A stretch of DNA of 64,000 nt, from positions 32,001 to 96,000 of the forward strand of contig JBBFKW010000001.1 of the NCBI GenBank assembly GCA_037481835.1, written 5' to 3'. Position 1 is the stretch's first letter. Every line of letters starts with the position of its first letter. This document shows positions 1 through 64,000 of this stretch, one piece after another. Below the pieces are notes generated by a model. That model was not told the DNA's origin. It saw nothing but the letters and a program-made list of their open reading frames with translations, and searched no databases. Origin of the DNA: Desulfosoma sp. Lineage in GTDB: Bacteria > Desulfobacterota > Syntrophobacteria > Syntrophobacterales > DSM-9756. The position numbers and the translations under genes were made by a program.

Positions 1-376
1 GAATGTCCGCTTCCACGACGAAGTCCGCTTTTCCGTTGGCATCCAGATCCCTTTGGATCCGGGCGATCTCATCCGCCGAAAGGCCTACTTGGATGAAGGC
101 GTCCGTGGTCACGGGCTTTCGATATCGGATGGTGATTTCCTTGGCCAGGGGGAAGTATTTCCTCGGGTCGAACGTGCAATAGCACAGGGCGCCTCCAGGG
201 ATTTCCGCAAGGGTGAACAAGGCCCCGGCGTACATGGTCCCCACGTGGTTCTGGTTTCCTTCAAACGGTATGCACAGCCGTACGAAGCCGGGGCGCATCT
301 CCAGGCACTTCAGGCCCGCGCGGGCCACAAAGGGAATCGCGGTTTCCACCATCCGCCGAATGTCGTCCATGAGCAT
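1..376 (-). CDS. Hotdog-fold thioesterase (PaaI/YiiD-C/DUF4442-like), runs off the left edge
   Basis: Manual translation: MLMDDIRRMVETAIPFVARAGLKCLEMRPGFVRLCIPFEGNQNHVGTMYAGALFTLAE. The N-x-N-H-x-G-T-x-Y-A-G motif fits the family. AGGAGG RBS at 385-390. Confidence 0.8.
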   Translation of the reverse strand, partial: MLMDDIRRMVETAIPFVARAGLKCLEMRPGFVRLCIPFEGNQNHVGTMYAGALFTLAEIPGGALCYCTFDPRKYFPLAKEITIRYRKPVTTDAFIQVGLSADEIARIQRDLDANGKADFVVEADI

Positions 377-464
377 ATCGGAGACCTCCTTGAGTGTGGG
401 ATCAGGGGGAGCGGGACATCGGGAGTCGTCAGTCGCAAGTCGTGTGTCGTGAATCGGGAGGGCG

Positions 465-821
465 TCAATCGGGAGGACGCCGACGGGTGCGGCCCGCGGG
501 GGATACGGCCACGAGCTGGCGCCGTTCCACGATCATCCAATCGGCGTGCCGTTCCTTTGTGTCGCCGGACAGTACAGCGTCTTCGATGCGAAGGGATTCG
601 TGATCGAAGCCGTCCAGGATGCCTTCCACTTCTTCGCCTGTGGCCAGGTAAAAGATGAGGCGCCGTCCGACCACGTCATGGAGGAACGTGCGCCGCGCCG
701 GCGAGGCCGCCGATTCCGAGCCCCCATGGCGGGCCTCGGATCCCCCTTCCCTTTCCGCGTCCTTCTGGACCACGGTGATGATCGTCTTGCCGTCCTTTTT
801 TTCCACCACGATGCCGGACAT
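465..821 (-). CDS. Sm/Lsm-fold (Hfq-like) putative RNA-binding protein
   Basis: FLHDVVGRRLIFYLATGEEVEGILDGFDHESLRIEDA resembles the Sm1 motif. WMIVERRQLVAV resembles Sm2. Confidence 0.6.
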   Translation of the reverse strand: MSGIVVEKKDGKTIITVVQKDAEREGGSEARHGGSESAASPARRTFLHDVVGRRLIFYLATGEEVEGILDGFDHESLRIEDAVLSGDTKERHADWMIVERRQLVAVSPAGRTRRRPPD

Positions 822-1020
822 CGCCGCCTCGGAAGGTCGTGCAGTCGCCAGTGGGGCACTCGCCCATCGTCAATCGGGAGGGAGGAATCCGTCCCGATCC
901 CAAGGTCGCAGAAAACCACGACCGGGGTCGCTCTGTCAAGGGATCGGCTCTTTTGCCGCCGCTGATTCTCCCGGGAATCGGGGACGTGGACTCAGGGGCC
1001 CAAAGAGCGCGTCCCTCTTC

Positions 1021-2139
1021 CTAGAATTCGTAGGATCTGAAGAGGATGAGATCCGGAACCGTCCGGCGGGCGTACTCTTCCACCTTGGGTCTTACGGAGT
1101 AGACCACGAGGAGCGGCACGAGGCGGCGCCCCAGGTGCCTTCGGACGCGCTCGAGCATTTTCTTGAACCGGTCCACGTCCTTGGGTCCCAAGTGGGCTTT
1201 GCTTTCCCCGATGACCACGACGGATTCGCCGTCCAGGACGCCTTCCCCGTAGATGTTGATTTCATCGTCTTTCCCGTCGGGGTATTCCAGGAAGCGGCGG
1301 TCCATGGCGCCCACATCCAAACCCAAGCGCTGTTTCAGGATGGCCGGCAGGGCCCGGATGGCACGGTCTTCCAGACCGTAGCCCACCGTGTTCGAGAGGC
1401 CGCCCAGTTGTTTTTTCACTTCCCGCATGTCGACGACCAAGCCCCGGACGACTTTTTCCGTCTTTGCCTGTGCGGCGGCGAGTTGTTCCATCCTTTCCGT
1501 GAGGCTGTCCAGCCGCCGTTCGGTGCGCGCCTGCGCCTCGGCAAGCTCCTCCATACGCGCTTCCGTGCGCGCTTGTGCCGCGGCGAGTTCCTCCAAACGC
1601 GCTTCGGTACGGGCTTGAGCGGCTGCGAGCTCCTCAAGGCGCGCTTCGGTACGGGCTTGCGCCGCGGCAAGTTGCTCGACTTTTTCGGTGAGGGCGTCGA
1701 GCCGCCTTTCCGTGCGGGTTTGGGCCGTCGCAAGCTCCTCCATACGCGCTTCCGTACGGGCTTGCGCGGCCGCCAGTTGCTCGACTTTTTCGGTCAGCGA
1801 GTCCAGCCGCGCTTCCATGCGGATTTGCGCGGCCGCAAGTTCCATGACCTTTTCGGTCAGGGCCTCCAGGCGCTTTTCCGTCAAGGCTTGAGCCTGGGCA
1901 AGTTGGCCGACTTTTTCGGTGAGGGCGTCCAGCCGCCTTTCCGTGCGCGCCTGAGCCGCTGCGAGTTCCTCGAGACGTGCTTCCGTGCGGGTTTGGGCCT
2001 CTGCAAGGTCCCTGACCGCAGCGGTGAGCGCGTCGAAATCCTCGCGGGTCACCCGGATTTCGCGCACCCGCTCGTCGATGATCGTGACGATCGCCTTGTA
2101 AAGGTCCCCTGTCAGGCTAAGTTCCGTTCCCTGTGTCAC
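1021..2139 (-). CDS. Long coiled-coil repeat protein with C-terminal PD-(D/E)XK nuclease-like domain (DUF3782-like)
   Basis: Heptad modules EELAAAQARTEARL and DALTEKV. The C-terminus has DEINIYG...VIGESK. Confidence 0.75.
   Translation of the reverse strand: MTQGTELSLTGDLYKAIVTIIDERVREIRVTREDFDALTAAVRDLAEAQTRTEARLEELAAAQARTERRLDALTEKVGQLAQAQALTEKRLEALTEKVMELAAAQIRMEARLDSLTEKVEQLAAAQARTEARMEELATAQTRTERRLDALTEKVEQLAAAQARTEARLEELAAAQARTEARLEELAAAQARTEARMEELAEAQARTERRLDSLTERMEQLAAAQAKTEKVVRGLVVDMREVKKQLGGLSNTVGYGLEDRAIRALPAILKQRLGLDVGAMDRRFLEYPDGKDDEINIYGEGVLDGESVVVIGESKAHLGPKDVDRFKKMLERVRRHLGRRLVPLLVVYSVRPKVEEYARRTVPDLILFRSYEF
1447..2034 (-). repeat. Intragenic tandem 42-bp and 21-bp modules
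   Basis: Eleven 14-aa modules and six 7-aa modules counted in the translation. Confidence 0.9.
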
Positions 2140-2468
2140 GGTTTTTTCCTCGGATCTGCGGTCCTTCTAAACACCCTCTTCGCCCTTTAAGGGCGTATGG
2201 CCGTCGGCCTGGGCTCATCCCGTGCCTTACCAGGACCTGCTCCCGGCGGCCATGCCCCCCTTTTTCGGATTGCGTCCGCGGGCGTCGAATCGGCCTTATG
2301 GTCCAGATAAAACCCCATCACGGGCAGCCCGTGACAAGGAAGGATGAGAGTCTAGTGGTTACGGTGTCTTACGGAGACTTTCATATAAGATTCTCGGACA
2401 AGCTCCCGGGGGTTCGAGTTTCATCCTTTGTTGCGACACCGCGACGTGCTAGCGTATCCCCGATTTTT

Positions 2469-2560
2469 GTTGGGGTTCGCTGCGCTCACCCCAACCTACA
2501 TTTGCCGGCCGACATCCTTGAATAAATTCGTAGGTTGGGGTGAGCGAAGCGAACCCCAAC
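2469..2560. repeat. Inverted pair of 31-bp GTAG-type REP elements (REPIN-like)
   Basis: gttggggttcgctgcgctcaccccaacctac at 2469-2499 and gtaggttggggtgagcgaagcgaaccccaac at 2530-2560. Confidence 0.9.
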
Positions 2561-2961
2561 CCAGAACTGGATCCGGCGAGACAATGAACCCTGAAAGTCC
2601 TCCCCTTCCAGATTCCGACCGCGACTTTGATATAAACCGAGCACGGTCCGGGGGTCAATGGGAGGTCAAGACCGCGGCAAAAGGTCGGCGCATGCCCGAT
2701 ACGGCTCAGAGGGGATCGGCGTGTGCCTTGCGGGGCCGGCTTTCGGCCTCCCGATCAGGGCGCGTGAGCGGCCCGCCGGACGCACTGGCAGCCGTCGCAG
2801 CGGCAATGGCCGGTTCAAAGACAGTCGACCTCAGAGCGCAAGGAGGCTTCACTTTCCTGTTTCGTTCTTTCACCGAGGCGGAATAAAGGTTGGAATGCTT
2901 TCCAACCCCTGCCCATATCAGCCCTTGCATCGGGACCATTCGGGAGGCGAGGAGGAAGGAG

Positions 2962-3039
2962 TGGCGTCCCCAGCCGGATTTGAACCGGCGTTGCCGGCGT
3001 GAAAGGCCGGTGTCCTGGACCTGGCTAGACGATGGGGAC
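2962..3039 (-). tRNA. tRNA-Glu(TTC)
   Basis: GTCCCCATCGTCTAG...CCGGC-CT-TTC-AC-GCCGG...GGTTCAAATCC...GGGGACGCCA. Confidence 0.97.
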
Positions 3040-3052
3040 GCAACGTGCGGGC

Positions 3053-3082
3053 TCTATAGCAACCGACCCGGCGCGGTGTCAA
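3053..3082 (-). promoter_or_regulatory. sigma70-type promoter for tRNA-Glu
   Basis: TTGACA (3082-3077), 18-nt spacer, TATAGA (3058-3053) with an upstream TG. Confidence 0.7.
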
Positions 3083-3210
3083 GCGCGAAATGCCTCAGGA
3101 GTTCCGGGTAAGCTTCACCCGTGCCCTGACATGCTGGCTCGGTCCCGCGGCTTCCACCCACACTCGACGTGCGGGCACTTCAACGACGACCCGGCCGTTG
3201 AAGCCTCTTT

Positions 3211-3286
3211 TGGTGGGCCGTGCAGGATTCGAACCTGCGACTCTCTGCTTAAAAGGCAGATACTCTACCGACTGAGTTAACGGCCC
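3211..3286 (-). tRNA. tRNA-Lys(TTT)
   Basis: GGGCCGTTAACTCAG...TCTGC-CT-TTT-AA-GCAGA...GGTTCGAATCC...CGGCCCACCA. Confidence 0.97.
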
Positions 3287-3583
3287 CCGGATCGCCGCGG
3301 TGCAAAAGACCGCCCGAAAACCGCGCCTTCCTAACACGAACCCTTGCAGGTGTCAAGGCGCAAGATGGCCCGCCGGGCGACGCACAACTTCTTGGGATAA
3401 TTTGAAAATCCCATTTTCAAGGCCTGTCCCGACGGCTCCTTTTCGCCCCTCTTTCCGCTGAAAGCCGCCGGATCGGTGCCGCACGGCCCAAGGATCCCCG
3501 CGGGGCGGCTCCCCGGCACCCTGTGTCCCACCCTCCGGGATCGGCCCCGCGCAGGGGTCCGAGCCCGTCCGAGTCGCCGATCT

Positions 3584-4957
3584 TTACGGTCTTCGCCGGG
3601 GGGTTCCTCGAGGGGCCGCATCGGGTCGGCCGGGGTCATTTCGCCGGGATCTTTCCCTGAAAACCAATCGCACGGGCGTTTTGTCCATGCCGAAGGCTTC
3701 GCGGAATTGGTTCGTGAGGAACCTTTCGTAGGAAAAATGAACCCTTTCCGGCTCGTTACAGAAGACGACGAAGGTGGGCGGCCTCGTGGAAGCCTGCGTC
3801 GCGTAGTAAAATTTCAGGCGGCGCCCGGCGACCAAGGGAGGTTCGTGCTTGGCCGTGACGTCCGAAAGCACCCGATTCACCGCCCCCGTGGTCACCCTCT
3901 TGTTGAACTGGTCGAAAATCTCGCTCACCATGGGAAAGACCCGGGACACCCTCTTCTTGTGCAGGGCGCTTAGAGTCAGGATGGGCGCAAAGGGCAAAAA
4001 CCGGAACCGATCCCGCACGTCTTCCAAAAAGAGGCGCAACCGCTTGGGATCCTTGGGAACGGCGTCCCACTTGTTCACCGCAATGAGGCATCCCCGGCCG
4101 CGCTCCTGCACATAGCCGCCCACGTGCAGGTCCTGGTCCGTCACGCCTTCCACGGCATCCACCATGAGGACGACCACGTGGCTTCGGTCGATACTTTCCA
4201 AGGCCTTGACGACGCTGAGCTTTTCCAGCTTTTCCCGGGTGCGCCCCTTGCGGCGGATGCCGGCCGTGTCGATGAGGAGAAACCGCCGGCCCAGGGCTTC
4301 CACGGGGGTGTCCACGGCATCCCGGGTCGTCCCCGGAACGGGGCTGACGATGACCCGTTCTTCCCCCAGCAGAGCGTTCACCAGGGTGGATTTTCCCGTG
4401 TTGGGACGGCCCACGACGGCGACGCGGATTTCGGGGTTTTCCTCGGCGGTGTCGTCTTCCCACGGAACGGGAAGGGCCTTCGTCACGGCATCCAGAAGGT
4501 CGGCCACGCCCAAGCCGTGGGCGGCGCTCACCGGGTAAATCCTTTCCACCCCCAGGGCGTAGAATTCGGCGACGTGGACGTTCTGTTCCCGGCCGTCCAC
4601 CTTGTTGACGGCGTAGAAGACGGGTTTTTGGGACTTGCGCAGGAGGTCCACGAGTTCCCTGTCGTTGGGATGGAGCCCCGTTCGGGCGTCGGCGAGGAAA
4701 ATGACGGCGTCGGCTTCTTCCAGGGCGAGGAGCACCTGGCGGCGGGTTTCCTCGGCGAAGGTTCCGGCGTCGGGATCCGTAAAGCCGCCGGTATCCATGA
4801 CGATGAAGCGGCGATCGGCGTATTCGGCGGGGGCGGAAAGCCTGTCCCGGGTCACGCCGGGCCGATCGTCCACCAGAGCCTGCCGGGTTCTGCAGATGCG
4901 ATTGAAGAGCGTGGATTTGCCCACGTTGGGGCGTCCCACAATGGCCACCACGGCCAT
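3584..4957 (-). CDS. der: Ribosome biogenesis GTPase Der (EngA)
   Basis: Two G-domains (GRPNVGKS, GRPNTGKS, DTGG/DTAG, NKVD/NKWD) and a C-terminal KH-like domain. Confidence 0.98.
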   Translation of the reverse strand: MAVVAIVGRPNVGKSTLFNRICRTRQALVDDRPGVTRDRLSAPAEYADRRFIVMDTGGFTDPDAGTFAEETRRQVLLALEEADAVIFLADARTGLHPNDRELVDLLRKSQKPVFYAVNKVDGREQNVHVAEFYALGVERIYPVSAAHGLGVADLLDAVTKALPVPWEDDTAEENPEIRVAVVGRPNTGKSTLVNALLGEERVIVSPVPGTTRDAVDTPVEALGRRFLLIDTAGIRRKGRTREKLEKLSVVKALESIDRSHVVVLMVDAVEGVTDQDLHVGGYVQERGRGCLIAVNKWDAVPKDPKRLRLFLEDVRDRFRFLPFAPILTLSALHKKRVSRVFPMVSEIFDQFNKRVTTGAVNRVLSDVTAKHEPPLVAGRRLKFYYATQASTRPPTFVVFCNEPERVHFSYERFLTNQFREAFGMDKTPVRLVFRERSRRNDPGRPDAAPRGTPRRRP

Positions 4958-4963
4958 GGTTTT

Positions 4964-5638
4964 TTACTCCTTGTGCGGCAGCAGGCGGACCCCTCGGCCC
5001 CGTTTCAGGCAGCGGGCCAGCAGGCGCCCGAGGGCGGCGCTGGACCGGGGCGGGCGGCCGCCGGTGCGCCGCAGTTCGTCTTTAAGTTCGTTCTTCACCG
5101 TGCGGCATTCGTCTTCTTCGAAGATGCGGCACGGGTTGGGCCGATACGCATGGATGGCGCAGAAGCTTCGGCGCGATCGGCGATCGTGCATGAGAAACGG
5201 GCAAAACCGGTGGCCGTCGCCCAGGCCCTGCCCGAAGACGAACCGCCACGCATCGGGCGGGTTGTGCGGGTCCGGGAAATCGGGAAAGCCGCTGCAGATT
5301 TCGCAGCACAGCCCGCAGTGGTCGCAATAGGATTCGATGCGGGATCGGTCGGGACCGTCGTCCAGGCCGCGCAGGGCGGGCGCACAGCCCGGGTCCCGGC
5401 CGGGCGCGCCGCGGCCTTCTTGGAGGAGTTCTTGGAACCACCGAAGCCGTTGGAAAATCACCGCCAGGACTCGGGCCGTCCGGCCCCGCTGGGGTTCGCG
5501 CCGGAAGCCGTTTTCCGTGCCGAGGACATTCAGGTTCCGTTCCAGAAAGTAGAGGGGGAACAAGGGATCCCGGAGCACGCGAAGGGATCGACGCAGCATG
5601 CGAAATGGAACACGGCTGTCGGATTTTGAATTTTTCAT
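4964..5638 (-). CDS. YkgJ-like cysteine-cluster (CxxCxxCC) protein
   Basis: CDHCGLCC...CPFL...CAIHAYRPNPCRIF. ATG at 5638 overlaps the tsaB stop (ATGA). Confidence 0.75.
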   Translation of the reverse strand: MKNSKSDSRVPFRMLRRSLRVLRDPLFPLYFLERNLNVLGTENGFRREPQRGRTARVLAVIFQRLRWFQELLQEGRGAPGRDPGCAPALRGLDDGPDRSRIESYCDHCGLCCEICSGFPDFPDPHNPPDAWRFVFGQGLGDGHRFCPFLMHDRRSRRSFCAIHAYRPNPCRIFEEDECRTVKNELKDELRRTGGRPPRSSAALGRLLARCLKRGRGVRLLPHKE

Positions 5639-6345
5639 GAAGATGCCGCCGCCGGGTTGGGGGTCGCCGCGTGCAATTCGGCTTCCGAAGGCCGCACGTA
5701 CAGGGGCATGAGCCGCATGGGGTCCGTATCTGCCCCGGCGCGCAATCTTTCCATGGCGCACCGGCCCACGAAACCCGCGCGAACCCCGTGGAAGGCCGCT
5801 CCGGGGTCCACGGCCCAATCCCCCAGAGCGCGCCGGAATCTTTCGCGGTAAGCCAGCCAGCCGTCCCCGCACAGAAAGGTTTTTTCCGCAATCCACAGGG
5901 CGATTTTTTCCGGGGCGAGAACGGCCGGGGCCTGTTCTTCGATGAGGCCGCCCTTGCCGTCGGGGCGGTAGAGGGCTGCGTAGACTTCGTTTTTCCGGGC
6001 GTCAATCACCGGGCACACGGCCCGGCACGCCACGGAAAACGGTGCCGCCAGGGCGGGCAACGTCCCGACGCCCACAAGGGGTTTTCCCAAAGCCCACGCC
6101 ATGGCTTTCATGGTGCTCAGGCCGATCCGGATGCCGGTAAAACTGCCCGGGCCCGTGGTCACCGCGAAGGCATCTACGTCTTCCAAGAGCCAGCCGGCTT
6201 CGGCCAAAATCCGGTCCACCCCGTCCAGGAGGCGGCGGTTGTGGGTGCGGGCCGAAAGGAGCGTCCATTCGGCAACGACGGCGTCTTCGTCCAGGAGCGC
6301 CACGCTGCCGGACGATGTGGAGGTGTCTACCGCTAGCACTTTCAT
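5635..6345 (-). CDS. tsaB: tRNA threonylcarbamoyladenosine biosynthesis protein TsaB
   Basis: MKVLAVDTST, GPGSFTGIRIG, IDARKNEVY and PLYVRPSEAE. Confidence 0.96.
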   Translation of the reverse strand: MKVLAVDTSTSSGSVALLDEDAVVAEWTLLSARTHNRRLLDGVDRILAEAGWLLEDVDAFAVTTGPGSFTGIRIGLSTMKAMAWALGKPLVGVGTLPALAAPFSVACRAVCPVIDARKNEVYAALYRPDGKGGLIEEQAPAVLAPEKIALWIAEKTFLCGDGWLAYRERFRRALGDWAVDPGAAFHGVRAGFVGRCAMERLRAGADTDPMRLMPLYVRPSEAELHAATPNPAAASS

Positions 6346-6441
6346 GGGTTTCCGTATACCGCAAGCTCAAAAACGGCCCACCGGTCTCGGACCCGGGGCT
6401 AGGCCCCGGGCTACCATCCCGCGCCCTTTCGGGCGTCTCCT

Positions 6442-6472
6442 GTAGGTTGGGGTGAGCGAAGCGAACCCCAAC
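6442..6472 (+). repeat. GTAG-type REP element
   Basis: gtaggttggggtgagcgaagcgaaccccaac. Confidence 0.9.
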
Positions 6473-6578
6473 ACCCTCAAGGCCTCTTTGCCCTAGCCCG
6501 TCACCCGCCCCTCGGGAAGGCGTCGGCCGAACTCCCATTCACGCCTATCCCCTCTTCGTTGGGTTTTCCCGGCCGGGG

Positions 6579-7691
6579 CTAGGGGGTCGGCACGCCCTGG
6601 CCGGAGGGCACGAGCCGCATAATATCGTTGTAAAAAACGAAGATCATGAGGGCGATGAGCACGGCCATGCCCACCTTCTGGGCGATTTCCAGTTGCCGGA
6701 TGCTCAAAGGCTTGCGCCTCACCGCTTCGATCAAGAAGAAAAACACGTGCCCGCCGTCCAAGACGGGGATCGGCAGCAGGTTCAGCACCGCCAGGTTGAC
6801 ACTGATCAGGCCCATGAAGTGCAGGAAGTTCATCAAGCCTTCCTGGGCTTGCTGGCCCGCCATCTGGGCGATGAGCAAGGGGCCTCCCAGGGTTTCCATG
6901 GGCAGCACCCGCTGGATGAGCTTGACAACCGTCATGAAGAACAATTTGGTCAAGGTCCAGGTCTGCTGCAGGCTGTAAAAGACGGCCATCAGCGGATTGA
7001 CCTTTTCCACTTCGAACGAGCCGGACGCCGTAATGCCGATGACCGGCCTTTGAATGGTTTCCCCGAAGATGTTTTTCACTTCCCGAACTTCCGGCGTGAC
7101 CTGGAAGGTGAGGCGCCGGCCGTCCCGTTCCACGACGATTTCAAGGGGCTTGAGACCTTCCCGCTGAATGGTCTGGGACAGGTCGTCCCAAGCTTTGAGC
7201 GGCCGACCGTTGATTTCCAGGACTTTGTCCTTGGGCTGAAGGCCTGCGCGCGCCGCCGGGGAATCGGCCGTGACGGCCCCGATTTCCGTGTTGAGCCGCG
7301 GAAAGCCGTAGAAAGCAAACACCACGGTAAACAAAACGATCCCCAGGACCACGTTGGACAAGGGCCCAGCCAGGACGATGGCCAGCCGTTTTTTGACCCC
7401 TTGGTGCGAGAAGCTCCGTTCCCGATCCCGTGCATCCACGGGCTCTTCAGGGTCTTCCCCGAGCATCTTCACGTAGCCTCCCAAGGGGATGAGCGAGAGG
7501 CAATAGTCGGTTTCCCCGCGCTGGACGCCCACCACTCGAGGGCCGAACCCGAGGGAAAAGCGCAGGACGGTCACCCCCAGTTTTCTCGCGGCCAAGAAAT
7601 GGCCCAGTTCGTGGATGAAGATCAGGACTCCCAGCACGATGACCGTGGAGATGATGGTCGTGACCACAACAGTGTCCTCCTGTGATGCCAT
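6579..7691 (-). CDS. rseP: Intramembrane metalloprotease RseP
   Basis: HELGH, a PDZ domain and NLLPIPVLDGG. Follows dxr. Start codon uncertain. Confidence 0.96.
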   Translation of the reverse strand: MASQEDTVVVTTIISTVIVLGVLIFIHELGHFLAARKLGVTVLRFSLGFGPRVVGVQRGETDYCLSLIPLGGYVKMLGEDPEEPVDARDRERSFSHQGVKKRLAIVLAGPLSNVVLGIVLFTVVFAFYGFPRLNTEIGAVTADSPAARAGLQPKDKVLEINGRPLKAWDDLSQTIQREGLKPLEIVVERDGRRLTFQVTPEVREVKNIFGETIQRPVIGITASGSFEVEKVNPLMAVFYSLQQTWTLTKLFFMTVVKLIQRVLPMETLGGPLLIAQMAGQQAQEGLMNFLHFMGLISVNLAVLNLLPIPVLDGGHVFFFLIEAVRRKPLSIRQLEIAQKVGMAVLIALMIFVFYNDIMRLVPSGQGVPTP

Positions 7692-7828
7692 GATCGCCCC
7701 CGGTGCGAGGGGCGTGGGTCGGCGTGGCGGTTTGGGGTCGTTATTGGGGCTTGGGTGTGTTCATTGCCGGTTGTTGGGATGTCGTCGTGTTGATGTCGTG
7801 TTGTCTCGCCGTGTTGTTGTGTTGTTGT

Positions 7829-7859
7829 GTTGGGGTTCGCTGCGCTCACCCCAACCTAC
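7829..7859 (-). repeat. GTAG-type REP element
   Basis: gttggggttcgctgcgctcaccccaacctac. Confidence 0.9.
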
Positions 7860-7880
7860 GGTCTGGCGGTTTGGTGCGAC

Positions 7881-9107
7881 CTATGGTTCGCGGCTGATGA
7901 GCTCCGGTTGGCGTTCCGCGGTGTTCAAAGGGACGGCGGCGCCGTTGAGCAGGGCCTGGGCGGTGCCGCGGGCCCATCGGTCGGCCTTCTGGACGCGCTC
8001 CACCGTGTCCGCCGCCGTGGCCTCATGGGCGTCCATGACCCGGGCGATGAGCCCGGGGATGTCCGTAAAGCCCAGTCGTCCCGCGAGAAAGGCCTGGACA
8101 GCCGTTTCGTTGGCGGCGTTGAGCACCGCGGGCATGGTCCCGCCGACGCGGGCGGCCCGGTAGGCCAGGCCCAGGCACGGGAAGGCGTCCAGATCCGGCG
8201 GGTAGAACGTAAGCGCCCTCATGGCGAACAGGTCCAGCTTGGGCGCTTCCACCGGAAGCCTTTCCGGGTAGGACAAGGCGTAGGCGATGGGAATCTTCAT
8301 GTCCGGCACTCCCAGCTGGGCGATCACGGACCCGTCCACGTATTCCACCATGGAATGGACGATGCTTTCCGGATGGATATGGACGACCACGGCATCCACG
8401 GGGACGTCGAAGAGCCAATGGGCTTCGATGACTTCCAGGCCCTTGTTCATGAGGGTCGCCGAATCGATGGTGATCTTGGGGCCCATGGACCAGTTGGGAT
8501 GCCGCAAGGCCGCCTCCGGGGTCACGGAGGCCAATTCCCGGCGGTTTTTCCCGAAGAAGGGGCCTCCCGAGGCCGTCAGGAGCAGCCGTTTCACCGCCTT
8601 TGGGGAATTGCCTTGGAGCGCCTGGAAGATGGCGCTGTGTTCGCTGTCCACGGGAAGGAGCCGCCCGCCGGCGGCCTTGAGTCGCCGGGTCACCAGTTCG
8701 CCGGCGATGACCAGCGTTTCCTTGTTGGCCAGGGCGATGTCCTTTCCCGCCTCAACGGCCGCCAGGGTGGGAAGGAGGCCCGCGGCGCCCACGATGGCCG
8801 AAACCACCATATCCACATCATTTAAGGACGCCACCCGGCATAGACCCTCTTCCCCCCAAAGGATTTCCACGGTTCGGTTTTCCTCGGGAAGGATTTTTTC
8901 GAGAGCCCGGGCGGTTTCCTGATCGCAGACGGCCACGCAGCGGGGTCGCACTCGGCGGATTTGTTCCGCGAGCCGTTCGACGTTTCGACCCGCCGCCAGG
9001 CCCACGATTTCGAAGCGATCCGGAAAGGCGCAAGCCACCTCCATCGTGTTGACCCCGATGGATCCCGTGCTTCCGAGGATGCTCAGCCGCTTGCGTCGTT
9101 TCTTCAT
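7881..9107 (-). CDS. dxr: 1-deoxy-D-xylulose-5-phosphate reductoisomerase
   Basis: LGSTGSIG, LANKE, PVDSEHSAI and HPNWSMGPKITIDSATLMNKGLE. Confidence 0.98.
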   Translation of the reverse strand: MKKRRKRLSILGSTGSIGVNTMEVACAFPDRFEIVGLAAGRNVERLAEQIRRVRPRCVAVCDQETARALEKILPEENRTVEILWGEEGLCRVASLNDVDMVVSAIVGAAGLLPTLAAVEAGKDIALANKETLVIAGELVTRRLKAAGGRLLPVDSEHSAIFQALQGNSPKAVKRLLLTASGGPFFGKNRRELASVTPEAALRHPNWSMGPKITIDSATLMNKGLEVIEAHWLFDVPVDAVVVHIHPESIVHSMVEYVDGSVIAQLGVPDMKIPIAYALSYPERLPVEAPKLDLFAMRALTFYPPDLDAFPCLGLAYRAARVGGTMPAVLNAANETAVQAFLAGRLGFTDIPGLIARVMDAHEATAADTVERVQKADRWARGTAQALLNGAAVPLNTAERQPELISREP

Positions 9108-9129
9108 ATCCCTCAAGGCAAGGCGGTCG

Positions 9130-9960
9130 TCAGACAGCCTGCGCATAGACCCACACGGTGGGAAAGGCGAAAAGGAGGCTGTCCAACCGGTCCAGGAGGC
9201 CTCCGTGGCCCGGAAGGAGCGCGCTGGAATCCTTGCATCCCGCCATGCGCTTGAGGAGCGATTCCATGAGGTCTCCTGCCTGCCCCACCAATTCCGTGAG
9301 AATGGAAACGGCCCCGAGCGCCGCCACGGACGCTCCGGTGTCCCGAAGAAAAAGCACGCCGAAGATCGTCCCCACGACGGCCGAAGCCGCCAAGCCCCCC
9401 AGGGCGCCTTCCACGGTTTTCTTGGGGCTCACGGCTTCGTAGAGCTTTCGCCGCCCAAGGGTCTTTCCCGTATAATAAGCGCCCACATCCCCGGAGACGA
9501 TCACCACGAGAACGAAAAACACCCACGCCCGACCGCTTTCCAGCGCCCCGAGAAGCATGACGAAGGCCAAGGGCAGGGCCACGTAAAACCAGCCGCCCAG
9601 GGTGACCAGGCCGCGGTGGAAAGCGTCCCGCGTGAGGGGCGGCCGCGCGAGCTGTTTCGCCCAAAGGGCGAAGACGGCGCCGACCGCCGAAGCCAGGATG
9701 CCGGCCGGCCCGAAAAGCCAGGCCGCCGGAGGAAACACCGCCCCCACGACCAGGGAAAACACGAGATCCCGGCGCGTCACGGGCGGGCATTGGGCCATCA
9801 TTTCGTATTCCCAAAGCCCTACGGCGGCCGCAAGGGTCACCGCGAGGACCCACAGCCACAGCGGGCCGTAGAGCAGCATGGCCACCAGGGGAAGGGCGAG
9901 CCCGAGACCCGTGACCCAGCGTTTGGCGTGGGAACTCCATGGGGTATTGACCATGAGCAC
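9130..9960 (-). CDS. cdsA: Phosphatidate cytidylyltransferase
   Basis: SPKKTVEG and KDSSALLPGHGGLLDRLD. Confidence 0.96.
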   Translation of the reverse strand: MLMVNTPWSSHAKRWVTGLGLALPLVAMLLYGPLWLWVLAVTLAAAVGLWEYEMMAQCPPVTRRDLVFSLVVGAVFPPAAWLFGPAGILASAVGAVFALWAKQLARPPLTRDAFHRGLVTLGGWFYVALPLAFVMLLGALESGRAWVFFVLVVIVSGDVGAYYTGKTLGRRKLYEAVSPKKTVEGALGGLAASAVVGTIFGVLFLRDTGASVAALGAVSILTELVGQAGDLMESLLKRMAGCKDSSALLPGHGGLLDRLDSLLFAFPTVWVYAQAV

Positions 9961-9982
9961 CGCTTTCCGGAGAAGGCTTCGG

Positions 9983-10023
9983 CCCCCTCACCCTGCCCCT
10001 CTCCCCCCAAAGGGGGAGAGGGA
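9983..10023. repeat. BoxC-like palindromic repeat
   Basis: ccctcaccctgcccctctccccccaaagggggagaggg, near-identical to 42885-42927. Confidence 0.8.
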
Positions 10024-10266
10024 AAGAGAACTGGGAACGTCTCCCGGAAATGGCTATCCGCCGTTTCCGACACGGTTCTCCCAAACCATGAGGGTGCCGA
10101 AAACGGCTGGAAACGGCATTCCCGGGCAGCCCCCTGCAAGGCTGTCATCCCGTGGCGTTTCCCTGGAAGCGCGGGCGTTTCTCCCTCCCAGGATGCGCCC
10201 GGGAAGCCCGCGATCCCCGGGCGGCCGTGGGGCACGCACTCCCGGGAGAAATCTTTCTTCGCCGCG

Positions 10267-11031
10267 TCAGCGGGCCGCGGCGGAATCGGCGGAATCTTCT
10301 TCCGCGAGCTGTTCGCTGGTCTTGCCGAAACGGCGTTCCCGCCGTTGGTATTCCCTCAAGGCCTCCAGGAATTCCGGTTCCCGAAAATCCGGCCACAGTG
10401 TCTCCGTGATGTAGAGTTCGGCGTAGGCGATCTGCCAGAGCAGGAAGTTGCTCACCCGGCATTCGCCGCTCGTGCGGATCACCAGGTCCGGATCGGGCAT
10501 ATACGCCGTAAAAAGATAGGAAGCCAGCACCTCCGGGGTCATCTCGTGGGGCTCCCTTCGGCCCGCGCGCACGTCTTCGGCGAACAGCCGGGCCGCTCGG
10601 GCGATTTCGTGCCGACCGCCGTAGTTCAAGGCCAGGTTGACCGTGAGCTTGTCGAAATGGGCCGTGTCATGGATGAGCGCGGCGAATTCGGCGTAGACGT
10701 CTTCGGGGATGCCGTCGGGATCGCCCACATGGCGGACTCGGATTTCGTTTTCCATCATGCGGGGACGTTCGGACCGGAGAAAACGCCGGAACAGGTGCCA
10801 CAGGGCCTGGATTTCCCGCTGCGGCCGCTGCCAGTTTTCCTTGGAAAAGGCGTACAGGGTCAGGTACGGAATGCCGAGCCGCCGGGCCGTTTCAATGACG
10901 GCCCGCACCGATTCCGCACCCGCTTCGTGGCCCGCCACGCGGTTGAGCAGTCTTTTCTTGGCCCACCGGCCGTTGCCGTCCATGATGACGGCCACGTGGC
11001 GCGGCAGCCGATGGGGGTCGAGTCCATCCAT
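10267..11031 (-). CDS. uppS: Undecaprenyl diphosphate synthase
   Basis: HVAVIMDGNGRWA, YAFSKENW and RTSGECRVSNFLLWQ. Confidence 0.98.
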   Translation of the reverse strand: MDGLDPHRLPRHVAVIMDGNGRWAKKRLLNRVAGHEAGAESVRAVIETARRLGIPYLTLYAFSKENWQRPQREIQALWHLFRRFLRSERPRMMENEIRVRHVGDPDGIPEDVYAEFAALIHDTAHFDKLTVNLALNYGGRHEIARAARLFAEDVRAGRREPHEMTPEVLASYLFTAYMPDPDLVIRTSGECRVSNFLLWQIAYAELYITETLWPDFREPEFLEALREYQRRERRFGKTSEQLAEEDSADSAAAR

Positions 11032-11040
11032 GACATTTTT

Positions 11041-11598
11041 CTAGATCTCGAGGATTTCCTTTTCCTTGGCCGCGGCCAGTTCATCGATCTTCTTGATGAA
11101 GTCGTCCGTGATCTTCTGGACTTCTTCCTGGCCCTTGAACTGTTCGTCCTCGGAGATCTCTTTTTCCTTCTTCAGGTCCTTGATCATTTCGTTGGCGTCG
11201 CGGCGGATGTTGCGCACCGCGACCTTGGCTTCTTCGGCCATTTTCTTTACGAGCTTGACCAGCTCCCGACGGCGCTCTTCGGTCAGGGGCGGCACGTGGA
11301 TGCGGATGACCTTGCCGTCGTTCATGGGGGTCAGGCCCAATTCGGATTTCATGATGGCCTTTTCCACGTCCCCGATGCAGCTTTGATCCCACGGCTGGAT
11401 CATGATGGTTCGCGGCTCGGGCACGGTCAGTGTGGCCAGCTGGTTGAGGGGCGTGGGGGTGCCGTAGTATTCCACGCGAATGCCGTCCACCAACGACACG
11501 GACGCCCGGCCTGTGCGCAGCCGTTTGAAGTCCTTTTCCAGAGTCCCCACGGCTTTCTGCATGCGGTCTTTGGCGTCTTCAAACACTTCGTTGAGCAT
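11041..11598 (-). CDS. frr: Ribosome recycling factor
   Basis: [14 protein letters not shown] and PPLTEERR. Confidence 0.98.
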
Positions 11599-12328
11599 CC
11601 GAGCCTCCCTCCACCAGGGTTCCCACGGGTTCCCCCGTGACGACCTTCGTGATGTTGCCGCTCTTTCTCAAGTTGAACACGATCACGGGCAGGTTGTGGT
11701 CCCGAGCCATGGAAATGGCCGTGGCGTCCATGACCTTGAGGTCCTTCTGGAGGACTTCGTCGAAGGTCACGCGCTCGTACTTGCGGGCTCCGGGCACCTT
11801 GACGGGGTCCGCATCGTAGACCCCGTCCACCTTGGTGGCTTTGAGGAGCACGGCGGCGCCGATTTCCACCGCGCGCAGGGCCGCCGCCGTATCCGTGGTG
11901 AAAAACGGCAGGCCCGTTCCCGCCGCAAAGATGACGATCCGCCCCTTTTCCAGGTGGCGGATGGCGCGGCGGCGGATGAAGGGTTCGGCCACTTCCTTCA
12001 TGTCGATGGCCGACTGAACCCGGGTGGCCACCCCGCGCTTTTCCAGGGCCTGTTGCAGGGCGAGGGCGTTCATGACCGTGGCGAGCATCCCCACGTAGTC
12101 GGCCGTGGCCCGGTCCATGCCCTGGGATGCGGCGGACACGCCGCGGAAGATGTTCCCGCCGCCGATCACCAGGGCCATCTGCACGCCCATCCGATGCACC
12201 TGGGCGATTTCTTCGGCGATCTCTTCCATCACCCGAGGCTCGATGCCGTAAGTGCCGTCTCCCATGAGGGCTTCGCCGCTGAGCTTGAGGAGCACGCGGC
12301 GGTAGATGGGCTGCGCTGTCCCGGCCAT
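11579..12328 (-). CDS. pyrH: UMP kinase
   Basis: [19 protein letters not shown] and [12 protein letters not shown]. Confidence 0.98.
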
Positions 12329-12329
12329 T

Positions 12330-12923
12330 TTAAGCCCCGAGCTGGTAGCGCACAAAACGGCGGATGATGATCCGTTCGCCCGTTTTGGCGATGAGTTCGT
12401 TCAGGTAGTCGGCGATGGTCTTGTCCGGATCCTTCACGAAGGCCTGCTCCATGAGGACGTTTTCTTCGTAGAACTTGCGCATCTTGCCGTCCACCATCTT
12501 TTCCACGATGTTGGCGGGCTTTCCCGATTCCTTGGCCTGTTCCACGAAGATGGCCCGTTCCCGTTCCACCACGTCCGCCGGCACATCTTCGCGCTGAATG
12601 CCTAAGGGATTGGTGGCCGCGATGTGCATGGCCAAGTCCTTGATGAATGTTTGAAAATCTTCGCTTCGGGCTGCAAAGTCCGTTTCGCAGTTCACTTCCA
12701 CGAGAACGCCGATTTTGCCGCCGGCGTGGATGTAGGCATGGACCGCCCCTTCCGTGGCTTCCCGGCCGGCTCGTTTCATGGCCACCGCAAGGCCTTTCTT
12801 GCGCAAAAGGTCGATGGCTTTTTCCATATCGCCGCCGGTTTCCTGGAGCGCCTTCTTGCAGTCCATCATGCCCGCGTTGGTTTTTTCTCTGAGTTCCCGT
12901 ACCATGCTCGATGTGATTTTCAC
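12330..12923 (-). CDS. tsf: Elongation factor Ts (short form)
   Basis: [19 protein letters not shown] and [11 protein letters not shown] start with a GAGGAGG RBS. Confidence 0.97.
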
Positions 12924-13011
12924 CGGAAGTTCCTCCTCATCGCGTGTCGAACCCGCGGCGGACGGCTCATCCGCCGCCCGGATTCCCATCATTGGACGGC
13001 CGCGTCTTGTC

Positions 13012-13839
13012 CTACTCCTCCGCCGTGTCGGTCTCCGTCACGGGGTTGATGATTTCCACCTCGGGGCCGCCTTCTTCTTCCTGCAAAAGCATCCCTGCGG
13101 GCACTTCTTCCAGTTCCGGAGCTTCCTTGTCGCCCACGGCCTGGCGGGATTCTTCCCAGCGAGCCCGGCCTTCGATGCAGGCATCGGCGATCCGTCCCGT
13201 GATGAGCTTGATGGATCGGATGGCGTCGTCGTTTCCCGGAATGGGGTAGTCAATGACGTCCGGATCACAGTTGGTGTCGATGATGGCCACCACGGGGATG
13301 CCCAACCGGTTGGCTTCCTGGACGGCGATGCGTTCCTTCTGGGGATCGACGACATAGACGGCGCCCGGCAGGCGCGTCATGGTCTTGATGCCCCCGAGGT
13401 TTCGTTCCAGCTTTTCCCGTTCCCGAGCGAGCTTCAAAACTTCCTTTTTCGGGAAGCGGTTCACGCTGCCGTCTTCGAACATGGCGTCCAGTTCTTTCAG
13501 CCGGTCGATGCGCAGCTTGATCGTTTTGAAGTTGGTGAGCATGCCGCCGAGCCACCGATGGTTGACGAAGTACATGCCGCACCGTTCCGCCTGTTCGCGG
13601 ATGGTGTCCTGGGCCTGCCGCTTTGTGCCGACGAACAGGACGTTTTCGCCGGCTGCGGTCACATCGACCACGAACTGGTAGGCCGTGCGGAAAAGCTTGA
13701 CCGTGCGCTGCAGGTCGATAATGTAGATGCCGTTGCGGGCCCCGAAGATGTACGGTTTCATCTTGGGGTTCCAGCGGCGGGTCTGGTGCCCGAAGTGGAC
13801 ACCGGCTTCCAGGAGCTGCTTCATGGAAATGGTGGACAT
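13012..13839 (-). CDS. rpsB: 30S ribosomal protein S2
   Basis: [19 protein letters not shown] and PGNDDAIRS. Confidence 0.99.
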
Positions 13840-13849
13840 AAAATCTCCT

Positions 13850-13925
13850 CCTTTTGGTTTGGCCTCCATCCCGCGCAAAAACCCCGGACCATGGGGTCCG
13901 GGAACCAAAAGGGGCGGGATGTGCG
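13850..13925 (-). promoter_or_regulatory. rpsB (S2) leader RNA
   Basis: CACATCCCGC...GCGGGATG-GAGGC-CAAACC with TTTTGGTT/AACCAAAA pairing. The architecture resembles the known S2 autoregulatory leader. Confidence 0.6.
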
Positions 13926-14004
13926 GGCTGAGCTGAACCGAGGTTCTTTATCACAGGGGTTTTCCACGAGCAACCAAAATCCTTTCGAAAAAGGGGCAAA
14001 TCCC

Positions 14005-14820
14005 ATGCATCCTTGGGTGACGGAACTGGAAAAGCTGATCCGCTCGGCGGGGGAAGCCGTCTTGGACGTGTACCATTCGGCGTTCTCGGTGACCACGAAG
14101 GAAGACCGAACGCCGCTCACTCTGGCGGACCAGCGCTCCCACGCGGTCTTGACCGAAGGGCTGAGGCGGATCGCGGCGGACATTCCGGTGCTTTCGGAAG
14201 AAGGGGCGGAAATTCCCTACGAAGAGCGGCGCCGATGGCGCCGGTTCTGGCTCGTGGACCCCTTGGACGGCACCAAGGAATTCATCAAGAGAAACGGGGA
14301 ATTCACCATCAACGTGGCCCTGATCGAGGACGGCCGACCGGTCCTGGGATTGGTCCTGGTGCCCGATCAGGATCGGTTGTTTATCGGCGATGTGCAAAAC
14401 GGGTGCGTGGAAAAGAACCGCAACGGGGTGCGAGCGCTGCGGATCCAAGCGCCCGATCCTTCCAAACCCTTCGTGGTCGTGGCCACCCGCTCCCACCCCA
14501 CTCCGGACATGGAAGCCTTTTTTCGGCATCTGCCTCCCCACGAAAGGCTCCCCAGGGGAAGTGCCCTCAAGTTCTGCGCCGTGGCGTGCGGGGAGGCCCA
14601 CTGCTACCCGCGGTTCGGCCCCACGTGGGAATGGGACACGGCAGCGGGCCATGCCGTGGTGGAAGCCGCCGGTGGGGTGGTCGTGGACCCTCAAGGCACC
14701 CCCCTTCTCTACAACAAGCCCCATCTCGTCAACGGCTACTTCCTGGCGGGGCCCAGCCTTTCCTGGATGGAAGCCGCCGGCGTCCTTTCCGCCGCCGCAA
14801 AGGCCCTCGCCCCATCGTGA
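14005..14820 (+). CDS. cysQ: 3'(2'),5'-bisphosphate nucleotidase CysQ
   Basis: WLVDPLDGTKEF, GSALKFC and WEWDTAAGHAV. Confidence 0.95.
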   Translation: MHPWVTELEKLIRSAGEAVLDVYHSAFSVTTKEDRTPLTLADQRSHAVLTEGLRRIAADIPVLSEEGAEIPYEERRRWRRFWLVDPLDGTKEFIKRNGEFTINVALIEDGRPVLGLVLVPDQDRLFIGDVQNGCVEKNRNGVRALRIQAPDPSKPFVVVATRSHPTPDMEAFFRHLPPHERLPRGSALKFCAVACGEAHCYPRFGPTWEWDTAAGHAVVEAAGGVVVDPQGTPLLYNKPHLVNGYFLAGPSLSWMEAAGVLSAAAKALAPS

Positions 14821-14853
14821 CCGCCCGGCCGCTTCGGCCGAGAGGATGACGGG

Positions 14854-15303
14854 ATGAATCCACAAGAATTGGCAAGGATCGCAAACCTGGCCCAGGAGGC
14901 CGCCGAACGAGAAAGCGTGGTTTCGGAACTGCTGGGCGTGTATGTTTTCGGCTCCACGGCTCGGGGAACGGTGCGACCGGAATCGGATTTGGATATCGGC
15001 TTTTTGTTTCGAGAACCTTCCTACGTGAAGGACCCGGTGCGCTATTTTGGCGCGGCCCAAAGAATCGGGGCCCACATCGGCCGTACCCTGGGAACGGCGA
15101 CGGATGTGCTCATACTTAACGGCACGTCTCTGGAACTTGCCTATGAAGTCATCGCGCACGGCATCTGTTGTTATTCGCCGAACGTGGACGCGCGCCTGGA
15201 AAGGGAAGCCGCCCTTCGGGGGATGTACTTCGACTCCAAACCCTTTTTGACGCAGCTGCGGCGCCGTTACGTGGAACGCGGTAAGACACAGGGCACCCCA
15301 TGA
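14854..15303 (+). CDS. Minimal nucleotidyltransferase antitoxin (MntA-like)
   Basis: FGSTARG...SDLDIG (GS-x10-DxD). Coupled to the downstream HEPN gene. Confidence 0.9.
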   Translation: MNPQELARIANLAQEAAERESVVSELLGVYVFGSTARGTVRPESDLDIGFLFREPSYVKDPVRYFGAAQRIGAHIGRTLGTATDVLILNGTSLELAYEVIAHGICCYSPNVDARLEREAALRGMYFDSKPFLTQLRRRYVERGKTQGTP

Positions 15304-15728
15304 AATCCATCGCCAAAAAAATCGGCATCCGTTGTGAAAGATTGAGCCGACTCGAACACATCGCCAGCTCCGTGGACTCCTTCGCCGCCTACTCCCGGTC
15401 TCAGGACCTCAAGGACATCGTGGAGCGCAACCTCCAAATCGCCATCGAAGCCTGCGTGGATATGGGCGAAATGATCATCAGCCGAAAGGGCCTGAGAGAA
15501 CCCAAAGACACCAAAGACGTCTTCGTCGTCTTGGCGGAATGGGGTATCGTCGACGCCAAGAGCCTCGATTTTCTTATCCCCATGGCCGGAGCGCGAAACA
15601 TCCTGGTCCACGGCTATGACACGATTGATGATGCCGTGGTTTACGGGATTTTGAAGAAACACCTAAGCGACTTTCGTGTTTACCTGGAGCAGGTGCAACG
15701 TTTCGCCGACGCGGAGGAAGAATCGTGA
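15300..15728 (+). CDS. HEPN/DUF86 RNase toxin (HepT-like)
   Basis: RNILVHGY (R-x4-H-x-Y) and VERNLQIAIEACVD. ATGA overlap with the MNT gene. Confidence 0.9.
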   Translation: MKSIAKKIGIRCERLSRLEHIASSVDSFAAYSRSQDLKDIVERNLQIAIEACVDMGEMIISRKGLREPKDTKDVFVVLAEWGIVDAKSLDFLIPMAGARNILVHGYDTIDDAVVYGILKKHLSDFRVYLEQVQRFADAEEES

Positions 15729-15833
15729 AGGATTCTTTCTTGACATGCCGTGGAAGCCCATGGTATCGGATTTGCGCTTTATTTCGTAAGCAGTTTTTCA
15801 GGGCTTTTCCAGCGCAACGCAAGAGGGTGCGTG

Positions 15834-15887
15834 GTGCAGCGCGAGGTGATTTCCATTCGGTGGTCATGGTGGTGGCAGGCCTGGTGA
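15834..15887 (+). CDS. Trp-rich attenuator leader peptide MQREVISIRWSWWWQAW
   Basis: GTG start 6 nt after AAGAGGG and five TGG codons. Lies upstream of trpB2. TTGACA at 15740-15745. Confidence 0.85.
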   Translation: MQREVISIRWSWWWQAW

Positions 15888-15928
15888 CGAGCCTGCCCAC
15901 CTGAGATCTTTGACGACGCACAAGATCG

Positions 15929-15970
15929 AGAGCCGTGGGTGAGGCCCCCTCCCCATGGCTCTTTTCGTTT
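15929..15970 (+). terminator. Attenuator terminator 1
   Basis: AGAGCCGTGGG-T-GAGG / CCTC-CCCATGGCTCT followed by TTTCGTTT. Confidence 0.8.
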
Positions 15971-15980
15971 TGCAAACAAG

Positions 15981-16012
15981 GGCCATGGGGTGAAAACCTC
16001 ATGGCCTTTTTT
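15981..16012 (+). terminator. Attenuator terminator 2
   Basis: GGCCATGGGGT-GAAA-ACCTCATGGCC followed by T6. Confidence 0.8.
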
Positions 16013-16051
16013 GTCGCTTGTTCTCATCAACGTTCAAACCAAGGAGGCGGT

Positions 16052-17413
16052 ATGGAACAGATCAAGGTGTTTTTAAACGAAAGCGAGATGCCCCGGCAAT
16101 GGTACAACATCCAGGCGGACCTCCCCACGCCCCTTCGCCCGCCGCTCCATCCCGCGACGGGACAGCCCATCAAGGCGGAGGATCTGGCCCCGGTCTTTCC
16201 CATGAACCTCATCGAACAAGAAGTCTCCACGCAACGCTGGATCCCCATCCCGGAGCCGGTTTTGGAAAAGTACGCCCTGTGGCGCCCAACCCCGCTCTAT
16301 CGCGCCCGCGGCCTGGAAAAGGCCCTGGGGACTCCGGCCAAGATCTTCTACAAGAACGAGGGCGTGAGCCCTCCCGGGTCTCACAAGCCCAACACGGCCG
16401 TCGCCCAGGCCTATTACAACAAGGTTTTCGGCATCAAAAGGCTGTCCACGGAAACCGGGGCCGGCCAATGGGGCAGCGCCCTCAGCATGGCCTGCCAGAT
16501 GTTCGGCCTCCAGTGCCGGGTGTTCATGGTCAAGGTGAGCTACAACCAAAAGCCTTATCGGCGGAGCATGATGGAAACGTGGGGGGCCGAATGCATCCCC
16601 AGCCCCAGCGACCGGACCCAGGCGGGCCGCAAGATCCTGGCCGAACACCCCGATTCTCCGGGAAGCCTGGGCATCGCCATCAGCGAAGCCATCGAAGACG
16701 CCGTGGGCGATCCCGAAGCCCGCTATTCCCTGGGAAGCGTCCTCAACCACGTGCTGCTGCACCAGACCATCATCGGATTGGAAGCCCACAAGCAGCTGGA
16801 AAAACTGGGCCTCTATCCCGACGTGGTCATGGGATGCGCCGGGGGCGGCAGCAATTTCGCCGGGTTGTGCCTGCCGTTCGTTCGCGACAAAATCCACGGC
16901 AAGAACGTGACGATCGTCGCCGCGGAACCCACCAGCTGCCCTACGCTCACCAAGGGCCCCTTCCGATACGACTTCGGGGATACGGCCATGACCACGCCGC
17001 TTCTCGCCATGCACACATTGGGCCATGATTTCGTTCCGGCGCCGATCCACGCGGGAGGGCTCCGATACCACGGCATGGCGCCCATCGTGAGTCACCTCCT
17101 GGAAGAGAAGCTCATCGAAGCCCGGGCCTTCGATCAGGTGGAAACCTTCACGGCCGGGGTGCAATGGGCGCGAGCGGAAGGCTTCATTCCGGCGCCGGAA
17201 ACCAACCACGCCATCGCCGCCGTGGTCCAGGAAGCCCTGCGGGCCAAGGAAGAAGGCAAGGAAAAGGTCATCCTGTTCAATTGGAGCGGCCACGGCCTGG
17301 TGGATATGGCCGCCTACGACGCGTTCCTGTCGGGGAAACTCACCCGCTACGAATTGCCCGATGAAGAAATCCGGCGCGCTCTGGCGGCCACGGACGCTTT
17401 TCCCAAGCCCTGA
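16052..17413 (+). CDS. trpB2: TrpB-like PLP enzyme (tryptophan synthase beta, type 2)
   Basis: [25 protein letters not shown] and [18 protein letters not shown]. Confidence 0.95.
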
Positions 17414-17505
17414 GCCGAAAAAGAAACGCCAAAGAACGCGGATGAAGCGAACGGTTTTTTTCGGTGGCGCCGGGTCACCGCCCCGGCCTGAAAGTGAAAC
17501 GAGCC

Positions 17506-17802
17506 ATGGAAGCGCAGGATATCATGGCGCGGATCGACGCGCTGGAAACCCGCTGCCCCAAACTGGGACACGAGGTGACCTTCGGCTATTGCCGGCGGGA
17601 AGCCGGGGCCCTGCCCTGCCCGCGGGCTCTGGGGTGCTGGAGCCATCGGTTTTCCGTGGATTTGGTCCTTCGCACGATCCTCGGCCCGGTGGCTTTTGAG
17701 GCGGCCTTCGGGGCGGAACCCAAAAGCCGCGTCCAGAACCTCATGGAAGCCATTGAAGCGGCCAAGGCCCGCTGCGCCTCTCCGCCTCACGGTGACTCGT
17801 GA
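17506..17802 (+). CDS. Small Cys-containing hypothetical protein
   Basis: RCPKLGHEVTFGYCRRE...PC...CW suggests a metal-binding site. Confidence 0.65.
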   Translation: MEAQDIMARIDALETRCPKLGHEVTFGYCRREAGALPCPRALGCWSHRFSVDLVLRTILGPVAFEAAFGAEPKSRVQNLMEAIEAAKARCASPPHGDS

Positions 17803-18039
17803 GCCTTAAGGCCGCCTCCTGCACAAGAGCCGCAAATGCAGGGTGGGGGGAGCCCGGCGACCCCCCAGCCCCGCACCCATCATGGAGCCCAACGCACCGT
17901 CGGCGCATCCGCGAAGGAAGCGACCGCTATGAAACTCGATCCGAACGCGCCGGACCCTCCCACATCCATTCTTTGTAGTCTTGGAGCGGCCCGCGACGGT
18001 GACCGAGCATGAACACCAATCCAATGAAAGGAGCGTCCC

Positions 18040-19023
18040 ATGCACCGCATCCACCGTTCGGCAAAGCCTTTCGGAATCATCGTGGGATTCTGTCTCCTGT
18101 GCGGCTTAGCTCCGCTTTTCCCCACTCTTGCGGCGGCCTACGATCTTCCGCCGGTGAACCTGGGCTTTACGAGCTTTCTCGACGGCGGGCCTCCCGCCGG
18201 TCCCGGATTCTATTTCACGCAATACATCCAGTACTGGACCTCCGATTCCTTCCGCGACAAAAACGGCGACCCTCTCTTCCCCGGCGTGGTGGACGAAGAC
18301 CTGTCCGTCTGGATCAGCCTCACCCAATTCATCTACCAGAGCAACCAGCCCGTGCTCCTGGGAGGCAAATGGGGCCTGGACGTCATCATCCCTTATGTTT
18401 CCGCCGACTTGGACTATGCCATTGACGCGCCGCTGCCGGAGGCCAACAGCGCCGGGTTCGGCGATCTCCTCGTCGGGCCCTTTCTCCAATGGGACCCCGT
18501 CATGGGCCCCGCCGGGCCGCGTTTCATGCACCGTGTGGAATTCCAGCTGATTTTCCCTACGGGGAAATACGATTCGGATCGGGAAATCAATCCGGGGAGC
18601 AACTTTTTCAGCTTTAACCCCTATTGGGCCGGCACCTTGTTCATCACTCCACGGTGGACGGCAAGCACCCGCATCCACTACCTCTGGAACGCCAAGAACA
18701 ACGACCCCAACCGGGCCTTCGCGGGAGCCGACGATACCCAGGCGGGCCAGGCCGTGCATCTGAATTTCGCAACCGCCTATGAAATCCTCCCCAAAAGGCT
18801 GCGCCTGGGCCTGAACGGCTACTACCTGAAACAGATTACCGACACCCAGGTGGACGGCCATGACGTGGGCGGCCGAAAAGAGCAGGTGTTCGCCTTGGGT
18901 CCGGGATTCGTGATCCATTTTTCCAAGGACACCCACTTTTTCTTCAACCTGTATTTTGAAACGGCGGCGGAAAACCGCCCGGAAGGCGAACGGCTCAACT
19001 TCCGCATCGTCCACCACTTTTGA
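18040..19023 (+). CDS. Outer-membrane channel, SphA/MetA-phenol-degradation (COG4313) family
   Basis: Signal peptide, GFGDL and PTGKYD motifs, amphipathic beta strands and a C-terminal Phe. Confidence 0.8.
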
Positions 19024-19235
19024 GAGAGGCCGGGGGCTGGGCTCCCGACGGCGATCCGTTGGGCCGCAAGGCCCCCCTCCTACGGCCGAATCCCAATCGT
19101 TGGGCCTGCTGTGGCGGGGTTCGTAAACCCAGAGCCCACTGTCTCACACAAACGCGGGAGAGCGCCGGGATGAGGGGGCTTTGCCTTCCCCCATCCCGAG
19201 CACCCTTCGGACGCGGGGGGCTCCCCGCCCGGGCT

Positions 19236-20444
19236 CTACGCCCCGGGGGCGGCGTCCCGCCGCTTTTCCGGTGGGATGTATTCGCAGTCCAGTTTACCGC
19301 AGTAGTCGCCCACATATTCGGCCTGAGGCCGGTAGAGGGCGGGCTTTCCCTGCGCGTCCCCGTATTTTTCTTCGATGATGTGGGCGCACCAGCCGGCGAT
19401 CCGTGAAGCCGCAAAAATGCATGTCATGAGGTCTCCCGGAAAGCCCAGGATGTGGTAGACCGAGGCGCTGTAAAAATCCACGTTGGGCTGAATGTCCGTC
19501 TTGCCTCGGGCGTTCAGTTCGGCCATGGCCGCCTTTTCGATGGCTTCCGTGAGTTCGGGCCAGATCCGCTGCCCGGTCTTTTCTCCCAGCTCAAAAGCCA
19601 GTTTCTTAAGGATCTTCGCTCGAGGGTCCATGGTCTTGTAGACGGCATGGCCCATGCCCATGATCCTTTCCTTGCGCTCCAATCGATCCCTGACCCACCC
19701 TTGAATGTCCGTCACCCCGTCCTGCACGATCTTTTGAAGCATTTCCATGACGCGGGCGTTGGCGCCCCCGTGCAGTTCTCCGGACAGGGCCCCGACTCCC
19801 GCCGCCACGCCGGCGTACATGTGGGCCCGAGTAGACACCACTTCCCGGCAGGCGAACGTGGACGCGTTGAAGGTATGGTCGGCATGGAGGATGAGGCAGA
19901 TGTCCATGACGCGGGCCGTGGGGGCGTCGGGGACGATGCCGAAGGTCTGCCACAGGAAATTGCCGGCATGGGTCAGTGTGTCATCGGGCGGGAGGACTTC
20001 CAGTCCCTGGCGGATCCGGTGCCATGCCGCCACCACAGCCGGAATGCGGGCCGTGAGGCGAAGCGCTTTCCTCAGGTTCGCCTGGCGGCTTTCATCGAAA
20101 AGATCCGGATCGGCCATGGCCAGGAGAGGCACCGCGGCCTGCAGGGCGTCCATGGGATGGGCCGAACGGGGCCATTGTTTCATGCTTTCCACGACGAAAT
20201 CGGGAAGAGTGCGCGCGGCCCGGAGCTCGGCTTCGAAAGCCGAAAGCTGCTCGGGAGTCGGCAGGACTTCGTAAAAGAGCAGGTAGGTCGTTTCGGGAAA
20301 CGTGGAATTTTCGGCCAGGTCTTCGATGCGATACCCCCGGTAAATGAGCACGCCCCGTTCTCCGTCGATGTAACTGATCTTCGTGTCGGCGACGGCGATC
20401 CCTCGAAGCCCGATGTTTTTGGTGCGGACGGTCCTTTCGGTCAT
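19236..20444 (-). CDS. Citrate synthase (Si-type / 2-methylcitrate synthase family)
   Basis: LHADHTFNAST, LHGGAN, GMGHAVYKTMDPRA and PNVDFYS. Confidence 0.93.
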   Translation of the reverse strand: MTERTVRTKNIGLRGIAVADTKISYIDGERGVLIYRGYRIEDLAENSTFPETTYLLFYEVLPTPEQLSAFEAELRAARTLPDFVVESMKQWPRSAHPMDALQAAVPLLAMADPDLFDESRQANLRKALRLTARIPAVVAAWHRIRQGLEVLPPDDTLTHAGNFLWQTFGIVPDAPTARVMDICLILHADHTFNASTFACREVVSTRAHMYAGVAAGVGALSGELHGGANARVMEMLQKIVQDGVTDIQGWVRDRLERKERIMGMGHAVYKTMDPRAKILKKLAFELGEKTGQRIWPELTEAIEKAAMAELNARGKTDIQPNVDFYSASVYHILGFPGDLMTCIFAASRIAGWCAHIIEEKYGDAQGKPALYRPQAEYVGDYCGKLDCEYIPPEKRRDAAPGA

Positions 20445-20469
20445 GGCGCTCCTCCTGTGCGTGGGTGCG

Positions 20470-21237
20470 TTATTTTTCCAAAATAAAACGTCCCGCCCAG
20501 GCCGCAAGGACGTTCCCCACATAGCGGGCGTCGCGCTTGTCGGAAAGGAGGTGATCCGCTCCGTCCAAGGCGATGAAGCTCTTGGGATGGCGCGCCGCGC
20601 GAAAGATCCGCTCCCCGTTTTCCACGGGCACCACGGTGTCCCCCGGAGCGTGAAAGATCAGGAGGGCCCTGTCCAGCGCGGCAAGACGGCGTTCCACGTC
20701 CTCATCGGGTGTTTCCTCCAGGAAACCCCGCCCCACGCGAACCGCCTTCCCCCCCAGTTGGATCGTCACCACGCCGTCGCGCTCCAAAGGGGCCCGAAAC
20801 GGGCGCAGCAGTCTGGCCACATGCCCGGGGTTGAAGGGAGCTCCGATGACGGCCACCGCCCGGCACGAGGCCACCGCCGGCGCTGCATGGAGCACCGCCG
20901 CACCGCCCAGGGAATGGCCCACGAGGACCGCCGGAGCCATGCCCCTTTCGGCGAGAAAAGCCGCCGCGGCGTCCACGTCGTCCATATGGGAGACGAAGTG
21001 GGTTTGGGCAAAATCGCCTTCGCTTTCGCCGAGGCCCGTAAAATCGAACCTGAAAAGCCCATAGCCGGAATCGGTCAGGGCCCGGGAGATGTGCATCACG
21101 GCGCTCAGATTCTTGGAGCAGGTAAAACAATGGGCAAAGAGGACCACGGCTCGAGGCGGCCCTTGCGAGGGGCTGTCCAGTCGCCCCGAAAGTTTTTGAC
21201 CGCGACGGTTTTCAAAAAGGAAAGATTCGACCCGCAT
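20470..21237 (-). CDS. Alpha/beta hydrolase (type often fused to OsmC)
   Basis: FAHCFTCSK, GHSLGG nucleophile elbow and ADHLLS. Confidence 0.88.
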   Translation of the reverse strand: MRVESFLFENRRGQKLSGRLDSPSQGPPRAVVLFAHCFTCSKNLSAVMHISRALTDSGYGLFRFDFTGLGESEGDFAQTHFVSHMDDVDAAAAFLAERGMAPAVLVGHSLGGAAVLHAAPAVASCRAVAVIGAPFNPGHVARLLRPFRAPLERDGVVTIQLGGKAVRVGRGFLEETPDEDVERRLAALDRALLIFHAPGDTVVPVENGERIFRAARHPKSFIALDGADHLLSDKRDARYVGNVLAAWAGRFILEK

Positions 21238-21305
21238 CGTCCGCACGCCTTTTCATCAAGGGGGGTTGTTAAGCTTTCTTGAGCCGGGCGAAGGACGGCA
21301 AGCGG

Positions 21306-21791
21306 TTACGCCTCGAGAACACGGCGCATGACGGTTTCCACGGCCCGCTGCATCCCCGGCTTTTCGCTTTCTCGAGGGCCGGCCACATTGAGCACCCGGA
21401 TGCGGTGGGTTTCCCCCCACCGGCGGATGTGCGCCGCGACGGCGTCGGGCTGGGCCGCTCCGTCCAGGGACACGACGAGGAGCGGCTTTTTGTGCTGCTG
21501 CGCCAATCGAATGGTGAGCGCCGTGCCTCCGGAAGGCTTTCCCCGGGTGAAGACAAGGGTTCCGTCCGAATCCAAGACGTTGGCTTCCGTTCGAGCTTGA
21601 TAAGCGGCGGATTCGTGTTCTTGGAGCGGGTATCGCTCGGGAACGCGGCCGTCTTCGGCTCGGCGCCCCTTGGGACACCATCCGCCGCAGGGCCGGCCCA
21701 AGGCCAAGGCGGCGTCGAGGGCCCCGCGGTCGGCTCCCGTCTGGCCTCCGGAAACGATTTTCTGGAAGATGACCTCGTCTTCATATGTCAC
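21306..21791 (-). CDS. SLOG-fold putative molybdenum-carrier protein
   Basis: KIVSGGQTGADRGALD, RTEANVLDSDGT and LNVAGPRES. GTG start overlaps the comF stop. Confidence 0.85.
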   Translation of the reverse strand: MTYEDEVIFQKIVSGGQTGADRGALDAALALGRPCGGWCPKGRRAEDGRVPERYPLQEHESAAYQARTEANVLDSDGTLVFTRGKPSGGTALTIRLAQQHKKPLLVVSLDGAAQPDAVAAHIRRWGETHRIRVLNVAGPRESEKPGMQRAVETVMRRVLEA

Positions 21792-22600
21792 GGCGGCTCT
21801 TTCCTTGCAACCGGCGCCCCGGGCCCGAGGGCCACCCGAGCCACGGTCACCGCACCGACCCAGGCGGCCCCGGCGTCCTTCAAGGCGTCGGCGCATTCGC
21901 TGAGGGTCGTTCCCGTGGTAAACACATCGTCCAGGAGGACCACGGCTTTTCCGGCGACCGCTTCGGGGCGGGCGACCACAAAGGCGCCGCGCACGTTTCG
22001 CAATCGCTCCTCCCGGGAAAGGCGCGTCTGGGGCCGCGTGAAACGCGCCCGCCGGAGCGCGTCCACGACAACCGGTCGGGAACACATCCGGCCCGCAAAC
22101 CGAGCCAGCAGCACCGCCTGATTGTATCCCCGGCGCCGCACCCGACGAAGATGCATGGGGACGGGAAGGATCACGTCGCTGCGATCCAGGAGATGGCGTG
22201 TTGGGGGATGAAGCGCCGCCAATCGTCCCAAGGCCGGCGCCCAGTGGAGTTTCCCGCCGAATTTGAGCTGGAGGATGCCGCGCCGAACAGTTCCCTCATA
22301 GATCGCCGCCGATCGGGCGGCATCGAACCGGAAGTGATCCGAAAGGCATTCGCCGCACAGGTGATCGGGCATGGCTTCCGAAGAGCTATAGGGACGACCG
22401 CACCGGGGGCACAGGGGAGAAAGGACGAAGGAGAGCCCTTGAAAACAGGCGCGGCACCACGTGGGATCCGGCCCATCACCGGAAGGCCTCCCACAGGCGG
22501 CGCAGCGCGGAGGGAAGAGCACGTCGGCCGCCCAGGAAAGAACCCGGGAGGTCATGCCCAGGAGCGCCTCACGGCGATGGGGCGTGAAGGCGGAGGCCAT
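21788..22600 (-). CDS. comF: ComF family protein
   Basis: Double Zn ribbon, RGYNQA and the PRTase motif LLDDVFTTGTT. Start uncertain. Confidence 0.9.
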   Translation of the reverse strand: MASAFTPHRREALLGMTSRVLSWAADVLFPPRCAACGRPSGDGPDPTWCRACFQGLSFVLSPLCPRCGRPYSSSEAMPDHLCGECLSDHFRFDAARSAAIYEGTVRRGILQLKFGGKLHWAPALGRLAALHPPTRHLLDRSDVILPVPMHLRRVRRRGYNQAVLLARFAGRMCSRPVVVDALRRARFTRPQTRLSREERLRNVRGAFVVARPEAVAGKAVVLLDDVFTTGTTLSECADALKDAGAAWVGAVTVARVALGPGAPVARKEPP

Positions 22601-22705
22601 GGGGAAAAAACCTTTTTCGGCTAGGGGGCATCCTTTGCGAGCCGGACGACGCCGTGCCATGGGGGCATATGGATTCGCCGTCATACCCCCAGGCGGTGGG
22701 GCCTC

Positions 22706-22733
22706 CTTTGCGCCTTTGCGTCTTTGCGCGAGA
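22706..22733 (-). repeat. TCTC-(RCGCMAAG)x3 repeat, distal copy
   Basis: ctttgcgcctttgcgtctttgcgcgaga, with a degenerate partner tctcgccccaagccgc at about 22742. Confidence 0.8.
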
Positions 22734-22771
22734 CTTTTTGATCTCGCCCCAAGCCGCTCTTTTCTCTCGCA

Positions 22772-24001
22772 TTAGATTCCCAGGCGGTCGATGACGGCGT
22801 CGGCAAATTCGGAGCATTTCACTTCCCGGGCGCCGTCCATCTGCCGAGCCAGATCGTAGGTGACGATCTTGTCCGAGACGGTCTGTTCCACCCCCTTTTC
22901 CACCAATCGGGCCGCTTCCACCCAGCCCATGTATTCCAACATCATGGCTCCGGACAAGATCACCGAACCGGGGTTCACCTTATCCTGGCCCGCATATTTG
23001 GGCGCCGTCCCGTGGGTGGCTTCGAACAGGGCGCATCGGTCGCCGATGTTGGCGCCGGGCGCCATGCCCAATCCGCCCACCTGTGCGGCCAAGGCGTCCG
23101 ACAGATAATCGCCGTTGAGGTTCGGGGTGGCCAGCACATGGTATTCTTCGGGGCGCAGCAAGGCTTGCTGGAACATGGCATCGGCGATCCGATCCTTGAT
23201 GACGACCTTCCCTGCAGGGACATCCCCGCCCCACCGGGACGCGACCTCTTCTTCCGTGACCGTCCGGTCGGCGAATTCGCGGGCGGCCAGTTCATAGCCC
23301 CACTGGCGAAACGCCCCTTCGGTGTACTTCATGATGTTTCCCTTGTGCACCAGCGTCACGGACGCCAGCCCGCGCTCCAGGGCATAGTGGATGGCGCGGC
23401 GCACCAGCCGCTCCGTCCCGAAGCGGCTCATGGGCTTGACCCCGATGCCCGAATGTTCGGGCACGCAGATCCCCATTTCCTCGCAGAGGAACGCGCGCAC
23501 CTTTTCCGCTTCCTTGGATCCGGCCGGCCATTCGATCCCGGCGTAGACGTCTTCCGTGTTTTCCCGAAAGACCACCATGTGAACCCGTTCCGGGTGTTTC
23601 ATGGGCGAGGGCACTCCGCGGATCCAGCGCACGGGCCGCACACAGGCGTAGAGGTCCAGCACCTGGCGAAGGGTTACGTTGAGGCTCCGCATGCCGCCCC
23701 CGACCGGCGTGGTCAGCGGCCCCTTTATGGCCACGACGCACCGGCGGATATCTTCCACCGTTTGGTCCGGAAGCCATTGCCCGGTCTGCGCCGCGGCCTT
23801 TTCGCCCGCAAGGAGTTCCTTCCACGCGATTTCCTTGGAGCCGCCGTAGGCCGAGCGAACCGCGGCATCCAAAACCCTCTGAGCCGCCGCCCAAATGTCC
23901 GGTCCCGTACCGTCCCCTTCGATAAAGCCGATCACGGGCCGATCCGGCACATGCATGCGCCCGTGATCGTCCATGGTGATCCATTGTCCATCCTTGGCCA
24001 T
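22772..24001 (-). CDS. icd: NADP-dependent isocitrate dehydrogenase
   Basis: [29 protein letters not shown] and [12 protein letters not shown]. Confidence 0.97.
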
Positions 24002-24042
24002 CGTCTGCACTTTCGCCGTCCTTTCTTTTCAAAAACTGGCCG

Positions 24043-24984
24043 TTACGACCGGGCTCGCAACGCGATGAGGACCCATTCGCCGTCCTGATACCGGTGTTCG
24101 AACCCAAACCCCACTTGTTCGTAGCGGGAGATCACGGCGGCGGCCTGGTCTGAAAGTACGCCGCACAGGCCGAGCCGTCCGCCGGGTTCCACCTTTCGGG
24201 CGAGCACCTCCGCCATGGCCATGAGAGGCCCCGCCTGGATGTTGGCAACAACGACGGAAAAGGATCCCGGCGCCTCATCGGCCGTCCCCGCGAGGAATCG
24301 GACCGAGGCGGCCTCGGGGTTCAAGGCCCGGTTTTCTTCGGCGATGCTCACGGCTTCCGGGTCGTTATCCACGCCGAGGACGGGCCGGAATCCGAGAAGG
24401 GCCCCGGCCATGGCCAGGATGCCCGATCCCGTGCCCACATCGAGAAGGGACGGCGGGACGGAGCGAGGCCATTCCCCGATGACCTCTTCGAGCCATCGCA
24501 GGCACAGGCGTGTCGTTTCATGGTGGCCGGTGCCGAAGGCCATGCCAGGGTCGATGGTGAGCACCAGATCGTCCGGGTTCGGCCGGTAGGTTTCCCACGT
24601 GGGAACGATGACCAAACGGCGCCCGACCCTAAGGGGCTTGAATCCTTCCTTCCAGCGCGCGTTCCAATCCATGTCTTCGCAAAACCCATAGCGCACGGGA
24701 TCGGTCGGAGGCAACCCCCAGGCGGATCGAAGCTGCGCCACGGTTTCTTCCAGATCCTTTTTCCAACAGGGAGGCGCGGACTGCGCCGGAAGGTAGAGGC
24801 GCACCCTGGTCTCTTCCACCTGGGCGCCGATGCCGAATTTTTCGGCCAAGACGGCCGCCATTTCATCGCACCAGGCTTCCTCGCAGAACACGTCGGCCGT
24901 CCACCACCCTTTGGGAGCGGGGGGTGAGGGGTCCAATCGTTTCTTTGCATGAGCATCCGGCAATGGTAAGGTTCCTTTCGTCAA
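24043..24984 (-). CDS. prmA: Ribosomal protein L11 methyltransferase
   Basis: IDPGMAFGTGHHETT and LDVGTGSGIL. Confidence 0.94.
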   Translation of the reverse strand: MTKGTLPLPDAHAKKRLDPSPPAPKGWWTADVFCEEAWCDEMAAVLAEKFGIGAQVEETRVRLYLPAQSAPPCWKKDLEETVAQLRSAWGLPPTDPVRYGFCEDMDWNARWKEGFKPLRVGRRLVIVPTWETYRPNPDDLVLTIDPGMAFGTGHHETTRLCLRWLEEVIGEWPRSVPPSLLDVGTGSGILAMAGALLGFRPVLGVDNDPEAVSIAEENRALNPEAASVRFLAGTADEAPGSFSVVVANIQAGPLMAMAEVLARKVEPGGRLGLCGVLSDQAAAVISRYEQVGFGFEHRYQDGEWVLIALRARS

Positions 24985-25040
24985 CGCATAGGTGAGAGCA
25001 CGGCATCATAGCAGAAGAGTTTTTTTTGCGGGAGGGTTTC

Positions 25041-25790
25041 ATGGCCGTAACCGCCATCATTCCGGCTCGGTATGCATCCACACGGTTTCCCGGGAAACCC
25101 CTGGCGCCCATTCTGGGAAAGCCCATGATCCAGTGGGTGGTGGAGCGCCTTCGGGGCTGTGCCGCGCTGGATCGGATCGCGGTGGCTTCCGACGACGAAC
25201 GCATCCTGGCCGTGGTGCGTTCCCTGGGCGCGGACGCAATTCCGACCCGCTCGGACCATCCCACCGGCACGGATCGGCTGGCCGAAGCGGCCCGAAAGCT
25301 CGGCCTCGGCCCCGGCGATTGGGTTGTGAACGTCCAAGGAGACGAACCCGAAGTCCATGCGGCCATGGTGGACGCGTTGGTCCGGGTCGCCTTGGAAGAT
25401 CCCCAGGTTCCGATGGCCACGCTGGCCTATGAGACGGCCGATTCCGAAGCGTACGCCGATCCCAACGTGGTGAAGGTGGTGACGGACCGAAACGGACGGG
25501 CCCTCTACTTTTCCCGGGCCCCCGTTCCCTGGCGGCGCGACGCCTCTGACGTCCCTGTGCGTTTTTTGAAGCACCTGGGTTTTTATGCCTACCGGGCGGA
25601 TTTTCTCCAAACCTTCGCGGCCCTGCCCCCGACCCCTCTGGAGGTGACCGAAAAGCTGGAGCAGCTTCGAGCGTTGGAGCACGGCTATGAGATCCGGGTG
25701 GGGCTTTCCCCCAGGGATTCCCTGGGGATCGACACCCCTGAGGACCTCATGCGCCTCGAGGCACGGTGGCGCGCCGCCGGCGCGCCCTGA
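25041..25790 (+). CDS. kdsB: 3-deoxy-manno-octulosonate cytidylyltransferase
   Basis: IPARYASTRFPGKPL, NVQGDEP and EKLEQLRALE. Confidence 0.97.
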   Translation: MAVTAIIPARYASTRFPGKPLAPILGKPMIQWVVERLRGCAALDRIAVASDDERILAVVRSLGADAIPTRSDHPTGTDRLAEAARKLGLGPGDWVVNVQGDEPEVHAAMVDALVRVALEDPQVPMATLAYETADSEAYADPNVVKVVTDRNGRALYFSRAPVPWRRDASDVPVRFLKHLGFYAYRADFLQTFAALPPTPLEVTEKLEQLRALEHGYEIRVGLSPRDSLGIDTPEDLMRLEARWRAAGAP

Positions 25791-26110
25791 GATCCCCCGT
25801 TTTTTCTCGAAGACGGATGCCGGAGAAAAGCAGATGGATTTCGACGAAGCCGCCAAGAAGGAACTTCGATAACCTGACAAACCCTTTCCCAGACGAATCC
25901 TCTCGTTGCTCCCCAATCGCTTCACCCCCCCCACTCGATGATCCACGCCTTATCGGGAAAGCCCTGAGGTCCCACCGAGGGGGGCCCGTGACGTCCGCTG
26001 GTTTTCATGAGTCTTGCCAGTGCGGATTTTATCGATACAATGGCATGATTTGCAGAAGCCCGTTCGTTGCGGGCAAGAACGCATCCCCAGGGGGAAGGAG
26101 CCAACATTTC

Positions 26111-27289
26111 ATGAAAAAACCGTGGCAGAGGCCTCCGGCCCTCATCGTCTTGGAAGACGGCACCGTGTTTCGAGGCAGGGCTTTCGCCGCTGCGGAACAG
26201 GGCCGCGTGCTCGGCGAAGTGGTGTTCAACACGGCCATGACCGGATACCAGGAAGTCCTCACGGACCCGTCCTACAAGGGACAGATCGTCACCATGACCT
26301 ACCCCTTGACGGGCACTTACGGGATCAACGATGAGGACATGGAGTCGGCGCGCATCCAGGTGGAAGCCTTTCTCGTCAAGGAATACCAGGATTTTGCCAG
26401 CAACTGGCGAAGCCGCCGTTCTCTCGCCGAATTCCTGGAATCCCAAGGGGTGATGGGCGTGGAAGGCATCGACACGCGGCGCCTCACCCGCCACATCCGC
26501 CGCATCGGGGCCATGCGCGGCGTCATCGCGACGGACACGGACAACGTGGGGGAACTCCTGGACCAGGTGCGGGCTTTTCCGGGCCTGGTGGGCGTGGACA
26601 TGGTCCGAAAGGTCACGTGCCCGGCACCCTATCGGTGGGAAAACGGCCCCCGGCCCGGCGCCTCGTGGCGTGAAGACCACCCGGGCTTTCGGGTGGCCGC
26701 CCTGGACTTCGGCGTCAAGTACAACATCTTGCGAAACCTGGAACGCTGCGGCTGCCAGGTCCTCGTCTTTCCGGCCCACACGCCTGCGGAGTCCGTTTTG
26801 GCCGCCGATCCCGACGGCGTTTTCCTTTCCAACGGGCCCGGCGACCCGGCCGCCGTCACCTACGGCATCGAAACGGTGCGGCGTCTTCTCGGCCGAAAGC
26901 CCATGTTCGGCATCTGCCTGGGCCACCAGCTCATGGGGCTGGCTCTCGGAGGCCGCACCTTCAAGCTCAAGTTCGGGCACCGCGGCGCCAACCAGCCCGT
27001 CAAGGACCTGCGTACGGGACGCGTGGAAGTGACCAGCCAAAACCACGGGTTCTGCGTGGATTTGGAGTCCATGAAAGACGTCCCGGTCCGGCCGACCCAC
27101 ATCAATTTGAACGACAACACGCTGGAAGGCATGGAACACCTGGAAATTCCCGCCTACAGCGTCCAATACCACCCGGAAGCCGCCCCGGGTCCCCATGACG
27201 CCGTCTACCTTTTCCAACGGTTCATCGACCTGATGCGCCGAGACAAAGGCCTCCGCCCCGACGATTCCCCTCATCCCCAAAGGCCTTAG
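26111..27289 (+). CDS. carA: Carbamoyl-phosphate synthase small subunit
   Basis: GEVVFNTAMTGYQE, GICLGHQ and QYHPEAAPGPHD. Confidence 0.98.
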   Translation: MKKPWQRPPALIVLEDGTVFRGRAFAAAEQGRVLGEVVFNTAMTGYQEVLTDPSYKGQIVTMTYPLTGTYGINDEDMESARIQVEAFLVKEYQDFASNWRSRRSLAEFLESQGVMGVEGIDTRRLTRHIRRIGAMRGVIATDTDNVGELLDQVRAFPGLVGVDMVRKVTCPAPYRWENGPRPGASWREDHPGFRVAALDFGVKYNILRNLERCGCQVLVFPAHTPAESVLAADPDGVFLSNGPGDPAAVTYGIETVRRLLGRKPMFGICLGHQLMGLALGGRTFKLKFGHRGANQPVKDLRTGRVEVTSQNHGFCVDLESMKDVPVRPTHINLNDNTLEGMEHLEIPAYSVQYHPEAAPGPHDAVYLFQRFIDLMRRDKGLRPDDSPHPQRP

Positions 27290-27313
27290 GCCGCCTCAAC
27301 GGAGCTTTTCTCC

Positions 27314-30300
27314 ATGCCCAAAAGGACGGACATCCACAAGATTCTCATCATCGGATCGGGCCCCATCGTCATCAGCCAAGCGTGCGAATTCGACTACTCG
27401 GGCACCCAGGCGTGCAAAGCCTTGCGGGAAGAAGGCTACGAGGTGGTCCTCATCAACAGCAACCCGGCGACCATCATGACCGATCCGGAAATGGCTCACC
27501 GCACCTACATCGAACCCATCACGCCGGAGGCCGTGGCCAAGATCATCGAAAAGGAACGGCCCGACGCCCTGCTCCCCACCCTGGGGGGCCAGACGGCCCT
27601 GAACACCGCCGTGCGTGTGGCGGAACAAGGGGTGCTGGACCGATTCGGGGTGGAAATGATCGGGGCGCGCGCGGAAGCCATCAAGAAAGCCGAAGACCGG
27701 CAGCTGTTCCGGGACGCCATGGAACGCATCGGGCTGCGGGTGCCTCGAAGCGGAATCGCCTACACGGAAAACGAAGCCCGGGAGATCGCCGACGCCATCG
27801 GCTTTCCCGTGATCGTGCGGCCCGCCTTCACCCTGGGAGGCACGGGGGGCGGGATCGCCTACAACCGGGAAGAACTCATGGAACTGGCCCGAGCCGGCCT
27901 GGACGCCAGCCTGATCCATCAGGTCATGCTGGAAGAATCGGTGCTGGGCTGGAAGGAATTCGAACTGGAAGTCATGCGGGACCGCATGGACAATGCGGTC
28001 GTGATCTGTTCCATCGAAAACGTGGACCCCATGGGCGTCCATACGGGGGATTCCATCACCGTGGCCCCGGCCCAGACCCTCACGGACCGGGAATATCAAA
28101 GGATGCGCGATGCCGCCATCGCCATCCTTCGGGAAATCGGCGTGGAAACCGGGGGATCCAACGTCCAGTTCGCCGTCAACCCCAAAGACGGCGATATGGT
28201 CGTCATCGAAATGAACCCGAGGGTCTCCCGCTCCTCCGCCCTGGCCTCCAAGGCCACGGGCTTTCCCATCGCCAAGATCGCCGCCAAGCTCGCCGTGGGC
28301 TACACTCTGGACGAACTGGCCAACGACATCACGCGGGAAACGAAAGCGTCCTTCGAACCCACCATCGATTACGTGGTGGTGAAAATCCCCCGGTTCACCT
28401 TCGAAAAATTTCCCGAGACGGAAGATTTTCTCACCACGTCCATGAAGTCCGTGGGAGAGACCATGGCCATCGGCCGCACTTTCAAGGAGGCCCTCCAGAA
28501 GGCCATAAGGTCCCTGGAAATCGGCCGCTACGGCTTTTCGGACCCGGCCCCCGCCGGCGGCGGTCCCGAACACCTGGAAGCCTTGCGCCAGGCCCTGCGC
28601 CGTCCCAATTCCCGGCGGCTCTTCCAGATCGGCGAAGCCTTCAAGCTGGGCCTTTCCGTGGAAGAGCTCCACGCCCTCACGGCCATCGACCCGTGGTTTT
28701 TGGAACACATCCGCGACATTGTGGAAATGGAAGAAGCCATCCGCCGGGAAAACCTCACGGCCGAACCGGAAGGCCTGCGCCTGGCCAAGAGCTGGGGCTT
28801 TTCGGACCGGCGCCTTGGGGAACTCACGGGAAGGGACGAAGAAGCCGTTCGGCGGGAGCGCCTCCGGCACGGCATCCGCCCGGTCTACAAGCTCGTGGAC
28901 ACCTGCGCCGCGGAATTCGAAGCCTATACCCCATACTTTTATTCCACGTACGAAGAAGAGGACGAATCGCGCCCGTCCGACCGGCCCAAGGTCATGATCC
29001 TGGGCGGCGGGCCCAACCGCATCGGCCAGGGGATCGAATTCGACTACTGCTGCGTCCATGCTTCCTTCGCCCTCAAGGAATCGGGCATGGAATCCATCAT
29101 GGTCAATTCCAACCCGGAAACGGTCTCCACGGACTACGACACTTCGGACAAACTCTACTTCGAGCCCCTCACCCGGGAAGACGTCCTGCACATCGTGGAA
29201 ACCGAAAAACCCCTGGGGCTCATCGTCCAATTCGGCGGCCAGACGCCGCTCAATTTGGCCGTCCCCCTGGAACGGGCCGGAGTCCCCATCATCGGGACGA
29301 CGCCGGACGCCATCGATTTGGCCGAAGACCGCAAGCGTTTCCAACAGCTTTTGCAAAAACTCGGACTCCGGCAGCCGGAAAACGCCACGGCCATGACGGC
29401 CGACGAAGCGGCGGAGGCCGCCCGGCGGATCGGCTATCCCGTGGTCGTTCGCCCGTCCTATGTGCTGGGGGGGCGGGCCATGGAAATCGTCTACGACGAA
29501 CCGTCGCTTCGCCGCTTTACGGACGTGGCCGCCTCGGTTTCCCCGGGCCATCCCATCCTCATCGACAAGTTCCTGGAAGACGCCGTGGAACTGGACGTGG
29601 ACGCCGTCTGCGACGGGGAGACGACCGTCATCGGCGGCATCATGGAACACATCGAAGCCGCGGGGATCCATTCGGGCGACAGCGCGTGCGTCCTGCCGCC
29701 CGTGCACCTGTCCCGGGACCTCCAGGAAGAGGTCAAACGGCAGACGCGCCTTCTCGCCCACGGCCTCGGCGTCGTGGGGCTGATGAACGTCCAGTTCGCC
29801 ATCCAAAACGAGCGGATCTACGTGCTGGAAGTAAACCCGCGGGCATCCCGCACGGTGCCCTTTGTGAGCAAAGCGACCGGGGTGCCCCTGGCCAAGATCG
29901 CCACCAAGGTCATGCTTGGCCGGAAGTTGCGGGACCTGGGATTCGACCGCGAAAGGGAACCGCGCCACGTGTCGGTGAAAGAATCCGTTTTCCCCTTTTC
30001 CCGATTCCCCGGCGTGGATATCCTTCTAGGTCCGGAAATGAAGTCCACCGGCGAAGTCATGGGGATCGACCGGAGCTTCGGCCTGGCCTACGCCAAGGCC
30101 CAGATGGGCGCAGGCTACACCCTGCCCCTTTCGGGAACCGTTTTCATCAGCGTCCACGACAAGGACAAGGCGGCGGTCGTCCCCATCGCCCGTTCGTTTC
30201 ACGAGATGGGCTTCAGCCTCATCGCCACGGCGGGCACCCGCACCGCCCTGGCGGACCACGGCGTTCCGGCCGAAAAGGTGCACAAGCTCAGCGAAGGGCG

Positions 30301-30589
30301 GCCCCACGTGCTGGATTACATCAAAAACGGGCAGGTGCAGCTTGTGGTGAACACGAGTTTCGGCAAGAAGACGTTTTCCGACGCCTACCACATCCGCCGC
30401 GCGACGATTTTCTACAATCTCCCCTACGCGACGACCATCGCCGGGGCTCGAGCCATGGCCCAGGCCGTGGCGGAACTGCGCGCGGGGGATTGGGATGTGC
30501 GGGCGATCCAGGACTACCATCGAGAGGCTTCGAGTCACGAACGGCTTTCCGCAGCAGGCACTGGACCCTCAAGGACAAACGGCTCATGA
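27314..30589 (+). CDS. carB: Carbamoyl-phosphate synthase large subunit
   Basis: MPKRTDI...[17 protein letters not shown], a duplicated ATP-grasp fold and an MGS domain. Confidence 0.99.
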
Positions 30590-32016
30590 ACGCGAACAGG
30601 GTTCTTCCCCGCCCATCCCTCCATCGACCCAGCCGGCGAGAAGAATGCGGCGTCTTCGGCGTCTTCGGCCATCCCGAAGCCGCCAAACTCACCTACTTCG
30701 GCCTCTACGCCCTCCAGCATCGAGGGCAGGAAAGCGCCGGCATCACCACTTCGGACGGCTGCCACATCTACGACTACAAGCACATGGGGTTGGTTTCCGA
30801 AGTGTTCAAGGAAGACACCCTTCAGGGGCTCAAAGGCCACCTGGCCATCGGGCACGTGCGCTATTCCACCACGGGATCGTCCCGGCTCGCCAACGCCCAG
30901 CCCTTCGTGGTGCTTCACAAGAACGAGTATTACGGCATCGCCCACAACGGCAACCTCGTGAACGCCGCACGGTTGCGCCGCGACCTGGAACGGGAAGGAA
31001 CCATCTTCCAGTCCACCATGGACACGGAAGTCATCGTCCACCTTCTGGCCCGCCGGCTTCGCTACGGGCTGGAAGAAGCCCTTGCGGACGCCTTGGCCCA
31101 GGTGGAAGGAGCCTATTCCTTGGTGCTCTGCACCCGGGACACCCTCATCGGCGCCCGAGACCCCCGCGGGTTCCGTCCCCTGTGCCTGGGGCAGATGAAC
31201 GGCAGCTACGTGCTGTCCTCGGAAACATGCGCCCTGGACCTCATCGAAGCCACCTATATCCGCGATGTGGAACCCGGAGAGATCGTCATCATCGACCGAA
31301 ACGGGCTGCGGTCCCTCAAGCCTTTCAATCCGGCGCCCAGCGCCTACTGCATTTTTGAATTCATCTACTTCGCCCGCCCCGACAGCACCATCTTCGGCCA
31401 AAACGTCTACAGCTGCCGAAAGCGACTCGGGCACCTCATGGCCCAGGAAAACACCCTCGATGCGGATCTCGTCATGCCGTTTCCCGATTCGGGGACCTAC
31501 GCCGCCTTGGGCTTTTCGGAAGAATCGGGAATCCCGCTGGAAATGGGAGTCATCCGAAACCACTATGTCGGGCGGACCTTCATCCAGCCATCCCAGACCA
31601 TGCGGGATTTCAGCGTGCGGATCAAGCTGAACCCCGTCCGGGAAATCCTCAAGGGCAAGCGGGTCATCATCGTGGAAGATTCCATCATCCGCGGCACAAC
31701 GACGCGCACTCGAATCAAGACGCTGCGGGAAGCCGGAGCCCGCGAAGTGCACATGGTGGTGAGTTGCCCGCCGCACCGGCATCCGTGCCCGTACGGCATC
31801 GACTTTTCCACCAAAGGAGAACTCATCGCGGCGCAGCACACCGTGGAAGAAATCCGCGCCTTCATCGGGCTGGATTCCCTGGCCTACCTCTCCTTGGAAG
31901 GACTCTTGAAAGGGGCCGGAGCCACCCCGCAGGCGCATCCCTATTGTCTCGCGTGCTTCACGGGGAATTACCCGGTGGCGTTTCACGAAGAGGTGCGAAA
32001 GGACTGCTTTGAATAA
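30586..32016 (+). CDS. purF: Amidophosphoribosyltransferase
   Basis: EECGVFG, LQHRGQE and [13 protein letters not shown] overlaps the carB stop. Confidence 0.97.
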
Positions 32017-33064
32017 ACGGGCATCGCACGCGGTAGCCTCAGGTTCCAAGACATCCCGCCGGGCCGATGGCACCGGGGCGTTGAACGCCCGGGACTTGGT
32101 GCGGATCGCCAAAGAAGTCCTGCACATCGAAGCCGAAGGCCTGCTGACCCTCATGGAACATGTGGATGAGAGCTTCGCCCAGGCGGTGGAATGGGTCTAC
32201 GCCTCGACCGGGCGGGTGATCGTCACGGGAGTGGGCAAATCGGGCATCGTGGGGCGAAAGATCGTGGCGACCCTCAGCAGCACGGGAACCCCGGCCCTTT
32301 TCCTGCACCCGGTGGAAGCCATGCACGGCGATCTGGGCATGGTCCGCAGCGAAGACATCGTGCTGGCTCTTTCCAACAGCGGAGAGACCGACGAAATCAA
32401 TTTCATTCTGCCCAGCCTCCGGGCCATCGGCACGAAGATCGTCGCTTTTACGGGAAACCTGCAATCCACCCTGGCCCGGCACAGCGATCTCGCCATCTTT
32501 ACCGGTGTGCCCCGGGAAGCCTGCCCGTTCGGGCTGGCCCCGACGGCCAGTTCCACGGCCATGCTGGCCATGGGGGACGCCCTGGCCGTGGCCCTGATCA
32601 AGAAACGCGACTTCACGGTGGGCGATTTCCGGCGCTACCATCCCGGAGGCCAACTGGGCCAGAGGCTGCAGACGCACGTCATGGAAGTCATGCGCCGCGG
32701 GGACGATATCCCCATGGTCCCGGCCGATTGCCCTCTGCCCCGGGCCATCCGTGTCATGTCGCAAAAGGGCCTGGGCGCCGTCCTGGTGGTGGACGACCGC
32801 CGAAAGCTCATAGGGATTCTCACGGACGGGGATTTGCGCAGAGCCTTGGAACGGCACACGTCCCTGGTCGATGTGCAGGTTCGAGAGGTCATGAGCCCCA
32901 ATCCCAAGGCGGTGGAACCGGATCGGAAGGTGGGGGAAGCCATAGAAATCATGGAAAAGCACCTGGTGACGGTCCTTCCCGTTCTGGACGCTTCCCACGG
33001 GATCGTGGGCATCCTGCACCTCCATGACCTCCTGGGAAAGGGACAGATCCGCTTTTCGCACTAG
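32009..33064 (+). CDS. kdsD: Arabinose-5-phosphate isomerase (KpsF/GutQ; SIS plus 2 CBS domains)
   Basis: GVGKSG, EAMHGDLG, LAPTASST and HPGG. Confidence 0.94.
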   Translation: MNKRASHAVASGSKTSRRADGTGALNARDLVRIAKEVLHIEAEGLLTLMEHVDESFAQAVEWVYASTGRVIVTGVGKSGIVGRKIVATLSSTGTPALFLHPVEAMHGDLGMVRSEDIVLALSNSGETDEINFILPSLRAIGTKIVAFTGNLQSTLARHSDLAIFTGVPREACPFGLAPTASSTAMLAMGDALAVALIKKRDFTVGDFRRYHPGGQLGQRLQTHVMEVMRRGDDIPMVPADCPLPRAIRVMSQKGLGAVLVVDDRRKLIGILTDGDLRRALERHTSLVDVQVREVMSPNPKAVEPDRKVGEAIEIMEKHLVTVLPVLDASHGIVGILHLHDLLGKGQIRFSH

Positions 33065-33073
33065 GACTGGACC

Positions 33074-33982
33074 ATGGCCGAATGCCGACTGCGGGGCCTT
33101 TGGTGCCGCCTCTACATCCCGGAAGATCTGGACGCTCTAGACTGGGCGGCGTTTCTTCAGGCCACGGCCCCGTGCGTGGACGGGTGGGTGCTCGACCCTC
33201 CTTTCTGGAACCCCGGCGGGCTCGGGCTGCCTCTCCAGGCCCATGATCGGGATCGGATTCCGGAAATCGTGGCGCGCCTTCCGGACTATCAGCCCACGGC
33301 TGTGCGCATCACCGGTCGAGACCGGGCGGAAACCTTCGAAAACGTCCAGCGCTTGGAACAAAAGCTGGAAAAGGACACCCGCTTCGCCCAAATCCTCTGG
33401 CTGGACACCCCTTTGTTCTACCACGGCAATCGGGGCCTCCCCGCCGTCTACCAGCAGCTCGGCGTGTTATCCCACCGCCCGTTCGTTCTGGAAAACGATC
33501 CCGAACGGGTCCGTCCCATAAAAGCCTGGGGTCGGCACGAAAACCTGCGCACCAGCGTCCTCAAGGCATTGGCTCTCAACCCCCGCATTCTGGGCTTGAT
33601 TCACCACGGATCCCTCAAACGGGTTTTCAACTACGCCAAAGCCGTGGTGAAACGCCCCGACTTCGGGCTGATGGACGGTGAAGAGCACACCTTCTTGGAA
33701 TACCCCAGCACCACGGGGGTGGTGTCCCTTTCGGCCAACCTGGCACCCCGCCTGTGGCGGAAACTCCTGGACCGAAAAAGCCTGAGCGCTCGGGCCGGGG
33801 ACACCTCGGGGTACATGGCCGTCATGAAGGTGCTGCGGGAAGGGCTGAAGGCCGTCGGTCCCGATCCCCTTCAAACAATCCCCTGGGCCTTGCATCGCCT
33901 GGGCTTCCTGGCGCACGCCCGACCCCTCCCGGAAGAATCCGCCCGGAGCCTTACCCGTTTCCTGGATAGCGCGACCGACTGA
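33074..33982 (+). CDS. Divergent DapA/DHDPS-like TIM-barrel protein
   Basis: LDTPLFYH...GLPAVY and GVVSLSANLAP resemble DHDPS segments. The Schiff-base Lys region is not conserved. Confidence 0.55.
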   Translation: MAECRLRGLWCRLYIPEDLDALDWAAFLQATAPCVDGWVLDPPFWNPGGLGLPLQAHDRDRIPEIVARLPDYQPTAVRITGRDRAETFENVQRLEQKLEKDTRFAQILWLDTPLFYHGNRGLPAVYQQLGVLSHRPFVLENDPERVRPIKAWGRHENLRTSVLKALALNPRILGLIHHGSLKRVFNYAKAVVKRPDFGLMDGEEHTFLEYPSTTGVVSLSANLAPRLWRKLLDRKSLSARAGDTSGYMAVMKVLREGLKAVGPDPLQTIPWALHRLGFLAHARPLPEESARSLTRFLDSATD

Positions 33983-35808
33983 TGTACGGACAAATCCTCA
34001 CCTTCATCGTAGCCCTCGTGCTTTTTTCCCTGCAGGAACCGGGAAACGAGGCGTTGCGCCCCCCTGTGAAAACCCTGTCCCTGACGGTGCTGGTTTTCGC
34101 CGCCTTTGTCCTCCTGTGCGGGGTGCTTTTCGGCCGGTTGCGGGCGGCCTTGCTCAAAGGCGTCCCCCAGGATGTGGTGGCGGCCCGGTTTCACAGGCTC
34201 CAGGGGCGCCTTTCCGTCCTGGCCCTAGGGTTTCTCGCCCTGGACGTCTTCGCGCTCAATATCAAGGATTTTTTCCAATGGGTGCCGGGATTTTCCCGAT
34301 CTTCCACCGTCTCCGGCCTCGTGGGCTTGGCGCTCTATTTCCTGCACCTGGCGGCCATCTGGTTCTGGGCCTACCCGCTCCATCGTCGCTTGACCGGCAC
34401 AAGCGCGGGACGGGCGGCCTTTATGAAGGGGCATGTGAGCTTCTACACGGCGCTCCTTTTCCCGTGGTTTTTCATCGCCCTCGTGCTGGACGCGCTCCAA
34501 TGGATCCATCTGCCCGCCTTCTTCGCATCGGAACTGGGCCAAATCCTCCTGTTCGGCATGGTCTTCAGCCTCTTTCTGTGCCTTTCCCCCCCCGTCATCG
34601 TCCGGTTCTGGAGATGCCGGCCCATGCCCGAATCCGCCCTTCGAAGCCGCTTGGAAGACTTTTGCCGATCCCAACGGTTTCGGCTCGGGGGTTTTTTGCT
34701 GTGGCCCCTTTACGGCGGTGACCATTTTTCGGCGGCCGTCCTCGGGATCCTGCCCCGGTTCCGATACATCCTCATCACCCAAAGCCTCCTGAACCTCCTG
34801 AACCTGGAAGAACTCAAAGCCGTCGTCGCCCATGAAATGGGCCACGTCAAGCGCTTCCACGCCCTGTTTTATTTGACGCTCTTCCTTGCCTACGCCGCCG
34901 CATCCTACGCTTTCCACGACATCGTGCTCCTGGCTTTCCTGAAGCAGAAATGGGCGCTGCAATGGGCGCTGTCCAAGGACACCGTGGCCCGCAATCTTTT
35001 CAGCCTCACCTACAGCATTCCGGTCCTGGCCCTGCTGGTCCTGTACTTTCGCTACCTCTTCGGCTACTTCATGCGCACGTGCGAACGCCAGGCCGACCTG
35101 TTTGCCCTGAAAACCCTGGGAGACCCTGTACCCCTGGTCTCGTCCCTGCAAAAGATCGCCTTCCACAGCGGGCGCATCGAGGATCTGCCCAGTTGGCATC
35201 ATTACAGCATCCGCGAACGGATCCACATGCTTCTCGCCGCCGCCGCCGACCCGGCACTCATTGCGGCACACGATCGGAAACTGCTGCGCTCCGCCGCCGT
35301 GTTCTTCCTGGGCCTCGGGGTGCTCATCCACGGCGCCGTCCAGTTTCGCCATTCGGAAAGGGCGCAGGCCTGGCGCCAGGATATTCAGCTCCACATCCTG
35401 GAAGCGGAACTCCAGCTGGACGAAAAACGACCGGAACTCTACATGGCCTACAGCGGGCTGCTCATGCAGCGGCAGCGCTACCACTACGCGCGGCTCATTT
35501 TGGAAAAAGGGCTGCGCCTCGCCCCGAACCATCCGGGGATCCAAAACAATTTGGCCTGGCTTTACGCCACGGCTCCGGCACCTTACCGAAACCCGCAAAG
35601 GGCCTTGGAACTGGCGGAAAAAGCCGCCGCCCAACAGCCGGACCCCTATATTTTGGATACCCTGGCGGAAGCCTACTACGTGAACGGCCGCTACGAAGAG
35701 GCTCTGGCGGCCATCCGGCGGGCCATCGCCCAGAAGCCGGAAAAGGTTTTCTATTATCTCGAGCAGGAAAAGAAGTTTCTGGACGCTTTGGAAAAGGAGA
35801 GGCGGTAG
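33982..35808 (+). CDS. M48 membrane Zn-metallopeptidase with C-terminal TPRs
   Basis: AHEMGH, ERQADLFA, multiple TM helices and TPR motifs (NNLAWLYAT, LDTLAEAY). Confidence 0.9.
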   Translation: MYGQILTFIVALVLFSLQEPGNEALRPPVKTLSLTVLVFAAFVLLCGVLFGRLRAALLKGVPQDVVAARFHRLQGRLSVLALGFLALDVFALNIKDFFQWVPGFSRSSTVSGLVGLALYFLHLAAIWFWAYPLHRRLTGTSAGRAAFMKGHVSFYTALLFPWFFIALVLDALQWIHLPAFFASELGQILLFGMVFSLFLCLSPPVIVRFWRCRPMPESALRSRLEDFCRSQRFRLGGFLLWPLYGGDHFSAAVLGILPRFRYILITQSLLNLLNLEELKAVVAHEMGHVKRFHALFYLTLFLAYAAASYAFHDIVLLAFLKQKWALQWALSKDTVARNLFSLTYSIPVLALLVLYFRYLFGYFMRTCERQADLFALKTLGDPVPLVSSLQKIAFHSGRIEDLPSWHHYSIRERIHMLLAAAADPALIAAHDRKLLRSAAVFFLGLGVLIHGAVQFRHSERAQAWRQDIQLHILEAELQLDEKRPELYMAYSGLLMQRQRYHYARLILEKGLRLAPNHPGIQNNLAWLYATAPAPYRNPQRALELAEKAAAQQPDPYILDTLAEAYYVNGRYEEALAAIRRAIAQKPEKVFYYLEQEKKFLDALEKERR

Positions 35809-36010
35809 GGCCGGCCCGGGTCAGGGGTTGGGACACTGGGCGTTGGGGGTTGAGGGTTGGCGGTCGGATCTTGGGGGTTGGGAGCTGGGGGTTGGGGGGA
35901 TTGGGACTTGAGGGTTGTGGGAATTGGGACTTGGTTGTTGGGGGAATTGGGACTTGAGGGTTGGGGTTCGTTGTTGGGTTTCGTACGACGCCTCGTCTTT
36001 GCCGGAATGT

Positions 36011-36167
36011 GTTGGGGTTCGCTTCGCTCACCCCAACCTACGTCGCCCCGGCACGCCGTAGAATGTAGGTTGGGGTGAGCGCAGCGAACCCCAACACCAA
36101 TCAACGTCGCCCCGGCACGCCGTAGAATGTAGGTTGGGGTGAGCGCAGCGAACCCCAACACCAATCA
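36011..36167. repeat. Cluster of three GTAG-type REP elements with a 64-bp tandem duplication
   Basis: REPs at 36011-36041 (-), 36065-36095 (+) and 36129-36159 (+). Confidence 0.9.
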
Positions 36168-36302
36168 CGAAGACAGCCGCCCCAAACCAGATCCTTCCCC
36201 GGGGCTGGGGGGCGCGCCAAACGCCATGACCGGCGCCCGGGCTCCGCACAGCTTCCGCCGCAAGGCCGCCCGAGCGATCTCCGGCCCAATCTCTCCCGCC
36301 GG

Positions 36303-37493
36303 CTAGAACCGGCTCACGATGGTGATGAGGTGAGCCACTTCCGAAAGGGGCGCATTGAGGTTCGCCCGGTGGTTGGCCAGGAAGCCGTCCAGGTCCCCGT
36401 CCAGGACGAGCCAGGGGTCCATTTGTTCCGCGCGGTGGAGCTCATGGAGGATTTCATCCATGATATCCACGGCGTCCAAGGTGACCAGCTGCTCATAGAA
36501 CCCAACCCGCACCACTCTCAGGATTTCGTACATGACGTGGGCGACGCCCTTGGCATAGTAGAAATAATCGTCCACGGCGAACCAGCTCACGGGGCGCCCG
36601 TCGGGATACCGGTCGATGATGAGGCTCTTGTTCACGTTACCGAGGAGGTCGCCATAGGATTTCATGAGCGACATGAGGTTATCGACCCGGTAGTAAAAGC
36701 TGCGCCGTCCTGTCTTCAGTTTTTCCAAAAACTTTTTCAAATGATCCACGGCTTCGCCGTAGGAGGTTTCCGCCGACGGGAACCAAAAGAGGGTGGCTTT
36801 GTTCATGAAAAGGTTCAGAGCGTCTTCCAGATCGCGATCGTAAGTGTCCGCCTCGCCCATGCGCGTCAAGCTGTCCTTGAGTCTCAGGGTCGTGAATCGC
36901 ATGGCTTCCAAGACGCCCAGCTGGTAGTTGTTGATGTTGTCGGTGAATCGACCCACGATGAGATCGTTGGGGCGCCACCCCAGAAAACGGCCTTTCAGCT
37001 CATATTCCATGAGGGCGATCATCGTTTCCACGAAGGTGACGCCGGGCGTGGGAGAAATCTGGGGAAGCACCACACCGTGTTCTTCGTGTTTTTCTTCTTC
37101 CGCATGCCCGGGCAGGGTGGGCGCGTGGGGTTCCACCTTCGGCGCCGGAGTGACTTCGGGCGCCGGCGTCGTCTTGGGCGCCGCCGGCTGGGGTGAAACG
37201 GCCCCGGTAGGCTTGGGTTCGGCGGCCGGGCTCGGCGCCGGCTGAGCCGGCCCGTGGGCCGATTCGGCGGAAGGGGCGGCCGGCTGGGCTTGGCCGGGCG
37301 CCGCCGTTTCAGGGGAAGGGCCGTGGGACGGGGCCGGAGCGGCCGTTTCCAAGGTGTGTTTTTGGAGAGCCATGGAGTCCCTGCCGAGGAAAAGGATGCC
37401 GCTCAGGCAGAAGACGCACAGGACAAGGAGCCTTAAAACCCTTTTCGTCGCAACGGCTCGAGGTGCGGCGGGAAGCTGCGCGCATCGGCTCAT
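36303..37493 (-). CDS. DUF2333-like protein with a Pro/Ala-rich linker
   Basis: N-terminal TM segment, GWRPNDL...DNINNYQLG and DDYFYYAKG. Family call is from recall. Confidence 0.65.
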   Translation of the reverse strand: MSRCAQLPAAPRAVATKRVLRLLVLCVFCLSGILFLGRDSMALQKHTLETAAPAPSHGPSPETAAPGQAQPAAPSAESAHGPAQPAPSPAAEPKPTGAVSPQPAAPKTTPAPEVTPAPKVEPHAPTLPGHAEEEKHEEHGVVLPQISPTPGVTFVETMIALMEYELKGRFLGWRPNDLIVGRFTDNINNYQLGVLEAMRFTTLRLKDSLTRMGEADTYDRDLEDALNLFMNKATLFWFPSAETSYGEAVDHLKKFLEKLKTGRRSFYYRVDNLMSLMKSYGDLLGNVNKSLIIDRYPDGRPVSWFAVDDYFYYAKGVAHVMYEILRVVRVGFYEQLVTLDAVDIMDEILHELHRAEQMDPWLVLDGDLDGFLANHRANLNAPLSEVAHLITIVSRF

Positions 37494-37525
37494 GATCTGC
37501 TCCTTCTTTTCCAAGAGGGCGGCTG

Positions 37526-37900
37526 CTAACGATCCCCGTAGTACGTGGCACACGAATCCTTGGATTCCCACGCGGACACGCTGTAAAGTCGGCGGTGCGG
37601 ACCGTCCACGACGGCTGCCAAGGTCTCGAAAAGGAACCGGGCGATGAGTTCCGAAGAGGGGTTCTTGTCCTGAAAGAAAGGCAAATCGTTGAGGTATTGA
37701 TGATCCAGCTGGTGCAAGGCCTTCCGCAGGGCGTCCTTCACCTCGCCGAAATCCACCAGCACGCCGCTTTCTTCCAATCGGTCCCCACGAACCGTCACTT
37801 CCACTTTCCAATTGTGGCCGTGGAGGTTTTCACAGCGGCCTCGAAAATTGCGCAGGTTGTGGGCCGCTGCAAAATCGGCCATCACCTTGACTTCATACAT
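37526..37900 (-). CDS. queD: 6-carboxytetrahydropterin synthase
   Basis: FAAAHNL, CENLHGHNW, LDHQYLND and NPSSE. Confidence 0.95.
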   Translation of the reverse strand: MYEVKVMADFAAAHNLRNFRGRCENLHGHNWKVEVTVRGDRLEESGVLVDFGEVKDALRKALHQLDHQYLNDLPFFQDKNPSSELIARFLFETLAAVVDGPHRRLYSVSAWESKDSCATYYGDR

Positions 37901-38077
37901 GAATCCCTCGAAACCTCCCCGATCTTTTCCCACCAAACCCTTTGCCCGCCGGATGCCGCACGACCAAATGTTTTTGTCCTTCAAGCCCTTAGCGCATTAA
38001 ACTCAAGACCCCTTCCTTTGTCAATCGCCATGAGAAAAGCCACCTCCCCCCACGGACGGCCCCGCTCTTTTTGACTA

Positions 38078-38106
38078 TTGACAGTCATGGCGGAATTCTT
38101 TAGAAA
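38078..38106 (+). promoter_or_regulatory. sigma70-type promoter for tRNA-Met
   Basis: TTGACA (38078-38083), 17-nt spacer, TAGAAA (38101-38106). Confidence 0.7.
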
Positions 38107-38118
38107 GGGCCGGAAAAT

Positions 38119-38195
38119 GGCGGTGTAGCTCAGTCGGTCAGAGCATGCGGCTCATATCCGCAGTGTCCGGGGTTCGAAGCCCTGCACCGCCACCA
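38119..38195 (+). tRNA. tRNA-Met(CAT), elongator type
   Basis: GGCGGTGTAGCTCAG...TGCGG-CT-CAT-AT-CCGCA...CACCGCCACCA. Position 1:72 is paired, so it is not the initiator. Ile2 is not fully excluded. Confidence 0.92.
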
Positions 38196-38317
38196 TCTCC
38201 CGGACTCGTCAATGGGATCTTCGGAAAACCCGGAGGTCCCATTTTTGTATTGAAATCCCATGGATTATTTTTTATGAAAGGTTCCACAAGGATGGTCGGA
38301 AGAGGAAAGGACGGACA

Positions 38318-38605
38318 ATGACCCTGACCAAAGCGCAGATCGTCGAAAACCTCTTTGCGGAAAACGTCTTTACCAAGGCCGAATCCGCCCAGATTGTGGA
38401 AACCCTTTTCGAGATCATCAAGCAGACGCTCGAAGACGGCGAAGACGTCCTCATCAGCGGGTTCGGCAAATTCAGCGTCAAGCAGAAAAATCAGCGCCGC
38501 GGTCGCAACCCTCAGACCGGGGACCCGATCCTCCTGCCGCCGCGCCGCGTGGTGACCTTTAAATGCTCCGGGGTTTTGCGGGACAGAATCAACCACAGCG
38601 GATGA
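38318..38605 (+). CDS. ihfA: Integration host factor subunit alpha
   Basis: MTLTKA, ISGFGKF, RRGRNPQTG and RRVVTF. Confidence 0.92.
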   Translation: MTLTKAQIVENLFAENVFTKAESAQIVETLFEIIKQTLEDGEDVLISGFGKFSVKQKNQRRGRNPQTGDPILLPPRRVVTFKCSGVLRDRINHSG

Positions 38606-38630
38606 GGTCCATGTCCTTAGGCTTCGATCC

Positions 38631-39761
38631 ATGACGGCCACTCGATCGCCTAGGGAAGACGGGGGGACGGAAGGCCTTCTGTGGGCGCCGACCGGCCCCT
38701 TAACCCTCAAGACCGTCGCCGACCACTGGAAAAGCCTCCAGGACCTTCTGGCAGGTCCTTCCCTGAAAGCCGTGCGCGTCGATTTGTCCGGCGTGGACGC
38801 CGTGGACAGCGCCGGCCTGGTCCTGCTCAAGACCCTTCGGGACCGATGCACCGCCGCCTCCATTGCCTATGAACTGACCCGTGTCCCCCAATCCCTTGGC
38901 CCGTTTTTCGCCTTCGGCGGGCTGGATCGCCCTCCGCACACACAACCCGTTCCCCAAAAGGCCGCGGCAAACCCTCTGGAACGGCTCGGCCGCCTGACGC
39001 TGGAAGCCTTCCAGGACGTCAGGGAACTCATCCATTTTGTGGGCAGCGTGACCGTCGCTTTTCTTCCCTGCTGCCTGGAGCCCAAGCGGTTCCGCCTCAA
39101 AGAGGTCCTCTATTACGTGCAGCGGTCGGGATCGGAAGCCATGCCCATCGTCTTTCTCGTGAGCTTTCTCATGGGATTGATCATGGCTTTCCAAGCCGCC
39201 GTTCAGCTCCGGCAGTTCGGCGCCAATATCTTCGTCGCAGACCTGGTGAGCTTGGCCCTCACCCGGGAACTCGGCCCCCTCATGACGGCCATCATCCTGG
39301 CGGGCCGCTCGGCGGCGGCTTTCGCCGCCGAAATCGGCACCATGAAGGTCAATGAGGAAGTGGACGCCCTGACCGTCATGGGTTTCAACGTCACCGAATT
39401 TCTCATCATGCCCAAGGTGAACGCCTTGGCCTTTTCCGGGCCCCTGCTCACCCTTTTCGCCAACGCCTCGGGCATCTTCGGCGGCATGGTGGTGGGCGCC
39501 CTGGGCTTGGACCTCACCCCCGCCAGCTTTCTTTTGGAAGCCGGAGAAATCCTCTCCCTTGCCGACGTCCTTTCGGGGCTGGCCAAGAGTTTCGCGTTTT
39601 CCATTCTGGTCGCCCTGGTGGGCTGCCTTCGCGGCCTGCAGACCGAAAAATCCGCCGACAGTGTGGGCCGCATGACCACGTCGGCCGTGGTGACCTCCAT
39701 TTTCTGCATCATCTTGGCCGATGCGGTCTTTACGGTGCTGTTCCATGTGTTCGATATTTGA
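38631..39761 (+). CDS. MlaE-family ABC permease with N-terminal STAS domain
   Basis: VDSAGL (STAS) and RELGPLMTAIILAGRS...AEIGTM. Confidence 0.92.
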   Translation: MTATRSPREDGGTEGLLWAPTGPLTLKTVADHWKSLQDLLAGPSLKAVRVDLSGVDAVDSAGLVLLKTLRDRCTAASIAYELTRVPQSLGPFFAFGGLDRPPHTQPVPQKAAANPLERLGRLTLEAFQDVRELIHFVGSVTVAFLPCCLEPKRFRLKEVLYYVQRSGSEAMPIVFLVSFLMGLIMAFQAAVQLRQFGANIFVADLVSLALTRELGPLMTAIILAGRSAAAFAAEIGTMKVNEEVDALTVMGFNVTEFLIMPKVNALAFSGPLLTLFANASGIFGGMVVGALGLDLTPASFLLEAGEILSLADVLSGLAKSFAFSILVALVGCLRGLQTEKSADSVGRMTTSAVVTSIFCIILADAVFTVLFHVFDI

Positions 39762-39776
39762 ACTCGAGGCGCCCTC

Positions 39777-40589
39777 GTGGATGGCGTGATTCCCCAAACC
39801 GGAGACGTGATGATCCAAGCCGACGGGCTGACCGTGGGCTACGGAGACCACCTCGTCCTGAAGGACGTGACCTTTTCGGTCCACGCCGGGGAAATCGTCA
39901 CCGTTCTCGGCGGCAGCGGCTGCGGCAAGAGCACCCTGCTCAAGGCCTTGATCGGCCTCATCCGCCCGATCAAGGGATCGGTGCGGATCCGGGGCGCCGA
40001 CATCACCGGGCCGGACCGAAACGCGGCGCTGGATCTCATGCGGCGCCACATCGGGGTCTTGTTCCAGTACGGAGCCCTCTTGGGGTCTCTTTCCATCGCG
40101 GACAACGTGGCCATGCCCCTGGAGGAATTCACGAACCTGCCGCGTTCTTTGATCGCCGACATTGTTCGCTTCAAACTGGAAATGGTGGGCTTGGCCGACT
40201 ACGCCCGTTTCATGCCGGCGGAACTGAGCGGCGGCATGCGCAAACGGGCGGCTCTGGCACGAGCCATGGCTCTGGATCCGGAGATCCTGTTTTGCGACGA
40301 GCCGTCCGCCGGCCTGGATCCGATCACGGCCGCCGAACTGGACGAGCTCCTCGTGGAATGGAATCGCGCCCTGGGCATCACCATGGTCGTCATCACGCAC
40401 GAATTGGCCAGCATCGAAGCCATTTCCACCCGGTGCCTCATGCTGGATGGATCGGCCAAAGGCATCATCGCCGTCGGTCCTCCCGACAAACTGAAAAGCG
40501 AAAGCGCGGATCCGCGAGTCCGCGCCTTCTTCCATCGCCAACCACGCCTGCTGCGCGCCGGGGCTTCCTTCGCCGCGGCCGGTGACTAA
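39777..40589 (+). CDS. MlaF-family ABC ATPase
   Basis: GGSGCGKS, LSGGMRKR and DEPSAGLDP. Confidence 0.94.
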   Translation: MDGVIPQTGDVMIQADGLTVGYGDHLVLKDVTFSVHAGEIVTVLGGSGCGKSTLLKALIGLIRPIKGSVRIRGADITGPDRNAALDLMRRHIGVLFQYGALLGSLSIADNVAMPLEEFTNLPRSLIADIVRFKLEMVGLADYARFMPAELSGGMRKRAALARAMALDPEILFCDEPSAGLDPITAAELDELLVEWNRALGITMVVITHELASIEAISTRCLMLDGSAKGIIAVGPPDKLKSESADPRVRAFFHRQPRLLRAGASFAAAGD

Positions 40590-41568
40590 GGAGGATTCCG
40601 TGGGACGGCCCGTAAGTCCTTTCAAAATCGGCCTTTTTGTCCTCTCGTGCGGCCTTTTGGGAACGGCGGCGCTCATCTGGCTCGGAGCGTCCCACCTGTT
40701 CGAGGCCAAGGAAGTGTACGTGACCTATTTTGCCGAATCGGTCAAAGGCCTGCAGAAAGACGCCATCGTGAACTACCGCGGCGTGGCCGTCGGGAGGGTC
40801 GTCTCCGTCGGCCTCGGGCCCGACGGGCGCCTGATCGAAGTCGTCATGCATCTTCGACCCGATTTTGCCATCGACGATACCTTGTCCATACGGCTTCGGG
40901 AACAGGGCCTCACCGGCCTGCGCTTTCTGGAAATCGACTCGGCGCCGTCCAATATCGACGCCCTCACTCCCAAAATCGATTTTCAGCCCCCCTATCGCCT
41001 GATCCGCTCCTACCCGTCGGAAATTCAGGAACTGAAAATGGCCCTGGAAAGCCTTTATGGGAAAATCCTGGCCATGGACTTGGAAGGGCTCACGGCCCAG
41101 TGGAAAAGGGTGGGACATTCCGTGGAAGGCTTGCTCAGCAGCGAGGATCTGGCTCTGACCGTGAAAAACATCCGGCAGGGAACGGAAAGCCTCGCCCGGA
41201 CAGCCGCCGGCTTGGAAAAGGCCGTGGGATCGGCCGAATTTCAAGGCGGGCTGAAGGAATTGGGGCCCGCCGTGGCGGCCGCCCGCCGGGCGGGGCACAT
41301 CCTCGCCCAGAGACTGGAGGAAATTCCTCCGGGCCGGCTGGATGAAACGACCCGCCATGTGGCCGCCTTGGCCGACGAAACACAAAAGGCCATGACCCAA
41401 TGGAAGACCCAGACCAACGAAACCCTGCTCTTGCTGAACCAAGACCTTTACGCGCTCAAAAACTTGCTGGACCAGTTCACGACGACGGTGCGAACCATCC
41501 GGGAAGAACCCGAAAGGGTGATCTTTCCCGGTCGATCCCGAGACCCCTTTGAAAAGCGTGGGCCATGA
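40582..41568 (+). CDS. MlaD/MCE-family substrate-binding protein
   Basis: N-terminal TM, ESVKGL...VNYRGVAVGRV, QGLTG and a helical tail. Confidence 0.9.
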   Translation: MTKEDSVGRPVSPFKIGLFVLSCGLLGTAALIWLGASHLFEAKEVYVTYFAESVKGLQKDAIVNYRGVAVGRVVSVGLGPDGRLIEVVMHLRPDFAIDDTLSIRLREQGLTGLRFLEIDSAPSNIDALTPKIDFQPPYRLIRSYPSEIQELKMALESLYGKILAMDLEGLTAQWKRVGHSVEGLLSSEDLALTVKNIRQGTESLARTAAGLEKAVGSAEFQGGLKELGPAVAAARRAGHILAQRLEEIPPGRLDETTRHVAALADETQKAMTQWKTQTNETLLLLNQDLYALKNLLDQFTTTVRTIREEPERVIFPGRSRDPFEKRGP

Positions 41569-42209
41569 AAAAAAATCTCCTGATCCTGTGGGCGTTCTTC
41601 GGAACGGCGGCGGTGGGCGGCTGTGGAGCCCTCTTCAGTCCCGGCACCCCGCCCGTTTATTATCGAATTTGGGCTTCCGGCCCGGATCCGGCGGTGCCGT
41701 GCAGCCGCACGAAATCGGAACCGTTGCGGGTTTGGCCCCTGGACGGCGCCCCGCCCTATGATCGAACGGACATCGTGCTGCTGCGCGACCCCAACATGGT
41801 GGAACTTTCGTCTCGGCACCGCTGGATCGCCCCACCCGGAGAAATGTCGGCTCAGGTCGTCCTGGAAGCCCTTTCCCGGGCCCGAATCTTTTCCGTGGTG
41901 GACCGGCCCGGAGGTGCGGGCTTTTCGCCCCAATTGAACCTGGGGGGCCATATCCGCCAATTCGCCTTTCATCTGCGGGAAGGAAGCGGGGAGGCGGTCC
42001 TGGATGTGCGGGTCTTTTTATGGAGGGAAACGACTCCCAAAGCCCTGGTCTTCGAAAAGGATTACCGCGTAAGCGAACCCGTGCCGGACGGCGCATCCCC
42101 CCAGCGGTTCGCCGAGGCCATGAACCGGGCCGTCGGGAAATGGGTTGAGGAACTCTCCCGCGATCTCTGCCAATCGCCCTTGGACGGCACCCGCTCGCCT
42201 TCCCCGTAG
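41565..42209 (+). CDS. ABC auxiliary lipoprotein (PqiC/DUF330-like)
   Basis: Lipobox VGGC and the RWIAPP motif. Last gene of the MCE operon. Confidence 0.8.
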   Translation: MKKNLLILWAFFGTAAVGGCGALFSPGTPPVYYRIWASGPDPAVPCSRTKSEPLRVWPLDGAPPYDRTDIVLLRDPNMVELSSRHRWIAPPGEMSAQVVLEALSRARIFSVVDRPGGAGFSPQLNLGGHIRQFAFHLREGSGEAVLDVRVFLWRETTPKALVFEKDYRVSEPVPDGASPQRFAEAMNRAVGKWVEELSRDLCQSPLDGTRSPSP

Positions 42210-42579
42210 CGTCGCCGGCGCCGGGGAAACCGGAGGGCAATGCTGTGGACTTAAGGGCGGGCAACATGGGCGTGAATGTCGCACGATGGCGAAATAGATA
42301 AAATTGTCATTCACTGACTCACAAGATCTGCACACCTTACTGGTGCCGAAGACAGGATTAACCCTTCAACCCAGGAGCCTGTCCGACAAGGTGTGCCATG
42401 TTTGCATGAAAGTTGAACTCAGAGCTTCAGAAGGCCGGACTTTCATGGTTCGTTGTCTGGCCGGGGCACGACAAGAATCACGGACACGGTCACACATGGC
42501 GGTGCCACAACGAAGGATAACCCACCACCCCACGGGCCCGTCCGACGATGGACCCCGTGCCGCCTGTTCCACGTCCACT

Positions 42580-42650
42580 CGTCATCCACACGAAAGCGGG
42601 GATCCAGAATTTACAGTTCGCTGTCGACTCCCGCTTGCGCAGGAGTGACG
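42580..42650. repeat. Degenerate GTCATTCCCGCG..GCGGGAATC-type palindromic element
   Basis: cgtcatccacacgaaagcggggatcca ... gactcccgcttgcgcaggagtgacg inverted pair. Confidence 0.65.
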
Positions 42651-42669
42651 CTCTGCGGATTATTTCAGA

Positions 42670-42861
42670 CAGCCTCCTTGATAAAAAAATTGGGAAAGGA
42701 GACAATCATGATGGCAAAGAACCAGCTGTGAAAATCCATGGCACATTGCCCCCATCTTTGCACGCTTTTTGAGCCTTATTCCCAAAGAGATCACCCCGGA
42801 AGGCAAGGATTCCGCCGAAGATTTCACCCGCACCCGTAAGCTCCCTTTCGCCAAGCTTATC
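42670..42861 (+). pseudogene. IS4-family transposase N-terminal remnant
   Basis: 42820-42861 translates as DFTRTRKLPFAKLI, which resembles an IS4-family N-terminal motif. No intact ORF follows. Confidence 0.55.
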
Positions 42862-42884
42862 TCACCGAGCCTCTTCCTTCGGCG

Positions 42885-42927
42885 CCCCCCTCACCCTAAC
42901 CCTCTCCCCCCAAAGGGGGGAGAGGGA
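42885..42927. repeat. BoxC-like palindromic repeat
   Basis: ccctcaccctaaccctctccccccaaaggggggagaggg. Confidence 0.8.
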
Positions 42928-42985
42928 TGAAAATGCTATCTCTTTGGATTTTACCGGAAAAAGGCTGGAATAGAACACTCCCCCA

Positions 42986-43060
42986 AAGGGGGCAGAGGAT
43001 ATGAAAAGGCTAAGGGGGCAGAGGGGATGAAAAGGCTAAGGGGGCAGAGGGGATGAAAAC
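42986..43060 (+). repeat. 26-bp tandem repeat (about 3 copies)
   Basis: aagggggcagagg(at/gg)atgaaaaggct at 42986, 43012 and 43038. Confidence 0.85.
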
Positions 43061-43125
43061 AAACACAGCCCCGAAGGGGGCGTAACACCCCGACCGACAT
43101 CCCCATGCGGGATCGCCCCATTGCT

Positions 43126-44490
43126 TCAATCATCCAGGCAGCGCGTTTCAATGCGGCGGGAGACGTGTTCCACGTGCTTTTTCATGGGGCTGTTCTTGCG
43201 GCTCAGTTCCTGGTCCACCTTCTTGATGGCGTAAATGACGGTGCTGTGGCTTCGGCCGAAGGCCTGGGCGATGACGTTCAGGGATTCCTTGGTGTACTTG
43301 CGGCAGAGATACATGGCCAACTGCCGCGCTTCCGAGATGCGCCGGCTTCTCGCCTTGGATTCCAGATCTTGTTCGCTCAGCCCGAAACTCTTGCACACCG
43401 CGCTCTTCACGTGCCCGATATCCAGCGTGGGCAGGTATTCCAAAATCGTCTGGGTCACCTCGTGGGCCAACCCCAACGTAATGGGCACCCCCAGAATGCT
43501 GCTCTTGGCCATGAGGCCCACGAGGCAGCTTTCCAGCCGGCGGACATCTCCGGTCACGCGATCGGCCAAAAATTCCACCACGTCCATGGGCAGCTGCACG
43601 TTGTCGTAGGCGGCCTTGCGCCGGATGATTTCCTTGCGGGTGTCGAAGTCCGGCCGGTCGATGGGCGCCATGAGCAGGCCGCCGAGACGGGAGCGCAATT
43701 CGCGGTTGAGCTTGGGGATGTCCTTGGGGGACGTCTTTCCCGTGCAGATGATCCGGCGGCCTCGGTCCAGGATCTCATCAATCGTGTAGATGAGTTCGTC
43801 CTGGATCTTTCGCTTGCCGCTGAAAAATTCCACCTTTTCCAGCAACAGGACATCGCACCCGTCACGGTAGGCTTTTTTGAACTCTTCGATGCGGTCCCGC
43901 TTCAGGGCCGACACCATCTCATTGGTGAATTGTTCCGCCGTGACGTAACGCACCCGCATGGACGGCGCCTGCTGCATGAGGAAATTGCCCACCGCGTGGG
44001 TGAGGTGGCTCTTGCCCAGCCCGGGGTCCGCCATGAGGTACACCGATTGGTGCTGGAACCCCCGCTGCCCCGTCATGGCCCTGCACGTGGCGTAGGCGAA
44101 ATGGTTGGATTGGCCCACGACGAACTGGTCGAAGGTGAACCGAGGATTGAACACGGAACGCACGGGCTGGCCGATATCGAGAAAGGAAAGCTGCGCAGAT
44201 GGGCGCTCATCCCCTTGATCGTCTTCGTCTTCTCGGTCCATTTCCGGTGTTTTTGGCTGGATTTCGAAGCGGCATTCGGCCAGTTGGGGAAATCGTTCCC
44301 GAGCCGCTTCGAGAATACGGCCGGACAAGTTGACGCGAACCCAGTCGGCGTGGAATTTGTTCCGGCACCCCAAGGTGAGGCAATGCCCGTCGAAGCGAAC
44401 GAACGTCAAGGTGGCGACGTAAAAGTCATATTGGCCCTTGGATAGCCCTTGTTTGAGCCTCTCGCAAACGGCATCCCATTCGTTCTGCAT
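43126..44490 (-). CDS. DnaA-like protein (probable paralog)
   Basis: NPRFTFDQFVVGQSN, PGLGKSHL, LRSRL and domain IV RQLAMYL...GRSHSTV. No dnaN/recF/gyrB context. Confidence 0.9.
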   Translation of the reverse strand: MQNEWDAVCERLKQGLSKGQYDFYVATLTFVRFDGHCLTLGCRNKFHADWVRVNLSGRILEAARERFPQLAECRFEIQPKTPEMDREDEDDQGDERPSAQLSFLDIGQPVRSVFNPRFTFDQFVVGQSNHFAYATCRAMTGQRGFQHQSVYLMADPGLGKSHLTHAVGNFLMQQAPSMRVRYVTAEQFTNEMVSALKRDRIEEFKKAYRDGCDVLLLEKVEFFSGKRKIQDELIYTIDEILDRGRRIICTGKTSPKDIPKLNRELRSRLGGLLMAPIDRPDFDTRKEIIRRKAAYDNVQLPMDVVEFLADRVTGDVRRLESCLVGLMAKSSILGVPITLGLAHEVTQTILEYLPTLDIGHVKSAVCKSFGLSEQDLESKARSRRISEARQLAMYLCRKYTKESLNVIAQAFGRSHSTVIYAIKKVDQELSRKNSPMKKHVEHVSRRIETRCLDD

Positions 44491-44686
44491 CACCAACGCC
44501 TCCCTGGAAAACCGGTCCCTCTGCCGCCCTGGAAAAGGCCGCACCTCAGGCATCCGGGAAGAAACGCCTCGGGGCGATCCCGCGAGCGGCGGAGGGTGCG
44601 AAGGAGTTCTCGTGAATGGAACCGTACGGAATGTCTACAGAAACAGAGCACATGACAACCTGAGCCCCGTGCCTTGTCGCGCTCTT

Positions 44687-44715
44687 CTGATACCGACTTT
44701 GCCCGGGGAGGTCAA
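44687..44715 (-). promoter_or_regulatory. Putative sigma70 promoter of the dnaA-like gene
   Basis: TTGACC (44715-44710), 17-nt spacer, TATCAG (44692-44687). Confidence 0.45.
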
Positions 44716-45046
44716 AGTCCGTCTGGGCCCATCTGCCGCCGGCGCCGAAGCCGCTTTTGGAAGGAAATTCTTTCGCGATGCACAGATCTTAGCCGCCCAT
44801 CCCATGCAAGTGCGCGATTCGCGACTTGTTTATGGACGCCATGTTTTCCGTCGCAATATCGTTTTCTTGGCCGCATCCCCTCGGGGGAAGGACACCCCGT
44901 CCGTTTCCGGAAACTCCCCATTTCTCTTCCTTTTGAAAAATTTCACCAAATTTTAACACAGAGCGCCGTCGAGGCTCCCGCGGCTTGAATCTTCCATCGG
45001 TTGTGGTAGGCTGCGGGGGAAATCCAGTGCGGAAGGGGGCGTTCCA

Positions 45047-45634
45047 TTGAAGATTCCCACCATGATCGAGTGCTTGGAGCTTTTGAAGACGGTCCGAGTC
45101 CCGCCCCACATCGTGGCCCACAGCACGGAAGTCGCCCGGTGTGCGGTGGCGCTGGCCCGGAATCTCAACGGCACCGGCCGCCGGTTGAACGAAGGTTTGC
45201 TCTGGGCCGGCGGGCTGCTGCACGACATCGCCAAGGAAATTTCTCTGAAAACGGGAGAAAACCACGCCCGGCTGGGGGCCGCCCTGTTGGAACAGTGGGG
45301 CTTCGGCGCTGTGGCGCCCATCGTGCGCGATCACATCGAACTCGACCCGTCCATGCTGGAAGAACCCCTTTCGGAATCGGTCGTGGTCAACTACGCGGAC
45401 AAGCGGGTCAAGCACGACGAAATCGTGACCCTGGATGTGCGCTTTGCAGACCTCGTGGCTCGATACGGCAAGACCCCGGAAAAGAAAGCGTTTCTGGAAC
45501 GCCGTTGGGCGCTGTACAAAATCCTGGAGCGAAAACTTTTCGCCCACACTGGCATCCGCCCGGATCGGCTTGCCGATGAAGCCCGCAAGGTTCCGCGGCC
45601 CCAGGAAGGTGTGGACCACGGCACGACGGCATGA
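45047..45634 (+). CDS. HD/HDIG-domain phosphohydrolase
   Basis: HIVAHS, LLHDIAK, ENHA and NYADKRV. Confidence 0.88.
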   Translation: MKIPTMIECLELLKTVRVPPHIVAHSTEVARCAVALARNLNGTGRRLNEGLLWAGGLLHDIAKEISLKTGENHARLGAALLEQWGFGAVAPIVRDHIELDPSMLEEPLSESVVVNYADKRVKHDEIVTLDVRFADLVARYGKTPEKKAFLERRWALYKILERKLFAHTGIRPDRLADEARKVPRPQEGVDHGTTA

Positions 45635-45652
45635 ATCCAAGGAGGAAGGCCC

Positions 45653-46600
45653 ATGGCGACGACCAAACTGAGGGTGGCTTTGCTGGCCGGAGGGGTTTCC
45701 GCGGAGAGGGAGGTGTCCCTCAAAAGCGCCCAACAGGTCTATGAGGCGCTCGACAAGGACAAGTACGACATCACCCGCTACGATCCAAAGGACGATCTGC
45801 CCCGGCTCGTTCTGGACGCCCCCTTGATCGATGTGGCCTTGATCATTCTCCACGGCCGCCTGGGCGAGGACGGCACCATCCAGGGCTTTCTCGACTCCCT
45901 GGGCATCCCCTACCAGGGAAGCGGTGTTTTGGGGAGCGCCCTCGCCATGAACAAGATCCTCAGCAAGCGCCTCTACGAACAGGAAGGCCTTCCCGTCGCC
46001 CCTTACGTCATCGCCGACCGGTCCCATCCCCCAAGCACGACGGCCGTTGTGGACCGGCTGGGCTTGCCCGTGGTCGTCAAACCCGAACACGAAGGGTCCA
46101 GTATCGGCTTGAGCATCGTTCGGGAAGAACGGGATCTGCCCGGCGCTCTGGAAAAGGCCTGGGCCTATGACCGGCGATGCCTCGTGGAAAGGTACATCCC
46201 CGGAGTGGAGGTCACGGGAGGCGTTTTGGGAAACGACGAGGTGCAGGCGTTGCCCCTGGTGGAAATCGTGCCCGGGGAACAATTCGAGTTCTTTGACTAC
46301 GAAGCGAAATACACGCCGGGAGCGAGCCGGGAAATCTGCCCGGCCCGCCTTTCCCCGCAACTCACCCGAAAAGCCCAGGAACTGGCCGTCAGGGCGCACC
46401 AAACCTTATGCTGTCGCGGCTACAGCCGCACGGACATGATGGTCGACCTTGCGGAAGAAAAGATTTACGTCTTGGAAACCAACACGATTCCGGGGATGAC
46501 CGAAACCAGCCTTTTCCCGCAGGCCGCGGCCGCCGCCGGCATCCCGTTTCCTCAGCTGCTGGACCGGCTCATCGCCCTGGCCCTGGAAGACAGGAGGTGA
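45653..46600 (+). CDS. ddl: D-alanine-D-alanine ligase
   Basis: GGVSAEREVSL, LHGRLGEDG, YEAKY and LETNTIPGMT. Confidence 0.96.
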   Translation: MATTKLRVALLAGGVSAEREVSLKSAQQVYEALDKDKYDITRYDPKDDLPRLVLDAPLIDVALIILHGRLGEDGTIQGFLDSLGIPYQGSGVLGSALAMNKILSKRLYEQEGLPVAPYVIADRSHPPSTTAVVDRLGLPVVVKPEHEGSSIGLSIVREERDLPGALEKAWAYDRRCLVERYIPGVEVTGGVLGNDEVQALPLVEIVPGEQFEFFDYEAKYTPGASREICPARLSPQLTRKAQELAVRAHQTLCCRGYSRTDMMVDLAEEKIYVLETNTIPGMTETSLFPQAAAAAGIPFPQLLDRLIALALEDRR

Positions 46601-47490
46601 AGCCCCAGGGAGAGGCCCCAGGTGATGCACACAGCCGTGACGAGGCGCGGCACCCACAGCCAAAAGGCCGGGAGGCCCAACGGCAAAAAGAGCATGGGGT
46701 CTTCCACCATGGAATGATTGACCCCGACGGAAAGATGGAGGGATTCCAAATCTTCGGGCGTGAGGTCCGAATTCTTCGCTTCTTCCACAATGACGGCCCC
46801 GCCGTAAGCCAGGCCGAAGACCACCGCCGTCATCCACAGCACCCCGACGCGGTGCGAAAGGCCGAGAATCCGCAAAAGAGGGCTCGTCGCCTTGACGATC
46901 CACGTGATCCAGTGGCGGGCTTTGGCCACTTCCAGCACCGTCATGATCCCCATGATGATGACGAAGATTTTCAAACAGAGCCGTGCCGTGGAAATCCCCC
47001 AAGCCAGGGTCATGTCCACGAATCCCTGCGGATTCGCCGCCGGGCTGATAGCCGCGTCCACGTCGTGGGGGGTCGTGCCCACGAAAAACTTGAGGACATA
47101 GACGGTGGCCACCGCGGCCAGGACCCGCACCGCTACGGCTTTCCACGCCTTGATGCCCGACCGGGACTGGATGATGGTCTCCTGGATCATGTTGTGGCAG
47201 ATGAGAATGAAATTGGCGAGAAGGACCATTTCCCCCGTGCTGAACGGCAGGACGGACATGGCGGCGATCCCGCCGTAGACGCTGGTCAGGGCTCCCACGA
47301 TCAAGGGCACGGCCCCTACGGCCGGAAGGCCCAAGTGGTGCATGAAGGGTTTGAGCAGGACCGTGAGGGCATCCAGCACCCCGGTCCACGCCAGGATGGC
47401 GGTGCCGTAGGACACCGGGACGACGATCTTGGCCATCCACAGAAATCCTGAAAGCCCCTTGAGGGCTCCTTGCTTGAGGATATCTTTCAT
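46552..47490 (-). CDS. Membrane protein with nucleoside-recognition GATE domains
   Basis: Multi-TM protein with ICHNMIQE, GLAYGGAVI and NHSMVED. Confidence 0.75.
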   Translation of the reverse strand: MKDILKQGALKGLSGFLWMAKIVVPVSYGTAILAWTGVLDALTVLLKPFMHHLGLPAVGAVPLIVGALTSVYGGIAAMSVLPFSTGEMVLLANFILICHNMIQETIIQSRSGIKAWKAVAVRVLAAVATVYVLKFFVGTTPHDVDAAISPAANPQGFVDMTLAWGISTARLCLKIFVIIMGIMTVLEVAKARHWITWIVKATSPLLRILGLSHRVGVLWMTAVVFGLAYGGAVIVEEAKNSDLTPEDLESLHLSVGVNHSMVEDPMLFLPLGLPAFWLWVPRLVTAVCITWGLSLGLHLLSSRARAMSRSSS

Positions 47491-47528
47491 CGCCGTCACG
47501 GTGCGCCCTTCCATCCCCGGCAGCCCGC

Positions 47529-48143
47529 CTAAGAGGCGATAAAGGTGCCTCGAGGGGCCCCCACATTGTCAAAAGCCGAGTTGAAGTTCCGATACAGGGA
47601 ATGGTGGTCCGGGATGCGGTGCCACTTCTTGATATATCCCGGCGGCAAATCCTTCACCATCTGCACGCCCTTCCATTTTTCCGGGATGGGATAGGCGTAG
47701 TAGGGCAGGTCCTCGGGCACGCCCCGCACCAGGATCACCTGGGGGACCACCCATTCCAGATAGGCCAGGTACAGGCGGTGCATGCCGTCGTTGATGAGGT
47801 TCACCACCCGGCCGTTGCGTTCCACGGACTCTTCCACCACGGGCGGCAAGAGGTCGATGGGATCGTCTTGGCCGTCAAGCCAGATTTTCAGGTAACCGTT
47901 GAGCCGAAACAGGTCGAAGCCGAAGCGTTCCAGTTCCCACTGAAGGTGCCGGACCTTTTGGAGCTCCTGGACGAGGACGTAGCGCTGCGCCGGGTAAAGA
48001 TCCTCGCAGGGGATTTCTTCCAAGCTGATGGTCGCGTCCCGGTAAACATACACGTCGGGGCGTTTGAGCAGCGTGACGCGGCGAAGCCGGTCCAGCAGAT
48101 CTCCTTCCGGGCGATACTGCACCTTGGCGATGCGCCATTCCAT
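47529..48143 (-). CDS. Hypothetical protein, possible ParB/Srx-like fold
   Basis: PPVVE...LINDGMHRL. GAGGAGG RBS. Confidence 0.65.
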   Translation of the reverse strand: MEWRIAKVQYRPEGDLLDRLRRVTLLKRPDVYVYRDATISLEEIPCEDLYPAQRYVLVQELQKVRHLQWELERFGFDLFRLNGYLKIWLDGQDDPIDLLPPVVEESVERNGRVVNLINDGMHRLYLAYLEWVVPQVILVRGVPEDLPYYAYPIPEKWKGVQMVKDLPPGYIKKWHRIPDHHSLYRNFNSAFDNVGAPRGTFIAS

Positions 48144-48164
48144 GATAGGGCCTCCTCAAAAGAG

Positions 48165-48190
48165 GAAAGCCCGCTGGTAGCGGGCTTTTC
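48165..48190. terminator. Intrinsic terminator downstream of tRNA-Phe
   Basis: AAAGCCCGCT-GGT-AGCGGGCTTT hairpin. Confidence 0.7.
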
Positions 48191-48230
48191 TATGAGTGGG
48201 GCGGTAACCCCGAAATTTGATGAATGCGTG

Positions 48231-48306
48231 TGGTGGCGAGGCCCAGAATCGAACTGGGGACACGAGGATTTTCAGTCCACTGCTCTACCGACTGAGCTAC
48301 CTCGCC
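48231..48306 (-). tRNA. tRNA-Phe(GAA)
   Basis: GGCGAGGTAGCTCAG...CT-GAA-AA...GTTCGATTC...CCTCGCCACCA. Upstream TTGACA-18-TAAGTT. Confidence 0.95.
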
Positions 48307-48357
48307 GAAACCGTGCGCGAACTTACAGGATCGTTCGAACCCTTGTCAAGCACTTTG

Positions 48358-49398
48358 TCACCGGTCCTCTTCATCGTCCGGTTCAATATAAAAGCCGTCC
48401 TCCAGTTCCAGGACCAGCCCGTCGATGGCGGGCTCTTCCTTTTCCGCCGCCGTCCCTTCGGCCGGCTTCGGCGCATCCTCTTCCGTCAAGGCATCCAGAT
48501 CCAGAACAAGGGCTTCGTCTTGGAACTCCCCGCCCGCCGGCTCCTCCGGAGCCGGTTCCTCCAGGCTGAATTCCTGCACGGCCAGGCCGCCGTCGCGCTC
48601 TTCCATAAGGATGAAGACATCTTCATCCTCTTCTTTTCGCCCAGGAGCCTCGTCAGGGGCCTCCAGTTCCCGGACGTCCACTCCAAGGTCTTCATCGATC
48701 TCCAAAGCCCCTTCGGGGACCTCCGGCTCCAACACCACCGCCGACGGCCCCGCCTGTGCCTCGCCGACTTCCGCCCCGTGACCATCGATTTCTTTCAAAA
48801 TCCCATCGGCGGATTCCAGCTCGCGGCGCAGCCTTTCCAGCGCTTCATCGGTCATGGCCTCTTCATCCAGGGATTCCGAGAGTTCGGGGTCGTCTTCCAC
48901 GTCGGAAAGATCGAAAACCCCCGGCTCCTCCACGGACTCGGCGTCCCCGTCGATTTTCAAGTCCAAAGCCTCGGGCCATGCTTCCGCAGGCGGCGGCTCG
49001 GACTCGGCCCTTTCGCCCTCGGAAACCTCCAGGGCCAACCCGGAACTCACCGCACCCCCCATGGGCTCGAGCTCTTCCGCCGGCTCCTCGCCTTCGTCAA
49101 GAAGTTCCAGGGTGATCTCTTCGGGCTTTTCGTCCAGATCCACCCTGAGGTCGATTTCTCCCAGGAGGTCCAAGGATGCGCCCGATGGGGCGGCTTCGGC
49201 GACGACGGCCGTCGTCGTCGCCGAAGCCGCTGCGGCCTTGTGGCTCATGGCAAGAACGGCCTCCAGGATAAAGGCCGGCACCGCCGGCATGAAATCCAAG
49301 AGATTGAGTTCCGCGCGCACCGCATCCAAGTCCTTACCGCACTTGGCGCAGGCTCTCACGTGATCCGATCCGATGAAACCGCATTTGGGACATTTCAT
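48358..49398 (-). CDS. Zn-ribbon protein with a long acidic disordered tail
   Basis: MKCPKCG...CAKCG, then strongly E/D-rich. ATG overlaps the rsmE stop. Confidence 0.8.
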   Translation of the reverse strand: MKCPKCGFIGSDHVRACAKCGKDLDAVRAELNLLDFMPAVPAFILEAVLAMSHKAAAASATTTAVVAEAAPSGASLDLLGEIDLRVDLDEKPEEITLELLDEGEEPAEELEPMGGAVSSGLALEVSEGERAESEPPPAEAWPEALDLKIDGDAESVEEPGVFDLSDVEDDPELSESLDEEAMTDEALERLRRELESADGILKEIDGHGAEVGEAQAGPSAVVLEPEVPEGALEIDEDLGVDVRELEAPDEAPGRKEEDEDVFILMEERDGGLAVQEFSLEEPAPEEPAGGEFQDEALVLDLDALTEEDAPKPAEGTAAEKEEPAIDGLVLELEDGFYIEPDDEEDR

Positions 49399-50192
49399 GG
49401 TGTCTCCATCCTCGCTGCAGGTTGGAACTCGGGATGAAACGCCTGTTTCCAAAGCACTTCCACGGCGGCCAGAAGAGCCGTGCAGGCGGTTTCGAAACGC
49501 AGCACGTGCCGGCCCAGGCTTACCGGGACAAATCCGCACGCGTGGAACATCCGCCGTTCTCCTTCCGTCCATCCCCCTTCGGGCCCCACGGCCGAAACGA
49601 TCCGCCGGGGCTGGGGATACCGCCGCCACACGGCGAGCAGACTTTCTCGAGGCTCCGTTTCGGACGCCAAGATCCGGATTTCCTTCTCCCCGGGAGGCTC
49701 ACGGCCCAACCGGCCGAGCACCCCTTCCGTGGAATCCTCGCCGCGGATTTCGGGGATCCACGCCCGGCCGCTCTGGCACAAGGCATCCCGCGCAATCTTT
49801 TCGTAACGGCCGAGCCTCTTGTCCTTGCGGGATCCTTCCAGGGCGTATCGGCTGCGCTCCGCCTCGAAGAACCACAGTTCCGAAACGCCCAGTTCCACGG
49901 CCTGCCGCACCACGAGATCCATTCGATCGGAGCGCGCCCACGGCACCATGAACACGGTCCACACGTCATCGGGCTCTTCCCGTGTCACGCTCAGGAGCTC
50001 CACTTCCACCCGCCCCTGCCGGTGCCCTCGGATGGTCGCCCGTGCCGTGCGACCTCGACCGTCGCACAGTTCCACCGCCTCCCCTTCCCGATGCCGAAGC
50101 ACCCGCCAGAGGTGATGGGACACATCGGCATCGAGCGTCAGGGTTTTTCCGGGCCGATCCAAAGATTCACAAAAAAAACGTCGGCGCGTCAC
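49395..50192 (-). CDS. rsmE: 16S rRNA m3U1498 methyltransferase
   Basis: HHLWRVLR, VELGV, VGPEGG and LGRHVLRFETA. Confidence 0.94.
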   Translation of the reverse strand: MTRRRFFCESLDRPGKTLTLDADVSHHLWRVLRHREGEAVELCDGRGRTARATIRGHRQGRVEVELLSVTREEPDDVWTVFMVPWARSDRMDLVVRQAVELGVSELWFFEAERSRYALEGSRKDKRLGRYEKIARDALCQSGRAWIPEIRGEDSTEGVLGRLGREPPGEKEIRILASETEPRESLLAVWRRYPQPRRIVSAVGPEGGWTEGERRMFHACGFVPVSLGRHVLRFETACTALLAAVEVLWKQAFHPEFQPAARMETP

Positions 50193-50201
50193 GGCACGGT
50201 C

Positions 50202-50987
50202 CTACAAGGCCCCAAGGTACCACGCCGTCAGCTTTTCCCCCCAGAACACGTAGCTGATCGCCCCCAAAGAAAGGAACGGGCCGAAGGGGAGGCGCGCCGC
50301 CAGTCCCCGGCGGGATCGCACCATGACGATCAGCCCCACCGCGGCGCCGACGACGGACGAAAAAAAGATCGTAAAGAGCACGCCCTTCCAGCCGATAAAG
50401 GCTCCGATCATGGCCAGGAGCTTGATGTCTCCGCCTCCCAGTCCGTCCTGGCGGCGAAGTTTCTGGTAGCCCCACGCCACGCCGTAGAAAAGGACGCCTC
50501 CCAGGAGCGCCCCCCCGAGCGCATCGACCCAGCGCACGTGGGAAAAGAGCGCCGCGGCGGCCAGGCCCAACACCAGCCCGCCCAGGGACAACACGTCGGG
50601 AATGAGGTACGTGTCCAAATCGATAAAAGCGATGAGCAGCAGAAGGGATCCGAAGGTGAAAAAGACGAACAGCGGGGGAGTCGGGCCGAAGGTGCGGTAG
50701 AGTCCCGCGGCCATGAGTCCCGTAAGGAGCTCCACCAGGGGATAGCGCCACGAGATGGCCTGGCGGCAGTGACGGCACCGCCCGCGAAGGAGGAGAAAAC
50801 TGAGCACCGGGATGTTGTCGAACCAGCGGATGGGAGCGCCGCAGCCGGGACATCGCGAAGGCGGCGAAACGAGGGACTGGCCCTTGGGCCACCGGTAAAT
50901 GACCACGTTGTAGAAGCTCCCCAGGCAGCATCCGATCACCAGGGCCGCCGCGGGGGCCAGCCATGAACCCCAGCCTTCATACCCCAT
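50202..50987 (-). CDS. pilD: Prepilin peptidase (A24)
   Basis: GSFYNVVIYR, two CxxC pairs, IDLD, GGGDIKL and LPFGPFL. Confidence 0.95.
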   Translation of the reverse strand: MGYEGWGSWLAPAAALVIGCCLGSFYNVVIYRWPKGQSLVSPPSRCPGCGAPIRWFDNIPVLSFLLLRGRCRHCRQAISWRYPLVELLTGLMAAGLYRTFGPTPPLFVFFTFGSLLLLIAFIDLDTYLIPDVLSLGGLVLGLAAAALFSHVRWVDALGGALLGGVLFYGVAWGYQKLRRQDGLGGGDIKLLAMIGAFIGWKGVLFTIFFSSVVGAAVGLIVMVRSRRGLAARLPFGPFLSLGAISYVFWGEKLTAWYLGAL

Positions 50988-51007
50988 AGCCCCGATCCTT
51001 CCGCCCG

Positions 51008-53347
51008 TTACGGTTCCTGCGGGGCCTTGTAGCCACACCCCGGACGGGCACAGGCAACATATTTTTCACCTTTTTTTCCCGTTCTGCCCACCATGGCCGG
51101 CGAGCCGCACTGAGGGCACGTGCGCGCCGTCGGCCGGAACCACAGCACCACGTCGCAGTCGGGATAGCGGGAGCAGCCGTAAAATTTTCGGCCCGTCTTG
51201 GAAAGCCGTTCCACGATTTCCCCGTCGCAGCCTTCCCGGGGACACGGCACCCCCAGGCTCACCGGCCTTGTGTTCTTGCACCGCGGATACGCGCTGCAGG
51301 CGAGGAATTCCCCGTAGCGCCCTTTTTTCAAGACCATGGGACTGCCGCACTTGTCGCATACCTGCCCCGAAGGTTCCTGCTCCACGAGCTGGATCCGGCC
51401 CTTGTCATCCCGGCGGTAGTCGGACGTGAATCCGCATGAGGGCGCATTGCCGCACGCGAGGAAAGGGCCGGTTCGGCTGAACCGAATGTGCAAATCGCCC
51501 CCGCACCGGGGGCAGGAAACGCCCGTCGGGAGTCCCGCCACTTTCAGGTTCAGCATCTTCTTTTGGGCCTCGTTCAACGTTGCGCTGAAACGTTTGTAAA
51601 ATTCTTCCAAAACCGCAAGGTACGGGCATGTGCCGTTTTCCACTTCGTCCAGGCTCTTTTCCATCTTCGCCGTGAATTCCACATCGACGATTTCCGGAAA
51701 ATGGGCCGTGAGGAGATCGTTGATGAGCAGCCCCAGTTCCGTGGGAACGAGCTGCCTTTTACTCTCCTGCACGTATTCCCGATCCACGATGGTGGAAACG
51801 ATGGTCGCGTACGTGCTGGGCCGGCCGATACCGCGCTCTTCCAATTCCTTGATGAGGCTCGCTTCCGAATAGCGCGGCGGAGGCTGGGTGAAGTGCTGCT
51901 TGGGGATGAGCTTGTGAAGATCCAGCACCTGGCCTTCCGTGAGGGCCGGGAGGCGCCCTTCAGCCCCACCGTCTTTTTCGGAGGACTCCTCGTCTTCACT
52001 TTCCGTGTACAGGACCATGAAGCCGGGAAATTCCACGACGGATCCCGTGGCTCGAAAGAGATGGACCGTCCCGCCCTTCTTGTCGGCGTCTTGGGAGGCC
52101 CCCCCGGCGCCGGTCGGGCCGCCTTCGGGAACGGCTTGGATGGTCACCGTCGTCTGGGCGATGGCCGCAGGGCTCATCTGGCAGGCGACGAAACGCTTCC
52201 AGATGAGGCTGTACAGGGCGAGTTCGTCCCGGGGGAGGAATGGCTCCAGGGATTCGGGAGTCCGGCTCACGTCGGTGGGTCGGATGGCCTCGTGGGCGTC
52301 CTGGGCACCGGACTTGGTCTTGTAGACGGCGGCTTTGGGCGGCACGTAAGGCGATCCGAACCTGTGCGCGATGTAGTCCCGAGCGGCCTTGACCGCCTCG
52401 TCGGCAAGGCGCGTGGAGTCGGTGCGCATGTAGGTGATGAGACCCACGGCCCCTTCGTCGCCGATTTCCACGCCTTCGTAGAGGCGCTGGGCCACGCGCA
52501 TGGTTTTCTTGGCCGAAAAGCGCAGCCTGCGGGCGGCATCCTGCTGCAACGTGCTGGTGATGAAAGGAGGCGGCGCGTTTTTCCGGCGCTGCTTGCGCTC
52601 CACGGTAAGCACCCGGAAAAGGTTTCCTTCCAGGGCCTTGAGCACCGCCGCGGTGTGCTCCTCGGAACGCAGATCGCACTTCTTGGAGCCGATGCGCCAC
52701 AGCTTGGCTTCGAAAAGGTCGGCCTTGTCCTTCGTGCGGTCGTCGCGCCGCGGCGAAAGCTGGGCCGTGATGGTCCAGTATTCTTCGGGGACGAAGCGCT
52801 GGATGTCCCGTTCCCGTTCGCAGATGAGCCGCAGGGCCACGGATTGGACACGACCGGCGCTCAGGCCGCGCTTCACCTTTTCCCAGAGGATGGGGGAAAT
52901 GAGGTAGCCGACGAGCCGATCCAGGATGCGCCGCGCCTGCTGGGCGTCGTAGAGGTTCTGGTTCAACCGCCCCGGATTTTGCAAGGCTTCGCGGATGGCT
53001 TTCGGGGTCAGCTCGTAGAACAGCACCCGATACAGGGGCTTGCCGTCGATTTTGAGTTCTTCGGCGATGTGCCAGGCGATGGCCTCCCCTTCCCGATCCG
53101 GGTCCGGGCCCAGGTAGACGGCCTGGGCTTTGGCGGCGGCGTCGCTCAGTTCCTTGAGCACCTTTTTCTTGGTGCGCAGGACCTGGTACTCGGCCTTGAA
53201 CCGGTTTTCCACGTCGATCCCTAGCTTGGCCTTGGGAAGATCCTTGACGTGGCCGACGGAGGCTTTCACGATAAAATCCTTCCCCAGGTATCGGGTGAGC
53301 GTCTTGGCCTTTGTCGGACTTTCCACGATCAGAAGCGATGGCGCCAT
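51008..53347 (-). CDS. topA: DNA topoisomerase I
   Basis: IVESPTKAK, DPDREGE, SAGRVQS, ITYMRTDS and C-terminal Zn fingers. Confidence 0.98.
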   Translation of the reverse strand: MAPSLLIVESPTKAKTLTRYLGKDFIVKASVGHVKDLPKAKLGIDVENRFKAEYQVLRTKKKVLKELSDAAAKAQAVYLGPDPDREGEAIAWHIAEELKIDGKPLYRVLFYELTPKAIREALQNPGRLNQNLYDAQQARRILDRLVGYLISPILWEKVKRGLSAGRVQSVALRLICERERDIQRFVPEEYWTITAQLSPRRDDRTKDKADLFEAKLWRIGSKKCDLRSEEHTAAVLKALEGNLFRVLTVERKQRRKNAPPPFITSTLQQDAARRLRFSAKKTMRVAQRLYEGVEIGDEGAVGLITYMRTDSTRLADEAVKAARDYIAHRFGSPYVPPKAAVYKTKSGAQDAHEAIRPTDVSRTPESLEPFLPRDELALYSLIWKRFVACQMSPAAIAQTTVTIQAVPEGGPTGAGGASQDADKKGGTVHLFRATGSVVEFPGFMVLYTESEDEESSEKDGGAEGRLPALTEGQVLDLHKLIPKQHFTQPPPRYSEASLIKELEERGIGRPSTYATIVSTIVDREYVQESKRQLVPTELGLLINDLLTAHFPEIVDVEFTAKMEKSLDEVENGTCPYLAVLEEFYKRFSATLNEAQKKMLNLKVAGLPTGVSCPRCGGDLHIRFSRTGPFLACGNAPSCGFTSDYRRDDKGRIQLVEQEPSGQVCDKCGSPMVLKKGRYGEFLACSAYPRCKNTRPVSLGVPCPREGCDGEIVERLSKTGRKFYGCSRYPDCDVVLWFRPTARTCPQCGSPAMVGRTGKKGEKYVACARPGCGYKAPQEP

Positions 53348-53440
53348 TCTTCCTCCGCTGATGTGCCGTCATTTCTTCATTCGGCAGATCCCATGAAGTT
53401 CTGAAATGAATTCGCCCGCCCTCCGGGCGGCCCCGTCATG

Positions 53441-54589
53441 CTACGAAAGCCGCATAAAATACTTGCCGGGCATCTGCCGCACAAGCCCTTTGATTTCCAG
53501 GGCCGTGAGGGCGGCCGTGACCGCAGGGACCGTCAGCCCGCTTTGCGCGCACAGCCGGTCCACGTGGACGGGGTCTTTGCCCAAGAGCCCCAAAACGGTT
53601 TTTTCCACCGGGGAAAGATCATGTTCCATGGGGCTTTTTTCGGGATCGGATCGGCCTGCGCCGGCCGGAGGTGAAGCGGCCGAGGGCGTCCCGCTGGGGC
53701 GGATCATGGGCCTGAGGTGTTCGAGGATATCGTCGGCACTTTCCATGAGAACCGCTCCTTGGCGGAGCAGAAGGTGCGGCCCGAGACTCCGGATATTTCC
53801 GGCCGCTCCGGGGACGGCGAACACCTCCCGGCCCTGTTCCAAGGCGCACCGGGCCGTGATGAGCGACCCGCTCTTGGCGGTGGCCTCAACGACGACCACG
53901 CCGAGGGCCAGGCCGCTGAGAATGCGGTTTCTCTGGGGAAAATGGCCGGCGAGGGGCGGTGTGCCCAGAGGAAATTCGGTCAAAAAACCGCCGTGGGCCA
54001 TGACGGCGGCCCGCAGGTCGGCGTTGGGCCGAGGATACAGGACATCCAGCCCGCAGCCCAAAACCGCCAGCGTGCGCCCGCCGCCTCGGATCGCCCCGCG
54101 ATGGGCGGCGCTGTCGATCCCGAGGGCGAAGCCGCTCACCACGGTGACCCCTCGCCGCGCAAGATCCGCGCACAGCCGTTCCGTAAAGATGAGGCCCATG
54201 GGGGACGCCGACCGGGATCCCACCACGGCAACGGATACGAGATCCCGGGGCTCGGGAGCGCTCGTCACATAGAGGACCGCGGGAGGATCGGCGATGTTTT
54301 TCAAATTGTCGGGATAGTCGGGATCGCCGAGACACACGAGCCCCCAACCCTGGGCACGCAGGTCCCGCCATTCGTCGTCGACGGCTCGGGTGGTTCTCCC
54401 GGCGGCGAGGGCCTCTTGAGCCTCCCGGCGAAGGCCCGGCACCGCGGCCGCCGCTTGGATCCGATCCGCGCACACCGCCTCGGGAGACCCGAAGCGCGTG
54501 ATGAGCTTCAGGAGGGAGACATTGCCCAGCCCGGGCGTGAGTTTCAAAGTGAGCCACGCTCGGGTGTTTTCGTCCAGCTCGGTTCGCAC
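53441..54589 (-). CDS. dprA: DNA-processing protein DprA
   Basis: VAVVGSR, VSGFALGID, FPQRNRILSG and KSGSLIT. Confidence 0.96.
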   Translation of the reverse strand: MRTELDENTRAWLTLKLTPGLGNVSLLKLITRFGSPEAVCADRIQAAAAVPGLRREAQEALAAGRTTRAVDDEWRDLRAQGWGLVCLGDPDYPDNLKNIADPPAVLYVTSAPEPRDLVSVAVVGSRSASPMGLIFTERLCADLARRGVTVVSGFALGIDSAAHRGAIRGGGRTLAVLGCGLDVLYPRPNADLRAAVMAHGGFLTEFPLGTPPLAGHFPQRNRILSGLALGVVVVEATAKSGSLITARCALEQGREVFAVPGAAGNIRSLGPHLLLRQGAVLMESADDILEHLRPMIRPSGTPSAASPPAGAGRSDPEKSPMEHDLSPVEKTVLGLLGKDPVHVDRLCAQSGLTVPAVTAALTALEIKGLVRQMPGKYFMRLS

Positions 54590-54727
54590 GGCCTTCCCGT
54601 CCTTGGGCCTTCCCCCGCTCCGGCGCCCATCCCCGAGGCCGCCTTGGGGCGTCTCGCCGTTCGTGCGGGTCGGTGCCATGGCCCCGGGATGTTGGGGTGC
54701 GCTGCGCGCCGTTGGCTCGGCCCCGGT

Positions 54728-54758
54728 GTTGGGGTTCGCTGCGCTCACCCCAACCTAC
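54728..54758 (-). repeat. GTAG-type REP element
   Basis: gttggggttcgctgcgctcaccccaacctac. Confidence 0.9.
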
Positions 54759-54867
54759 ATCGTGGCAGGGCCTTCCTCAAGTCCCCCATGAGCCGCCCGC
54801 CCCGCAAAATTTTCTCAAGGATCCGCCCCCTCCTGCCGATCCTTAAAGTGAACGCTTCAGAACGTCG

Positions 54868-54957
54868 CGTTTCCGAAAGGGCAAACCCGCCGTGAGGCGG
54901 GGGCGCAAAGCCACGGGTCCCGGAACACGCCGGGATAGCCGGGCTGCCGAAGAAACG
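54868..54957 (+). ncRNA. c-di-GMP-I (GEMM-I) riboswitch
   Basis: GGGCAAAC-CCGCC-GTGA-GGCGG-GGGCGCAAAGCCACGGGTCC...GATAGCCGGGCTGCCG matches the GEMM-I pattern, closed by cgtttc/gaaacg. Confidence 0.9.
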
Positions 54958-55042
54958 GGACCATTTCCTTCCATCCTCGGAAGTCAGTCCCTCCCGTTTC
55001 TTCCCCCTTTCCTTACCGAGCACGGTTTCGAGGAGGTGTATC

Positions 55043-56941
55043 ATGTCGGGAGGGAGACGTCCGTCCCAAGGCGCTCGTGCGTCCTTTGCGCGCCGCATCC
55101 GCTGCATCCTGGATTTTTCTTGGAGAAGGCCCGCTCTGGCCTTCGCCCTCATCGTCTTTTCCACCCTTTTGGGGCCCCCAGGCTGGGCCGCTCCGGCCGG
55201 CCTGAAGATTTCCCCCGGCTTTTCCGCGCTGCCCAACGTCCGCGCATCCCTCTCGGCCCCGGCGGCGCAGAGCACGGGACGATTGCTGGTGCGGCCTCGG
55301 GCCGACGTGAGCGAAGAAGCACTGGATCGGATCTTTTCCGCCGAAGGGGTGCGGCGCCTCGCTTCCTTGCGCCGAAGCGGCATGCACGTGGTGTCGGTGC
55401 CCCCCCACCTGGAGGCGGCGGTCGCCCGGGCCCTGTCCCTGCATTCGGAAATCGCCTACGCCGAACCCGACGCCCTGGTGGCTCCCCAAGCCGCTGTCCC
55501 CAATGACCCCTTGTATCCCTATCAGTGGCATCTGCCGGTGATGGAAGTCCCCACGGCGTGGGATTACGGCACGGGGGAATCCGTCGTGGTGGCCGTTTTG
55601 GACACGGGCGTGGACGGCACCCACCCGGATCTCGCGGCGTCCCTGGTCCCCGGCTGGAACGTCTACGACGGCACCGCCGACACCTCCGACGTCTACGGGC
55701 ATGGAACCGAGGTGGCCGGCGTCATCGCGGCGGCGGCCGGAAACGGCGTGGGAAGCGCCGGCATCGCCCCGGGAGCGCTCATCATGCCCGTGCGGATCAG
55801 TCGCCCGGACGGGTTGGCCTATCTCAGCACCATCGCCGAAGGCCTCGTGTGGGCGGCCGATCACGGGGCTCGCGTGGCCAACGTGAGCTACATGGTGAGC
55901 GGGAGCGCGGCGGTGTCCGAGGCGGCCTGGTATTTCCGGCGCAAGGGCGGCTTGGTTTTCGCGTCGGCGGGAAACACGGGAACGTACGAATCCTTGAATC
56001 CCAACCCGGCCATCATCGATGTGGCGGCCACGACCCCCGGGGACGCCCGTGCGGACTGGTCCAGCTACGGCACCTACGTGGACCTGGCGGCGCCCGGGGA
56101 AAATATCGTGACGACGACCCGGGGAGGCGGCTACGCCGCGGTTTCCGGGACGTCCTTTTCCGCTCCGGCCGCCGCGGCCGCCGCGGCCTTGCTCTTTTCC
56201 GCCAATCCGTCGCTTTCCGCCGACCAGGCGGAAGGGCTCCTGAAAGGCACCGCGCTGGACATGGGCATTCCCGGGCCGGATCCCTATTACGGTTTCGGGC
56301 GCCTCCAGGCGGCCCACGCCGTTGTCGCCGCGCGGGAAACCCCAAGCCAGGACGCCCAGCCTCCCCGGGTGGCCGTGACATGGCAGTTCCTGGACGGCGA
56401 AGTGGGCCAAGCCCTGCTGGTCGGCGTGCAGGCGGAAGACGACGTCATCGTCTCCCGCGTGGCCCTCTACGCCAACGGGGCCCTGGTGGGCGAAGCGCCC
56501 CTGCCCCTTTATGTGTTCCTCCTGGATGCAACCGTATTCGGCCAAGGGCCCCTGACCTTGACGGCCAAAGCGTGGGACGCGGCAGGCCATGAAGCCGGCT
56601 CCGAACCCGTCACCGTGATGCTGGCACATCACGCCGAGCCCCTGGCCGCGCCGGCTCCCGGGGTGATCATCACCGCTCCGGCCGGCGGCGCCCAGGTCTC
56701 CGGCAAAGCCCTCATCACCATGGAGGCGGCCCCGAACACGCAGATCGTGGGCATCCAGTGCATCGTGGACGGCGAACTCAAAGCCACCGTGATCGGGCCG
56801 AGCCTGCGCTACCCCTGGGATACGTCCAAGGCGGCCGCGGGCCCCCATGACATCACGGCGGTGGCCCTGGATTCGGCGGGCAAGGTGCGTCGCACCACCA
56901 TCACGGTCTTCACGGAAGGAAACCCCGATGGGAAACCATAG
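55043..56941 (+). CDS. Secreted S8 subtilisin-like serine protease with two C-terminal Ig-like domains
   Basis: Catalytic triad LDTG / HGTEVAG / SGTSFSAP, a signal and pro region, and Ig-like repeats. Confidence 0.92.
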   Translation: MSGGRRPSQGARASFARRIRCILDFSWRRPALAFALIVFSTLLGPPGWAAPAGLKISPGFSALPNVRASLSAPAAQSTGRLLVRPRADVSEEALDRIFSAEGVRRLASLRRSGMHVVSVPPHLEAAVARALSLHSEIAYAEPDALVAPQAAVPNDPLYPYQWHLPVMEVPTAWDYGTGESVVVAVLDTGVDGTHPDLAASLVPGWNVYDGTADTSDVYGHGTEVAGVIAAAAGNGVGSAGIAPGALIMPVRISRPDGLAYLSTIAEGLVWAADHGARVANVSYMVSGSAAVSEAAWYFRRKGGLVFASAGNTGTYESLNPNPAIIDVAATTPGDARADWSSYGTYVDLAAPGENIVTTTRGGGYAAVSGTSFSAPAAAAAAALLFSANPSLSADQAEGLLKGTALDMGIPGPDPYYGFGRLQAAHAVVAARETPSQDAQPPRVAVTWQFLDGEVGQALLVGVQAEDDVIVSRVALYANGALVGEAPLPLYVFLLDATVFGQGPLTLTAKAWDAAGHEAGSEPVTVMLAHHAEPLAAPAPGVIITAPAGGAQVSGKALITMEAAPNTQIVGIQCIVDGELKATVIGPSLRYPWDTSKAAAGPHDITAVALDSAGKVRRTTITVFTEGNPDGKP

Positions 56942-57046
56942 GCGGCGGCGAAGGGGTTCGCCGGGCGGGAAGGAGGGCGGCGCCGAGGGCGCGGGGAGCG
57001 GCAAAGCCCTCGGCGGCCCCTGGGATCTCAAGGAGGCGGGAAAAGC

Positions 57047-57664
57047 TTAGGGCTGCCCGTGCGGGCCGTACATGCCCAATCCCGGTCCCACGGGACTCTT
57101 GTACAGGAGGCCGTGAGCGCCCTGGGCCGGATCGTTATAGACTTCCTGGATGATCGCAAAATCTCCCCAAATTTGCCGGCCGATTTCGGTTCCGTCGGCA
57201 CTAAGCCAGGTGCCGTTTTCGAGAACGGCATCGGAAGGGACGGCGACGATCTTGACAAAATAGGTCCACTTGCGGAGTTTTCCATTCACGTCCACCCAGC
57301 CGGATTGATGATTGGTCAGCCACGCCCCGGACCCCTTGTAGGAATCGTAGCCGTAATGGCGATCCAACAAGCCGTCGCCGTCGCAATCCTTGTTGCTGAG
57401 CCACGCGTCGTTCCATTTCATGATGAGCTCGATATCTTTGTAGGGTTGGCACCACGACGCATCAAAATAAGCGTCGCAATAGGTTCCGTTGAACATGTGG
57501 GCCTGGTAATTGTAGCCCCAGTCGTCGAAGCCCACCGTGACGAGACTTCCATCGTCGGCATACAAGGTCCCGTCTTGGATGGTGGTGCATTTCTGGGCCT
57601 GAGCCAGGCCCGCCAATCCCACGAGGACTCCCAGCGCCAAAGCCGCCATGAACTTTCTTTTCAT
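57047..57664 (-). CDS. Secreted hypothetical protein
   Basis: Signal peptide ending AQA, a DCDGDGLLD Ca-binding-like loop and many Trp/Tyr. AGGAG RBS. Confidence 0.8.
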   Translation of the reverse strand: MKRKFMAALALGVLVGLAGLAQAQKCTTIQDGTLYADDGSLVTVGFDDWGYNYQAHMFNGTYCDAYFDASWCQPYKDIELIMKWNDAWLSNKDCDGDGLLDRHYGYDSYKGSGAWLTNHQSGWVDVNGKLRKWTYFVKIVAVPSDAVLENGTWLSADGTEIGRQIWGDFAIIQEVYNDPAQGAHGLLYKSPVGPGLGMYGPHGQP

Positions 57665-57852
57665 CGCTTTCTCCTTCTTGGTGGTGTGGCCGATCGGATG
57701 GTTCGGTGCGAAAAATCCGGCGTGAGTTTTCGTCTGCCCCGTGCCTGTGCCTCACCTCCTTTCCCCGAATTCGTTTGGGACGCACTCGAAGGGTTCCATC
57801 GGCAGGGCCCGCACCAAACTTGAAGGATTTTTTCAACGCGGATTCTTCCTCC

Positions 57853-57903
57853 GCGCCTTGGTGTGAGATTTTTTTTCTCACGCCAAGGCGCAAAGGCGCA
57901 AAG
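57853..57903. repeat. Palindromic TCTC-(RCGCMAAG)x3 element downstream of GxxExxY
   Basis: gcgccttggtgtgaga, a T-rich loop, then tctcacgccaaggcgcaaaggcgcaaag. Confidence 0.9.
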
Positions 57904-57935
57904 AGGCCAAGAGAAAATCGCTTTCGCGCGAAAAC

Positions 57936-58328
57936 CTAACTCTCCAGGCGGTTCACCACCCGGAAAATTCCGTCTTTCAGGAGCACCGCCCCGAAGTTGA
58001 TGAGAAGTCCCAGGCGCAGGTCCGCCAGCCGAAGGTAGGTGAGCAGCTGCTTGTGGTGGACCGGCTGGACCGTCTCCACCGATTTCAGCTCCACGATCAC
58101 CTTCTGTTCCACCACCAGGTCGGCTCGAAAGGCGTCAGCAAGCACCAGCTCGTCGTAGCGGATGGCGATGGGCACCTCACTTTGGACGGAAAGCCCGCGC
58201 TTTTTGAGCTCATGGGCCAAGACGGCCTGGTAGACCGATTCCAAAAGGCCGGGGCCCAAAGCTCGGTGCACCTGCAGCGCGGCATCCACCACCACTTTGG
58301 CGATGTCGTTTTCGTGAAGACCCCTCAT
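57936..58328 (-). CDS. GxxExxY protein (PD-(D/E)XK-like nuclease fold)
   Basis: LGPGLLESVY, RADLVVE...VELKS, QLLTYL and LLINFG. Confidence 0.95.
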   Translation of the reverse strand: MRGLHENDIAKVVVDAALQVHRALGPGLLESVYQAVLAHELKKRGLSVQSEVPIAIRYDELVLADAFRADLVVEQKVIVELKSVETVQPVHHKQLLTYLRLADLRLGLLINFGAVLLKDGIFRVVNRLES

Positions 58329-58343
58329 CCCCCAATTCCTTTC

Positions 58344-58406
58344 CTTTGCGCCTTTGCGCCTTTGCGTGAGATCTTATTTCTCACGCCAAGGCGCAAAGGC
58401 GCAAAG
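58344..58406. repeat. Palindromic TCTC-(RCGCMAAG)x3 element upstream of GxxExxY
   Basis: 28-bp arms at 58344-58371 and 58379-58406 with a 7-nt loop. Confidence 0.92.
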
Positions 58407-58473
58407 AGAAAAACTCTTCAGGCGGTTCACCTCCTTCATGGCGTGACCGTCCCCGCGCCTCCGCGTGACCCCT

Positions 58474-59250
58474 TCAATGATCCGGGGAGGCGGCGCACAG
58501 GAGGATCTCCCTCAAGCTTCGGGAAATCCACAGCATCTTGGGGTTATCGGCGGGAAGCTTCCCCCGAAGGGCGTAGACGGCCCCTTCGGCCAGGCTCCCC
58601 CAGAGCTTGAGCATTTCGTTGTAGAGGATTTTTCGGTTTCGGAAAACGTAGGCGGGAACGGACGGGGACCCGTCGGTCACGGCATGGAGCGCGATGTCCA
58701 CGCCGGATCCCCAGGTGAGGGCTTTCAGCAGGAGGTAGGAGCGCGGGGCGTGGTAGGCGGAGGTCACCAGGATGACGCGCTTCAGGCCGTGATCCCGGAT
58801 GATCTCCCGGCAGAGGAGGGCGTTTTCGAAGGTGGTTCGGGCCCGGGGTTCGGGAAGAACCGCATCGGGCGGAAGGGGGCCGAATCTTTGGGCGTAAGCG
58901 CTAAGCTGCGCCGGGAGGGCGGGAGAAACGGCGATCTTCGGGGCGGCGCCGCTTCGAACGAGATCCCAGCCCGCTTGGATCCTCTTGGCGGCCCCGGCGA
59001 AAACGACCACGGCATCGGCCTTCCCGGGGACGTTCCCGATCCCGAGAAGGCTGACAAAGAGCGCCCCTTCCAGGGCGAAAAGCAGGGCGAGAATCCCGAG
59101 AAGCCGCCCGGCGGACAAAACCCCCGCCCGAAAAGCCCCGCCGCCTCTCTTCCTCTCACCCCAAATGAAGAGCCCCTCCTTTGCGCCTTGGCGTCTTTGC
59201 GCGAGGCCTTTTTTCTCCCGCCAAGCCGCCAAGCACGCCAAGAAAAGCAT
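58474..59250 (-). CDS. YdcF/DUF218 family protein (start uncertain)
   Basis: ADAVVVFAG, ARTTFENA and VTSAYHAPRS. Confidence 0.85.
   Translation of the reverse strand: MLFLACLAAWREKKGLAQRRQGAKEGLFIWGERKRGGGAFRAGVLSAGRLLGILALLFALEGALFVSLLGIGNVPGKADAVVVFAGAAKRIQAGWDLVRSGAAPKIAVSPALPAQLSAYAQRFGPLPPDAVLPEPRARTTFENALLCREIIRDHGLKRVILVTSAYHAPRSYLLLKALTWGSGVDIALHAVTDGSPSVPAYVFRNRKILYNEMLKLWGSLAEGAVYALRGKLPADNPKMLWISRSLREILLCAASPDH
59179..59242. repeat. Inverted pair of (RCGCMAAG)x3 elements at the 5' end of the YdcF-family gene
   Basis: ctttgcgccttggcgtctttgcgcgagg / tctcccgccaagccgccaagcacgccaag. Confidence 0.85.
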
Positions 59251-59286
59251 TTTTTGTACTGCTGATCATCCCTGCGCGAACCCTTT

Positions 59287-60582
59287 CTACGCCGCCGCCT
59301 GAAAGCACCCGCGCACAATCCCGATGACCCGCTCCAAGTCGCCGGAGGTCATGGCCGTGCCGCTGGGCAAACAGAGTCCCCGCTCGAAGAGCCCCTCGGC
59401 CACCTCTCCCCTCACGACCCTGCAGGAATGGCCACCTCTTTGCGCCTTGGCGTCTTTGCGCGAGGCCCCAAAAACGGGTTGACAATGCATGGGCTTCCAC
59501 ACAGGCCGGGATTCGATGTTTTCTTTTTCCAGGGCGATTCGGATCTCTTCCCTGCTCACTCCGGCCCTTTCGGGATCCACGGTCATCACGGTGAGCCACC
59601 GGTTGCTGCGGCTCCAGTCGGGTTCCGGCATGAAGGTGATTCCCGGAAGATCGGACAGGGCTTCGCGGTACAAGTCGAAAATTTCCCGTCTCCGGCGCAC
59701 GCGCTCGTCCAGCACCCGTATCTGCCCGCGCCCGATGGCCGCCACGATGTTGCTCATGCGGTAGTTGTACCCGATGGTGCTGTGTTCGTAGTGAGGCGCC
59801 GGATCCCGCGCCTGTTGGCTCAGAAAGCGTGCGTATTCGATGAGTTCCGGGTCGTCGCTTGCGAGCATCCCGCCTCCCGAGGTGGTGATGATCTTATTCC
59901 CGTTGAAGGAAAAGACCGCCGCCTTCGCCCCCTTCCCGGCATGCATCCAGTCTGTGTGTCGCCTCAAGCCGCCAAGCCCGCCAAGTGAATTCTTCTCGAT
60001 TTGACCTTCACCCTTGGCGCCTTGGCGCCTTTGCGCGAGGTAATAGGCGCCCACGGCCTCGGCGGCATCCACCACCACCGGCACACCGTAGCGGTCGCAG
60101 ATCTCCAGGATCCGCGGCATGTTGCAGCACTGGCCGTAGAGGTCCGTCGGCACCACGGCCTTGGGAAGTTTCCCCGCCCGAGCGCAGCGCTCCAGTTCTT
60201 CTTCCAGAAGGTCCGGATCCATATTCCAGCTTTCCCGATCCGAATCGATAAAGACCGGCACGGCCCCCTGAAAGACGATGGGCGTCACGCTCCCGATGAA
60301 GGTGAGGGTTGAGGCAAAGACCTCGTCGCCCGGGCCCACCCCCAGGCACCGCAGGGCCAAATGCATGGCGGCGGTCCCGCTTGAGACCGCCGCGCACTGG
60401 CCGATTCCCGTATATTCGGCGAATTCGCGCTCAAAGGCGTCCACCATGGGCCCCAGCGGGGCGATGTAGTTGCTCTCGAAGGCCTCCTTTACGAACCGCA
60501 GCTCCTCTCCCCCCATGTGGGGAGGCGACAAAAAGAGCCGCGGCCATACCTTTTGATTTGAATTGGCATCAAATTTCTTCAC
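59287..60582 (-). CDS. DegT/DnrJ/EryC1/StrS nucleotide-sugar aminotransferase with two repeat-derived insertions
   Basis: SSGTAAMHLAL, DAAEA, FSFNGNKIITTSGGG, GYNYRMSN and LCLPS. Confidence 0.95.
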   Translation of the reverse strand: MKKFDANSNQKVWPRLFLSPPHMGGEELRFVKEAFESNYIAPLGPMVDAFEREFAEYTGIGQCAAVSSGTAAMHLALRCLGVGPGDEVFASTLTFIGSVTPIVFQGAVPVFIDSDRESWNMDPDLLEEELERCARAGKLPKAVVPTDLYGQCCNMPRILEICDRYGVPVVVDAAEAVGAYYLAQRRQGAKGEGQIEKNSLGGLGGLRRHTDWMHAGKGAKAAVFSFNGNKIITTSGGGMLASDDPELIEYARFLSQQARDPAPHYEHSTIGYNYRMSNIVAAIGRGQIRVLDERVRRRREIFDLYREALSDLPGITFMPEPDWSRSNRWLTVMTVDPERAGVSREEIRIALEKENIESRPVWKPMHCQPVFGASRKDAKAQRGGHSCRVVRGEVAEGLFERGLCLPSGTAMTSGDLERVIGIVRGCFQAAA

Positions 60583-60591
60583 AGGCGATCC

Positions 60592-61013
60592 TTACGATCC
60601 TTGCCCAGCCCCCGGTTCCAAAGGCTTTGTTTTCGCAGGGACTCCCACAGCCACCGCCCCTGGCGGAACGTCGCGTGTCACAAAACTGTGAGCGCCCACC
60701 ACGGCGTTTTCCCCGATGGTCACCCCCGGCATGACGGTGGTATGGCTCCCCACACGGCATCCCTTCTTGAGGACCACCGGCCCGGCCTTGCCGTCTATGG
60801 TGGATACGGAATAAATGGAGCAGTGGGAGCCGATCTGGACTTCGTCCTCGATGGTCACGCCGCACTTGGCGTTGATATAGGTGAAGGCGCCGATGTCCGT
60901 TCTGTACCCAAGCCTGAAATTTTCCGTGTGTTGGACCATCCAGTTATAGACGGTAAGTTTCCCGTCTTCCACCACGGGATAAACCCAGGTGGAAAATCGA
61001 TCCCCCTGGTCAT
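60592..61013 (-). CDS. Hexapeptide acyltransferase, probably frameshifted near the 5' end
   Basis: Left-handed beta-helix repeats (IGAFTYI, IGSHCSI, PGVTIGENAVVGA). The RBS-linked ATG at 61013 is out of frame. Confidence 0.75.
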
Positions 61014-61042
61014 GAGAGGCTCCTGCGGAGGGCGCCGGCGCT

Positions 61043-61711
61043 CTATGAGGGCACTCGGGGGGGATGGAGATTTCTGGCGGGCACCCCCCCCCATGTTCCG
61101 GATTCAATGGATTTGGTTACGCACGCGCCGGCCCCGATGATCACATCGTCTCCGATGGTTAGAGGTTTTTCCCGGGTGCCGTTGATGAAGACGGCCCCCG
61201 TCCCTACATAAACCCGCTTTCCGAAGTGCACCCACCCGGACACATGGACCCCAGGGGCCAGGGTGGTGTAATCGCCCATGATCACGTCGTGGCCGACGGT
61301 GCAGTCCAGATTGATCTGCACATGCCGTCCCAGGGAGATGTTCACGGTGAGGATGGATCCGGCACAAATGATGGTGCCTTCGCCGTACTGGATCCACCGT
61401 GAGCGCTCCACCCGAGGGTGCACCAAAGTGGCGAAGCCCAATCCGGCTGCGGCCGCCTTGGCGGCCAGGGCCTCCCGAGTCCGAGGATTCCCCACCGCCA
61501 CAACGACTTCGGCATCGACGTATTTTGCCGCCGCCTCCTCCAAACCCACCACCGGGATCCCGTTCAGCACTGTGCCCCATCGGCTTTCATCGTCATCGAT
61601 GAAGCAGGCGGGCTCATAAAGGACTGCCTCGTCGCGGCACGATTCCACGAGCCATGCGACTTCACGGGCGAATCCCCCGGCCCCGTAGATGGCGATGCGC
61701 CGGCTCTTCAT
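61043..61711 (-). CDS. Sugar acetyltransferase (PglD/NeuD family)
   Basis: IYGAGGFAREV, VGHD and hexapeptide repeats. Confidence 0.92.
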   Translation of the reverse strand: MKSRRIAIYGAGGFAREVAWLVESCRDEAVLYEPACFIDDDESRWGTVLNGIPVVGLEEAAAKYVDAEVVVAVGNPRTREALAAKAAAAGLGFATLVHPRVERSRWIQYGEGTIICAGSILTVNISLGRHVQINLDCTVGHDVIMGDYTTLAPGVHVSGWVHFGKRVYVGTGAVFINGTREKPLTIGDDVIIGAGACVTKSIESGTWGGVPARNLHPPRVPS

Positions 61712-62331
61712 CGTTTCATTCCCCCTGAGTTCCCTAGAAATTCTTCCATGGTCGCCTCCCCCGGCTGACTGATCCCTTCCCTTCGGAGCACCTTGACTAC
61801 CGTCATGAAGAGGATCTTGAGATCCAGCGCCAGGGACCAGTTGTCCACGTACCACACATCCAACTTGAACTTTTCTTCCCAGCTTAGGGCGTTTCGCCCG
61901 TTCACCTGGGCCCAGCCCGTGAGCCCCGGCTTGACCTCGTGCCTTCGCGCCTGCTCGGGCGTGTAGCGGTCGAGATATTGCATCAAGAGCGGACGGGGCC
62001 CGACCATGCTCATGTCGCCCTTCAAGACGTTGTAAAGTTCAGGCAGCTCGTCCAGGCTGGTGCTGCGAAGGAACCGACCAACGGATGTCAGACGCTCCGC
62101 GTCCGGAAGCAACCTCCCGTCGGGCCCCCGGGCATTGTTCATGGTCCGGAACTTGACAATGCGGAAGGGCCTTCCCCCCTTGCCCGGCCGAACCTGCGTG
62201 AAAAAGATCGGGGAGCCTTGGGTGACCCGAATCACCAACGCGATCAGCCACATCAGAGGCGAAACCGCCAAGAACCCGAGCCCCGCAACCGCAAGATCCA
62301 ACAGCCTCTTGTTCAACGCAACGCTCCACAC
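61708..62331 (-). CDS. Initiating phosphoglycosyltransferase (PglC/EpsL-like)
   Basis: KRLLDL, KFRTM, RSTSLDELPEL and VGPRP. Confidence 0.95.
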   Translation of the reverse strand: MWSVALNKRLLDLAVAGLGFLAVSPLMWLIALVIRVTQGSPIFFTQVRPGKGGRPFRIVKFRTMNNARGPDGRLLPDAERLTSVGRFLRSTSLDELPELYNVLKGDMSMVGPRPLLMQYLDRYTPEQARRHEVKPGLTGWAQVNGRNALSWEEKFKLDVWYVDNWSLALDLKILFMTVVKVLRREGISQPGEATMEEFLGNSGGMKR

Positions 62332-63489
62332 CTACCCCAGTCCCATCACCTGCATGATGACGGCGTTGACTTTGCGCACGTCGTATTTTTCCTCGGCAAT
62401 TTCGCGGGAACGACGCCCCATTCTCGGGATTAGTGCCGGATTGTCGCAGAAACGGAGCATGGCCTCCGCGAGTTTTTCCACGTTCCTGACAGGCACCAGA
62501 AACCCGTTTTCCCCCCAAATGATGTCTTCGGAGTCTTTGTCCAAGCGTTGCCCGGGGGGCAGGAGCACGGTTTCCCGGCATCCGGGGGCATTGGTCGTGA
62601 TAATGGGCCGTCCCATAGACATGGCTTCCAGGACCGTCCGCGGTGTCCCCTCCCGGTAGGAGGGCAGGACGTAAACGCTGCACGCGGCGAGAGCCGGGCG
62701 AACGTCGTGCAGTTCGCCCAGGTACGTGATCACACCTTCGCGCTGCCATTCGTCAAGTTCCGCCGTGCTGATGCCGGCCGGGTTGGAGTCCCTTGGGCCA
62801 GCCAATGCAAAGTGGGCTTCCGGGTAAAGGGCCCGCACAATCTTTGCCGCCTGCACGTATTCATGCAATCCTTTGTCTCTAAGAAGGCGGCAAATCATTA
62901 GGAAATTCATTTTTCGCGGCAAAGGTGCCCATGCGAAATATCGAACATCGACTCCCGAGCCGTTGATTAAGACACATTGTTTACGGCTCACCAACCTCAG
63001 CCGGCAAAATTCGTTCAGATCGTCTGGATTTTGAAAAAAAACCTGACGGCTTCCTTTGAGGCTCAGGCCGTATAGGGTTTTCGCAGCGAGTCTCGCAAAG
63101 CGTGCCTTTAATCCGTTGTTTTCGCCAAAAGCATAACCCAGCCCGGTAACCATCGAATAACAAGCCCGAACCCTTGCCCATCGCGCAGCCAAGCCTCCCC
63201 AGACAATTGGCTTGATCGTGTAGGTTAAGGCAATATCCGGGCGAATTCTTCGCATGGCTTGATAAAGGGATGCAAAGCTCCGCAGATCTTTCCACGGGTT
63301 CATCCCCGCTCGTACTATCGGAGTCGGGATGAATTCGACTCCCCATCGACCGAGTTCCCGGACCGCATCGCCCTCAGGCTCACCAGCACACGCAAAGACC
63401 TCGTGCCCCAACTCCAGCAGCTCACGGATCAGGGGACCGCGAAAGTTCACCAGCGAGCGCGCAGTGCCTCCGATGACGAAAATCCTCAT
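62332..63489 (-). CDS. GT4 glycosyltransferase (PglA/CapM-like)
   Basis: NFRGPLI, YTIKP, GSGVD and PSYREGTPRTVLEA. Confidence 0.93.
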   Translation of the reverse strand: MRIFVIGGTARSLVNFRGPLIRELLELGHEVFACAGEPEGDAVRELGRWGVEFIPTPIVRAGMNPWKDLRSFASLYQAMRRIRPDIALTYTIKPIVWGGLAARWARVRACYSMVTGLGYAFGENNGLKARFARLAAKTLYGLSLKGSRQVFFQNPDDLNEFCRLRLVSRKQCVLINGSGVDVRYFAWAPLPRKMNFLMICRLLRDKGLHEYVQAAKIVRALYPEAHFALAGPRDSNPAGISTAELDEWQREGVITYLGELHDVRPALAACSVYVLPSYREGTPRTVLEAMSMGRPIITTNAPGCRETVLLPPGQRLDKDSEDIIWGENGFLVPVRNVEKLAEAMLRFCDNPALIPRMGRRSREIAEEKYDVRKVNAVIMQVMGLG

Positions 63490-63562
63490 TTGCCGGTTTC
63501 TTCTGCTCTGTGAGCGGGGTTTCTCTGGAGGATTCTCAATCCGTGGGTAAGGACGCCATTAT

Positions 63563-64000
63563 TCAGTGCCACGCCTCCAGCCAAGCCTCAAACATCAAAA
63601 CATCCCAGAGGTGATATTGCCAGTTGCGCTTCCCCGAAAGGTGCTCCTCCCATTTCTGTCGTATGGGGACCGGGTCAAAAAAACCCTCTCGCTTGAGTCG
63701 AGATTCGCTCAGCAACTCCTCCGCCCAGTCACGAAGAGGGCCACGAAGCCAGTATTCAATAGGTAGGCCAAAGCCCGTTTTGGGGCGTTCCACCAAGGGG
63801 CGAGGAACATGCCGATAGAGAACCTGTCTGAGCAACCACTTGCCTTGCCCGTTACGGATCTTCATGGACATCGGGAGGCTCCAAGCAAATTCAACCACGC
63901 GGTGGTCCAGAAAGGGCGCGCGCGTTTCCAGACTCAAGCTCATGGCCGCCCGATCTACTTTGACCAGAATATCGTCTGGAAGATAGGTGATTGAGTCCAG
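63563..64000 (-). CDS. Asparagine synthase-like amidotransferase, C-terminal part
   Basis: [20 protein letters not shown] and RPKTGFGLP...WLRGPL. Continues beyond the window. Confidence 0.9.

Follow-up and report, generated by a model that had tools for sequence, protein, structure and literature searches.

A GxxExxY nuclease gene and its inverted tandem-unit arms form a candidate selfish insertable cassette in Desulfosoma sp.

The window analysed here is a stretch of 64,000 nucleotides (C1:32001-96000) of an assembly of 3.63 Mb in 38 contigs. It contains a short gene that, together with its flanking repeats, lies between a DUF218 gene and a 205-aa open reading frame (ORF); the DegT aminotransferase gene, the DUF218 gene, the short gene and the next ORF are all on the minus strand. 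The original prediction, made from the letters alone, had assigned the product to the PD-(D/E)XK-like GxxExxY proteins, and profile searches bear this out: the window protein matches PF13366 (PDDEXK_3) with an E-value of 6e-42 (143.1 bits, cut-off 22) and TIGR04256 (GxxExxY) with an E-value of 1.4e-42 (144.7 bits, cut-off 35), PF13366 being the sole family match in the family profile search. Residues G27, E30, Y33, D70, E80 and K82, which make up the GxxExxY motif and the D...ExK catalytic core, are all present in the window protein. Among 97 sequences, each of the six is invariant or retained in at least 90%; D70 is invariant, and E30, E80 and K82 are retained in at least 90%.

An AF2 model of the window protein (pLDDT 95.5) has a predicted fold of the generic restriction-endonuclease-like type. 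The best VIA-align Z-scores were 8.1 (3ijm), 7.9 (BpuSI nuclease domain), 7.8 (Cas4, 4ic1) and about 6 (Hjc). Foldseek run with the same model returned no match at E ≤0.001, the top one being Cas4 SSO0001 at 3e-3, and a sequence search of solved structures with the window protein gave 0 matches up to E 10. Comparison of the modelled structure confirms a nuclease fold and nothing more specific.

Two hairpins built of repeated units enclose the gene (Table 1), in agreement with the original prediction, and by both arm complementarity and fold z-score the better preserved of the two is, as predicted, the one upstream of the gene. The window arms consist of TCTCAC and three 8-nt units of the GCAAAGGC type, a CGCAAAG-type unit. 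Read on the gene strand, the upstream hairpin comprises the pyrimidine-rich arm belonging to a deleted copy upstream, a spacer of 7 nt, and the purine-rich arm of the window cassette, TCTCAC(GCAAAGGC)x3, which ends 14 nt before the ATG. The downstream hairpin comprises the pyrimidine-rich arm of the window cassette, 8 A, and then a degenerate, partial purine-rich arm. The 48 nt beyond the upstream hairpin correspond to the tail of a GxxExxY gene preceded by a degenerate arm, and we read this remnant as a probable internally deleted upstream cassette. On this strand, the elements of the locus follow one another tail to head: the deleted copy with its pyrimidine-rich arm; 7 nt; purine-rich arm, gene and pyrimidine-rich arm; 8 nt; and a partial arm. 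Given this order, the two window palindromes, which had been taken as repeats bracketing the gene, are better regarded as tail-to-head junctions between the arms of adjacent cassettes.

Flanking direct repeats of about 45 bp had also been predicted; they are present, but their real length is 58 nt. A second direct repeat shows the 3' end of the gene again, beyond the upstream hairpin. Judged from their arrangement, the direct repeats around the gene would be the product expected from recombination between two hairpins. Rfam gave only sub-threshold look-alikes of miRNA precursors for the window hairpins, and no rRNA match was found in 56500-61000.

Table 1. Features of the window and states of the meaB-mce junction in related genomes
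Feature	Position or genome	Strand	Description
GxxExxY (PD-(D/E)XK) nuclease gene	57936-58328	-	130 aa; E30, D70, E80, K82 motif intact
Upstream hairpin	58344-58406		28-nt arms, 96% complementary, 7-nt loop; DNA fold -38.3 kcal/mol, z -12.8
Downstream hairpin	57848-57905		weaker; 21-nt arms, 86% complementary; DNA fold -19.9 kcal/mol, z -4.75
Flanking direct repeats	57848-57905 / 58351-58408		58 nt, 90%
Second direct repeat	57938-57960 / 58412-58434		91%
Remnant, 3' end of another GxxExxY gene (...VNRLKS)	58409-58456	-	direct repeat 91%; also in C10 copy
Block of about 605 bp (remnant, hairpin, gene, hairpin)	57853-58456	-	duplicate on C10 at about 8,730-9,333, about 97% identity
Gene-less hairpin	59177-59242		between DUF218 gene and DegT stop codon; fold z -3.1
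DegT aminotransferase gene	59287-60582	-	PF01041, E 6.3e-93
Single-arm copy, 3' part of DegT coding sequence	59435-59465		in frame (...SRKDAKAQRGG...)
99-nt hairpin copy in DegT	59941-60039	-	in frame; fold z -5.0
Gene-less hairpin	22704-22757		between two same-strand ORFs (412 aa, 298 aa)
meaB-mce junction	G000, G005, G008		intact cassette
meaB-mce junction	G002		internally deleted copy, first ~60 codons only
meaB-mce junction	G001		frameshifted pseudogene, degenerate arms
meaB-mce junction	G007		short N-terminal remnant
meaB-mce junction	G003		about 105 nt, gene absent
meaB-mce junction	G006		85 nt, arms absent
meaB-mce junction	G004		17-nt spacer holding only ribosome-binding site

With at most 2 mismatches allowed, the window contains 14 occurrences of the 16-nt double unit GCGCAAAGGCGCAAAG, where 0.14 would be expected; 0 of 100 shuffles have as many. 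The genome holds four GxxExxY genes, all four with unit-built arms, the units being CGCAAAG, CACAGAG and CGCAGAG. The copy on contig C10 has 96.9% protein identity to the window gene (tblastn). The whole block of remnant, hairpin, gene and hairpin has been duplicated there to an unrelated site, the flanks of the C1 and C10 blocks being unrelated in pairwise alignment; neither a target-site duplication nor a fixed end was seen at the C1 and C10 boundaries, which are not sharply defined. A compensatory change between the C1 and C10 hairpins was considered and rejected, the two changes being one unit out of register and hence unpaired. The third gene (C23, 59% identity) lies between two complete hairpins of CACAGAG units, and the fourth (C22, 50% identity) is enclosed by a single inverted repeat of CGCAGAG units, with one arm on each side.

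Repeats also occur without the gene. Tandem units of the resident types CGCAAAG, CACAGAG and CGCAGAG were found at 13, 2 and 6 loci of the genome, respectively, and five unit types taken from the cassettes of other genomes at 0 loci. A looser 16-mer search gave 28 loci in the genome. Judged by eye, the 24 gene-less loci displayed comprise 14 with two arms, 1 with a single arm and 9 that look like chance matches. Ten aligned gene-less copies yield a consensus of about 110 nt, including a conserved left flank of about 35 nt that is foreign to the cassette and, in one orientation, a T-run after the hairpin; 4 of the 10 lie near the GTAG-type REP of the genome. This extra flank, the T-run and the proximity to REPs suggest that something else may spread the gene-less copies. 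One T·C arm mismatch is retained in them copy after copy. Arrays of the TAATGACC octamer and one such hairpin are found in the genome without any GxxExxY gene.

Diverged copies had been listed in the window at 22706, 59179, 59214, 59438, 59959 and 60013. All of these exist, but not all are separate: the pair 59179 and 59214 makes up one hairpin, the pair 59959 and 60013 another, and 59438 is an arm without a partner. A resemblance of the stop region at 22760-22790 to the GxxExxY 3' end was considered and rejected as a coincidence; this region is the end of the 412-aa ORF. DNA contigs of four runs end at the hairpins, and inspection of them revealed no clean empty site. In one contig (X4, record 24), 59178 is connected to 59438 through two direct copies of the arm; as these two copies share more than 31 nt, the join may be an artefact of the assembly graph.

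The copies at 59438 and at 59959/60013 lie within the DegT coding sequence. The 99-nt hairpin copy replaces 4 codons, with a net gain of 29 aa, directly before the SFNGNK lysine motif, and is missing from 6 of 6 uninterrupted homologs; it is a hairpin indel within a coding sequence. In the related genome G004, the DegT homolog carries at the same codon a hairpin of a different unit (GAGTTTTGA / TCAAAAC), with the shared ending ...CAT|GCCGG. The G004 hairpin is out of frame and yields two open frames (254 aa and 250 aa); about 230 nt downstream of it there is a GxxExxY gene. The shared codon may go back either to two separate hits on that position or to a single old insert with its interior replaced. 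The single-arm copy sits near the DegT C-terminus, at a site that is variable among homologs.

The association between gene and arms was assessed in the best 80 of 600 relatives (604 candidates) from a contig search with a 6-row alignment; 79 of these loci were scorable, and by their record titles the 80 come from about a dozen phylum-level groups. A cross-gene inverted repeat with a score of at least 14 was found at 52 of 79 GxxExxY loci, the other 27 scoring below 14, versus 3 of 283 shifted controls; at a score of at least 18, the counts were 36 of 79 versus 1 of 283. A strict short-period tract in either flank was present at 35 of 79 loci versus 8 of 283 shifted controls. Across phyla, the flanks of GxxExxY genes are strongly enriched for unit-periodic inverted repeats, as the original prediction anticipated. 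Cross-gene direct repeats scoring at least 20 were counted at 25 of 101 loci versus 4 of 326 controls (L019 dropped, overlapping windows).

The sequence of the arms is itself conserved. The window's 28-nt arm was recovered at 21 of 80 loci with at least 24 of 28 bases (control median 16/28), in Nodularia with 27 of 28, and at 35 of 80 loci with at least 22 of 28 bases versus 8 of 79 controls. Identity to the window gene at codon third positions averages 0.32, which is to say saturated, and the arms are therefore retained far beyond neutral expectation. Arm similarity correlates with protein identity (Spearman 0.49 over 64 loci, a value reached by 0 of 500 Mantel permutations), rising from 0.60 at less than 40% protein identity to 0.84 at more than 70%. 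The expected co-variation with the protein holds in this measure but is weak for the discrete 7-mer class of the unit, which required 38 changes on a quick tree of 97 sequences (84 labelled) against a shuffle mean of 43.4 and minimum of 40.

No clear unit was seen in 29 of 104 loci. In the 75 loci with a unit, the arms nearest the gene are arranged as purine arm-gene-pyrimidine arm in 31, in the reverse order in 17, and in a mixed or partial manner in 27; the gene can occupy either interval of an arm array. It occurs in multiple copies with foreign-looking arms, even in AT-rich hosts. By a crude ORF call, the longest flanking ORF is co-directional with the gene in 71 versus 21 cases upstream and 74 versus 24 downstream. 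By the same crude call, both flanks are co-directional at 53 loci and both opposite at 8. Co-directional neighbours fit expression by read-through, or selection against insertion in the opposed direction. As for vehicles, 8 of 72,556 plasmid records match, all typed non-mobilizable, and 0 matches were obtained in 50,697 phage records.

The C22 sister cassette is flanked by a meaB-like gene on one side and an mce-like gene on the other (both named by inference from their translations), and this junction could be followed in genomes of the same family (Table 1). Empty and decayed sites, which had been proposed as a check, are both found there: a single orthologous junction is present in intact, decayed and empty states. 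In G002, the deletion junction is identical in three copies, of which two stand in tandem, 12 nt apart, and the intact GxxExxY gene is absent from that assembly, which holds the three deleted copies. Neither a target-site duplication nor a fixed end is visible when filled and empty meaB-mce sites are compared. From the states of this junction and the G002 copies it follows that the cassette is an insertion in an operon, that it is dispensable, and that its deleted derivatives are able to multiply.

Of 31 related genomes, 17 gave a PF13366 match. Inverted arrays of three units are present at nearly all 24 full-length loci in these relatives, with great variety in the unit itself (CGCAGAG, CACGGAG, CACGAAG, CGCGAAG, CACAGAT, ACAGGAT, CGCTGA and others). 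A whole-genome repeat count, restricted to one unit type in these 31 genomes, went in the predicted direction: the CGCAAAG double unit (at most 1 mismatch) has at least 6 matches in 9 of 31 genomes, 9 of 9 of which carry GxxExxY, and 0-3 matches in the 14 relatives that lack the gene; the 31 genomes are kin, so this comparison is not an independent sample. A DNA synteny comparison with three same-genus genomes gave only short matches of about 64% and about 87% identity, the locus being too diverged to compare.

The above findings, in which gene and repeats travel together across many phyla and the repeats also occur without the gene, make the two look like one selfish insertable cassette. We lean, if cautiously, towards the view that this cassette encodes a nuclease whose substrate is the cassette's own arms. 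The element would be made up of a GxxExxY nuclease gene that lacks a promoter and of an inverted arm on either side of it, each arm comprising about three tandem 7-9-nt units of CRCRRAG type and ending in CTCAC. The PD-(D/E)XK nuclease would recognise its own arms sequence-specifically and cut at or near them, and host recombination or repair would then copy or move the cassette. One possible route is recombination between hairpins, for example a circle with one hairpin entering a resident hairpin; once such a circle had integrated, a hairpin would stand on each side of the gene in direct repetition, as in the window. Gene-less hairpins and internally deleted copies would represent non-autonomous derivatives, or target and scar sites, and expression of the gene would depend on read-through transcription of the surrounding host operon. 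Several observations speak against this view: 27 of 79 loci stay below 14 in the cross-gene inverted-repeat score, the architecture differs from locus to locus, the 7-mer class changes nearly as often on the tree as after shuffling, no target-site duplication or fixed end is visible at the boundaries compared, the gene-less copies have a left flank and a T-run foreign to the cassette, G002 has deleted copies but no intact gene, and TAATGACC hairpins occur without a GxxExxY gene. The interpretation given in the original prediction, that the protein recognises or nicks the repeat and propagates both repeat and cassette, is partly supported.

It is also possible, if unlikely, that the hairpins are the mobile or recombinogenic entity, moved by the host through template switching at hairpins or general recombination, and that GxxExxY is a passenger with another role such as addiction or defence. 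The gene-less hairpins (14 two-armed and 1 single arm among the 24 displayed) would be expected from this, as would the TAATGACC hairpins without a cognate gene, the conserved flanks proper to the gene-less family, the presence of the gene in either interval of an arm array and the multiplication of the G002 deleted copies in an assembly without an intact gene. Against this, GxxExxY is the only partner that accompanies such arms constantly through about a dozen phyla, and no other shared enzyme was seen beside it. Nor would arm sequence be expected to be conserved along with the protein while silent sites are saturated, or the CGCAAAG repeat to be abundant only in the gene-carrying members of the 31 relatives.

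Cassettes lie in operons and in operon direction (53 loci versus 8), the empty meaB-mce spacer is 17 nt long, a search of 57000-60700 gave no promoter-like site, and 14 nt separate the arm from the ATG. These observations would suit arms that act in RNA as a long stem, processed (e.g. by RNase III) or insulating, such that a selfish gene is harmless in operons and the nuclease serves only for invasion (e.g. homing). The ORF-bearing intervening sequences (IVS) of 23S rRNA share this build: passages of PMC4990558 on Coxiella burnetii and its S23p describe a small selfish ORF within inverted repeats, in a transcribed unit and in the same direction. The cassette differs from them, which occupy a helix of the 23S rRNA gene and are excised from the rRNA, in lying between or within protein-coding genes rather than in rRNA, in the family of its ORF (PF05635 was not found in the genome) and in bearing no sign of RNA-helix constraint. 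The arm mismatches at 70 loci, scored on the sense strand, comprise 47 of G·U type, 73 of A·C type and 133 others; without a G·U preference, a sense-strand RNA helix has left no mark. Together with the conserved T·C mismatches, these mismatch types point to a constraint on arm sequence and not on an RNA helix. The conservation of arm sequence across phyla goes beyond mere pairing, and the DegT insert keeps the reading frame, which would be expected of an insert that is translated and not removed. We consider an action of the arms in RNA to be quite improbable.

A host-beneficial nuclease (defence, repair) with arms that serve as operator or terminator, the dispersed hairpins being ordinary intergenic terminators of similar sequence, would agree with the T-run after gene-less copies in one orientation and with a fold nearest to Cas4 and restriction-type nuclease domains, but is highly improbable in view of the repeated decay and loss at one locus within a family, the patchiness of the gene (17/31 relatives), its multiple copies with foreign-looking arms even in AT-rich hosts, the terminator-like sites in 57000-60700 (4 versus 5.1 expected, not above chance) and the hairpins within a coding sequence.

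Returning to a nuclease that acts on its own arms, a broader and more tentative possibility, doubtful as it stands, is that a class of bacterial DNA cassettes has gone unrecognised, in which GxxExxY proteins serve as the enzymes and each cassette brings the trigger for its own recombination. In such a class, a minimal nuclease would read and cut tandem-unit hairpin arms, and cassettes would enter and leave resident hairpins in the manner of integron cassettes, though without an integrase, spreading across phyla into operon junctions and even coding sequences. If true, this would give a function to a large family without one, PF13366 and TIGR04256 being listed with function 'Unknown' (PMC3424549). 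If the nuclease acts on its own arms, the cassette would be a type of mobile element unrelated to those with HUH, DDE, serine or tyrosine enzymes. The same activity would explain widespread unit-built intergenic hairpins and offer a route for short palindromes into operons and proteins, as in the 29-aa DegT insert. In the literature on GxxExxY, PDDEXK_3, PF13366 and TIGR04256, we found no published description of a hairpin-armed GxxExxY cassette, and nothing on function or on these repeats; the literature on short tandemly repeated repetitive (STRR) elements gave nothing pointing to such hairpins.

Among known systems, REP/RAYT is the closest analogy, with two of its defining features, the HUH enzyme and the GTAG/CGTC tag, absent from the cassette. 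As in REP/RAYT, a small nuclease gene is flanked by inverted palindromic repeats that are also dispersed in the genome, and repeat type goes with gene type. Unlike in REP/RAYT, the enzyme is a PD-(D/E)XK protein (PF13366) and not a Y1 HUH protein (PF01797), gene and arms recur together across phyla, and the arms are tandem 7-9-nt units ending TCTCAC / GTGAGA, with no GTAG/CGTC tag; a REP carries GTAG or CGTC at one end (PMC3733652). GxxExxY also has 4 gene copies in the genome, with decay, whereas passages of PMC5581495 describe RAYTs as typically single-copy. The genome has a real RAYT elsewhere: its single Y1_Tnp gene, at C8:140941-141240, is the only PF01797 match, and GTAGGTTGGGGTGAGCGAAGCGAACCCCAAC flanks it in inverted orientation (37 nt, 95% complementary) as a canonical GTAG-type REP/RAYT pair. 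Five unit types searched in the 3.3-kb Y1_Tnp locus gave 0 matches. The proposed likeness to REP/RAYT is thus sound as an analogy, but with a non-HUH enzyme, a multi-copy decaying gene and a RAYT at another locus, the cassette is not a member of that system.

Integron gene cassettes are promoter-less genes punctuated by imperfect attC hairpins in co-directional arrays; the attC sites have R and L boxes, and an IntI integrase with an attI site is adjacent. They resemble the present cassette in combining a promoter-less gene with hairpins, and integration of a circle at a hairpin would give the direct repeats of the window; they differ in that here the candidate enzyme is within the cassette and the hairpins are made of tandem units. 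Insertion sequences (IS) such as IS30 and IS911 form abutted-end junctions in IS dimers or circles. The cassette shares with IS and MITE elements its terminal inverted repeats, its internally deleted multi-copy derivatives (G002) and its tail-to-head junctions with 7-12-nt spacers; unlike them, it encodes a protein that matches only PF13366 and no known transposase family, and it is only about 0.5 kb long, with no target-site duplication visible at boundaries that are not sharply defined. Rickettsia palindromic elements are palindromic repeats that lie in frame within protein-coding genes and are not known to have an associated nuclease gene. The in-frame insertion in DegT is comparable, while sequence and host range differ. 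In relation to homing endonuclease genes, which sit inside their own recognition site and have gene-less intact sites as targets, the feature compared is the position of the gene between its two arms, found in 31 of the 75 loci with a clear unit (104 examined); gene-less hairpins exist, and the cleavage is putative.

In two genera, hairpin inserts built from two unrelated unit types were found at one and the same codon of a DegT aminotransferase gene. The window's insert keeps the reading frame, with a net gain of 29 aa; that of the related genome G004 is out of frame. This codon could be a hot spot, or one hairpin could have been replaced by another. Direct arm copies at window positions 59178 and 59438 are connected in one metagenome contig (run X4, record 24), a join that would amount to a 259-nt deletion including the DegT 3' end; the variant may be real, or the assembly graph may have produced an artefact.

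The assembly of G002, another related genome, lacks an intact GxxExxY gene. Three internally deleted copies of the GxxExxY cassette in this genome have one deletion junction in common, and two of the three are arranged in tandem.

Inverted copies of GTAGGTTGGGGTGAGCGAAGCGAACCCCAAC, 95% complementary, bracket the Y1_Tnp gene of G000, the genome of the window. Together, gene and repeats are a canonical GTAG-type REP/RAYT pair.

Coordinates of the compared features
Feature	Genome or locus	Position	Strand	Remark
DegT gene with hairpin insert	window	59287-60582	(-)	
DegT gene with hairpin insert	L036	G004:C308		
Internally deleted GxxExxY cassettes	L029 and L017	G002:C1:86265-89892		
Y1_Tnp (RAYT-like) gene	G000 (L125)	C8:140941-141240		single one in genome; inverted 37-nt repeats either side
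TAATGACC octamers	G000	C6:162266-162656, C6:163743-163818, C11:98881-98960, C18:34207-34268		arrays and one hairpin
Copies with CGACGAACCATGAAAGTCCTGCCCTCCCGGAT.CCGACCGCG stretch	G000	C2:~262000, C8:~93750, C15:~68080		alignment of gene-less copies

No GxxExxY gene lies near the TAATGACC arrays and hairpin at the four G000 sites. Some of these arrays degrade into CCCAATG-like units, and some are adjoined by the GTAG REP.

We also observed GTAGGTTGGGGTGAGCGAAGCGAACCCCAAC close to several gene-less octamer hairpins of G000. When the gene-less copies were aligned, a conserved stretch containing CGACGAACCATGAAAGTCCTGCCCTCCCGGAT.CCGACCGCG was seen between REP and hairpin in several of them; the same stretch is present beside the RAYT gene.
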